A stretch of 64,000 nucleotides of DNA from Paraspadella gotoi. Taxonomy: Eukaryota; Animalia; Chaetognatha. Where the stretch lies: the NCBI GenBank assembly GCA_051294375.1, contig CM119265.1, forward strand, positions 24,921,605-24,985,604. Reading direction: 5' to 3'. Below the pieces are notes generated by a model. That model made no database searches. It was not told the origin of the DNA and worked only from the letters and a program-made list of their open reading frames with translations. The position numbers and the translations under genes were made by a program. This document shows positions 1-64,000 of the stretch, piece by piece (the first letter of the stretch is position 1; each line of letters starts with the position of its first letter).

Positions 1-1690
1 CAAAAGCGCAAATGGCCCTGGATCAATCATTTCCCGCCAACGGCGAGGCCGCCTCGGAAACAGACAATCCCGCTCAAATGGCCCAGGTAGACAAATGGAC
101 AACAACATCGACTAATGACAATGATTAACGTCACATCTACGTTGTCTCCCGTTTTCCACTACCCCTGCAGGACTTGCTGCCCCCGGTGTTCGCTCTTGTG
201 AGCCAGTTCGTGGTCTACGCCAAGTCGTGCCTCTTGGGCCGCCTCGAGTCTTCGGAGGGAAAGCCCTTTGACGCAGAGACGCTGAAAGCGCTGGGGATGG
301 CGCTCTCCGTCGCCTCGACTCGCGCGCCGGCCAAAGTCTCGTCGTTGGGAATCTCTGTCATAAGTAAAAAGAATGAAGGGATTGGGAAGACTGGAACGTT
401 TTTAACTTTTCCATTTAATTCGTGACGGAGGGGACTTGACTCAATCCATCCGCTTTTGTTTTATTTCCAGGTTGGCTCCCCTCCTGCGTCCGTTCAGCGC
501 TCGAATTGTGGAACTCGAATGCCGGCCTCGGTTCCGCCCCGCAGGCTTTCCCTGCCGCCGGTGCATGGCGCAATCCCACCACCGCATCCGCCGTACTTTC
601 CCCGCACGAGACTTACCTCGACGACGTGCTTTTCGCGCACATCAGGTAGATTCTTTCTCTCTTTTTTCAAAAATTGACTTTTTCGAAAAAACTTTCACTG
701 GAATTTTACCCTCAGATCCTTATCCAACGAACCATCCTCCTCATCCTCTCACGACGGCCTCCGCCACGTCCTCCATTCTCTCGTCCGCCTCTCGGGCGAC
801 CTGGTCGAACTCGCCGCCCGCGACGACCTTGAGGCGGCTGAGGAGTCTCTCCGAGTGCTGCTCCCGCTGGTGCTCGACGCCACCACCGAGGGCCTCGTCG
901 ATTTCTCGCTCTCGACGCTGGAACGCGTGTTGGGCTCGGCGGAGAGCGACCCTTTTGCCGAGCGCCTTTATTTCCGCCTGGTCTCGCGATGCCATGACGT
1001 TTCGACGCTCTTCCAGGATCGCGCCGCCGTCGCTGCCACCCGCCAACGTGAAGTCACCACCGACGACCCGACCGACGGTCTCGACGAACGAGTTCTTCAT
1101 GAGATCTTCAAGTTTCTCGAGAGCAACGCCGACCGCGCGCCGTTGCAGTCCGCTTTGGCGCGGTTCTATGCCGATCGGGTGACGGATGACGTCGGCTCGC
1201 GAAGGAGGGGCAGCGACGTCGAAAAAGCCGACCTCGTCGACGCCCTCCTTTCAGCCGGAAACGAAAACCTTTCGCCCGCTTACGCCGGAAAAGTCCTAAA
1301 GTTCTTCAACCGGTTGTTTCAATTGGCGCAGGAGAGGTGTCCCGGTGCCGGTTGGACCGGGGGCCCTGTCGAAGCTGCCGTCGCTTCCGAGGATCCCTCA
1401 CCGCCGCCCCCGCCTCTGCCTCTCGCCGACGCGCCGCCGCCCATTCTATTGCCGCCTATCCTGGCATCGCCGCCGATGTTGGCCGCTCCGCCGCCGCCCG
1501 CCGTTCACCCGCTGATCCAGCTTACTTCCTCTTTAACGCGGCTGGCGCGGTTGGAACTGACGGCGCTGACGGATCTGCTGTCGGTGCTGCTGCTGGGGAA
1601 AAAGATCCGCCTCGGCGACGACGACGAAGACGAGAGTCCTACGCAAGAGATGTTTTCTTCCGTCGCCTCGTCCTTTGACGTCAAAAGCGC

Positions 1691-1741
<51 letters not shown>

Positions 1742-4700
1742 TGAAGGTAGACAGGGATAGGGGAAAATGAGAAGGTAAGTAGCGACGTTCGTGAGAGGAA
1801 TAAATCGAAGCAGAAACTACTATAATATGGTAAAGTATATGTAGTCGAAAATTTGACGAGAAAAAAGGAAAAAAGAAAGAAAAGAGTGAAAAAAAACGTT
1901 GTTGCATTCTCAAGAACAAGTGTTAAGACAACGCCTTACTTTTTGCTGGAAAATATGAAAGTTTTTTAATATAATGTTAAGAGAAAAAAGAGACTAAAGC
2001 AAGATCCTTCCAACTTTCCAGACCGACGCCCCCGACGTCACTTCTTCCCTCGATGTCTTCGTCCTAGAAAATCGCGGTCTCCTTCAAAAGATGATCAACT
2101 TCCTCGTGCGGGACTCTTCGCCGACGAGCGAGACTGTGGCCTTGGCTCTTCTCGAAGCCCTTATCCCTATCGGTCGTTTCATGCTGGACGAGAAGATCGG
2201 ATCCGATGAGACGACGACCCCAACGACCTCGTCCGCCTCTCCTCTTGTCGGCTTTCCCCAACTTATGGTCGTCATGGCGACGCTGGCCGGCGCCGGGCGC
2301 TCCGGACGCGGCCACACCATCCTCTTCTCTGCCTCCCTGGAGTGGCTCACCCTCTGCAAGCGACGCCTCGACCGACGTCGCCTCGTCGAAGTTCTTCGCT
2401 CAGATCTCGACGCTTGCGACGCAGAGTCGCGCGTCCAGGAAGGCGGCCTCGATTGCCTCTGCTTTCTCCTCTCCTATGTGGGCGAGATCCTCGGGGCCCT
2501 CAAAATGGCGTCTTCGGCGTCGTCTTTGGCTAAAGAAGCGCCGGCTGAGGGCGACGGCGCCGGGCAAGACTGGTTCCTTGCCGCCTCGACCGCCGTCGTG
2601 GACGCCGCAGATCTCGGCTTCCTTCCCTCCAACGTCGAGGCGACCGCGGTCGACGCCGCCGCCGTCGTCGATTCGGGTGACGAAGACTCTGAGGAAGAGT
2701 CGAGCCTCTGCAACAAAGTCTGCACCTACACCGTGACCCAAAAAGAGTTCATGAATCAACATTGGTACCATTGCCACACCTGCAAGATGGTCGACGGTGT
2801 TGGCGTGTGCACCATCTGCGCCAAGGTTTGCCACAAAGATCACGACGTCACCTACGCCAAGTACGGCTCTTTCTTTTGCGATTGTGGCGCCAAAGAGGAC
2901 GGCAGCTGCATTGCGCTGGTGAAGCGCCCGCCGCGAACGGCGTCGCAGGGGGTGGAAAATGTCGGCGCCGGTAAGACAGCAGTCGATTTATTTTTAATTC
3001 GCATGTATTTATTATGAAATTAGTATTTATTATGTTTTTTATAAATATTTGTGTTTTATAATATCATAAAACCTATTCAGAGATGACGATTTCAATCACT
3101 GATTTTTTTTTTTTTTTTTTATGGCTGCATACACTACGCCACGCTAACTTTCATCGTGTCGTCGAATCTCGATTATAATTTTTATAAGATTATTTTTTTT
3201 CTTCCTTGGTTTTGGTAAAGGAGTAAGTTTTTGCGCCCTTCATTAATACTTTTTTCCCCAAAATCCTTTTCTTTCCCCTCAGCGCCATCGACGTCATTCG
3301 CTCCCGTTTCTAACGACTCCGCTTCCCGCTCTGCCGCCGTCGCCGCCGCGCCGCTATCCGCAGCTGGCGCCGCTTATCACGATGACGGCATAGACGCCCC
3401 CTCTTCAGCCTGGGACCTTCAGCTGCTGCGGGCCCGGCAGAGCTTAGCCAAGGTGGTAGAGACGCAGCGAGGGCCGCTCGTCGAAGCCGTCGTCGCGTCC
3501 AACGTCACTCAGACCGTGTTAAACGTTTTGCAGGTTAGTGAGTATTATGATCGTGTTAATCAACTTCAAAGTTGAGAAAAAAACGCGCTCAGTCCTATTC
3601 GCGCGCAGTAAGTGGTCAATCGGTTTTTCTTTTATTCTTATTATATTACTTCTTTTTCAGGACATGATATTCGCTTACACTCGCGGTAACGCCGACTCCA
3701 AAACCCCGATCTTTCCGATCGGCAGCGCCGCCAAATCCATGCGCCATTTAAAAGATCTCCACACTCTTGAGAAGAAGGTGGAGACTGTGGAAAACCTGAT
3801 GACGCCGACTCTCGGCTCTCAAGAGGGCGCCTTCGAAAACGTCCGAATGAACTACAGTGGTGATCAAGGCCAACAGATTCGCCAGCTCATCTCTGCTCAC
3901 ATGCTGCGTCGCGTCGCCATGTGCGTAATGGCCTCACCCCTTGGCGCCGGAGCCGGCTCCGGCAAACGACAGCATCTCGCCGTCGCCCACGAAAAAGGCA
4001 AAATCACTATTCTCCAACTTTCGGCCCTCCTTCGCCAGGCCGACTCTTCCAAAAAAAAGCTGACCCTGACGCGGCTCCACTCGGCCCCCGTTCCATTCAC
4101 CGCCCTTTCAATCTCCAGTAACCCCTGCAACGAGGACGTTCTCGCCGTCACAGGTCTCCGCGATTGCCATGTGCTCGTCTTTGGCCCTTCGGGGTCCGTG
4201 ACCGACCACATCGTCCTTCACCCGGGCCTGGAGACGGGCAACTTCATCATCAAGGCACTTTGGCTGCCGGGCAGCCAGTCGGAGCTTGCCGTGGTCACGG
4301 CGGACTTTGTCAAGATCTACGACCTCGCCGCCGACGCGCTTAGTCCCCACTATTACTTTCTTCTTCCTACGGGGAAGATTCGCGATGCGACGCTCGTGTT
4401 TCCACCGGAAGGCGATGCCGCGCCCACCATTCTCTTCATGGCTTCATCGGGTTACGTCTATTCGCAAGCGATGGAAGATTTCTCCTGCGCACGACACGGA
4501 CCCTTTTATGTGACCAATGTTTTGGAGGTTAATCACGAGGATTTAACGGAGACGCCCACTTCCGGTGGCGGTCCCGGCGCCGGCGCCTCAACGACAGCGG
4601 TCGGCGGTGGCGGCGTTTCTCTACATTACTCTCACGCGCTGCAATTGCTGTTTTTCAGCTTCGCCTGTGGAAAGTCCTTCGCGGCGCCAATCAACGCCGC

Positions 4701-7700
4701 CATGACAGAATTAGCGCCGCTCTTTCCTATCGCTTTTAAGTCATCGGCGCCGGCCTCGTCCTCTAACAACAAAAGCACTAGCAACGGGAACAACGGACAG
4801 CAGCAGCCCTTGTGCGGCTGGAATGAAGTGGCGGGCCATCCAGGCCTCGTGACCTGCTTGACCCAAACGGTTAACAACCCCGTGATTCTCATGGTGCGGC
4901 CGCGCTCCATCGACGCTCAGGAGATTCGCGTGACGCCGACAGGCAAGGCCAAGATTCAAGATATGGTGGCCATTCGGCATCCGGCGTCAGGAGCCGAGCA
5001 TCGAACCACGCTCATCCTTCTATGCGAAGACGGTTCCCTTCGCATCTACATGGCCAACTCTGACGCCACCAATTTTTGGATCAACGCCTCTTCGCCGCTC
5101 CACGGCGGATCGTCCCAACTAGCCGTCGGTCTAGTCGGTCCGCCGCGTGGACCGAGTCTTCAGCGGAAGCGCGGCGCCGCCCATGGCCCTGGAGCCGAGA
5201 AAGGGTCACGGGGCAGCTCCCTCGGTCCCGCTTGCAGCAGCACTCGCGGATCGACGCCGGCCAATCCGACTGGAGGGTCCCAACAACCGGCGCCCCATTT
5301 CCCCGTGGATTTCTTCGAGAATTGTCAACAGACAAACGACGTGGAGTTTGGCGGTCGCGACTTGTTGGAGGTTTACAACGCGCAGCAGTTGAAACATCGC
5401 CTTCAGGTGACCGGTCTCTACGTGGCCAACACTAAGCTCGACGGATTCTCGCTGGAGATCAAGAACCCCAACCACGCTACCTCCGTCATGGTCGGACTTC
5501 GCGTGCAACTCGGCGTGCAGGCCGTAGAGAAAACCTGCACTTACTTGCGGGTGAGAAAAAACGGAAAGTTTCTTTTTTCCTCTTTCAACTTTTTCTGTTG
5601 TTTTTTTTTTCCTTTCCCCCCATTTTTTAATGTGACTTTTAAATTTATGTTTTTGATTTTTTCTTTCTTGTTCATTTTTGTTTTTATTTTTTATTCGAAC
5701 CCACTTTTGGCCCAGGTTTTTGGCCGAGCTATCCCGGTGCCCATCTTGACAAAGAGCCGTTGGTTTGATCTGCCCTTCACGCGTGAGGAGTCGCTCACGG
5801 CCGACAAGAAAATCACCGTCGAATTCGGTTCCACGCGACACGAAGGCTGCGTCAACATTGTCGATTGCGTCAGAGTTTTCGTCCTGCCGAAGGTCTTTGT
5901 CAACATTTTAATCATTTTCTTAACCCTGTCTGTATTATTTATACAATTTCTTTATAATATACATAAAATTGACAATTATTTTGACTCCAGGAAACTTTCG
6001 GATTCCCCGATGACGCCGACGATCATTCTTCATCCAACAGCCAACCAATTGGTACAAATAACTCCAACGCCGCCGACGTCGCCGGCGCTAGTCATCATGA
6101 CGAAGCTTCCTCATTGACCGCCGCCAACGCCGCCCAGCATCATTTTCAACAGCACCCGCTGACGCCGTGCGATCGTCTGCTCGCCAAGTCCCTCGATGCC
6201 GTTGAAGGCGCCCTGGCCAGCACCACGTCGACGCCCAGCAGGGAGCAGGAAGTTCGGCTGAGTGAGCAGAAGTCGATGGCGCTGGAAGTGGCAACATCTC
6301 TACTGGCGATTCCGACCGCAGTTCAAGTGCAGAGACAGATCAAAGGACTTCTGGCGGCGCTTCACCCTTCGCCGCTAGAGTATCACTCCCACAAGGACCG
6401 CGCCCAACTGGCGCACGCTCAAAGCTTCGTCGACTACTGGATGTCGGCGTCGGGGGGCGCTGAGGGAAGTCGCGGCGCCGGAAAGGAAGAGCAGATCGAC
6501 CCGGAGGCCTTTCAAAGGATCTTGGCCGTCGTGAGAGCCATAGCTGTACAGAGGCCGGCAAATTTGGTGAGTGGATTTCCTCGTTTCTGTCATCATTGTT
6601 GCCTTGTTGATGTTTATTTTAAATTAACCAAGTAGATTAATTAAGTGATATCAAAATCAAAGGTAATTTATAAACCCTGGTCACAAAGCTTTAAGAAATA
6701 AGTCACAATGCATGATAAAAGTTAAAAAATAATTGATTTCAGTCAATCTGAATAATTTTTTTTATGGTCGCAATTGCTTTGCGTTTGCAACGATTTTGCT
6801 GTGGTTTTGCACATAAGTGGCGTCGTCGTCGTTGTCGTCGGCGTTCCAAATTATAGATCGCCTTTTTTATGATTAAATTTGGGTGTATGAAGCTGAAAAT
6901 TTATATACAGCTTCTCATCATTGATGTGCTTAAAATTAAGTCTGGACAGTTATTAAATATATTTTGTTTACGTTTTATCAAAACTAACAAATTTTCTTTC
7001 TTTTATTTTCATATTTCTTTCTCTCTCTCTTTTCTCTTTTAATTACATGTCTCTCTCCCTCTCTCTTTTCCCTAGTCACTGATTCATAATCATAGGGAAA
7101 AAAACGAGCCTGCAGCTGGCTCTGCAGTGGCTCTTTCTTTTTCTCTCTTTTCTCCTGCTGCTTCTGTTGCTGCCTTTTGATTTCTTTCTTTTTTTCTCTC
7201 TCTCTCTCTGTCTCTCTCTATCTCTCTCTCTCTCTGCGTTTTTATTTAAAAAAAATTGAATTAGGATTGAACTCGTAAAATTAGGCATCGCATTCGTGCA
7301 TGTTATCATTTTGCTAATTTTCCTCGGTACTTTATTATTTTTTTTAATTGACAATCGCAAAATATATTTTTTTTTTATTTATAATTTAATTTTCTTTTCT
7401 CAAATTTTATTTTTTTAGTATCAAAATTTGTCGTCAATCCAGATTTTTCTTATGCGATTGCGATGATCCTTATGCTTTTAAGATTTTTTAAACTATTTTC
7501 CAATGTTACCCTAATTTCAAAAATATACAGTTAAAAATTTTGATAGTTTTTGTTATAGACTTGTTTGTTTTACTTTCTTTTTCGTTGGTTGAATAGTTTT
7601 AAACAGAGGTTTAATTTGTACAACGAATTTTTATTATTACATATGAAGACATATTTTTGTTCTTCCTACAGTGGCATATGACAGTTGTGAAATACTAAGC

Positions 7701-7767
7701 TTTGGCAAATCAAAAATTAAATAGAGAGAAGAGAGGGGAGAGAGAGACACAGAGAGAGAGTAAGGAG

Positions 7768-7832
<65 letters not shown>

Positions 7833-10800
7833 TCAATGAGATAAAGCTTCCAAGTTTTAGGTCAGATTGAAATTCAAGAAATCTTTCCAATTTTCGTTCT
7901 TTCACTCCCCAGATTTCCTCGACTTCCCGTCCTGTTTTCTCTGTCAAAAAAGAAGCGGATCGTCCCGACTCCCAAGCGACGCCGATGCCCTGGGTGCAAA
8001 AGTTGACGCTCGAAGAGAGCGAGCACTTTGCTTCTCGCTTGGTGCAAATCTTCTGGCGTCTCCTCCTCGCCCGGCCTCAAAATTCCGCCCTTGCCGCCGT
8101 CGGACTTCCGGGCTTGACTTGCGTCGAAGCCACTGTGCAGGTTGGAGTGAGAAAAAGGAGGCTTTCCTTTTTTCTTTCTTTTAATCTCTTTCTCTTTTTC
8201 CTCTATCCTTTTTTTCTTTTCTCTTCTTTTCATTTCTTTTTCTTTTTTTTTTCTTTTTCCTTCTTTTCGAACTAAATCATATTCCGTATTTTCTTCAGGC
8301 TCTAGTGGACGTGATTCACGCCTACACCGTGACCCCTTGCGAGGACGCGCCCACGGCATCCACTTCTCTTCTCGATGTCTTTGTGGATCCGATCAACACC
8401 CGATTGGCTACCAAGCTGTATGCTTCACTGCTGCTCTGCCCCGAACAGTCCGTCTCCTTCGCAGCCAAGTCTGCCCTCTTACGGATTTTAAAACCGAGTT
8501 CCATGACGAACGCCGGTGAGATCTCGCTTATTCTTTTTTTTACCGGTGGCTTTATTTATTCGCTAATGAGTGTTAGTGTTATAATATATAAAAAAAAATT
8601 TTCCACCAGGCGTTAGCAACGGCTCTTTCGGCCCGACCGAAGTCTCCGTTGGATCCTTTCAAGATGGCGGCGGCGGCGGAGGCGGTTCCGGTGGATCCGG
8701 TCACCGACGTCGTCGCCCTTCCGGCGGTGGCGCCTCTTCCGGTCCCCGCGGTGCCCGAAAAGTCTTTATTCCTTCTCCGCCACGCTGCAGCACCCCTGGC
8801 GCTGCCGTCGCCGGCTCTGTCAGCCTCGACGCCGACGACATGGACGACGATCTCGAAGACGTCATGGCCGATGACGACATGGAAGACGACGAACTGATGC
8901 AGACCCCGCCACCGATCGACATTCTGGCGCCGGGCAATCAAGACGCCGTTCTGATGATCGACTCTGGTTCCGTCGACGGCGGCATGCGCATCAATCTCGG
9001 CGAGGCGCTTCTCGCCTCCGGCCGCCGCGGGGGTCTTAGAGGCGCCTTACGGAGTCTTCGTGGCGCCGCCGCTGCAGCAGCCGGAGGTTCTAGCGGTCGT
9101 CTCATCGGACGCGGCGCCCGCGCTGAACGCAACGAGCTGCGCGCCGCGGCTTCGGCTTCTGGCGCTGCAGGCGGACGTGCTTTAGTTATCGCCGCACACA
9201 GAGGCCGCGGTCGAGGAGCGCCGTCGTCGAGAGGCCGTCCCGGCGGTGTCGGCGCCGGACGATCCCGATCCGGCGATCTCGATTTTCTCTCCGTCGAGGA
9301 TCTGGAGATGGACGAGAGCGATCTCATTCAACCCGATGACGACGACGACGACGATGTTGACGATGAAGATGACGTCGACGACGACGACGAAGAAGATGAG
9401 GACGAGGATGAGATGGTCGACGTGATCGAGGCGGACGGACGAAACCGCACCCTGGACCTAGAAGAGTTCTCTCAAGTTGCCGCCTCGAGGCCTTCGTCAT
9501 CCGGCGTTCCTCCTCCGCCTCGCCCCATTCGCATCCCCGACGCCAACGGATCCGAGTCGTCGCTGGGCAGTGGCGCCGGCGTCGAACGCTACGAGATCGT
9601 AGATCAAGTAGAGCCGCTCGGCGAAAGTGGCGCAGTTTCCGGCGCTAGTTCGCGCCACAGCGGCGCCGGCGCACCGCCTCCCGTTGATGCGGCGCCGTCC
9701 CTCGAGGCGTTGCTCGCCGGGCGCGGTCAGCAGCTACTCGGAGGCCCAGGAGCTGGAGTAGTTGGTTTTCCTCCCATCCTCGATATTCCTCCCGACGCTG
9801 ACGACGAAGCTATGATGGAGCTGGCAATCGCCCTCAGCCTTCAGGACCAGTCGGTTGGAGGCGGTGTCGCCGGCGGCGGACCTGGCGACCCACCGCCGCC
9901 GCTCAACCTCCTTCAAGACCTGCAGGCCTTTAGCAGCGTCGACTCCAACGCCTCTCGAAGCGCCGCGCCAAGTTCCATCGCCGTGGAGGCCCCAACATCG
10001 GCGCTCAGCGTTGGAGTCGTCCAATCCAACGCCAACTCGTCCGGGGCCGCTTTGATGTTGACAGGCGACGGCACCGGGCGATATTCGGACACGACTACCT
10101 CCGCCCCTGGCTCTGACGACGACGAAGGATCAACGGCCGCGACGGAAGGATCGACGCTAAGGACTTCACCCGCCGCCGACCGCGATGGCGGCGGAAGTCC
10201 CTCCGCCGCCGGTGGAAGCGGACAGGGCGCCTCTGAGGAAGGATCGGGCTCGGTGAGCGACGAGGATGCTGGCGTCTCCGCCGGAGATCCCAGTCGGAGT
10301 GGAAGCAGCGCTTACGGCGAAGTCGGGGCCGCAGCCGCCGCTCGGGGTGAACATCAGCGCGGCGGCGGCGGCGGCGGCGGCGGTGAACCGCCAGCATCGG
10401 CGGCTTTGTCATCCGAAGCGGTGGACTCGCGATCGACCGGCCACCCTACCGCCGCCGGCGGCGCTCCTCAGCAGCCCCCGCCCACCGGCGGCCTGCAACA
10501 AAAGCGACTACATCGGCTCCGTCTATTGCTGCTCGAAGATCTTCTGCAGTACATGTCGCACCTCAAGGAAGGCGGCGGGGTCCGCAGCATCCCCTACATG
10601 CAGGTGCTGCTAATGCTTTCCTCAGATCTCGATGGCGCCGAGGAGCGAGACGTCCGCGCCATGACGGGACTCTTGAACGTGTTGAGGAAACACCTCGACG
10701 AATTTCGAACGAGCGACTCGGAAGAGGGCGGCGAGGTTGCGCGTTTGGCCGTGGTTGACCGCAGCCCCGCCTCCGAGGTGGATCTCATCGTCATGCGCTT

Positions 10801-13800
10801 CTACAGCGTCTTGATGTCGCGAACTTCCTCTTCGAAATCAAAGTCGGACTCTTCCTCTTCATTCGCCTCTAACGCCACAGCCAAGTCTCTTCTCTCCGCC
10901 GACGCGATTCGCTTTTGTCTCAGAGTTTTGCAGCAACTTCTTCCCTATTGGACTGCGTTGGAAGTAACGTCGGCCGACACCCCACCGACCGCGGCACCCG
11001 GAGCCTCCACCACCCCCGCCGCCTCCGTTCCTAATTCTCCCGGCACGTTGATCAAGCCACATCCACCGGCGCCCCCTCCGGACATGTCGCCATTTTTTCT
11101 CCGGCAATACGTCAAGGGTCACGCCGGCGACGTCTTCGAGGCGTTCCCTCAGCTCTTAACCGAGATGGTGCTGCGCCTGCCGCTACAGATCAAAAAGCTT
11201 ACGGACGGCGCGGCAAAAGCGGCGGCGCTGCTGGACGTCGCCGACGGCGTTGTCAAGAGCAAAGTGGACGAGGCGACGCGCCTCGAGTCGGCGGCCACGC
11301 CCGTCTTCGATCAACAGTCTTGGTTCCGCGTCCTTTGCGAGTACATGATGACGCAGGAGACGCCCTTTGTTCGGCGCCAAGTCCGAAAGCTGCTGCTTTT
11401 TATTTGTGGCACCAAAACAAAGGTGTTTCCCGTGTACCAAAATTTATGTATATTTATGCAAGATTTAATAATCAATTCTCTCTTCAGTATCGCCATCTTC
11501 GCGACCTCCACGCCCTCGAGACGCACATGAAGCAACTGCGTCAACTCTGCCTCGACGAACGCTCCACCCAATTCCTGTCTCCATCCATGGCCGGCGGCGC
11601 TGCAGCCGAAGAGTCACGCCTGGGACGAGCACCCACTTTTATCACCATGGCCTATGAGACGAGGTTGGCCCTGATCGAGCATCTTAAAGCCTGCGCCGAA
11701 ATCGCCGGAAGTCGAACGGGTAAAAATGTGTGAGCAGCTTTTAAAAGTTTTTGATTTTTTTTACTTTTTTATATTCATGGTTTTTGTTAGACAATTGGCA
11801 AAAGTTTTGCCTGGAAAACGACGACGTCGTCACCTACTTGTTGACGGTTTCCTACCAATTGGACGAAGGCGTGGCACCTCTGCTGCTGCAGCTGCTGCAG
11901 GCTGCTCTTTGCAGCTCGAAATGCCAACAGGTCTTCTAAAATGCAGATAGTAAAGGTTTTGTTCAGTTTTAAGAACGATAAGATTTCATGACAATAGGAG
12001 GGAGGATCGACGTCTTCGCGCGCTTCGCCGACTCGGGCCCGATCTTCGACCCCCGCCGTTTCCGGCGCCACCGCCCCGGCGGCGACCGAAAAGAAAGAAG
12101 CGGAAAAGAACGATTCTGATACTGAAGGATGCGTCGGCGACGAGAACGCCTGCGTCCAACTCGTTCATCAGCTTCTTGCCAAATTGTCGGAGACTTGTTT
12201 CAAGACGGTAGGTTGCTACAAGAAAATAAAGAATGCAATAGATTCAACAGTGGCATAGATCTTTCCTTACCCTGATCTTCTTCGCGTTCGCTTAGGTGTC
12301 TCGTGCGCCGGATCCCCTCGCCCTCTTTATCCGCTCCTTTTTGCTCGAGTCGAACGCGACGGCGGTGAGATGGCAGGCGCACGCTCTGCTTCTCAGCATC
12401 TACAGAAACGCAACATTGAAAGATCGGGTCGGTTTTCTTTTAGTTAATCATGGAAGGCGGTGTTTTTACGATTCGCCTCTCTTACTTTGTTTATTTATTA
12501 TCTTAGGAAATGATCTTAGATCTCATGTGGAGCCTCTGGGCTGAGTTGCCCAACTATGGACGGAAGGCCGCGCAGTTCGTCGACCTCTTGGGTTATTTTT
12601 CCCTCAAAAGAAGCGACTTTGCCGCCGGATCGGGACGCAGCGGGGAAGAGAAAGGTGAGGAAAAGGCTGGCAAAAATATCGCGAATAAAGGACTTTTTTG
12701 TGACAAAAATGTTGCGATGCTTCGATTTCGATCCAAAATCCACATTTTCAATCTTTATCCTCAGCCACCGATTGCGAGTCGAAACTCTTGGACTATGTCT
12801 CCAAAGCCGTGGATGTGCTGCGTCGTCAGAACCACATCATCTGCGCCTCTCATCCCAACGCCAACATCTACACGATGCTGTCGGCGTTGGTCGAGTTTGA
12901 TGGGTTTTATCTCGAGTCGGACCCTTGCCTCGTCTGCAACAACCCCGAAGTCCCCTTCTCCGTAAGTCGAGTTCATAACGGTGCATCTGTTATCTGTATT
13001 TAAACTCCTTATTTATCAAGTTCCTCATTCGCTCCTTTTAGAACCTAAAACTGGCCGCCATCAAAGTGGACTCCCGCTTTACGACCACGACCCAAATCGT
13101 CAAGCTCGTGGGCAGCCACGTGATCTCTAAGATCGCCCTTCGCGTGGGCGACCTCAAGCGGACGAAGATGGTGCGCACCATCAACCTTTACTACAACAAC
13201 AGGGCCGTCCAGTCTGTCGTCGAGCTCAAGAACCGGCCTGATGTTTGGCACAAGGCCAAAAAGGTTGTTCTGGCCGCCGGACAGACTGAGGTCAAACTCG
13301 ACTTCCCGCTTCCCATCGTCGCCTGCAATTTAATGATCGAATATGCCGACTTCTACGACAACTTCACCGCCACCACGGAGACGCTACAGTGCCCGAGATG
13401 CAGGTGTGCTAGCGGAGAGAGAGAGAGAGAGATTGATTGATTGATTGATTGATTGTTGAAACCGTATTCTTTCTTCTCCCATCCAGTGCCTCTGTCCCCG
13501 CCAACCCCGGCGTTTGCGGCAATTGCGGCGAGAACGTCTACCAGTGCCACAAGTGTCGCTCCATCAACTACGACGAGAAGGACCCCTTCCTTTGCAACGC
13601 CTGTGGGTTTTGCAAATACGCAAAGTTCGACTACACCCTGACGGGGAAAGCCTGCTGCGCCGTCGATCCCATTGAAAACGAGGAGGACCGGAAGAAGGTG
13701 AGGAAAAAGAAATAAAATTTACTTTGATCAAATTTTATGAATAATTTTTTTTGGCTCTTCGTAAATGTTAAAAAAATGAATTGAAATTTTAAATCCCAGG

Positions 13801-15715
13801 CCATCCAGTCGATCAACGGTCTCCTCGAAAAGGCCGACCGAGTCTACAAGACTCTCGTCGCCTTCCGTCCCTCGCTAGAGGCTCTGCTCCTTCGCGTCTA
13901 CGACCACGGCAGCGACTCCACGCCGACCGGGGATCCGCTGGTCGACGGGGTCGTGGGTAAGGCCGCTCGGGTTGTGGGCGCCAGATGGGTGTGGCTATGC
14001 AGTATGCATAGATGAAGGAAGGGTTCTTGCCTGAGTGCTTACGCGGTGAAAAGAAGCCTTTTTCGAACGATGCAACCGGGGGAATGATTTTTTAAATCCC
14101 GGATGTTGCTTTCCGTCAGGTGTGGCATGTCCTCAGGGCCACCTGCTCAAGTTTAATGAACGAGACAATGGCTGGGCTTGTGACGGGCGAAAGGATCCGG
14201 GGGGATGCAAAAGGGGCATCACTGGTTTCCGACAAACGAGTCGGGTGCCCCGATATCGGTGCCAGTCTTGCGATTATGATCTTTGCGATGCCTGTTACGA
14301 AATCCGCAAAGGTAGATAGAAAATTACAAAAATAGGCTATTGGGTTGTTCTTTCCCCCCTTGAGGTGCGGAGAAAAGTAGAAGTGGTTTTCAGTGGTTCT
14401 GTGATTTTTGTGGTGGTTTATCTTTCATTCGTTCTTCTGGTTTTAATTAACAAAATCGGTTTTTGCACTCTTTGGATATCGGCTAGTCCTCGTCCCCTAT
14501 GTTCCTGTGCTCCCTTTGCTGCTCGACTAACTTTTTTAAGGAGAGATTCCTTGTGTTTCTCATTTTAAGTTGTTTTTTTGTTTCCTTAATTTTCATTAAG
14601 GAAATCTAGCGGTCATCAACAGTCTGCCGAGCGGGGTACCCCAAGGACATCCCGCCGGCGCCTCAGGGGGCGTCGCCCCCGTCCCACCCACTTCCGTCGC
14701 CGGGGGGCTGACCTCCGTTAATCTGTCCATTCAGAAAATCGCCCAGCGATATTGCGGCGATTGCAAGGCGAGTTTTAATTTATATTAAATAAAAGAAACA
14801 ATATATGTCATAATTACGTATACTCAAAAAAGAGGATTTTACTCAGGCCTCTTTCGAGGATCTCTCGAAAATCATTCAAAAGGTTTTGGCGACGAGAAAA
14901 GAGTTGGTAGAGTACGATCGGAAACAGCGGGAGGCGTCCATTCGGAGGGCGGCCGTCGCCACTTCAGGTGAGGCTTGAATTGAGGTGCATTACTCTTTTT
15001 AAATGATTTCAGTTGTTCTCTTACAGTTTATTTACTAACGACTAAAAAAAAAATTAAATCAAACCCTCCTTTCCCCCCTAATCTTCACGTCGAAGTTTCG
15101 GCCACGCCCCTCGCCTGGGGCTCCGGCGTCGTCGCCTCCTCCAGCATGGTGTCCAGCGCCACGACGCCTCTGTCGGAGATGGCGACGTCCGGCGCCATGA
15201 CGTCCTCGACGGTAGGCGCCGACGAATCTTGTCAGGAATCCTTGGAGTCACCGCGTCCCGCCGGGCGATGCTACGGTTGCGCCACCGCCTCCGTCGAACA
15301 CTGCATCACCCTGCTGAGGGCACTGGCTAACAACCCCGTCACGAAGAGGATGCTGTGCGACGAGGTGGGATTCATACACTCGTATATTCTCGCGTTTCGA
15401 CCTCAACCTTTGTAGTTGGCTTTCTCTTACGTTTACTATTGTTCTAATTCTCACTCACTCTTTCACAAACCGACTCTTTATCACTCCCATATGGAACCTC
15501 TCCCTCCTTTCTTTCCCAGGGTCTCGTCCGCGAGTTGATCGACTTCAACCTCCGCCGCGGATCGCCACTCGTTCGCCTCCAAGTCCGTACTCTTCTTTGT
15601 ATCCTGACGAAGAACAACCCCAGCGCCACGAGCGAGATGAACGCCCTGTTGATGACGCGGATTGGCGCCGCCATTAGGGGTCACCTCTCCAATCCTGAGC
15701 TGGTAGGGAAAGTGG

Positions 15716-15753
<38 letters not shown>

Positions 15754-18700
15754 CTTTTACGTTCAAATTTACGTTTTATTTTTCCGTTTTTAGGCTTCGT
15801 CCGTGAGACACGAGATGGCTCTTCTCTTCACTTCGATGCAGATACCCGGTAAAAAATGTTTAGAATTTGAAAAAATAAACTTTTCAAATCTTTATTCGTC
15901 CCCTACTCTGTCTCAAAAAAAAAAGGCGACTATTGCTGGGAGCAGCGTCTCCGCTGCGTACTCCGTCTCTTCCTCCTCTCGCTCGGCGTCAAGGGGGCGT
16001 CGCCCGTCATACTTGAGATCGTGACGCTGCCGTGCCTAAAAATCCTGAGAGGACTCATCGCACCGCCGAACGGCAAACAAAAGGTAAGCGGTTGGAGGGA
16101 AGAATTCAATGCAATCAAATCGAACTAATACTTATACTAATAGTTATAGTAATAGTTATACTAATCAAGCGAACGAAATCATTTATATATCTTCAGAACG
16201 GAGCTCCCGCGTCGTCGGCCTCCGCTTCGCCCGTCGCCATCGACGTCCGGCGATGGTTGAGCGGCGACGATGTCGGTCTGGCGCCCTCGTCCTACGACGG
16301 ATGGCGCGCCGTCGCCTTGCACGACTTTAAAAGGTGAAGAAGAAGTCGTAAATTTAATAGTTTTCTCTTAGTTGCCTGCGAGTATTAAGACTTTATTTTC
16401 ACCTTGTCTTATATCGCAAATTATAATAATTATAATTATTTCAGCTCGGCCGGAAAACCTCCGTTGCCTGCTCGACCTTCGAAGGACGGAAATTGGAAAG
16501 ATAAAAAATTCCACCGAAAAATCATTCGAGAAAGATTTCTTGTCGAAAAATACTTTGGTGAGTCTCAAGGAGGAGAAAACACTTAACAAATACTCAATAC
16601 TTAACTTTTTAACTTATTCTTTTTTTCTCCGTCTCCGTAGCCAAATGGAAAATGTATTGTCGGTTCTCGACGGCTTCGAAACGAGCCGACGCGGCCGGCG
16701 AAAGCGCCCCCGCCGCCTCTTCCGCGGCCACCCGAGATCTCTTGGGTAAGTTGGAATTCGTCAGCGATCGTCATTTCATGCGGGTTACTTGGTAATTGTT
16801 GAACTTTGTCTCTTTTCCTCCTAGGCTTCGCTCTGGGCGTTGACCGCCGCGACCCAGCCTCCTTCAATTGGCTCCGTCGCTCCCTCTTCACGTCGTCCTC
16901 GCGATCACTGCGCCAAGTGGCCGCCACCATAGTCGTGGCGCTGGCGCATCAGCAGAACCTTAAGAGGAGGCAGGAAATTCTCGACATGCTGACCGGGTAG
17001 GCTTTTGGACTTGATGAAAGGATCGCGGGGTGGTGGGAGGGTTTGTTTAATGGAAAATGGAAACGACGATCGATAAATTAGTTGAAACGACAACTCTACC
17101 CTATCCTTAAGAAATAAAGCTGCTTGTAATGGCTCCTATCAGTCGCGATTCTCTCTTTATGCACCTTCACCCTTCAATTCCCCCCCCCCAGTTTCCTCGA
17201 CGAGCTCCACGTGGCCGGAGAGAGCGGGGGAGAGTTCCTGACCACCTACCAGACGTTGATCAAGGAGGATCACTGGAAATACTACTTGGTCGTCAAAGGA
17301 AAACTGCTGCCCAAGATCTGCGGCCTCATCAACAAAGAGCTGGCCCATTTGGCGCGGTTGGAAGAGACTTCGTTGTCGTCCGACCTTTCATTGGGCTACA
17401 CCCTCAAGGCGTTGACGGGTGAGTGGGAGGAAAGGTGGGGTCATGGGAAGGTTGTCAATTTGATAGTTTGTGTTATTGCTATTGCTGTTCTTCAAATATT
17501 CTCGGCAGAGCTTCTCTCGTCTCTGGTAGCTCAGGATGCGATCAAAGCCAACTATAAATCGCGGGGTCTTTTGGCCACCGTCCTCAACGGATATCTCTCC
17601 CTGAGGAAGCTCGTCGTCCAGAGGACCAAACTTATCGACGAGACGCAGGACAAGATGCTTGAGCTGCTCGAGGATATGACATCCGGTTGGATAGAGAATG
17701 AATGAATGAATGAATAAATGGTTTAAAATTAACGAATAATTTGTCACGATCCAATAACCCACAGTCGACTTGACGAGATGTCCCCAATGTAATGTAAAAA
17801 TGAAGATGATGAATGAATGAATAAGAAGACACAAAAATAATACATTGAACACTGTTTGATTAATAGGAATGAACGAAATAATTCTCTCCCTAGGAACCGA
17901 GTCCGAGCTGAAATCCTTCATGACGATCTGCGTGGAGACGGTCCACAAGTACGGCGTCGACGACTACCGAACGCCCGTCTTCGTCTTTGAGCGTCTCTGC
18001 TCCATCGTCTACCCTGAGGCCAACGAGATCGGAGAATTCTTCCTCGCCCTGGAGAAGGATCCGCAGCAGGAGGACTTTCTTCAAGGTGAGGCCGTTTTTG
18101 GAAGGGGGAGTCAAAAGATGTTTTTACAAAAATAAATAAAATAAATAAATATGAAAATGTGAGTGAAATAAAGTTACAAGGATGTTTTCTTTCCCAGGAC
18201 GCATGATGGGTAACCCTTACTCCTCCAACGAACCCGGGTTGGGTCCCCTCATGCGCGACGTCAAGAACAAGATCTGCCAGGACTGCGAGCTGGTGGCGTT
18301 GCTAGAGGACGACTCCGGGATGGAACTCCTCGTCAACAACAAGATCATCGGCCTCGATCTTCCTGTCAAAGACGTCTATAAAAAGATCTGGCTCGGGGAG
18401 GCCGGCAATCAAGAGGTATACTTGGCAATAATGTTTAATAAGGAAATAAAAAAGGAAATTAAAATGCGTTTCTCTCCCAAGGGCGACCCCATGCGCGTCG
18501 TCTATCGCATGCGCGGTCTCCTCGGCGACGCGACCGAAGACATGGTGGAGACTCTGGACACGAACAACGACGACGACGTCGACAACGAAGAAGTCTTCAA
18601 GATGGCCGCCGTTCTCTCCACGGGATCGCCTTCGGGTAAGATAAAGATTAAAACTCGATTAGATTTTAAACTAAATTAAACAACAAAATTAATCCTAGGC

Positions 18701-21700
18701 TTGGAGGTGATGTTGTGGCGTCTCGCCGCCGTGACCGATCTCGTACGGGGTCGCCACCTGCTCTTGACGCTGCTCAAACTTTTCTCCTTCTGCGTCAAAG
18801 TTGGCGCCAACCGGAAAGCGTTGCTCCAACCGCATCTCAACGCCATCTCGGTCATGCTAGCTTCGCTTAATATGGTAGTGTCACTTTTGTTTTCAAGTTT
18901 CTTCTTTTTATCCTTAATTAAAACCTCTCTCCCCCTATCCCCTTCCCAGGTCCTCCACGCCGGCAACGAGGCCCTCTCCAGCCCCGGCTCGGGCCAACCC
19001 TCCATCGCCGAGATGCTCGTCGAGATCATGGAGGCCATCTTCACCGAAGCCTCCCTTGAGCCCCCCGGCCGCCAGAAGGAGTTCTCGGCCATGTGCGGCG
19101 ACCGCGTGCAACTCGTCACGTTGCTCGAGCGCATCTACTCGCCGCACGTGCGCGCGCACGTTCCCGTCATGCAGTCGCTTATGCGTCTCGTTCCCTTCTT
19201 GTCCTTTGGCGACGAGGAGAAGATCGGCGCTTTGATCGATCACTTCAAGCAGTTCATGGATTTCGAGAAGTGGGTCTCTCTCTCTTTCCCTACTTCTCCC
19301 CCCCCTCCCTCCCTCAACTCATGGTTTTTGTTCCTCATTCAGATACGATACGGACCACACCTCGGACGACACGCTTCGCCTGGAATGCGTCTGCGTCGTT
19401 ACATCCGGAATTTTGATGAACGCCAATGGAGAACGCCTCAAGGACGCCTTCGTAGAAAAGGGCGTGGTCACGCTGGCGCTGAATTACGTCATTAAATACG
19501 CGCCTCCAGTCACCACTTATTTGGCGTAAGCATTAAAGCCATTATGCCGTTAACGATTAATAACGATTAATATTATAAAAGCTGTTCGTTTCATTTTCTA
19601 TTATTATTTTCTTTATTTAATTCGCTTTTAATAAAAATTTTAAGTGGCAACTGCGTCGATGAAATAAGGTAGTGTGGACGCATTAGATTAAACCGGAAAT
19701 CAGAAACTGACTACTCTTTCGACGATGGTTGATGCACGAAGGTTTAAAAAAAAAGAATGCATGACAGTTCCGAGACAAGGTGGAAAAAAGAAAACTACTA
19801 TACTAGTGTTTTGAAGCGTTTCCATTTTTCTTCCTTTTTTTCTTCACTCCTTTTTTCATTTTCCTTTTTTCACTTTCATTTTCCTTCCTCAGCACGGACC
19901 ATGACGACTGGAAAGACTTTTTGGCCAAACCGGCTCTCCCTTTCGTCCTTCGTCTCTTGACGGGATTGTCCCAGGGTCACTCCCCTACCCAGTCGCTACT
20001 GGGCTCCACGGGTCCCTGCATCCCCGTCTTTCACAAGTTGGAACAAGTGTCCACTAACGCCGCCATCGGTATGGGTCAAGAATGCCTGCGTCTAGGCTAA
20101 ATAAAATAACAAAACTTAAACAACCTCCTCTCTTACTCCAATACAGGCTCCCTCTCCGAAAACCTCTTGGAGGCCTTGCGCGAGCATCCATCTGTCGCCA
20201 AAGCCATTGAGGAAATCCGAGAGAAGACGAAGAGCGAGAAAAAACGACGGGCGATGGACATGAGAGAGAAACAACTCAAACTCTTGGGGATGAAGACCAA
20301 CAACAAGGGACAGGTGCGGCTAGAAAGTTATGATATTGCAGGGATTGAAATAAAGACCGGAGGATCGTATATTATTTGTCTCTACCGTCATTCTCTCCCT
20401 TCACCGAAAATGAAAGGTTCTGGCCAAACAAGACCTACTCGTCTCCATGGGCGAAGTGATGGACGAGTCCGGCCTCACCTGCTGCATCTGTCGCGAGGGC
20501 TACAAGTTCCATCCGCAGAAGGTGCTCGCCATCTACACCTTCTCCAAACGCGCCAACGTGGAGGACATGGAGACGAAGACTCGGAAGACGCAGGGCTACG
20601 CCACCGTCTCTCACTTCAACGTCGTCCACGTCGACTGTCACAACAGCGCCGTCAGAATGCAACGCGGCCGCGACGAGTGGGAGTCCGCCGCGCTGCAGAA
20701 CGCCAATACGAGGTGGGAGTGAGAGGAAAACAAGATGGCAAAATCCCAGCGATTGTTGGCTTCAAATTGTTAAATTTCCCCCCCCAAGTTTTTTTCCGCG
20801 AACCCTACATTTAAATTACATCCGTAATTCTTTGTCCAGGTGCAACGGTCTCCTCCCGCTTTGGGGACCTCAGGTGCCGGAGTCCGCCTTCGCCAACTGC
20901 TTGGCCCGACACAACAACTACCTTCAAGAAAGCACCGGTGAGTCACGTCGAAGAGAATTGATCGAATTAATTTAATTAATCTAACTCCCTCTCTCCAAGG
21001 CGTCCGCGACACGACTTACCCTCTCGCTCTCCACGACATCAAACAATTGCTGCTTCGCTTCGCCTTCGAAAAGTCTTTCTCGGACGAGACGGGCGGCGGC
21101 GGGCCAGAGTCCAATCTCCATCTCATCCCTTACCTTTTCCAAATGGCGCTCTACGTTATCAACACCACGAGGGCGTATCCCAGGGAGGAGAAGAGTTTGA
21201 ATCAGGTCGGGAGAATTTCGGGTAGTAAAAAAAAAAAGCTGATGTTAAGTTACTAGATATCTTTTATCAAAAATTATAATTAATTAAATATAATAGGGGT
21301 GAAACCGTGTCAAAAACCTCACGAAAAAGTTTCTCCTAAAATTTTTTTTCCCCTTCTAGTTCCTCGGACACCCGCCAGGTTCGCCTAAGTGGCTGGAATC
21401 GCCCTACGACACGGAGTCCCCCTTTTTCTGGACGACGACGTCGATGGCGATTCAATCAGGCGCCGCCTGGCGACGGAACAGGCTCGCCTTACTCGACCGA
21501 CTCTTGATCTCCGTCCACTGTCATCACGTGATGCCAGGCGGAGGAGCCAAATTGACCGGTGAGAATGATGATGATAACTAGATCTTGTTACTGCTACGAA
21601 TGTGGCCGATTTTTAAAGAATTCTGACAACGGTTCTTTTATATACATTCATGAATTCTAATATCGGTCCGCCTCGCCACGAAATACCCTTTTGTTCCCGG

Positions 21701-22318
21701 TAGTCGATAGATCGCGATAGATCTATCGACAACCGCGAACAAAAGGGCATTTCGTGGCGAGGCGGACCAATATAGAATTAATATTCCATAAAGGAATTAA
21801 AAATTCATTCATTCATTCATTTAATCGATCATACGATTTTCATATTTATTCCTTATTTATCCGTCCATCCATTTATGCATCCATTACAGACAAAGACATC
21901 AAGCCCTACTCGGTCTACAAACCGGCGATCGTTCTCTTCGGTCTCGTCGACGCCTTCTACCGAATTCTTTGGTCGAAGGTCGCCTTTGATGTCGGAGGCG
22001 GTGCGCCCGGAACGTCCGCTGCCGCAGCCGCAGCGGATCAGCCCTCATGGTCGCAGGCGCTGAGCGAGTGGATCAGGCACAACGACACCGCCATTACGGA
22101 GTCCTTGCCAAAGTAAATGCCATTCCGTATTAATTGATTTGGTTGTAAATTTATTCTTCACTGTCGCGATTGACTTCTCCAGGTTGCTCGAATTCTACAA
22201 GGACGAGATTCTTCCCGTGGAGTCCCTCGACGAAGCGCTGGACGTGCTCGGCCTGCTCGGCGACGTCCCCAACGCCGAAGAACATCTCAAGAGCCTCTTG
22301 CAGCCGCTGCCGTCTTGA
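1..22318 (+). CDS. UBR4: E3/E4 ubiquitin-protein ligase UBR4 (p600 / purity of essence / plant BIG orthologue), multi-exon, 5' part lies upstream of the window
   Basis: About 48 exons join in frame through GT-AG (one GC-AG) introns; examples 2022-2970, 3661-5550, 8610-11422, 13042-13403, 13487-13697, 18198-18416, 20417-20712, 22183-22318 (TGA 22316-22318). Recognisable UBR4 blocks: UBR box ([21 protein letters not shown]...), [102 protein letters not shown], hemi-RING (CCICREGY...[10 protein letters not shown]), GGGGPESN. Individual exon edges are hand-derived and may be off by a few nt. Confidence 0.97.
2709..2925 (+). other. UBR4: UBR-box zinc finger (N-degron recognition domain) of UBR4
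   Basis: ORF 2091-3017 translation [67 protein letters not shown] matches the UBR-box Cys/His pattern. Confidence 0.95.
14120..14311 (+). CDS. Symmetric 192-nt exon inside UBR4 encoding a ZZ-like zinc finger (probable cassette exon)
   Basis: Acceptor ttccgtcAG|, donor AAAG|GTagat, phase 1/1, no stop; peptide [64 protein letters not shown]. Flanking exons (end 13956, start 14601) are also phase 1. Confidence 0.85.
20477..20712 (+). other. UBR4: UBR4 C-terminal hemi-RING zinc finger region
   Basis: [25 protein letters not shown]...[20 protein letters not shown]...[13 protein letters not shown]. Confidence 0.9.
21653..21779. repeat. Near-perfect palindrome (about 55-60 bp arms, 6-nt loop) in a UBR4 intron; MITE-like or hairpin
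   Basis: Left arm tatcggtccgcctcgccacgaaatacccttttgttcccggtagtcgatagatc, loop gcgata, right arm gatctatcgacaaccgcgaacaaaagggcatttcgtggcgaggcggaccaata; 4 mismatches in the core arms. Confidence 0.92.
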
Positions 22319-22873
22319 GGAAGAGAGAGAAAGAGTTCGAACGAAATTGATTTTTTTTTTGGTTTTCGTTGTCTCCGCTTAAAACTAAAAGATTTGAACT
22401 TTGAACGATTGGAATTGAATGGAGTTTGCGATTTTCATCGAATCTGCTTTGTGGCCCGCTAGTGAGAGAGAGAGAGAGAGAAATCCTTCAGCTTATATAA
22501 ATTAGCTAACGAGGTTCGTGGTTTGTTTTTTTTTTTGTCTCCCACCCCCTACGTAGCCTAATTTTTTTTTGTTTTCAAAACCAAGTTTAACTTATTGCAC
22601 TTTTTAGCTTAGCCCACTTTTTTTTTTAAAGGTCATCATCGCTTAATAATTGCGAGTTCTCGAGTTTGTACGCACTCGAGATTTTGATAGATAGAAAAAA
22701 AAAGAAGAAAAACAAAGTAATTATTGTTGTCTCTTAGTTTTTCGATCGTCTCTCTTTTCGTCTAATTTCACTCGAGCTAATTGAGTTTATCCCCCCCTTT
22801 TTTTTTGCACTGCTGTGGAATGTGGTTTTAATTTATGGATGTTAGTTTTGTCGCGATTCACGAGGAACATATT

Positions 22874-22917
22874 AATAAATTTTTTTTTGGAAATCGGAAA
22901 AAAAGTTGGTTTTTATT
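22874..22917. terminator. Opposed polyadenylation signals for UBR4 (+, AATAAA 22874-22879) and rhomboid (-, TTTATT 22912-22917)
   Basis: Hexamers lie between the two convergent stop codons (22318 and 23102). Usage is inferred only. Confidence 0.45.
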
Positions 22918-23101
22918 TTTCATTTGAGAAATGCGAAAAAGGAAGAGATAGATTCGTGACACCATCGAAAAAATGTAGATTCAGTTAGTAGTTCGGTGAC
23001 AATCCAAATTTAACCAATTTTACGTAAAGTGAGTGCGAAATGCCGACGCCGGAATGCGATTTTCATTTTTTAAAAAAAAGTCGCGCGATTTGGTGATGGC
23101 C

Positions 23102-25551
23102 TTAACCTTGCCCATCACGATCTCCGTAGGGACACGGAAGATTCGTGTTTATGCTGCATCGGTATCTGTATTTGTCGAAGTTTTGCTCCGGAAATCCGTC
23201 ATACAAACAATTGAACAAAATGGCGGTCACGACCAAGGCCACGTAGATTCCTGGAAAAACAAAAGGGCAGCGTTTAGACGGAAGTTAATAATTAAAAGAA
23301 ATTGATTATACTGAAATTCTGGTTCCCCCCTCATAATCCTACCGACCCATCTCCTGATAGTCTACTCACCCAAACCGACTTTCCACAAGATGCCCTCGTA
23401 AAATCTTTTCTTAAGATTCCGCAAGATGGCGAGTCCTATGAGAGCCCCAGTGATGGCGCCGCCCAAGTGTGCGCCGTGGGAAACGAGGACAGTTTCTGCA
23501 ATTTGAAAGAAAAATTTGATAGTTTAACGAAGGGAAAATAGTGAAAAACATATTAATAGAATTTTGAGGGAGGTCAAACAAATTTTTTTAAGACCAAAGA
23601 ACCACAAAGAAGTTGCCCCAAAGTCCCATCCATGCGTGTCTCCATTTTTAATTCACCTATGATCTTCCAAAAAAAACCAAAAAACTAGTTTTCACTCACG
23701 CGGTCTGAATCGGTAGTAAAAAACGAGTCCGACATCCAGCGCAATGTAAAGCACGAGGACGATGACTCGGATTTTGTTGTAGAGCATCTCCTTGTAGTTG
23801 ATGGCAACGTTGGCCACGTGGGCGCAGATCAGGGCGTAAACGCCACCTGTCGGTGTCAGGGAGGGCGTGTTGGAGTTGAGAGGTGTGGAGTTAAAGGAGA
23901 AGTAACGTATTAGCGGAAGATAATGATAATGACCAACTATAAAATACTACTTATGAAGCAGTGATTTTTTGAAGGTCTGGTAACTCGAGCATCTACATTC
24001 AATACTTAAATAAATATAAATATATAATATAATAAATATGGTACAGAAACATTTATATATTTATCTAATTAAAACAAACCCATTGGCATTGGTGGCCAAT
24101 GGCCTCCTCTTATCTTATTCGTGCAAATAGGGTTAGGCAGAGACTTACCCGAGGCGCCGACCAAACCGTACGAGACGTCGATCATGGAGTGAGCGAGTGA
24201 ACCGGCGATCACGCCTGAGAAAGGGAATCAATGGCCAATCGACGAAACATTTGCAAGCTGATTGTAAGTGGGGGTGGGAACATCGCCTCGTGCTCACCCA
24301 GGAACCAAATGATGGCGATACGGTGCCACTTGTGCACGATCTCCAACGGAATCCCCAGCAACAGCATGATGATGACGTTGATGAGCAAATGATCGATGGA
24401 TCCGTGGACGAAGGAGTAGGTGATCCAACGCCAGACCTCGTAGCGGAACTGAGGACTATAGACGAGGGGTGAGTCGCACGGGCATTTGGTCACCGATCCT
24501 GTCATCGGTGAGAGGAAGGGAAGAGAGTTCAGAGATGGGGGGGGGAAATTGGATCAGTTTCGAATTATGTTCTGACCTCTTAGCCTTACCTTTTTAAACA
24601 ATTTAGAGCTAAGAGCTGCGGATCTTACATTTTACAGCTGCATCTAAAAGTTTCCAGCTTTGTATGGCAATGGAGGCGAAAACTGATAAGCGCCGGCAAG
24701 TGGCGAGAGTATTTACTATTGGAACTTACCCCCTTTTGTCTCTAACTCCCTTTTCAAGATTCCAACTTACCCCCCATTTTCTCATCTCACTTTTCAAGAT
24801 TTGGGGGGTTATCCCATTTAGTCTCTAACTTACTTAGCAAGAATAAAATTTACCTCTCTTTTGTCTGTCATTTAGCAAGATTATCTCTTTTTGTCTGTAA
24901 CTCACCTAACAAGCTGGCGTAGACCACGAAGACGATGATGCAGAAGAGAGAAACGACGGGGATGAAAAGGGGAGGAGGCCGACAATTCTTGTATTGACTG
25001 TGATACCAGATCGGAGTCACGGCTTTGACGAACGCTTCCAGGAAAGTCTGCGGATTGAAGGGAATGAGAGAGGAAGAGAGATGGAGAGAGGATGGAGGGA
25101 GAGAGAGAGAGAATGAACAAGTAAAAAAAAAAACAAAATCGAAATAAACTAAATCGAAATCACGACGAAAGAACAATATAAAAATAAAAGGGCATCAACA
25201 GTAATGATAACAAAATTGATAACAAAAATAAAATAAGAGGAGAAAACAAAATGAGCCATACTACTGATTCAATGCCCCCCACGCCCTCCCCTCAACCACC
25301 TGCGCCAAGTGCCTCGAGTCCTTCTCCGGTCGCTCGTGAAGGACGAGCTTCTCGAACTCCTTGTACGAGATCCACCCGTCGCGGTCCAAGTCTCCTTGGC
25401 GAATCAGTTCGTCCACGGCGTCGCGCGGGAGCTTTTCTGGGAAATCTTGAGGAAGAGGGTCGGGGTAGGGAAGAGTGGTTGGGTAATGGGGTCGGGAAGG
25501 GGTGGGTTGAAATATGTAGGGGTCTTTGACTTTTGACCTTTTGGTGACTGC

Positions 25552-25588
<37 letters not shown>

Positions 25589-27014
25589 CATTTCGGTTTG
25601 TAATCAATTTGTTTTGACGTTTACATAAGTTAACAGTTATCAACGGATATGGCCCAACTTTCGGAAGTCCGGGATCAAGTCCTTCCTTTCCACTTCCTTA
25701 TTGTTTATCTATTTTCCTTATTTTATTTTTTATTCTTGGTTTATATTTATATTTTCAAGTCGTGTTTTACGTTTCTTCCGGAGCGGAGTTCATGAACTCA
25801 ATAGACTTAACTAACGTATTATCTTTCGCTTCTCTTTCAATTTTGTTCCCTCGGCTTTTAAAGTTATATTATCTATAACGAATCATAATTTTTAAACCAG
25901 CTGTCGAGATCTCGTGGAACCAAAAACCGATATTCTAGCTATACGTAATATGCTTTAATATTATTTTATTTTTAAAAATATCTGAACTGATGCTGTTGCG
26001 AAATTTTAAATCTCTTTTTACAAATTTTTAATTTTTGAACCTTGAAACCGTTACGTACTTTTTTTGGTTTTTTCCTTTTAATTTTATTTCGTTTCTTTAT
26101 TACTTTTGAAATTAGTAAGCCAGGACCTCGTTACTTTTTCTTTCTTTTCTTTTCTTTTCTTTTCTTTTCTTTTCTTTTCTTTTCTTTTCTTTTCTTTGCC
26201 TTCCATTATCCAAATTCAAATCATCATATTTCGACAACCCCCTTTTACAATCCCCCTAACAATTCGAACTCCCCCACCCCCTTCTTCCTCTCCCCCCCTT
26301 TCCTCTCACCATCATCATCAACCGTCGCCTCGGTGATGTAGTTGATGAGCACCTTCGTCGCACCGCGGGGTTCTCGCTCTTACAACAGCAGATGGCGAGG
26401 AAGGTGCCGCGCGAAGTGAAGCAGCCCGAGTAGACGTACCCTTCGAACCAAGGGTACCAAATCTCCTCCAGATGCTCGCGGGTAAGGGTAGGCAGCGGGA
26501 AGGACGCCGCGGCAGGCTGCTCCGCAGCGCCGCCGTTGGAAAACTGTGGGGATAGTGATCAGAGGGGGAGAGTAAGTTAGGTAGGGCGGGGAGAGAAGAT
26601 TGTCATAGTACTTTATAATTCAATCATACTGGAAAAACTAATTTCAGGATTACATTTATGTAATGCAATGTGATTAATATGACATATGAACATAATTCTG
26701 TCGCTAAACCGTTTCAACCAAAATATTGACCTCATGTTTTCCCTTTTGCTATATTAAATTGAGGATAGCGAATGAACAATATCCCAGTTTAACTTAAGCC
26801 CACCTAATCAGTGAATAAGTGATCAATAATCACGCATCGTTTCGTTAACATCCTTTAGACTCCATCCCGCCCCAGTTTATTTTTTTGCCTTGAGATCGAT
26901 GTCGTTTCCGTCGTCGCCACCAGAGGCGCTACGAGCGGCACCACGCGAGCCGCCACGAGAGGCGCCGCGCGATCTTTTGTCGTCTCGGAACGAAGTTTCT
27001 TCGTTGAAGCCCAT
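23102..27014 (-). CDS. Rhomboid intramembrane serine protease with N-terminal EF-hand (RHBDL/rhomboid-4 type), 8 exons
   Basis: Approximate exons 27014-26889, 26544-~26309, ~25436-~25300, ~25047-~24906, ~24499-~24298, ~24214-~24149, ~23846-23700, ~23495-~23370, ~23251-23102. EF-hand loop DLDRDGWISYKE; PPPLFIP; EVWRWITYSFVHGSIDHLLIN (WR motif, HxxxxHxxxN); catalytic GASGG and AHLGG. One frameshift is needed near 26367-26370 (see findings). Confidence 0.9.
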
Positions 27015-28452
27015 ATTCGTCGACGGGCTCTCTCTGTCTCTCTCGCGTTGTCTTTCTCTCTCTCTCTGTCTCCCTCCTTGCCTTCCTCTCTGTCTCTCAG
27101 GCTGCATTGTTTTTTTTTCGCTATGAATTAATTAGTAGTTTTGTTTTTTTGTTTTGTTTTGTTTTTTTTGGTGCTCGCAAATGAGACTTTACATTTTGAT
27201 TTCTTTACCGAAAATTAACTTCCTCTTGGTCTTTTATTTCGAAATGAAAATGATAATCCCAATTATTATCAAATTCAAAAATCCCTGGGCGATCGAAAAG
27301 ATAAAATGGTTTACGGATTTCAGAAATCAAGAATCCAGTCAGTTCCAGCCAATCCAGTCGCCTCACGCGAGTTCGAACCAAACAGGTTATTCGAAGGAAG
27401 GACAGGTAAGTCAGACGCCGCTGCATTAGCCGCGCTGCTCCGCTCGGCATAAAAACCGGGAAACTCCTGAAGCGGCGGACTACGCTGCTGCTGCTGCTGG
27501 TTTTTTTTTTCGATTTGAAAGTAAAACTTGGAAAAGAAAGAAAGACAATGACATTTTAAGTGACAAGGAGATGACAAAAGGGAGAAAATGGAAAATTCCA
27601 GGGTTTCAGGGGCGCGGCGAAGATTGACTATTACTAAAATAATTTAAAAATTCGAAATAAATAGACCTGTGCATTGTGCAATGACTGATAACGTGAAGTA
27701 GAAATTACGCAACGTCATTAAAAGCAGTTATTCAAGTTATTGTTTTTTTTTTGTCACCGTTGTTAGCACAAGAATAATTTGTCACCTTTTTCTTCATTGA
27801 CATAATGTAATTGTGTAATTAAAAAGAAGTTCGTTTTGCCCAGATTCGAAGTTGATATCAAATCTCGCATATTTGCAAATGAATCGATCAACCAATCAAT
27901 CGTTCAGATGTCTAAACGAAACTCGACAGTAGAGACCGGGGATCAAAGCCGGACGAGTTTGTTTTTTTTTGGCGTAGGGGGGGCTGGCGTCGGCCGGCGG
28001 CTTGGGTTCACTCCAACTCCAAGTGCTGATGACATTCGACGCCAATCAAAGTCAAACCGAATTAACTTAAGTTAACCTCACAATGTTGACCTTGGAATAT
28101 TTGAAGAACTAAAATAGTTAGGACCTAGGAAACTCAAATACTACGCGATTCAGGTGTTATTATTTTAAGGAACGCTGATTTGTAAAGTCAAGTTTTTTTT
28201 TTTATAAACAATTTAAAAAAGCATTTCAAAATCATTCCTCATAACCGGGCGCGTGATATTTTTTTAGTCTATTAAATTCAAAAAGCCAAATTCAAAGATA
28301 AAAAAAAATTCAACGAAAGTTATAAACTTTTTTTTTTGGACAAAGGTCCCCTTAATTTTTAAGGGAAAAAATTAATGAGAATTATCAGAACTTTTTTTTC
28401 GTCTCAAGTTCAGAGAGCATTTGTTATTCACCTTTCAGATCAGAGAAAGCGA

Positions 28453-28558
<106 letters not shown>

Positions 28559-30594
28559 CTTTCAAAAAATTAAAAAAAGCAAGGGGAATCACTATAATCA
28601 AAAGCCGCAGGTGCACGCAAACAGTTGTGAAGTGAGACGCGTGAGCCCAGCCCAACCCGAGGTGAGGACATGATCATTGGGAGAGGGGGGGGAGAGGGGG
28701 GGGAGAGGGGCAGGATGACCCAGACAGGAAATAGGAAAAGAGGAAACTGGAAAAGCGAGTGCACCGGTCCCACGGTACTTCGGTTGCGCGTTTCCTTGCT
28801 GTTTGTTAATATGAGATTCTTTTAGATATATATAGATAAGAGATGAACTTTTCAACCCCAAAATGAGATTGAGCTCATTTGCATATTGTAGTGTTGACAT
28901 TGACTTGTCTTAAATTTTATTCTTTAGTCATTTCTTTGTCTCATATCACGAATCCACTCTCGTCATTAGTGTAGCAATTGATTGATTAGAGAGTTTGGAA
29001 CATTAATCTAATTTTTAAATAAATTCATTGGAGCCCACTCTAAGCTATTTCATTATGAGTTAGTTAGTTGGCACCGACTCCCTTGATTTTTGTAAATCGC
29101 TAAAGCCCTGAAATTGTACAAGTTTTTTAAATTTTTTTTCCGGTCACCTAACTTTTCTTTTCTTTTACTAGAATTTTGTCTCTTACTTAAGTTAATAATT
29201 ACTTAATAAATAAAAGAATAACGACTGACGATTTTAGCGAAACATGTAATTAAAACAATAGCAATAATAAAAAAAAATGATATAAATGACTCAACCACAG
29301 TTGATAACAATTTAGTACGGAAAATCGATCTAAAGATACATTTAAAATTTAAACTATATTCCATAACATTTATTTTGGTTATTTTTTTTTCTCCCGTTAG
29401 GGAAACTAGATCTTCGTTTGTGAAACCAGAAATACATTTCGTGTTTATCAAATCACAGATATACATTGAACTATTGTAACCAAAAAAAAAATGTACACGA
29501 AATATGCTGAGACAATGTGTCTTCGATGAATGTCGTGAATGAGAGGTGAGTTTCAAACGAGTCACAAAATTGGGAAATATGATCTGATGTTCAGCATTGA
29601 GAACAATAGGGTCCAGTAATGATGCTAGACCGAATACAGTAGCATCATTGGCCGTCATAATTTGTAAAAACATTGCAAGGAATCGCGGGGGGGGGGGCTT
29701 TTCAGAGAGATGCAAAACAGCATTTACAATTTAAAAAAAAAAGAAATGAAGAACAAAAGGAAATAGTTATCGGCCAAGGTTGTTCGTTGTACCAGGTCCC
29801 TGGGTCGAGTCTGTGACTGGTGACAAAGCGACTAATTAATGTTCCTCAAGGCAAAAAAAAAAAGATAAGGAAGGGTACAGTCCGTTTGTTTCTCTCTCTC
29901 TCCGTCTCTGTCTCTGTCTCTCTCTCGCTCTCGCTCTTCGAGACGAACTATGGATTTATTTAAAAAAAAAAATAAATCGCACGATAAGAAATTTCTCGAA
30001 GACGTGAAATTAGGAGAGAGATAAAATGTCTCATAATAATAACTACAACTTTTCCCCCCTCCCCTTTTAAAAAAAAATTCAAATATCTCATTTCTTTTCT
30101 CTCATTCATTCATTCATTTCATTTTTTCACTTCATTTTTTTTTCATTTCTATTTAGAATCTCATCAATGAATAAAAGGCAAGAACTTTTCAGTTTCATTG
30201 AGTTTCATTCAATTTATTTTCTGCCTCCTTTTCTAATTTGGCCCTTTTTTTAAATTCGTACGTCGCAGGTAGAGATGGCAATTTTTAATTCTTGTCTTAT
30301 TTTTTTAAAGTCTTGCCACTCTTTCACAAGGACACCGCCTTTGAACTTTGCCACCGTTTTCGAAGAAGTCTCATTTTTTTCTCCTTCACATCCCGAGATG
30401 TAGCTATCGAGTTTTTCACAATGTATGCGCTCAACAATGCCACCTTCTTCCCGCCGCGTCTTCCCCAACTTTTTTTTTCAATTTTCACTCTTTGCCCCTG
30501 TAACTCCATTTGCCCGTCGCTCCTAGACCCGTCACTCTAACTGCCGGTCACTCCTCGACCCGTCACTCCGACCGCCGGTCACTCTCAGACTCCA

Positions 30595-33500
30595 TCACTC
30601 CTTGGTCCTCCTCAGGACCGACTTCCGCTCATCGAACATAACCAAATCTTGATTCGGCGTCAACTTTCCGAATCGACGCAGAGACTCGTCGTCTTCATCG
30701 TCGTCGTCGTCGTCGTCGATGGGCGTGGCGTCCGTTTCGAAATCGGTCGACGGCAGCGACGACGATGTCGAGTACAACGAGGGCGTCGTCGTCGTCGTCG
30801 TGATCGTCGTCGCCGTCTTGGCCTCGATGAGACAATCGCAGCTCACGTCGCCGAAGCTTCCCTCCGGCACGGCAAAGTCCTCAATGGTGTATTGCAGAAT
30901 GGGCAGGCGTTGGCTCCGACGAGTCTGGTAGAGGCAGAAACCGACCACGCTGAGGATGAGTAGGATTAGGAAGGAGGCGAGGCCGTACATCACCCACTGA
31001 GTCATGTTGTCGTCGGCGAGGGAAGCGAATTCGCGCCGGGAATCGCGCGGCGCCGGAACGTGGCACTTTTCACGGTCCCTGGGCTGGGTGCATTCGCCTG
31101 GAGGAAAGGGAGGTTGGGGAAAGGGCGTAGGGAAGGAAGGGATCGGGGCGGTAAGGGGATTAGATTTTCTATTTTCTCTTTTTCATTTTTCTTGATTCCT
31201 TTCGAATAAATCCTCCTTAGTTGAAAATTCATCGTGTATAATTTATTGCTTAATAATTTAAGTTTTGATGGTTACATTCTTTTGAGAACACACGAAAAAA
31301 ATATTGTTATCAGCTGACAAACGAAAAAAAATGAAGTAACTTTCATCATATTAAAGGTTAACCACGTGTTTGGTTGTTAAAAGGTCTGTCATAATTTTTT
31401 TTTTAGATGTAAAATTCTGATTTATTATTTTCCCCAGCAAAAAAAAAAGAAGAGGAAAAGCAAATTAGTTTCAATTAAAATTTAAATTTTTTTTCTTCTC
31501 ACAACAAAGAAGTTAAACGAAATTTATAGAGTGTTAACCCTTTCAAAATATTTACTGAATATATTGCCATTTTTTCAAGAAATAAACATTTTTGTCCCGT
31601 GACGTAAACGTTTAAAGCTCACCCTTGTTTCCATTATCCTTTTTTTGCATATCTCTTTGATCCCGTCAATGACTCAGACATTACTCCCCCCCCCGTGTCC
31701 CTTACCCTCAACCCCCCCACTTTCCTCACCCCACGGACAGGCGCAGGCCGAGGTGGGTCTCTCCGTTCGACAATTTCCCCAATCACAGGCGCACTCTTTG
31801 TGCTTCGGGATGTCGAACTTTGGAAAAGACGTGATGCAGGGGAGTTGACTCTGCTGACAGTAGGGAGGCCTGTCCTCCATGCAGCGGCCCCAGGGACAGG
31901 CGCATAGCGGGTTCATCCTGGCTGCCTGACATTTTCCCCAAGAACAAATGCAGTCGGGTTCGGCGTAGCCAAGATTTCCGCAAGCGTGCGCGTCGTCGTC
32001 GTCGTCGTCGACTTCTTTGTGGGGTACGACGATGGCCTCAGTCACGTTGGCCTCTTTCTCGCAGGCCAGTGGCCGGTAGAGGAAGCACATGCCCCAGGGG
32101 CAGCGGCAGGCGGGTGAGGGGCGGTCGGCCAGGCACTTACCCCATTCGCACTCGCAGCCTGAAAAAAAAAAGGAAAGGGGAAGAGAGTAAGTTATTAATT
32201 ACATTTTTGAATGTCCGTCTACAATCCTTGTATACGGACAATACAGTATATATCATTGTGGTTATCTCTCTTTTCGCTGTATTTTTTGTATATATCATGT
32301 ATTCAAAATGTTACCCTCATATCTTTTGCATGAATTTGTTATCACAAACGTCACTTCCAATAAATTCATTACTCTCTTAAAAAAAAACTAGACTCAGCCA
32401 ATTCCTAACGTGAATCGAGTTCACGTCTCGATCCTCAAAATTACCAAGGTCATTCGAATTTTCTTTCAAATCACCTCAGTCATCTTGTTTCTTTCACTCG
32501 ATCACCGAAGACGTTAAAACTTTCACGAGTCACCGAAAAAAACACTTCACTTTGTGGCGGGCGCCATTTTTTTTTGAAATTCGCCCCCGAATTTAATCCA
32601 AATTTTAAACCTAGTAACCCAGTGGTGGGTCTTAAAGGTTTTATAACGCGCACTTGGCACAGTGAGACCGAAGTCCACTCATTCGCCTCAAAAATGAGAG
32701 AGAGAGAGAGAGAGGGAGAGAGAGAGCAAAAAATAGCTTCTTGTTTTATTTTTTTAATTTGCAAATTTGAAAGGTATTTCGGGTTATCTATACTGGAGAG
32801 GCACTTTTGAAACGAGAGTTCGAAAGTACAATTAACTCAATTTTGTACTGAAAAGTCCTTGGATGCGATATTCCGAAAACTTCCGTATGATTCTCCCAAA
32901 AAAATAAGTTTATACAAATAACTGCGATATTTTTAAAAGTCCTTAGGAACCGCGACATTTTTTTTTCTTTTTAAGGGAACCTTTTTGCTCGGCAAAGATA
33001 TTTGCCCGTCGGCTTAAGGGGATTTTTTTCAAGTGTTTTTGTCCAATATTTTTTTCCCTTCTCATTTCAAAAGTGGGATTATTTGTAAAAAAACTGGATG
33101 AAAGTGAGAACTGGGAAACTGATAAGTGAGAAAAAGGGGGAGGGAAGGTGGAAAAAGGTGGAGGGAAGGTGGAAAAAGGGGAAGGGAAGGTGGAAAAAGG
33201 GGTAGAGAAGGTGGAAAAAGGGGGAGGGAAGGTGGAAACATATGTGATAAGATAAAAGTAAAAAAATGACGAAAGAAAAGAAAAGGGGAAAAAAATTATA
33301 GTTTTTTTTTTTGTAAAACAAGCAAAAACGGCAAAACGTTTGAAAGAAAAAAAAAATAGAAAGCTGTCGGAAATTAGCACAAATGTCTTCTATAAAAATG
33401 AGAGAGAGAGAAAGAAAAAAAAAAAGAGAAGAAAAAAGAAAGTGATAGTAGTTAATTGTTAATTGTTAATAGTTAAGCTGCTAAAAAAGTTAATTTTTGG

Positions 33501-35839
33501 CCGAAAAGGTGGCAGCGAAAGTTTCGGCGCGGAATGATTTTCTTCTGATTCTCACTTCGGTCGCCCTCTTGTGAGAGAGACACGGACCCAAACCAGTGAC
33601 CAGTGCAATGACATCGACCACTCGCACCGCGCGATAACTACAACCACAGACACAACTACCTCAATGCGCTGACATAGGGCAATGACATCGAGCACTCACG
33701 ACTGACCCTCGCATCGGGCGACGGACTTCGCTTTCCCGATTTAACGAGCTTTTTTTCGATTTTCCGTCGCCGGTTTCGGTTTAACGACGAAGATTCCTCG
33801 TTAAAAAAATGATAATGATAATGATAATAATGATAATGATAATGATAATCGGCTCATAATTGTTTTTTTAAAACGATATTAAAAGCTCGTTTTTTTTTTA
33901 CTCATCGACAGTTTTATTTCTTACGAAAGGACGATTTTTAAAACTCGATAAGAGGTTAGGCCCGGACCGAGCCTTTTGTGAGTTTGATCGGATGAGTGCG
34001 ATGGATTTTTAGTAGCGTCTCCTTGGAGAGACCCGTTTCCAAGAGACATTCGCAATACTTGACTGGAATTGATTTAAATACACTATAAAACGTTGATTTA
34101 TGAACAATGTAAAACTGCTTTACGGAGAAAGGGGGTAAAAGATTGTCATTTTAGTGATAGGAATAAACATTTTTGGTCATTTTTGTCCAGCATCCAGGTG
34201 TCATGAATATTTTTTAGGTTGAATAAATTTTTAAATTTGACAAAAGAGTATTAACTTCTTTTTAAAGCCGCGACTAACGCTGATAATACGCTTTGCTAGA
34301 ACGCCTGCAAAATTCTCTCTTTCTTTTCTTTTCTCTTTCTCTTCGCGCTCGAGTGGAATTCTTTGCTCCCAACCCGCCCCCCCCCAATTTTTTTCTCGCC
34401 CTCTTTCGCCGATGGAGATGAACTATATACAATTAACCCGATCGAGAGATTGAGAGACTGAAAAGGAAAAAGGAACGAGTTTTTGACTCTCGAAAAGGAA
34501 TAAAAGGAAAAGGAAGGGAAAGACGAGAAAGTCAATTAGAGAGAAAAGGGGAAGAATAATGCGACGATGACGAACGACGAAGACGAAGAAGAAGAAAGGC
34601 GAAGAGGGGGAAAGACGAAGAGGGAAAAAGGCGAAGAAGAAGAAAGGCGATGAGGGAAAAAGGCGAAGATGGAAGAAAGGCGAAGAGGGAAAAAGTCGAA
34701 AGGCGAAAAAAAGGGTTTGAATGGACAAAAGATTTCTTCAACTCGAAGGAAGAATGAACGTGTGACTCGGTCATCGAGTTATAAGTTTAATAAAACTAAC
34801 TAAAAAAAACAAAAACGTTTAGACAATTCACAATAACAACGAGGAATTAAAGGCGAAGAACTGACAAACGACGATCAAGGACGAACAAAAGACGAACTCG
34901 CGACGAACAAAAGACGAACTCGCGACGAACGAAATTTGAAAAAAACCAAAAAAAATTCGTCGATTCCGTCGAAAGGCGAAGACTTTGTCCTCGGGTTCAA
35001 ATTTCAACTTTGTCGCACGCAATTATTGCGTGCACACCGCATAAAAACCGCGTGCGATTTTGCGGGCATTACTCGCAACTGGCTCACCCCCCCCTAAAAA
35101 AAAAAAAAAAAAAAATAAATAAATAAAAACCCGAAAAAGTTCCGGCGTCAAATTCACCGCTTCAAAAATAAAATAACAGTTTTTATCTTTTCAAAATTTT
35201 TTTTTTTTTAATTTCCGCTTATCAAAGACGTCGATGTCGTAATATGTTAAGACAACTGTTTATATATATTAAATTCATCCGCCGCTTTTGAGTGATGAAC
35301 TCGGCGTTCACAGAAAAACAATGATGAGAAATCGATGAAGATTTACTGAATGTGTTTCCGGACAGAATGTGATAATTTATCTATCCTCTCGCACATATTA
35401 AACTAAATTGACGCAGATTCCCGCTCTAGAGCTCACACCATAGTTTCCTTCGCTTTTTCAGGACAATTTTCACAACTCTTCACGTCACACATTTTGTGAC
35501 GTGACTCTCACGTGAATGGCAACCAACTTCTCCGAGCACCATTGTAAAAAAAGGGGTAAGGATTAACTTACCCTCGGAGGCGATATCGAAGTTTTTACAA
35601 ATGTCTCTCAGTTCGAGAATGACGTTGTCGGGGACCCGGTTGGCGACGGCCGTCGTGTTGAAGCCGTAGACGACGGGCCATTTGATGAGGGGAGAAGGGA
35701 AGGCGGGGAGGGAGGTGGGGGAGTTGGAGGAGGAGGAGGAGGAGGAAGAGGAGGAGGAGGAGGCGGGTAAGGGTTGAGAAGGAAGGAACTCCAAGGACAG
35801 GAAGATGGTCAAAGTCAACGACAAGGATTTCCAACTCAT
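30595..35839 (-). CDS. Uncharacterised 399-aa type I membrane protein: signal peptide, three 8-Cys repeats, one TM helix, acidic Ser/Thr-rich tail
   Basis: Exons 35839-35572 (268 nt), 32158-31730 (429 nt) and 31097-30595 (503 nt) sum to 1200 nt, all phase 1 with canonical GT-AG sites. N-terminus MSWKSLSLTLTIFLSLEFLPSQP; TM WVMYGLASFLILLILSVVGFCLY followed by QTRRS. Confidence 0.88.
33135..33237. repeat. 21-bp purine-rich minisatellite (about 5 copies of GGAGGGAAGGTGGAAAAAGGG)
   Basis: Tandem copies read directly; lies in the large intron of the Cys-rich membrane-protein gene. Confidence 0.85.
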
Positions 35840-36067
35840 TTTTTGTTTCGTTTTGTTTTTGTTTGGACGAAGGAAAAATTAACTGCGTTGTTTCCTGTTG
35901 TTTTTTTGTTTTTCCAAACTTTAAGATTTCGTAACCGATTACGACTTTAAGTGACGTCTGTTTTTTTTATATTCGATGGATGCCCGACGAAAAAAAGTTC
36001 GGCTTGAAACCGACAGTTTTTGGTCGGGTGACCTTTGACCTCTGGAAAGATAGAAGAGTCGAAGCGA

Positions 36068-36075
36068 TGACGTCA
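36068..36075. promoter_or_regulatory. Perfect CRE/ATF palindrome TGACGTCA about 230 bp upstream of the Cys-rich gene ATG
   Basis: Exact 8-mer match; function not shown. Confidence 0.3.
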
Positions 36076-36359
36076 TTAAACCGGAAAAGCGGACGTCGTC
36101 GTCGTCGTCGTCGCGACGAATTCGTCGTCGTTCGTCCTTGAGTCAACGGCGAAGGTGGAAATGAATACGATCATGACGACGAAATGTCTCGAGCTGTTCC
36201 TTTGTTTTTTTTTTTCGTTTTAAAAACGAAGACGTTTGTTACGTTTTTTGTTTTCTAAAGTTTTGTCGCTGTTTCTTTTTTTTTTTTTAATTTTGTTTTT
36301 GCGGCGTTTTGATCGAGTTCGAAAGCACTCTCTCTCTCTCTCTCATACTCGTAAGCTCT

Positions 36360-36397
<38 letters not shown>

Positions 36398-38041
36398 CTC
36401 TCGATCGTTTTAGTTTGCAGTGAAGAAAAATTTATTAAAAAAAAATTGTTTTTCAGTCACGACAGAAAAAAAATGTCTCACTCTTTCGACAATTTGAACA
36501 TTTTTGATTCAAAATCGGTAAAAGGGGGCTCCCAGAGAGAGAGAGAGACAGAGTAAGAAGGGGAAGAAGAGGAGGAAGAGGATGAGGAGGAAGTGGAGGA
36601 GGACGGGTTTATCATCCCGGGGCGAGATAGAGGAAGAGGAGGTGAACGTGGGTTTTGAGGGAAATGAGGAAGAGGAGAGAAGAGGAGGAGGAGGAGGAGG
36701 TGAAAGGATGAAGAGGACTAAATGGCGAAAATTAATCTTTTTTTTAATTCAAGATAAATTTAAAAGGAACGAAAAAAGAAGATATAAAGAAAACCAAAAA
36801 AAAGGAAGGAAAGAGAGTTAAAAGAAAGAAAGAAAGAAAGAGAGTAAGAAAGAAAGAAAGAAAGAAAGAGAGTAAGAAAGAAAGTAAGAAAGAAAGAGAG
36901 TAAGAAAGAAAGAGGGTAAGAAATAAAGAAAGAGAGTAAGAAAGAAAAAAAGAAAGAAAGAAAGAAAGAGAGTAAAAAATAAAGAAACAAAGAAAGAAAG
37001 ACAGAAAGACAGACAGACAAAAGAAATGAGAGAACCCAAAAAGGGGGAAAAATTGGAAAACATAGAAGAAAAAAAATATAAAGAGAGAAAGCTTTAAAAA
37101 AAAAAGAAATTAAATTAAAAATATCTTGTTCAGGTGCTAACAAAAACAAAATAAAACGTGTTTAAACTCGCGCTTTCACTTAAAGCTACGCATGCGTATA
37201 TTAAATTTTGCCGCGAATTTAACCAATTGTCTGCAAATACTAAATGTCGATGACCAAACTTATAAACGCTCAAATTATTTCTTATTGATTATTTTCAAAA
37301 TTATTCGAAACTACTTAAAAACCCACAACGTTCAAACTTGACAGAATGGGGCCTTTCAAACTCTCAGGTCAAAATTCACATTATTCGGTTGGCGTCGGGA
37401 AAAAAGTTCATCGGCGGAGTTCAAACGTATAAGTATAAGTCAACTTTTGTCGGTACAAGTCGTTAATTCGTGTCGGTACAAGTCGGTAAAAGTTTTGACG
37501 AGCTTCGTTATCTAAGGATTTCACTCTGGGGATCCTTTACGATGCTATTCTTTAAAAAGTCCGGTTTGCTTAGTATGCATACATCTAAGTTAGATTCTAA
37601 CGAAGACAATTTTTGTATAATTTGAAAACTTCTTATACATTTATAAAATTGCACCTGACTTCGGTCAGTCGATGACGAGTTTAGTCTTCTTTCCTTTCTA
37701 AGATTATGTTAACAGCTTTCAATCATTATTATTTGTTTTATGTCTTTTGAGGTAAGTTTTTTGGTCTGAATCTTGCTTGCTCGTTGCTTTGGTACTTTCG
37801 TCCGTCTTTCATTCAATCAGGACATTTGTTATTTTTTTTCTGTGGGGTCGTGTAAAAAAAACCAGTCTTTACGATCTTAAAAAACTAGTAACATAAATCT
37901 CGTCAGATAAAACTTTAATTTGCGTCTACATTTATTAACTTCTTTTTCGTCGTCGCCGTCGTCGTCGTCGTTGTTGTTGTTGTTGTTGTTATCAAAAACA
38001 TGAGGATCCTTGACGCAACATCGCTTCGTCGGCGTTTGAGT

Positions 38042-38173
<132 letters not shown>

Positions 38174-38364
38174 GTCGAGGACATCGATTTGTCTTGCGTC
38201 TAAACCTGTCACAAACAAAAGGCAATCGTCTCTCCCGATCGGCATTCGCGTCGTGAGCAGAATTTAGAAAAACCGATCGGGAAGGAATGACGACCTTCAG
38301 TCAATTCTATTTTGATTTATCATGAAGTCTTGGAAATAAAATAGGGCGCTCAAATAATGTATAG

Positions 38365-38594
38365 GAGAGTGGTCCTTTTATCCAATTGAAACATTCTTTA
38401 TATTTACATATTATATACTTCATTGATATGGAAGCCAGGTCATCTGGAAGTGAATAAAGGAGACTGTGAGAGAGTCCTGATTCAAAGATGGGAGGGGCCT
38501 TTTATGTTATAATCTTGTAAGAGTGATGGAGGCCTTAAACCACCAAAGCCTAAAAGTCAGGGACAAGATAGCTTATTTATTAATAGATAATTTT
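38365..38594 (+). mobile_element. Dispersed ~220-bp interspersed repeat, copy 1 (unclassified)
   Basis: Colinear with 59550-59760; shared blocks include agactgtgagagagtc, tgatggaggccttaaaccaccaaagcc and aaagtcagggacaagat. Confidence 0.75.
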
Positions 38595-38751
38595 TATTTC
38601 ATATATATGAACAAAATTTTGTAACACAATTTAGTAAGAGAAAAATATAAAATAAAACAATTTGAGTCAAATTTCTCAAAAATTTTAAATATTTTTTTTA
38701 AAACTAAATTATAAAGAAAATTAGTAGGCAAAAATTTGTGATCCCTGACAT

Positions 38752-38759
38752 CCATCATC

Positions 38760-38838
<79 letters not shown>
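38752..38838. repeat. (CAT)n microsatellite
   Basis: Read directly; a second (TCA)n tract lies at about 39255-39328. Confidence 0.95.
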
Positions 38839-38839
<1 letters not shown>

Positions 38840-39255
38840 TCACCGTCTCACTTCGTCCCCAACGACGAGATAATTTAAATTCGAATCAATTTAAATAAAT
38901 TTCTAATCTAAACTTTTTATCATTTATTTTTTTGTTATTTTTTTTCTTGTTTCGATTGGATGAGATTTGTCTCGACGGTTTCGTCAGCAGAACGCGATGT
39001 GGCGTTCAATGATTGGTCTGCCCGTCTGTCTGTCTCTCTGTCTGTCTGTCTCTCTGTTCGTAAGTCCAAGCGCCTAAATGTCTTATTCATCGGTCAAGAA
39101 ATTTAGGAATTTTTTTTGGTATCGTACAAAAGTCATTTTTAATATCAACAACTAAAATTCCAAACAGCATCAATGTTTTTTTTTTCAAAAAATATATCCT
39201 CATTCTGGCAGCAGCAATAACAACATCACCCAAAAGAACATCCTTGTCGTCGTCG

Positions 39256-39329
<74 letters not shown>

Positions 39330-40245
39330 TTCTTCTGTTTTTTCGGATCTTGTTATTGACGCGCGTCGAAATTTTGACCCAGTAACTCGAGCTGCAAATC
39401 TAGGGGAGATATTTTTCGTCGTCGTCGTCGTCGTGATCGGTAGCTTCGGTTTCCCTGGAGATTTCACAGACGTGTTCACAAAATAAAAAAAAAAACAAAA
39501 AAAAAACAAACTCAGACTCGAGAAAAGAGATTAACGAATGCAGCGCCGCCGTTGGTCGAAAAATGCGACGGTTTAGAGGTGAAGGAAACAAAGAATAAGA
39601 ATTTTTGTCAGGGAAAATTCCATTTTATTAAAAAACAACAAAAAAACACTGAAATTTTCAATAAATTTTTTTTTTCATATTGAATCGTTTGACGCAGAAC
39701 TTTAAACTCAGACTTCTCTAGATCGAATGAGTCATTTTTACCGCAAATTTAAAGACTTTCTAGAATTTCTATCACGATTGGTGTCAAATATTATATGTGT
39801 GTATCATCTATATAATGTTTCGCCATAACCTCGGCTCAATACTAAATAAATCAGCGAGTCTATTAACAATACTTTTTTAACAGGATATAAAAAAGTTTCC
39901 CCAATGCCCAGTGTTCAGTTCGTGACCCCAAGTCGAGTCTTCAAGAAAGCGATCGCTCTTCTTCACCAATTTGATTGGATTTAATTCGCTTATACCCACT
40001 CGGTCGGTGAACCTTGAACCAGACAACAACATCGTTGAATGATTAAGACTTTGAAAAAACCGAAAGTGAATCTCGATCGAATCATTTCTGAGTCAGAAAA
40101 AAAAAAATCTAATGATCATTTCCAAATGAGGAATGAATCAACAATGAATTCTCGAGGTCGTTCAACTTGAGAAGTTTTTTTTTCACCCCAATTTATTTTT
40201 TTTCAAACGCAACCTTTTTTCCGTTTACTTTTTAAAGATGTCGAG

Positions 40246-40320
<75 letters not shown>

Positions 40321-40414
40321 TTTTTTAAGGAATGGGGGGAGTTTAAAAACATTCGGAAGTAATAATGTGCGAAGCTTTTAAGTTGTAAAAGTTCTAAGAA
40401 ATAAAAAAGACAGT

Positions 40415-40417
<3 letters not shown>

Positions 40418-40499
<82 letters not shown>

Positions 40500-40590
40500 A
40501 GAAAGAGAGAGAGAGAGAGAGAGAAAGAAAGAGATAGATAGAGAGAGAGAGGGAGGATGTTTTTCACGGGGCGAGATTCCACTCTTGATG

Positions 40591-40658
<68 letters not shown>

Positions 40659-40746
40659 AAAGAAGAGAGAGAGAGAGAGAGAGAAAGAAAGAGATAGATA
40701 GAGAGAGAGAGGGAGGATGTTTTTCACGGGGCGAGGTTCTACTCTT

Positions 40747-40828
<82 letters not shown>

Positions 40829-40834
40829 GAGAGC

Positions 40835-40871
<37 letters not shown>

Positions 40872-40934
40872 AAGAAAGAGATAGATAGAGAGAGAGAGGG
40901 AGGATGTTTTTCACGGGGCGAGGTCCCACTCTTA
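40418..40934. repeat. Compound tandem repeat: three units of (GA)n plus a conserved ~40-bp core
   Basis: Core GGGAGGATGTTTTTCACGGGGCGAG..ACTCTT starts near 40551, 40711 and 40898, each preceded by aagaaagagatagatagagagaga. Confidence 0.9.
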
Positions 40935-41139
40935 GAAAAAACAGAAAAGTAGTTCGCGCGCTGGTACAAACTGGATCCAACCGTTTGCCGCTCCGCCTTC
41001 GCCCGGCAAAAAAATTTGGAATTTTATTTTTTTATATTAAAACTTTTTTTAAACTTTACGATGGTTAAGATAGTATTTAAGTAGACATAAAGTGACCAAA
41101 ATTGGTCTCGATTGAAAACCTGCCTGGTCCTGCTATGTA

Positions 41140-41177
41140 ATTATCTTGAAAGTGTGATGGAGGCCTTAAACCACCAA
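41140..41177 (+). mobile_element. Fragment of the same dispersed repeat
   Basis: attatcttgaaagtgtgatggaggccttaaaccaccaa matches the core of the 38365 and 59550 copies. Confidence 0.7.
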
Positions 41178-42197
41178 TTTTTTTTAAAGGATAGATTAAT
41201 CTATTTCAAATCAGTTAATTGTTGAAATCTACCCGTACAAACCAGTAGTACTCGCTAATATTGACAAACAAACTCACAAGTATAAACGATAAACAATTCC
41301 AGTGCCAGTCGCTCACGCAGCAGCCCGCCATTCTTTTCCAAGGTCGCACGTAATCTGGTTCTGACGTAATGTGAGATCCCAAAACCGAGCGGGTCGATTT
41401 AACCTGGGATTCTTTCTGACGATAGTTGACTCTTTTTGTTTTTAATTCAAACAAACTTTAATTTTAAAGGTTCTTTTTAAATTAGGACAGCCTTATATAT
41501 TATATTAACCATATCCGTTTTTATAAATAATAACTTAATCTTCATCATTATTCTTTTTATCTTGGACTTTTCGCAGCGATGAACTCTGACCTTTCCATAT
41601 TTGATACGAATCAAATCGAGCGAAAATACAGATATGTGAGCTAAGATATTTTTATTTTTTGACTTTCGTTCGGTTCTTTGTATAGAAAATATGAAAAAAA
41701 AAATTAGTGAAAGGGATAACAAATTATAAACTTACAATAGACATACGATTGAGGGGGAAAATGAACAAGACTTAAAAACTTTGACAGTGCGGCGCTCTCA
41801 ATCGCCCGCTAAACTTTAAAAGCAATGACGGGCATTAAGATTTATTACTGAGTAGATTTTTTCGCTTAACGAAAACCAAACTTTGCAAAAATAATAATAT
41901 TTAATATTCGTCCTAAAAATCATGACCTATTTCGGTCATTCCCAAAATCTTACGTCTTTTGTTCTCTTTTCCCTTCGATCCGAGTTTCCCTCTTTTCCCG
42001 CCGACGGCGCCAGGATCGAGGAATCGTTGAGACTCGAGACGAAACTTCAACTCGAAAGTCGAAAACTGGGAGACGAGAAGTTGAATTCCAAAATTCGTTC
42101 CTTTCGTCTCCGACTTTTTATTTCTCGATCTTTGGCCCAAATTCTAAAACTCTGCCGCTTTTATTTATTTTGGTTGCCATTCTCGAGTCAGATTATC

Positions 42198-42205
42198 TGA
42201 CGTCA
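42198..42205. promoter_or_regulatory. Perfect CRE/ATF palindrome TGACGTCA about 140 bp upstream of the myosin light chain ATG
   Basis: Exact 8-mer match; function not shown. Confidence 0.3.
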
Positions 42206-42342
42206 TTTAAATTTCCTGATTCAACAGTTTACATTTACATTGAAAGAAGGCCCGACGTTTTGGACTCTAGAAACGAAGACATTTACTAAAACAATATTAC
42301 CAAAGATATCGGCGACTCTTAATCCCGTGAAAGGAAAAAAAA

Positions 42343-43696
42343 ATGTCTGGACTCACGGAAGACCAAATGATGGAATTTCAAGAGACTTTTTGTCTCTTCG
42401 AAACCAGAGGTAAGTTTTGAGGCGACTTACTACCGGTCTCTCTCTCTAAACCCCTCCTCTCTCTAGTTTTAAGAGTCCTTTAGTTCTTTAAAAAGTCAAC
42501 TCTTGCTTTTATAAGCTTTTATAAGTATTTGTAAATATTTTATTGTTGCGGTGAATGTTTCGCCATCACGAGATCAATCCTCACACCAACTTTGTCGATC
42601 CACTCCATACCCCTCAATCTTGACCTCCTTCCACCCCCCCCAAGGCGACGGCCGCGTCGAGGCGAGCAAGATCGGCGACGTGTTGCGCGCGTTGGGCCTC
42701 AACCCGACCGAGGCCGACGTCAAGAAGCTCATCCTCGAAGTCACGCATCAAGGACGTCAGTTTATTTTTACTTTACAAATTTGTTATCGGTGGAACGTGA
42801 GAGTTTTTTTTCTGTTTTTGATCGCGGCGCGATTCAATAAGATAATTTTTGTTGAAATGAGCTGAGAAAAAAAACAACTATATTTTTAGTCGCCAATTTA
42901 ACTTTTAAATCAGGCATTGTAAGTAAAAGGATAAAAGACAAAAAGAAGAAAGTAAATAACGAAACTTATTATCAATAGCGATAACGCCGAGTCCCGTTCC
43001 TCACTGCGATCCTCAACCCTCTCTACTCCCCCACCTCCCCCCCTAACACCCTCTCCTCGCAGAGAATCAAATCCAGTTCCAACAGTTCGTGCCGATCTAC
43101 CAAGCAGTCGCCAAGCGGAAGGACGTGACGACGGCCGAGGATTTCATCGAAGGGTTCAAAGTGTTCGACAAGGACGCCAACGGGTCGATCTCTTCCGCCG
43201 AGTTGAGGCACCTGCTCACTACTTTAGGCAAGGGGGCGATGGATTATATCATATCGACAATGTTAATTTTGTTATTATGACCGTTTCTGTCAATCGGTGA
43301 GTTTTTGTTGATTTATTTATATATTTAATTAAAATTTGTTGGTGGATCTAATAATACAACTGGATAAAGCTAAGTTATAAGTCTATATTATAAGTCATCA
43401 AAGAATCAATCAAACAACCAAATCGGGCAACATCAAATAAATTATTCACTAGTCTACTAAACGTTTAAAAGATCGTTTTAAATTTTTTATAAATCAATCA
43501 ATCAATCAATCAAGTATGTATGTACTATGTAATCGACATTCCTTCAATAAATCAATCAAGCAATCGATCAATCAACCTCCCAGGTGAGCGGCTGACGGAC
43601 GAGGAGGTCGAGCTTCTCGTCTCCCCGCACGAAGATCCTCACGGAAACGTCAACTACGAGGAGTTCGTGCGTCACATCCTTACGGCGTCGTATTGA
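42343..43696 (+). CDS. Myosin essential light chain, non-muscle type (Mlc-c / MYL6-like), 151 aa
   Basis: Exons 42343-42409, 42645-42755, 43063-43227 and 43584-43696 sum to 456 nt. MSGLTEDQMMEFQETFCLFETRGDGRV...IGDVLRALGLNPTEADVKK...[40 protein letters not shown]...GNVNYEEFVRHIL. Third intron is GC-AG. Confidence 0.95.
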
Positions 43697-45258
43697 ACAT
43701 TCAAGATGCGGCGTCAACTCGGAAATTATTGGCCGATGTTATTCTCTTTCCCCGATACCTTCGTCGGTCTCTCGATCCCAAGCGCAATACCAAGCATTTA
43801 AATTTCGTTACAAGCAAAAACTAAAATTTCTGAGTTAAATTTAATCTTGTAAAAAATCTTTCGAAAAAAAAAACCGCCCTAAAAAATACGAAATGCGCCC
43901 CTTTCGCATCTGTGTGTACGCATCCTTTTTGCATCGATTTGACGAATTGCCGCATTCCTATCGACAGTGCCTTCGCAAATTCATTCTTAAGTTTCTTTGT
44001 CTATCATTTGTCTTCGCATTTCCCTCGTCTCTTTCTCGATTGTTTCTTCCTAGTTTTTTTTATTAACATTAACTATATTCTTTTAATATCATTTTTCCCA
44101 TCACTTTTACCCTTTAAACTGCTCATCTTATCTTTTTGCTTCTTGTTCTCTAAGTAAAGCGAAAAAGGTTTGTTTTAACTTCTTATTTTGCGTCTTAACT
44201 TTGCCATTGTATTAATGACGGATTTTTATTTCAAACTTTAAAGTACTTTAAGGCGCGTTTTATCTCCGTAGGATAGCTTTATATATGTTGGCTAACTTTT
44301 TTATATTTGATTGCATAACTTTTAACTCTTAATACCTTATCAAAGTTTTTACTTGGCTTTAATTTTTTTTGTGCACGTTTTATCCGAATGCATCTGTTTT
44401 TATGAATTTTTCGCGATTATTTTTAGTAAAAACACTTTTTGACAAATTTAAGAACAAAATGCGGCTTTTATTTTTGAAAAAAAAAAGAAATTGTACAATG
44501 TTTTTTCCCCTTACCATATACAAAAAATAAAATGTTAAAAACTTAAAATTACTCTTTTTTTCGATGATGATTTTGCAATGGAAGAATTTTAGTTGAGTTT
44601 AAAAGTTATTTCCGTAAAAATTTCACAACGCGTTCCAAATGTGAGGGAAAATCTCGAGGTGAAGATCGTGAGATGAACTGATAGGCCACGCCTCTGATTC
44701 ACAAATTGACCACGCCCCCTTTTCACATCAAGAAAATAGAAATAACTCATGTAATGTTATTTCAAAATATATATTTAAAATTTAACAATTTTATACTTAG
44801 CATTTCATAGTTATTTGTGGAAGAAAAAATTAAAATTAGGTTAATTGTGAAGCTAAGCAATAGTATGTTACAATTCTATAGTTTTTTATTAAATAAGAAA
44901 TGAATAAATCTTTCACGTAGTAATTGTTACTATTTTTGTAATAAATTGAGATATTCATTAATATTCATTAATATTCATTAATAACTTGAGAACAAGTAAT
45001 CGTCTGCTTATGAGAGTGAGTTCAAATTAAAGTTCTTTCAGTAGATAATGATTGATATAAACTAAAAGTAAAATTTGACAAATAATGACAAAGTCGTTGA
45101 TAATTTCTCATTATTTTGCGTAAAAATTTCTTACAAAACTTTAAAATTCAATTAAAAAAAAAACTTGCTTGGATCAAAATTTTTTGACTTCACTACGATG
45201 TTATAAAAAACATTATATTTTTAAAGATGGGTTATTTCTATTTTCTTTCACGGGGTGT

Positions 45259-46414
45259 CTAGGGAATCGAGTATCCGAGGGCGAAGACGTAGGCGAGCCA
45301 CTTGGCGATTTCCTCCAAGAGGAAAAAGTAGAGGAGCATGACGGAGTAATGAATCATTCGTTGAGTGCTGGAGCGGGGATCCAGGAGCCTCTGAAAATGG
45401 AGGGCGGGGGTTAGCGAACGGGAGGGATTAAGATCATGTCTCTGACTTGTACCCATAACCGATACCCAATTATCTTTGGTTCCCTCACATGGGTTTAGAC
45501 TATAAGGACAATAATATTGGTATAACTGAGGATTATTAATGTTAACGTCATAATAAGCAGAGTGAAACTAAAAGTAGGTTTAATATTTTGATGTTTCTTG
45601 ATGAGGACAAAAGCAAAAAGCAAAACGATACATACGAAAATATTTTGTAAAAAAAAAATTCGCTTTACTTAGAAACAGACGAAATGATTATGAAACATCA
45701 AATTACTAAACTTATGATGTATAATTGTATATGCTAACTTCCGGTTCACCTGGGCGCCGCTTTCAGCAGGAGGAGCGGCGGCGCGGCGGTTCTTGACGTC
45801 GAGTCGCGGCGGGACTTGACTCTTCATCATGTTTTCGAAACTGAAAAGAATTTGTCATTAAAAGGTTTATGTCCATCATTAGTACTTTTTTTTAATCTCT
45901 TTTATTTTTTTTATTTCTTTATATTTTCATTTATTTGTTATTTGTTTGTATATTTATTTGTTCATTTTTTTATTTATCTATTTATTTTTTTAATTTATTT
46001 TTAAATTTATTTGTTTATTTATTTATTTACTTATTTACTTTCTCATTCCATGAACTAAACCCAGATTTCTCAAAATCAACGAAGGCCAACGAGTTTAATA
46101 AACGATGAATCATTTATCGATAGACGTGAAATCAATCAATCAATCAATCAATCAATCAGCGCCCTTTTCTCTTTTTTTTTCCTCTCACTTCTTCCCCAGA
46201 TCGAGAAATTGCTTCTCCTCCCTCACGTTCCCCCCCTGCGCCCCCTTCCGGTCCGTCTCCGCATCCTTGTAGACGGTGTCCTTTTCCATCGTCCCGTTGT
46301 AAAAGATATTTTCCACGGTCACGTTGTCGAACTTGAGACTCCCGTTGTGCTTTTGTTCGGAATCCAGTTCGTCGACCGTTCGGTGATGATAGAGGGTACT
46401 AGCGTCTTCGATGT
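45259..46414 (-). CDS. Uncharacterised small protein with a C-terminal hydrophobic segment (possibly tail-anchored); 5' exons unresolved (candidates about 47041-46790 and near 47602)
   Basis: Exons 46414-46189, 45840-45750 and 45390-45259 have canonical splice sites and exon-like GC/codon bias; ends ...RMIHYSVMLLYFFLLEEIAKWLAYVFALGYSIP*. Needs one extra base in the homopolymer at 46230-46236. Confidence 0.55.
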
Positions 46415-47186
46415 CTGAACCGAGAGGCCAGCGAGGGAAACAAATGAACGCGGAAAAGTTTTTAAAAAAAAATTTTTTTTGGTGGTTTGTTAATCGTTTG
46501 AGTGATAATGTAGAGGCGTTTTTTATTGAGCCGATAAAATAAAAAAAAAATTAAAGAGAGCGAATGCAGCAGAATGAGTACATTGAAAAATTTATAATTA
46601 AGTCTGTAAGTTGTCATCGAAAAGTAATTAAGAAGAGATGATCTAAAATGGGATTCCCTGTTCACATGAAAATCAACCTTGTGGGCCGAGGCTTTTCTTA
46701 TGGTTTAGGCAAACAACACTCAACGACGCCGTCGCATCGAAAAAGAAGCTCGACGCGCCAAATTAACGTCCAAATCAAACGTAACTCACGCCCAATTAAC
46801 ACTCGTCTCACATCCTCTCACATCTTCGTCCCCTCCACCCAATTGATAAGGTCCTCAGTCGCCATCGGCATGCGTCCCTTCGCGCCACGAAAAGGAAGTG
46901 ATGCAGAGTCTTCCGCGGATCCAAACGTCCCGTCGTGGCTGTCGTAGATCATGAGGTTGCACCAGATGTTGCTGGCGGTGGTTGTCGCCCTCTTTCACCG
47001 GGTGAGGCAGGGAGGGTGTCGCCTTGTCGCGAAGCAAGAATCTGCGAAAACGCGCAGGGTGGCGGAAAAAAGGTTTTTTTTTCATTATTGACACGAATTT
47101 TCTTCGTCTGTCTGTCCTCTTTTTTTTCAAAAAATTTGAGAACAGCGGAAGTAGAATGAATTGCAAAAAAAAAAGAAAGAAAATGC

Positions 47187-47308
47187 AAACTTTAGCTATC
47201 TTTATAAAATGAAAAATTTAGCTATCTTTATAAATGAAAACCTAGCTATCTTTTATAATAATGAAAACTTTAGCTATCTTAATAAATAAAAACTTTATCT
47301 ATCTTTAG
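47187..47308. repeat. AT-rich ~26-bp minisatellite (aaactttagctatctttataaaatga-like, about 5 copies)
   Basis: Repeated tagctatctt core. Confidence 0.8.
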
Positions 47309-47644
47309 AAATTAAACTTATGCTAGTCTTATATAAATTGCCGACGAATATAGCAACATAGAAATTAAGAAAGAGCAGTAATGTGTCTTTTTAAATTAGC
47401 TCTTAAAAAAATTGTAACCTAAAAAAAAATCACCAGTTTTCATGACTCAACGCCAGGCATCCTTTCCGCCTTGCTTTTAAAATGAAATGCGCCTGGTTTT
47501 AAATTAAAATGCACCACCGTAAAATAGGAAATGCACCTGTCTTTATAAGAGCCATGATCGTCATTCAGCCACGTATTCGCCGGCGCCGTTTCCGTCGTCC
47601 ATAGAGGCGACCGATTGTGACTGCAAGCGTGGCGAGGAGAGAGA

Positions 47645-47704
<60 letters not shown>

Positions 47705-48597
47705 AGAGAGAGAGAGAGAGAGTTTTCCGCAGTACCTTTCCCTAAACGCTAACCAACCATAGTAACATTTTCGCGAGCGAGCGAGCTCCACTCCACACGT
47801 CCGAATCCAGTTCCCCACTTCCAACTGCAACTTCCCACTTCCTCTTCCCACTCCACTATCCCACTCCAACCCTACTTTAACACTATCTCAGACCGATTCT
47901 ACTCTGCATTTCGAAAATCCACAGCAGTCGTCGCCGCACAATCGCTTCCACTTAGTCTCGGCCGAAGCGAATCCACTGTCGGCATCGTCTGGCAACAAAA
48001 TTCGAGTTTTATTTAGGTTTATAACTTATATTGTTTAATTCCGATAAAATAAGTTGAGAGTTAATATTTAGGAAATTTATAAGGGCCAAACCACAACAAC
48101 AACCGAAGGACCAGGAAGACTAGAACAACAAGAACAACAAGAACAACAAGAACAAAAACTACCCTAACGGAACAACAAGTACAAAAGAACAACAACAACA
48201 AAAAAAGTAAAAAGCACTTTTATCAATAACTAAANNNNNNNNNNNNNNNNNNNNNNNNNNNNNNNNNNNNNNNNNNNNNNNNNNNNNNNNNNNNNNNNNN
48301 NNNNNNNNNNNNNNNNNNNNNNNNNNNNNNNNNNNNNNNNNNNNNNNNNNNNNNNNNNNNNNNNNNNNNNNNNNNNNNNNNNNNNNNNNNNNNNNNNNNN
48401 NNNNNNNNNNNNNNNNNNNNNNNNNNNNNNNNNNNNNNNNNNNNNNNNNNNNNNNNNNNNNNNNNNNNNNNNNNNNNNCACGCCTCCTGGTTCCGTCGCG
48501 GCGCCGAAATCGAGGAACCGGAAGTGACGCCCGTCGCCGGTCGGTGGCGTCGAGATCCATTTGGGAGCGACTTTGACCCGAAAGACGAGATTTTTTT

Positions 48598-48684
48598 TAT
48601 CGTGGGACGTTGATTCTAGTTACATCCGGGGATTTTGTTATCGTGGGACGTTGATTCTAGTTACATCCGGGGATTTTTTTTATC
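48598..48684. repeat. 41-bp direct tandem duplication
   Basis: tatcgtgggacgttgattctagttacatccggggatttt occurs twice with period 41. Confidence 0.9.
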
Positions 48685-51600
48685 ATGTTTCTGTCAGTTG
48701 TTGGAAAAGACGGTGACGACGAAAGAAATATTTATTTCAATTCATTTTTTCATTAATAATTAATTTTAATTTATTTTACTTTAAAATACATAAAGTATAA
48801 AATACCAGTTAATTGTACCTATACTATAATATCTATAATATATATCTATACTATAATATCTATACCTGTAATGTATTTTCTCTTTTAACTACTTTTTTAA
48901 ATTTAAGGAATTAAAGAAATCTCGGACAAGAACTTCCGGTGACATGGGGGTCAATTTTGTGAGGTTGATCCCTCGAGACTCGAGAGTCAAGGTCAAAGTC
49001 TGACCCGATTTTCTTCCTTTCCACTTCTTTTCACTTTTGGCTTTCTCGATTGGAATTTGAACTTTATCATTTTCTCTTATGAGTTTATCAATTTATGTAC
49101 TTCCCTTTTTTTTTATACTTTTTTCCCTTTTTTTCCCCTTATTTTCCCTTTTTTGCCCTTTTTTTTCCTCCTTCACTTAATTCCAATTCCTCTTTCTTCT
49201 CTCAAAACCCAATTCTTAACTTTTTTCCCTCAAAAGTTGAGAATTTTTTTTTCCCTCTTTGTATCCCAGAAATAGCGGTGGTCGTCGTCGTCGTCGTCGT
49301 TGTTGTGCTCGTCACCGCTGCCGTCGTCGTCGTCGCCATCGTTGTCGTTGTTGTGCTCGTCACCGCTGCCGTCGTCGTCGCCGTCGTCGTCGTCGTCGTT
49401 TGGAGATTAATGCGAAGGTCGTCCTAAATGTCACCTCCTCAAAAATTTTGAAAAATGAATAAAAAGAATCGGGCCCTTGGGGAAGTTGGCAGGCGAGTTC
49501 CGGTGGGTTGGGTAGGGTAAGTCGAAGTTGGGGGGGCGGGTAGTGGGGTGAGATAGAGAGAGAGAGAGAGAGTGCGCGTCGGCGAACGTGGAGGGGGAAT
49601 TTTTTGAAGGCCATGAGCCCCTTCTCTATATGGATCATTTTTCAAAGTTACTTCCTCCACTTTCTTCCTCGTGTTGGGCACCTCTCTATTTTTTTATTTC
49701 CATCCCTCCTTTCTTCTTCTCTTTCTTCACTTTTTTTTTATATCTGGTCTTAACTTTCTTCTCTTAGTCCCTTCCTTTTCTATTTAAAGACTGACCGCTT
49801 TTTCTGTTTTTCTGGGTTTTTTTTTCTGTGTTTTTGTTTTAACTTTTAAATATTTTTTCTTCCTGACTTTTTCATTTTTTTGGTTATTGCTCACACTAAC
49901 TTCATTNNNNNNNNNNNNNNNNNNNNNNNNNNNNNNNNNNNNNNNNNNNNNNNNNNNNNNNNNNNNNNNNNNNNNNNNNNNNNNNNNNNNNNNNNNNNNN
50001 NNNNNNNNNNNNNNNNNNNNNNNNNNNNNNNNNNNNNNNNNNNNNNNNNNNNNNNNNNNNNNNNNNNNNNNNNNNNNNNNNNNNNNNNNNNNNNNNNNNN
50101 NNNNNNNNNNNNNNNNNNNNNNNNNNNNNNNNNNNNNNNNNNNNNNNNNNNNNNGTCCGTAACTTTTCCTCTTTTAATATTTTTTTAAGAATTAATTTTG
50201 ATTCGGTAAAATTGTAATCAAAATGATACGGATTCACTATTTAATACTTGATTATTTCTTTTTTAAATACATTTGTTGAGGCTAAATATGGCGTAAAATT
50301 AAAAAAAAAGCATCTCAATAGATCCTGATGTTAGTAATGATAAAATGATGATTTCAAATCCTAATTTTCTAAACTTACCCTTGGTACTTCAACTGAGTGA
50401 GTCGTAAGACGTTTTCTAATTTTTAATTAATTCGTCTTTTTATTTCCAATTTTCCAACCCTGAAGGACGATTCCCTTTTGTTTATTTATTTAATCCTTCC
50501 TCGTTGTCGTCGTCGTCGTCGTCGTCGTTGTCCCTTTGTTTTTCTTTAGACTTTTTCCGAATAAAATAAGAAAAGTTGGTAAAAAGAGAAAGAAAGTCAG
50601 TCGGTCTAAACTGTTTTTTCTGATTTAACGAAAATTCGTCGTCGTCGTTGTGGTCGTTGCTGTTGTAACTCGTAACTCGGATGTAAATTTAAAGAGAAAT
50701 TGTAACTCGATTAAAGCTTCCGTCTTCAATGCAGCAGTTTGCTGTTTGCTGTTTACTGTTTTCTGTGCGGCACTGTGCCTTTATCTTCCTTACCCACACG
50801 ACTCTATAAGTTGAATAAGAGTTTTAAAAAAAATTATTGATTTATGGTTTATGACTAAGGGTCAAGTGTCCGATCAGGTTGAATTCACATAAGTATATTA
50901 TATACTATATTAATTATTATTAAATCATTAAATTTAATTATAAATCATTATTAATTTTATTATTATTTAAAAACAACTATACTGAAAAAACACTTTTAAA
51001 ACTAGTTACCAGTACCTCTGCAGAAAAGTTCAATTGATATTATGATACCATGACCTATCTACAATTTTTAATAATCGTAAGAAAACCTTTATCTCAAAGA
51101 TATATACAATGAAAAATACTGTTCTTTAGAATTTTTTAATTGTTTAAATTTTAATTAATTAATTTTATTACTTAACTGTTTTTTCTCTCTATTTTATAAT
51201 GTTTTTTTTTTTTAGAACTTAGTCTATATTTGTTTGTTTTTGTTGATGATGATTGTACTGAATCAACCTCGTTATTCGAATAAAAATCGCATATAATATC
51301 AACTGAGTCCGTGGCAAATTCAACGCGCGTAAGTCAAGTCATTTTCTTTTTTCTGATTTGACAATCAGCAAAGAGTCACAGATTATCATTTCCCAATCTG
51401 CTTCGACCATCATTTGGGCCAAATTCTTTCACGATTATGTGATCATTTTTCTTGACCATCTTGTGACTTTCACACTTGGCTTTCACAATTTTCTGTTGAA
51501 ATCATCCGAGGAGAAAAATATTTGTCCATTTCCTTTTGATTTGTAATCATTGTCCAATGAAGACTTTTTTCTTATTTCTCTTTTCTTTTCTTTTTTTATT

Positions 51601-52194
51601 TATTTTCCTTTCTTTTCTTTTCTTTTTTTGCTTTTATTATCTTTTCCTTTCTTTTCTTTTCTTTTTTTTTCTTTTCTTTTCTTCTCTTTTTTCCCTTTTT
51701 TTCTTTTCTTTTCTTCTTTCCACGCCATTTCACGCCAGTTAAAATTAAGCTTATTCTTGATTATCATTTGATTANNNNNNNNNNGTCTTGATTCATATTG
51801 AGGCTGATTCTACATAAAAGTTCTGGTGATAAATTAGTCGCTATATTGATTAAATAAGGCTGATTTCAACCTAATNNNNNNNNNNNNNNNNNNNNNNNNN
51901 NNNNNNNNNNNNNNNNNNNNNNNNNNNNNNNNNNNNNNNNNNNNNNNNNNNNNNNNNNNNNNNNNNNNNNNNNNNNNNNNNNNNNNNNNNNNNNNNNNNN
52001 NNNNNNNNNNNNNNNNNNNNNNNNNNNNNNNNNNNNNNNNNNNNNNNNNNNNNNNNNNNNNNNNNNNNNNNNNNNNNNNNNNNNNNNNNNNNNNNNNNNN
52101 NNNNNNNNNNNNNNNNNNNNNNNNNNNNNNNNNNNNNNNNNNNNNNNNNNNNNNNNNNNNNNNNNNNNNNNNNNNNNNNNNNNNNNNNNNNNNN

Positions 52195-52233
<39 letters not shown>

Positions 52234-53141
52234 CCGATATTTGATATTTTTAGCTTCGACCTTGCACTCTCTCTCTTTCAAACTCTAANNNNNNNNNNNN
52301 NNNNNNNNNNNNNNNNNNNNNNNNNNNNNNNNNNNNNNNNNNNNNNNNNNNNNNNNNNNNNNNNNNNNNNNNNNNNNNNNNNNNNNNNNNNNNNNNNNNN
52401 NNNNNNNNNNNNNNNNNNNNNNNNNNNNNNNNNNNNNNNNNNNNNNNNNNNNNNNNNNNNNNNNNNNNNNNNNNNNNNNNNNNNNNNNNNNNNNNNNNNN
52501 NNNNNNNNNNNNNNNNNNNNNNNNNNNNNNNNNNNNNNNNNNNNNNNNNNNNNNNNNNNNNNNNNNNNNNNNNTTAATATTTCATTTTTGAAAAGAATTG
52601 TTTTTATATATTTATTTATATAGCTATACTATTGTTTATTACTATTAACTCTGGTTTTTCTCATGTGTCATGTTTTAGTAATAGTATCTAAAACAGAATT
52701 TACTTTGTATTACCCTTAGTTAGTAATGATTATTTTCAAAGTCATTTTGTCTAACTTTTCTTCATTACAACTCTCAATGTTAAAAAAAAAACAAAAAAAA
52801 ACTAAGCAACACAACACGTAGAGTTTTCTATTACTAATCAAAACGCAAAATGTCGAAAAAAAATAAAGAGAAAAAAAAAAGAGAAAAAAAAATCGTTCGT
52901 ATTTTGTTTTCATTTCTTTCACTTTTGCAATGAATCAATAAAATGTCATCGTCCAAATTTAAAAATACTTAAAAAAATAAATTGAATTTTAAAAATGCAT
53001 CAATTTTTTTTAAGATCACGTGGTTTTTTTTTGCGGGTCTGAGGCAAATGAGGCATCCGCCATAAATCCCGAAAAAAAAGCATCGCAAGCATCGGTTTCC
53101 AATATTTCTTGGACTCAATTTTTTTGTGTCGCAACCATGAG

Positions 53142-53201
<60 letters not shown>

Positions 53202-53222
53202 CCAGGGCCCCATAGAGCTGAT

Positions 53223-53823
53223 TCATCCCAACATGAGAGCCTTGAACTCGTCGTAATCGACCCACCCAGATCCGTCTTCATCGATCTCTGCAATCATGTC
53301 GTTGAGATCCGCTTCGGTGAGGTTCTGAGGAAAGTAAGTTAGGGATGGAGGTGGGGGAAGGGAGGTGGGTAGCGATTGATGGGAGCGGGTGAGGAGGTCA
53401 GGTGGAAGAAGAGAGTCGATTAAATCTCTTAAATTATTATTAAATTAAATTTTTCGGTTGGAAGAGATGGCAAAGCGTCAGTATGCGAACTCCACCGGAA
53501 CAGTTTTGGTTCCCTGTTTTATTTACCATCTCTTATAAAAGACAATCAAATTTATATAAAAAATTAGTTTATACAAATAATGAAACAATTTTCCTATAAC
53601 AGAAACTTTTTTTCCTGTATTTTCTATTGTGATAACAGATAACACATAGTTATCATTGTATCTATTTATTTGCATCTGTATTATCTACTTCATGTATATG
53701 AATAAAAATTCCTTATTAAAAATATTTTCAATGATTTTTCGAAAAGTCCAATCATACTTTATTCTTTTATGTATAATATTTGTGACCTGAGCATCTAGCC
53801 GCTTTAGAGTAAGTCGATTGGAT

Positions 53824-53875
<52 letters not shown>

Positions 53876-55850
53876 AAAATGAGAAGAAAATTTCGTAAGA
53901 AATAATAGGCCCTTAGAAGATGTGGAAGCTCATAATGATGGTGATGTTGTTGAAGGAAAAATGATGGAGAAACTGAAGGAAAGAGGAAGAGGAGGAGGAG
54001 AAGGGATAACAAATTCGATCGATATCGAAAACGGATTCCAACGCTGCGCTATGCTACGCTGCGTATACTGACAATTTGCCACGAGAGCCCGTTGCTACGC
54101 GAAAATGCAAGGCCGTGACGGAGGAAGCGATTTCCCAAAGCAGAATGGCAAATGACAAATCATCTACATTTGACTGAATGATATTAAAATTTGATACACA
54201 TGATTAGAACGTATAAATAAAATAATAAGCGTTTTATCGCACATTGGTTACTCATTGCATTGCAAATCCGACTCACGTCGTCGAGTTTCTGCAGAATCTC
54301 TCTGATGACGTCCGTGTGAATTTCTCCTTTTCCGTCACGATCCAGGATCCTGAAAGCTTCTTTCACCTGTGAAGTGAGAAGGAATTGTGAAGAAAAGAGG
54401 CTGAGTGGTGAATCAAATCTACTCATACAACTAGACAGCTGCATGTGAACCGATCGAAACCGGGTTGGCATTGTTCTAAAACATAATTGTTGGTAGTGTT
54501 TGTTATGATATTAATATCGTTGAGAGTTCTGCCTTTTGGGAGTCCAGGCTACAATTCTTAATTCTTCATCCTTTTATCTTCCTCCTTTCTCATCCCCTCA
54601 TCCTCCTCTCTCATCTTCTCTCACCTCAACCTCATCCTGCGCCTCCTTCGTCTTGGTCCTCATCAACTCCATAAACTCATCGATGTCCACCGATCCGCCG
54701 CCGTCAGCGTCGACGATCTTGATGCATTCCTCCAACTCGTCGTCCTTGAGGTTGTGACCCAACATTCGCATCACCGTCCCAAGTTCGGAGGTGGGGATCT
54801 CTCCCTGACCTGAAGGAGGAGAAGGGGGAGGAAGAGGGAGGAAGGGAAGGGGAGGAAGGGGGGAGTGGGGAGGAAAATAAGAAAAAAGAAGTAGAAGAGA
54901 GAGGGAGGAAAGGGAAGAGAGGCAGGGGGGAAGAAGAGAGAGGAGGGGAAGAGAGGAAGGAGACAGAGTGGAGGAAAAGACGGGGAGAAGGATGGGAGGA
55001 AAATGAGAAAGAAGTAGAAGAGAGAGGAAGAGAGGAGGGGGAAGAAATGGAGTGGAGGCAGTGGGGAGGAAGGGAAGAGAGAAGAGGAAGAGCGAGAGAA
55101 TGATTTAGAAATATGAGGAGTGAAAACTGAGTGGAAAAAAAAAAGTCAATAAATATTGAAAGAAAAATAATTGAAAAATACTACAAACCTTATTTAAAAA
55201 GAAATAAGAAATCAAAATTAAATGCAGGCAAAGAAGGAAGAAAGCCTAAAAAATAAAAAGCAAAAAGAAAAAAAACCAAACCGGATGAGAATCACAAGTC
55301 GACAAGGCAATCATGCCGATGAAATTCCTTGTCTATGAGTTAAAATACCCGCCTTGCTTAAGGAGTTGCCACGTTTTAAAAGTTTCCCCAGAAGGAAGGT
55401 AAAGCACCGGAATGGAACTCGGGTCCTTGTAGACATTGAGCCATCGGTGTACTATAGTATACTTTTACTGTATCGTAGCTGATGATATTACTCAATGCGC
55501 CACCGGGTCAGGACTAAAGGTCTCATGCTTATAGACGGGGTTAACTTATGCAACGCCCGACTACAGTACCTTACAAACAGAGACTAAAAAAAAACAAAAC
55601 AAAACAGAACAAGCATTAAAAACAAAACGAAAGGGAAAATAAAACAGTCGTGCATATGTAGGATCGAATCCTACACATATAATAAGAAAAGATTTAAAGA
55701 AACAGAAAAAAAAAGTGAAAACAAAAAAACTGTACCGGCTGCGTCGAACTTCTTGAAGGCGTCTTTGAAGTCGGCGACCTGATCGTCCGTCAGCGTGAAG
55801 GTGTCCTCCTCCTCCTCCTCCTCCTCTTCCCTCGCGTGATCGTCGGACAT
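53223..55850 (-). CDS. Troponin C-like / calmodulin-family four-EF-hand protein, 163 aa
   Basis: Exons 55850-55736, 54809-54625, 54366-54277 and 53324-53223 sum to 492 nt. Loops: I DAAGQGEIPTSE (degenerate), II DADGGGSVDIDE, III DRDGKGEIHTDV (no position-12 Glu), IV DEDGSGWVDYDE. Sites II and IV intact is the pattern known for arthropod troponin C. A probable non-coding 5' exon donor lies near 57211. Confidence 0.9.
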
Positions 55851-55894
55851 CTCGGGTCTTCGTCGGAGGAGGAAGGAGACTGGAAGGGGAATTC

Positions 55895-56900
55895 CATTGA
55901 TTGGTTTGATCGATGGATTGATTGAATAACGTGATTGATTTGACTTCATTGATTTGGTTAATTGATTTGATTATCTGATTTGATTGATTTGATTTGATTT
56001 GATAGAGGAACTGATTGATCGATGGATTGATTGAATAACGTGATTGATTTGACTTCATTGATTTGGTTAATTGATTTGATTATCTGATTTGATTGATTTG
56101 ATTTGATTTGATCGATGAACTGATTGATTGATGGATTGATTGAATAACGTGATTGATTTGCCTTTATTGATTTGGTTAATTTATTTGATTAACTGATTTG
56201 ATTGATTTGATTGGTTTGATTGATGATGAACTGATTGATTGATGGACTGCAATTGATCGATGCGATTGATTGAATAACGTGATTGATTTTCGACCTTCAT
56301 TGAATTGATTAATTAATTTTAATTACTGATTTGAATTGATTTGAATTGGTTTTGATTTGATTTGATTTGATTCGATGAAACTGATTGATCGATGGACTGA
56401 TTGTCGATGGATTGATTGAATAACGTGATAGATTTGACTTCCATTGATTTGATTAACTGATTTGATTTATTTGATTGGTTTGATTTGATTTGATCGATGG
56501 ACTGATTGATCGATGGACTGATTGTATAACGTGATTGATTTGATTGAATTGATTTGATTAATTGATTTGAGTAACTGATTTTATTGATTTGGTTGATTGA
56601 TTTTTTTTATTTGACTGATTTATCGATGGACTGATTCATTATTTGATTGATTTGACTAATTGATTCGATTAATTAATATGAATAATTGATTTGATTTATT
56701 GATTATATTAATTTTATGAACTTGATTGATTGATTGACTGATTTATCGATGGACTGACTTGATTTAATTTGATTTATTTGATTTGATTTATGGATTTGTT
56801 TAATTGATCCATTTGTTTGATTGATGGAATGATTTCTTGGTTGTTTGATTGATAAAAATGATTGATTAGATTGATTGACTGATAGAATGATGGATGGTTG
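55895..56900. repeat. (TTGA/TTTGA)n-derived satellite with a higher-order period of about 110-130 bp
   Basis: Recurring gatcgatgga(t/c)tgattgaataacgtgattgattt landmarks near 55908, 56017, 56128, 56260, 56405 and 56510, decaying toward the right. Confidence 0.9.
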
Positions 56901-57272
56901 ATTTATTATAAATTTATTATTAGTTAATTCATATATTGATTTATTTTATGTTGGTTTATTATCAGATGATTATATGATAAGGGTAACAATGAAAATGATT
57001 TGTCAATCGAAAAATGATATTGATTGGCTAATACATGGATTTTCTTATTTTATCAGTCAGAGATTGAATAAATAAAAATCAGTGAGAGATTTTGATGAAC
57101 CGGTATATTTTCTTCAAAGAAGACGATGCGACTTTTAAATCAACGGCCAATTGTAATTTTATTAAAAAAAATTTTGGGTGAGAAAAATTTGGGAGAAAAA
57201 AAAATTCTTACCTCAAAACGAAAAACGGAGGCGAATCTAATTCGAGTGAGAAAATCAAAGAGAAAACATGAA

Positions 57273-57311
<39 letters not shown>

Positions 57312-57444
57312 ACTCCGCTAATCGAAAATAGGAAGACAGGAAGAGGAAGAGGAGAAAAATGGAGATGGGGAGGGAAGGCGGGAAGGAGGGAAGAGAGAGA
57401 GAAGAGAGAGAGGAGAAAAGAGACGAGAGAGAGAGAGAGAGGAG

Positions 57445-57492
<48 letters not shown>

Positions 57493-58915
57493 TTCACCGG
57501 CAACTCGTCACGTTTGAACGCAATCGACATTTTTGTCTCCTGAGATTCGACTACAGGGAAGACAGGATTTAACCTCAAGTTTTTCGTTGGGGAAAGTGAG
57601 AACCGCGGATTTCGAAATCCGTTTTTACAGGGGAATCTTTTAAATGGTATTAAAACAGTTTTGTTAAAACGTTACTTAATATTATAACGTTTTCATAAAG
57701 TTTTATTTCTTTTTATTCTATCTTTTAAAGTTACTTTCTTAACCGCTTGAAACTAATTGAATGAAATAATTGCGAAGCAAAGATTTCAATCAATTCAGCG
57801 TTTTTTAATTTTTTTTATTATAAATATTATAGTATAATAAATAATAAATATCCAATACAATTTCTAAATGTCCTCTGTATGTCCTCTACTCTTTCCTCTT
57901 TCCTCCTTTCATCCGTCTTGTCCTTATTTCATGTCCTTTTTTTTGTCCTTTTTTTTCTCCGCCCATAATCGCCCCAATAAAGCGTTAATCCTTTCAACAA
58001 ATCCTTTCGGATCAAATAAAGATTTTTCGTCCTCAGATTCACTTCACGTTTCCGACCTTCCCTTCGGTTCTCTCTCTTCTCCCCCTTTTCCTCTTCTTCT
58101 TCTCTCTCCTCTTCTTCTCCTTCTCCTCTCTCCCTCCTCCTCTCCTCTTCTTCTCCGCTCTCCCTAATCTCCCCTCCCTCTCTCCTCTTCTTCTCCCCTT
58201 CCCATCCTTCTCCTCTTCTCCCTTGCCGTTCATACTCTCCTTCTCCTGCCTCCCTCTCCCCAATCATCTCACGCTTTTCGACGGCGATCTGAGTGATTTG
58301 AGAGAGAGGGAAAGCTATGATAACAAGGGCTCTCTTCTCCTCTTTCTCTCTCTTCTCCTCTCTCGTCTCTCTCTCTGCTCTCTCCTAATCTCTCCAACTG
58401 CTCTCTCCCTTTCTCTCTTCCCAATCTCCTGCCGGAGGCTCGAGGTCACTTGGGTCGAGGGCGCACCCGGTCACCCCGCTGTCGCTCTCATTGCGTTAGA
58501 TGGTTGGTTTTTATTATTTGAATTTTTTTCGTTGATCTCGTTCTACTCGTCTCTCCTCCTCTCTCTCCTCTCCGCTCTTCATCTCTCTCTGCGCTCCACC
58601 AAAAAGATAACATCCCCTGTGAGTTGTTCAATAAAGTATTGTTGACATTCTTTCTTGAGAAGGGAGAAAATTTAAGAAATAACAATAATCTCGACGGATT
58701 TTCTTTCGTTTCTTTCTTTTTTTCTATTTTTTTTTATTTCGTCGTTTTATCTTTTGACGCATCCGACCGCCGGGTCCTATTTTCTAGTCCTAGTCCTATT
58801 TCTTTAGAATCGGTTTTCCTCATTCTCGCGATGACGGAAATGATTTCAACGTTGGGTCTTTTCCTGGATTTAGATGAGGTCCTTCCGTCCGTCTGTCCGT
58901 CTCTCGGTCAATACA

Positions 58916-59002
<87 letters not shown>
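58916..59002. repeat. (TAA)n microsatellite
   Basis: Read directly. Confidence 0.95.
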
Positions 59003-59549
59003 TACTAATAACAATAATAATAATTAAAAAAAGGGGAATAGTTACTTAAAATATATGATATCAANNNNNNNNNNNNNNNNNNNNNNNNNNNNNNNNNNNN
59101 NNNNNNNNNNNNNNNNNNNNNNNNNNNNNNNNNNNNNNNNNNNNNNNNNNNNNNNNNNNNNNNNNNNNNNNNNNNNNNNNNNNNNNNNNNNNNNNNNNNN
59201 NNNNNNNNNNNNNNNNNNNNNNNNNNNNNNNNNNNNNNNNNNNNNNNNNNNNNNNNNNNTCGTGTTTTTGTTTCTTAAATCGCGATTTTTTTTTTTATTT
59301 CTTTATTTTATTTTCATTTTATTTCCGTTTTATTTCTTTCTATTTCCGTCCTGGGCTGCGGCAAAGATTTAGGGTTACCGATTCGAGGTTGGGAATAAAG
59401 GGAGGGGAGAAATGTGAAAAGATGTGAGAAGAAAAAAAAGGGAATCACAAAGAAAAACGAAATGAAAAAAAAAATGGCAATCGTGAAAAGAATGTGGTTA
59501 ATAAATATAATGCGGAGTACAATATAGTATTGCCCGATCTAATACTTAA

Positions 59550-59760
59550 GGGAGTGGTCTTTTCATACAATTGAAACGTTCTTTGAAATATAATACCACT
59601 TCATTGATAGGGAAGCCAGGTTCACTGGGAGTGAATAAATAAGACTGTGAGAGAGTCTTGATTGAATTATCTTGTAAGTGTGATGGAGGCCTTAAACCAC
59701 CAAAGCCCGTCCAAAGTCAGGGACAAGATCGCTTATTTATTAAATGAATGGATAATTTTT
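59550..59760 (+). mobile_element. Dispersed ~210-bp interspersed repeat, copy 2
   Basis: Colinear with 38365-38594, with an internal deletion of roughly 25 bp relative to it. Confidence 0.75.
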
Positions 59761-60035
59761 ATATTGGTTGTACCAATTTCATAAGGAAGTGGAAGTTTTT
59801 CAAATATATTGTAGCAGAAGCCCATATCAGATTTCAAGTTTAGTTAAATCTCTAAACTAAAGTAAGTTCCTTCCAACTCGACTCACCCTCGTCCTTTCCC
59901 GACTCGACTCTCGTGAAGCCTTATATCCTTTCTCTTTGGATCGGTGAATGGGTTCACGATCTCATTCACTCCACGACCGATTTCACCGAAAACGAATCCG
60001 AGGAGTCAACTTCACAATTCGGTCGCCTCGACCTT

Positions 60036-60320
60036 TGTCTTTTGTACTTCGCCTTTCGTCTTTTGTACTTCGCCTTTCGTCTTTTGTACTTCGACTTTCG
60101 TCTTTTGTACTTCGCCTTTCGTCTTTTGTATTTCGACTTTCGTCTTTTGTACTTCGACTTTCGTCTTTTGTACTTCGCTTTTCGTCTTTTGTACTTCGCC
60201 TTTCGTCTTTTGTACTTCGCCTTTCGTCTTTTGTACTTCGCCTTTCGTCTTTCGCCTTTCGTCTTTCGCCTTTCGTCTTTCGTCTTTTGTACTTCGCCTT
60301 TCGTATTTCGCCTTTCGTCT
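60036..60320. repeat. 21-bp minisatellite (cttttgtacttcgcctttcgt, about 10 full copies plus a degenerate tail)
   Basis: Read directly; it produces the spurious LLYFAFR and VQKTKGE ORFs. Confidence 0.93.
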
Positions 60321-60526
60321 ATAAATCATCGTATTTCGTCATCCATCTTTCGTCTTTCGTTAAATCGAACTCGACTTTTATCTTTTCCGCGTTTAACGAA
60401 TTAAAAAAAATACTAGGAGTTTAATCTTTATGTGTTTATATCTTTACTTTGCGAGCTTATCATCTAAAAGAAAATCGTTAAATGATTGTCTGTCTGTCTG
60501 GCTGTCTGTCTATTTCCTACGGCGCT

Positions 60527-60577
<51 letters not shown>

Positions 60578-61422
60578 CTCCTTCTTTCTCATAATAATGT
60601 TAGGAATTGCAAATATTTCGTGATCATAACCCTGAGAGCGGAGGGTTACTTTAAAATTAGTTTTATTTTATTTCATAATTAAAAGCGACGAATTTCGATC
60701 ATTGATAAACTTAATGAAATATAATTCAAACAAAAACATTTTTGTTGGAATTGAGAAAGAAATGGAAAGGAGGAGACCTATTGATTCATACTTGAATTTT
60801 ATGTTTCGGGTTTTGGATCATTCCGTTAAATTCTTACTTGCGTTCTATGTTTTTGATGTATTTTAAACCTTTCACTCTAATAATAAAAATGAATTTATTA
60901 CTACTGTGATTAAGGTCATTGTTTGACCGCGCTTTTTGAAATTTTACTGAGGGCATTGGAGTTGTATTTGAAAAAAAAATTATGGACTTGATTTACCAAT
61001 TTCGATTGGCCATCCTCACTTATATCTTCTAAAAGAAACGCAGCAATGGAGAAAGGCAGCAACGACACGGACAATTAGCAGAGAATAACCAAGGACCATC
61101 TGAGTCGTCCCTCTGCGATTTCTTGGCTCTCAACACCACTTTGCCTCCTTCTCCCAGAAGAAATCATTTGGGACTTTTTGCAGGGAGAGTGGAATAAAGA
61201 GAGAGAGAGAGGGAGGGAGATGANNNNNNNNNNNNNNNNNNNNNNNNNGAGAGAGAGAGAGAGAGAGAGGGAGAGAGAGGAAGAGAGAAAGAGAGAAGGA
61301 TGGAGAGAAAGACAGTGAGAGAGATAGAGAGATAAGGAGGCGACAGCTTGTAAGCGTGAGAAAGAAAGGTAGAGAGAGAGAGAGATAGAGAGAGACAGAG
61401 AGAGATAGAGAGATAGAGAGAT

Positions 61423-61467
<45 letters not shown>

Positions 61468-62404
61468 TATACAATTGCAAAAGTGCGAGAATGGTCATCA
61501 TGCTTTTTCGTTCTGTTACATTATGAATTGATTAAATCTGCGCTGTAACATTCTAATAAAACATAACAAATAACAAAAAAACCGATCGAGTGTTAATTAA
61601 TAACTTGGCAAACGTGACGATTGTTATTTTGTTTCACACAACATTACTTTTGTTTTGTTTTTTATAAGTGGTGCGTTTTTTTTTAATGCAAAGTTGAAGG
61701 GGAGGGCCGGAGGGGGGGGGGGCGGCAAATGGAATGAGAAACTAAAATCTTAACGAGAAAAAATTATTATTGTAAGGGTTCTGTTTCAAATTTAACAAGT
61801 CTCAGTTGAAATAATACGAGTTAATAAGATTACTTATCTCTGTAATAAAAACTTAGTTTTGGCATTTTCCGGTGTAAGATAACAAAATTTTCTCTCTCTT
61901 AAAAAAAATATAAAAATTCCAATGGGCGAGGATCATTTAAATTTCATAGTAAAGGGGATGTATTAAAGTTTCGTGACTAATATATTAAACATTCAACATG
62001 ACATACCGCGTACTTTTGTTCGTGACGCGTCGCGGTCCGTCACAAAACGTGACACGTCGCACAAATAATCGAAGATCAATTGTTTTTTAACTGTTTCTGT
62101 TTCTTCGAATATTGTTTCGTGTTTTTCTTTATTATTTTTGGTTTCAGAAAACAATTCTGATTACAGATTTACGCGTGAACGCATCATTTATCAAAAATGA
62201 AAAAAAATTACGGGGGATAAAGATTTGAGGTAAGAATAAAGACTAAATACGATTTTATTATTTTTTTTGCCCTAAAAAGTTTTTTTTTAACTCTCTCGCG
62301 CGAGAGTCTCTTTTCTTTTCTTTCCTCTCTTTTTTTCTCCCTTTCCTCTCTGTATCTTCACTACTTTCCTTTCTTTTCCTCCTTTCCTCCCTCCCTCCCT
62401 TTCG

Positions 62405-62656
62405 TCAAACTTCTTCCTTTCCTCCCTCCGCTCCTCTTTTCCTCCTCTTCTTCTTCCTCTTCCGCCTCTTCCTCCTCCAGACGTCGCATCTGTGCCCGGG
62501 ATGCATCCTCGAGCCGACGGGGCACTGGAAGGCTGCGGCGAACTCGTCCGTTTGGGCCGCGGGGCCGTTGACGCGGAGTTGGCGGGTGAGGAGGGCGGAT
62601 GTGTTAGATCTCTCGTTGTTCTCTTTTAAAGCTTTTCTCTCTCTCTCTCTCTCTCT

Positions 62657-62741
<85 letters not shown>

Positions 62742-63835
62742 ATCATCCACTTTTTTTGTTTTCTCTAATTATCCTATTTTTCCCCCATATTTATTTTTAT
62801 TTAATGTTTGNNNNNNNNNNNNNNNNNNNNNNNNNNNNNNATGTTAATTTGGTTATAGATTTTTCTTTTTTCCCAAAAATCTTTCTTTCCCCCCAAAATC
62901 TCCCACTCACCCTGCTGCCGCGGTCGCCGCTGACGCTGCACCACTGCTGCGCTCCCGCCACGAAGAAGATCTGATCGTTTGTAAGGTTGAGACCGGGTAG
63001 GCGTGTCTCACCGCCCGCCGCTTCCGCCCACGAGAGGTAAGCGGCGAAGGCGGCGCGAAGACCCGAAGTGTCGGCGAGGTTCTCCTCCAGAGTCTCGTTC
63101 TCGTCGAGGGGGGAGAACCCAGACTCTCTGGGGTCAAGAGGAGGGGATTGGAATGTATGTGATTTTAGTGATTGACTCACAATTATTAACAAGTTTTTAA
63201 TGATTGACTCACAATTATTAACAAGTTTTTAGTGATTGAATCACTTTTATAAATAAGTTTTTTAGTCATTGGCTCACTTTTGTTAACAAGTTTTCAGTGT
63301 TTGGTTCTTTTTTATTAACGAGCTTTTAGTGATTGGTTCCCCTTCATAAACAAGGTTTTAGTGATTGATTTTATTAACAAGTTGATCATCTCATTCATTT
63401 TTAAATTAAAAAATTCTTTCCCGTTTTCATCAGCGATTGAATCTCTATTTTCTTGGCTTGCATCACTCGCGACAATGATTTGCTCGCTTTCTTCATGTGT
63501 TTTGGTGATCCCATCACATTCATGACATTTGTTTGGGACTATTTCACTCTCCAGTGGAGAATGATTTCTATCCGTCAGCCATTGGCTGCCATATATTTCC
63601 TATATTTCCTCAACGACTTCGGTGATTCTCCAACCAATGGTTTGCTCACCCCAGTGATTGGCTCACGCGTTTCCTGATTGGCTCACCTGTAGGCGGCGTA
63701 GTGATTGACAAGGCACTTGAGTCGCGCGAGGATTTTCCCTCTCGTCCGCGCGTCGAACCAATCGGGGCGGAGCGTCCCGTCGGAGTCGTAGTTGAGGCCG
63801 TCGATGCCGAACGCGTGGGCGATTTCGTGGCCGAC
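62405..63835 (-). CDS. M13 family (neprilysin/ECE-like) metallopeptidase, last three exons; 5' part lies beyond the window
   Basis: Exons 63835-63687 (VGHEIAHAF, HExxH), 63127-62911 (TLEENLAD, ExxxD; LPGLNLTNDQIFFV...WC) and about 62611-62405 (LRVNGP...EFAAAFQCPVGSRMHPGHRCDVW). Confidence 0.9.
63163..63382. repeat. ~33-bp intronic minisatellite (ttttagtgattgactcacaattattaacaagt-like, 6-7 copies)
   Basis: Read directly, in an intron of the M13 gene. Confidence 0.85.
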
Positions 63836-64000
63836 CTTTAGAAGGACCGAGCAATCAATCGATTGAGCAATCAATCAATCAATCCAATCAATCAATCCAA
63901 TCAAATCAACTTTAGAAGAATCAATCAATCGATCAATCAATCCAATCAAATCAACTTTAGAAGGACCAAGAAAACAATCGATTGAGCAATCAATCAAACA

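Follow-up and report, generated by a model that had tools for sequence, protein, structure and literature searches.

In recent structural reports, the choice of substrates by the ubiquitin ligase UBR4 runs through ZZ zinc fingers, which KCMF1 supplies in animals and which sit within the chain in plants. The locus described here raises the question of whether an animal UBR4 may carry a finger of this kind in its own chain, and whether splicing may add or remove it. The window, meaning the whole 64-kb stretch of DNA that was analysed, covers the greater part of a UBR4 gene, rich in introns, on the plus strand, and a first-pass annotation had proposed that one skippable exon inserts a circularly permuted ZZ-type finger, a candidate second reader of N-degrons, into the ligase.

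An optional exon in UBR4

The host gene is a UBR4 orthologue, as judged from the match of its Cys-rich exon to the human protein (Table 1) and from 228 UBR4-type matches at E<=1e-20. The cassette exon is preceded by AG and followed by GT; its length is a multiple of three, it is free of stops, and both the donor of the upstream exon and the end of the cassette are in phase 1. Whether or not the cassette is included, the spliced translation meets no stop through the exon at 14601, and the skipped form runs through six exons without a stop, given a GC donor at 14767. The intron behind that donor (14768-14846, AAG/GCGAGT) is joined across in RNA, and the frame is open at this cut only.

Table 1. 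Features of the UBR4 gene around the cassette exon (positions in the window)
Feature	Position	Strand	Description
Cassette exon	14120..14311	+	192 nt, 64 codons, phase 1/1; RNA joints on both sides and a skip joint
Upstream UBR4 exon	13800..13956	+	Helix (human 3735-3772) that follows the DOC2/BS2 module, then the linker's first half; donor in phase 1
Downstream UBR4 exon	14601..14767	+	Remainder of the linker, of low complexity, then the beginning of the next long helix, which matches human 3777-3808 weakly; GC donor
Intron 5' of the cassette	13957..14119	+	163 nt, GT..AG; GC 0.515 vs 0.22-0.42 in three neighbouring introns
Intron 3' of the cassette	14312..14600	+	289 nt, GT..AG
UBR4 Cys-rich exon	13487..13697	+	Corresponds to human residues 3665-3734, where the DOC2/BS2 substrate-side module ends; E 6e-40
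UBR box of the same UBR4 gene	2709..2926 (approximate limits)	+	Read from sequence; matches human 1688-1717

Evidence for splicing comes from the Logan contigs of one public run (X1) of one study. Its type is a guess; at least 15 introns between 11500 and 17500 are spliced out in its contigs, and we took it to be RNA for that reason. On the exons the contigs show no letter differences. Two further runs (X2 and X3) yielded no contigs over the region, which counts neither for nor against the exon. Both inclusion joints and the skip joint are present with GT..AG borders: 13956>14120 at a contig depth of 129.3, 14311>14601 at 160.5 (two contigs) and 13956>14601 at 161.6, where contig depth is not to be equated with the true level of inclusion. 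The contigs flanking the cassette reach depths of 322.7 and 396, and the intron stretch 13992-14099 has depth 0. Since inclusion and skip joints occur at similar depth, both splice forms exist and neither is apparently rare. The frame-preserving, skippable exon that had been proposed is thus borne out; the cassette is real and alternatively spliced, with next to no room for doubt. A pseudo-exon or contamination is ruled out, as the cassette is joined to UBR4 exons in RNA. Contigs of depth 2-6 also cover 14471-14627, across the 3' end of the intron before the exon at 14601, and represent either minor intron retention or pre-mRNA; one of them has a 2-base gap at 14571.

A profile of the encoded domain, run over the 64-kb window, found no copy besides the cassette. 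In the downstream linker (14625-14655), the residues G-V-P-Q-G-H echo the cassette start, G-V-A-C-P-Q-G-H, with different codons, and the profile scored nothing there; the echo may be accidental or may be what is left of a second copy. Further upstream, 8585-11530 is a 981-codon open frame of UBR4 with large Gly/Ala/Asp-rich low-complexity stretches. Judged by their motifs, other frames between 22000 and 64000 may encode a rhomboid protease (minus strand, about 24200-24550), a myosin light chain (plus strand, about 42500-43300), an EF-hand protein (minus strand, about 54600-56100) and the end of an M13 peptidase (minus strand, about 62800-63200).

A predicted zinc finger of the KKT2 CL type

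The cassette peptide (P0001, 63 whole codons) contains C3, H7, C20, C29, C47, C50, C55 and C58, the seven Cys and one His of the motif first quoted for it, which proved exact, and the acidic pocket residues D21, D51 and D53. From the ligand order of KKT2 and ZZ, two zinc ions would be held by C3/H7/C47/C50 and C20/C29/C55/C58. The ligand order of ZZ domains is CCCCCCHH (PMC4506424); that of the cassette is CHCCCCCC, and the spliced protein has no His pair downstream. With this difference in order and a Pfam ZZ (PF00569) score of 16.2 bits over residues 44-60 only, below the gathering score of 21.4, canonical ZZ membership was rejected. Membership in C1/DC1 (PF00130, PF03107) was likewise rejected: the C1 motif H-x12-C-x2-C...H-x2-C-x7-C is missing, and Pfam C1_2 scores 14.8 bits against a cut-off of 26. 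D51 and D53 align to D29 and D31 of KCMF1, and D21 follows the Cys that comes first in the ZZ order. The first Cys pair (C20/C29) contains an 8-residue insert, and the Asn that p62 uses after its second Cys is missing; given both, affinity and specificity are not readable from the peptide.

We think it very likely that this peptide takes the KKT2-CL/ZZ fold, although its structural match scores are weak. By single sequence, its best PDB match is 6TLY, the KKT2 CL (E 0.004); with a 16-sequence profile the same entry reaches E 0.0003 and the next match 0.18. The ZZ domains of KCMF1, HERC2, BIG and p62 are weaker matches over the C-terminal half only, and a broader alignment (A1) put the HERC2 ZZ first (E 0.006) and 6TLY second (0.012). 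The AlphaFold2 model of the peptide has a pLDDT of 74.8, with residues 32-39 below 50. Foldseek with this model returned 6TLY first and 6TLX second (probabilities 0.85 and 0.47, with weak E values of 0.13 and 0.37) and matched the p62 ZZ over some 20-49 columns only. In VIA, residues 1-63 of the model superpose on 578-636 of 6TLY (Z 3.8, rmsd 2.5, 53 residues, 30% identity) and the model also on 6TLX (Z 3.8, rmsd 2.1); three C1 entries reach the same Z of 3.8, but the KKT2 entries have the lowest rmsd and highest identity (30-31%) of the five, and no canonical ZZ entry is among the 43 VIA rows. The nearest Atlas cluster is 60% PF26235 (zf-KKT2_KKT3) at a score of 0.94, weak evidence as the recognition value of 1592 lies below the 2300 mark, and precomputed data annotate PF26235 in 10 of 24 close relatives; Pfam scans of the peptide itself did not list this family.

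The details of the ligands agree with this assignment. The C3-x3-H7 spacing is that of the ligands C580-x3-H584 in Bodo KKT2 (BsKKT2), and D53 aligns without gaps in the sequence alignment, and also in VIA, to D626, which is described as invariant (PMC8178753). The KKT2 CL is itself reported to be circularly permuted relative to ZZ (bioRxiv 10.64898/2026.08.13.744621, August 2026). The proposed permutation, with an N-terminal Cys/His pair in place of the C-terminal His pair, is therefore supported, and the pocket Asp residues are kept, as had been claimed; the finger as such is not novel, being of a type already in Pfam, and is not a Pfam ZZ member.

The domain belongs to a large family: among 1.84 billion representatives, 610 are relatives at E<=0.001, which argues against a chance finger, and 200 of them reach E<=1e-10. 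A profile search found 317 proteins carrying it; among the best 120 of these, a hand count of the Pfam column gives RING in 69 (many of them one family of about 375 aa), PARP in 15 and TIR in 5, and 25 further carriers include HECT, MIB-HERC2, ankyrin-RING, ubiquitin, kinase and channel proteins, and exchangers too. The domain is promiscuous, given its presence on PARP, TIR, kinase and ion-channel proteins. Across 546 copies from 238 proteins, D21 is kept in 424/538, D51 in 436/540 and D53 in 504/539; the first ligand pair is H-x-H in 349 copies and C-x3-H in 139. Two to eight copies per protein are held by 169 of 236 carriers. In P0002, the first ligand pair follows the Cys core of the preceding copy, which suggests that tandem arrays could offer an easy route between the ZZ and permuted orders. 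All 12 labelled carrier taxa are non-animal (Amoeba, Pelomyxa, Mastigamoeba, five dinoflagellate taxa, Picomonas, Chlorochromonas, Lotharella and one fungal label, Orpsp1, which we take to be Orpinomyces), where labels exist for a minority of carriers and tandem arrays are favoured in the ranking. A giant HECT/SPRY ligase also has this finger, as do MIB-HERC2, ankyrin-RING, RING-TRAF and ubiquitin-domain proteins (P0146, P0088, P0072, P0080, P0159), which by analogy are candidate N-recognins.

Insertion site and history of the exon

The cassette inserts at about human residues 3772-3790, directly after DOC2, for which the human deletion spans 3538-3721 (PMC12286842). In a model of an orthologue fragment, which matches UBR4 cryo-EM entries, the insertion site is a loop (349-360, pLDDT <50) between two long helices (306-348 and 359-409), a flexible turn in which the finger could fold without breaking the scaffold. 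The human ring is reported to hold coiled coils where the C-terminal interface faces inwards, with substrate cross-links near DOC2 (PMC12286842); if the helices of the model are these coiled coils, the insert would face the cavity.

No UBR4 other than that of the window was found to carry the finger: the domain profile scored in 0 of 120 UBR4 fragments, 108 of which span the insertion site. These come from proteins of <=2000 aa, clustered into 50%-identity representatives, one of which may stand for (hide) an isoform; many are insect-like and redundant, and a skip isoform would hide the exon. The spanning fragments (70 distinct strings) have 37-73 residues between the anchors, compared with 84 in the skipped and 148 in the included form here. 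Taxon labels among the UBR4 rows cover a spider, a barnacle, insects, molluscs, Priapulus, Saccoglossus and fishes, and the UBR4 tree places that of the window outside the insect clade, with weak support.

Some metagenome sequences resemble the bare exon. P0061, the best relative (44/63 identical to the cassette peptide), the group P0016/17/0363/0364 (37/63 for the three aligned) and P0157 (33/63) are short gene calls, those checked lying on contigs of about 1 kb. In a tree from a short alignment (58 of 496 near-complete copies; P0157 is outside it), the cassette peptide groups with P0017, P0061 and P0089 at support 98/84. On both sides, P0061 ends at Gly-bearing positions that match the genomic reading frame of the cassette. 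P0016 and P0017 become identical shortly before the domain starts, and their upstream parts fit one DNA in two frames over 27 codons, where the best of 300 shuffles gave 7; an intron would produce this pattern. We infer from these sequences that the three groups may be the same phase-1 exon in other intron-rich genomes; that the cassette is conserved in UBR4 there is a lead only. UBR4 probes matched none of 81 loci and none of 238 carrier proteins among the relatives, whose contigs are short.

The cassette has a low third-position GC, 33/63 against 45.5 expected from the codon use of the gene (P ~0.0005, z -3.6), and one of 18 constitutive exons is nearly as low (z -2.8). Together with labelled relatives that are all protist-type, this makes a horizontal origin possible; the data agree equally with an old eukaryotic domain that was retained patchily and spread by exon shuffling. 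Viral contigs and prokaryote genomes each gave one weak locus, neither of which supports a vector, and the 'virus' cluster of the Atlas is one record. No donor can be named from the domain tree, whose columns are too few. A wider scenario can be drawn, in which a protist-type permuted-ZZ phase-1 exon entered an animal lineage, possibly by horizontal transfer, and was kept in the UBR4 of several invertebrates; splicing would there switch the N-degron specificity of UBR4/KCMF1, converging on BIG, and the same finger would be the receptor of a large class of protist RING N-recognins, with KKT2 CL as one offshoot. As a whole we regard this scenario as doubtful.

A candidate reader of free N-termini

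What the finger might do can be approached through its relatives. In Trypanosoma brucei KKT2, D622 (the equivalent of BsKKT2 D626) is reported to be required for binding histone H3's free N-terminus (Kd 60 uM), binding is lost with D622E or with N-acetyl or N-methyl groups, and H3 is bound far more than H2A, H2B or H4 (10.64898/2026.08.13.744621). Among ZZ domains, mutation of D29/D31 in KCMF1 is described as ablating the recognition of an N-degron substrate (PMC12286842), the internal ZZ of plant BIG binds N-Arg peptides (PMC7618180), and in PRT1 and p62 an Asp pair holds the alpha-amino group (PMC11668491). Alignment to KKT2 and KCMF1 strongly supports retention of the N-terminus-binding Asp in the cassette finger. 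We therefore think it probable, by analogy, that the finger binds free N-termini, and slightly favour the view that it helps UBR4 to select substrates. For the human complex, it is reported that the ZZ of KCMF1 acts as the working N-degron receptor and as a filter, and that the UBR box of UBR4 was dispensable for the substrates tested (bioRxiv 10.1101/2024.12.18.629163). The description of the finger as a second N-degron reader is hence an undercount; beside the UBR box and the KCMF1 ZZ it would be a third candidate site.

Our main reading, to which we give a probability of about 0.58, is that the optional finger would act as an extra N-terminus-binding site in the UBR4 ring, a substrate receptor or filter. 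The UBR4 gene yields two in-frame transcripts, with and without the 64-codon exon; the predicted permuted ZZ finger, facing the central cavity of the ring, would grip the first residue of a protein by its free alpha-amino group and so bind unmodified N-termini, and it would shift which pre-ubiquitinated proteins receive K48 chains, as the BIG internal ZZ and the KCMF1 ZZ do. If this is true, splicing tunes which proteins UBR4 marks for destruction, and a 64-residue module gives a quality-control ligase an adjustable choice of substrates.

A functional finger could also work without reading N-termini, as a C1/DC1-like module docking onto a partner protein, lipid or membrane, or as a steric gate. 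The tie of KKT2 with the C1 domains of PKC and MRCK in VIA, a C1_2 score close to that for ZZ, the family members on channels, exchangers and kinases, and the reported restriction of access by the KCMF1 ZZ-DZB as a filter (bioRxiv 10.1101/2024.12.18.629163) all point that way; identity to the C1 entries, however, is 14-23%, below that to KKT2, the His-first C1 motif (PMC8178753) is missing, and the three Asp are among the best-kept non-ligand positions of the family, so that we hold docking or gating to be unlikely. Reading of a specific free N-terminus, such as that of histone H3, could instead localise the included isoform rather than choose its substrates. The ligand of KKT2 CL is histone H3, which is no degron, and this is the sole member of the permuted family tested in the reports consulted; ZZ-H3 structures of HERC2 and p300 are also among the weak PDB matches. 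The insert nevertheless adjoins the DOC2/BS2 module, close to the substrate cross-links of the human ring, and nothing found points to chromatin, which makes localisation quite improbable.

A further possibility is that the exon is a captured fragment, perhaps from a protist, tolerated in a floppy loop, half skipped and without selected work. The non-animal labels of the carriers, the depressed third-position GC and the lack of the domain in the UBR4 fragments would all suit such a passenger. Against it, all eight ligands and the three Asp are intact, the best relative is identical at more than two thirds of positions, and a constitutive exon is nearly as poor in third-position GC; the exon-like relatives with apparently the same phase in other genomes further suggest age and selection. 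We give the passenger as little credence as localisation, and retain the extra N-terminus-binding site as the preferred reading.

Relation to known systems

In the largely open-access literature searched, we found no animal UBR4 with such a finger and no report of its alternative splicing; supplementary ZZ alignments, for instance Fig. S18 of PMC7618180, may bear on how broadly internal ZZ domains have been surveyed. Already published are the permuted ZZ fold and its binding of free N-termini, for the KKT2 CL family, and the internal ZZ of plant UBR4. New here is an animal UBR4 with a splice-optional, internal candidate N-terminus reader at a site distinct from the BIG ZZ. The BIG ZZ lies near residue 2600, upstream of the Cys-rich region. 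That region is at 3453-3517 in BIG, and the cassette is downstream of the corresponding one, so that comparing the positions, as had been suggested, places it at another site. Orthology to the BIG ZZ was rejected, since position and ligand order differ, and the two are probably independent gains.

The plant and animal proteins are alike in having an N-terminus-type zinc finger within the UBR4 chain (BIG: PMC7618180; 9LGS/9LGR), where N-terminus binding by the cassette finger is assumed by analogy. The BIG ZZ is canonical and constitutive, and is reported to stand in for the ZZ missing from its partner DI19 (PMC7618180). With the ZZ domains of KCMF1, p62/SQSTM1, PRT1 and HERC2 (PF00569), the cassette finger shares the half that reads R-Y-x-C-xx-C-DYDLC-xx-C, together with the Asp residues by which the alpha-amino group is held; unlike them, it has an N-terminal Cys/His pair instead of the two C-terminal His and falls below the Pfam cut-off.

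The closest structural precedent is the CL of KKT2/KKT3 (PF26235; 6TLY/6TLX; PMC8178753, 10.64898/2026.08.13.744621), which shares the N-terminal C-x3-H pair, the C-terminal CxxC-DYD-x-CxxC, the invariant Asp (D626, cassette D53) and the circular permutation relative to ZZ. In contrast to KKT2 CL, the cassette is a splice-optional insert in an animal ubiquitin ligase, about 30% identical; its first Cys pair is spaced by 8 residues and has a ZZ-like Asp right behind its first Cys. Related in sequence are protist proteins with tandem PF26235 domains beside RING, PARP, TIR or HECT (Amoeba, Pelomyxa, Mastigamoeba, dinoflagellates, Picomonas, Lotharella), 52-72% identical to the cassette peptide and sharing the GW-x-CDG and GC...TGF-x-QT motifs of the family; they differ in mostly holding 2-8 copies, in mostly having H-x-H as the first pair, and in matching UBR4 in none of the 238. 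The KKT2 centromere domain, called unique in 2021, is thereby tied to a broad eukaryotic family that is often fused to RING and whose members are candidate N-recognins.
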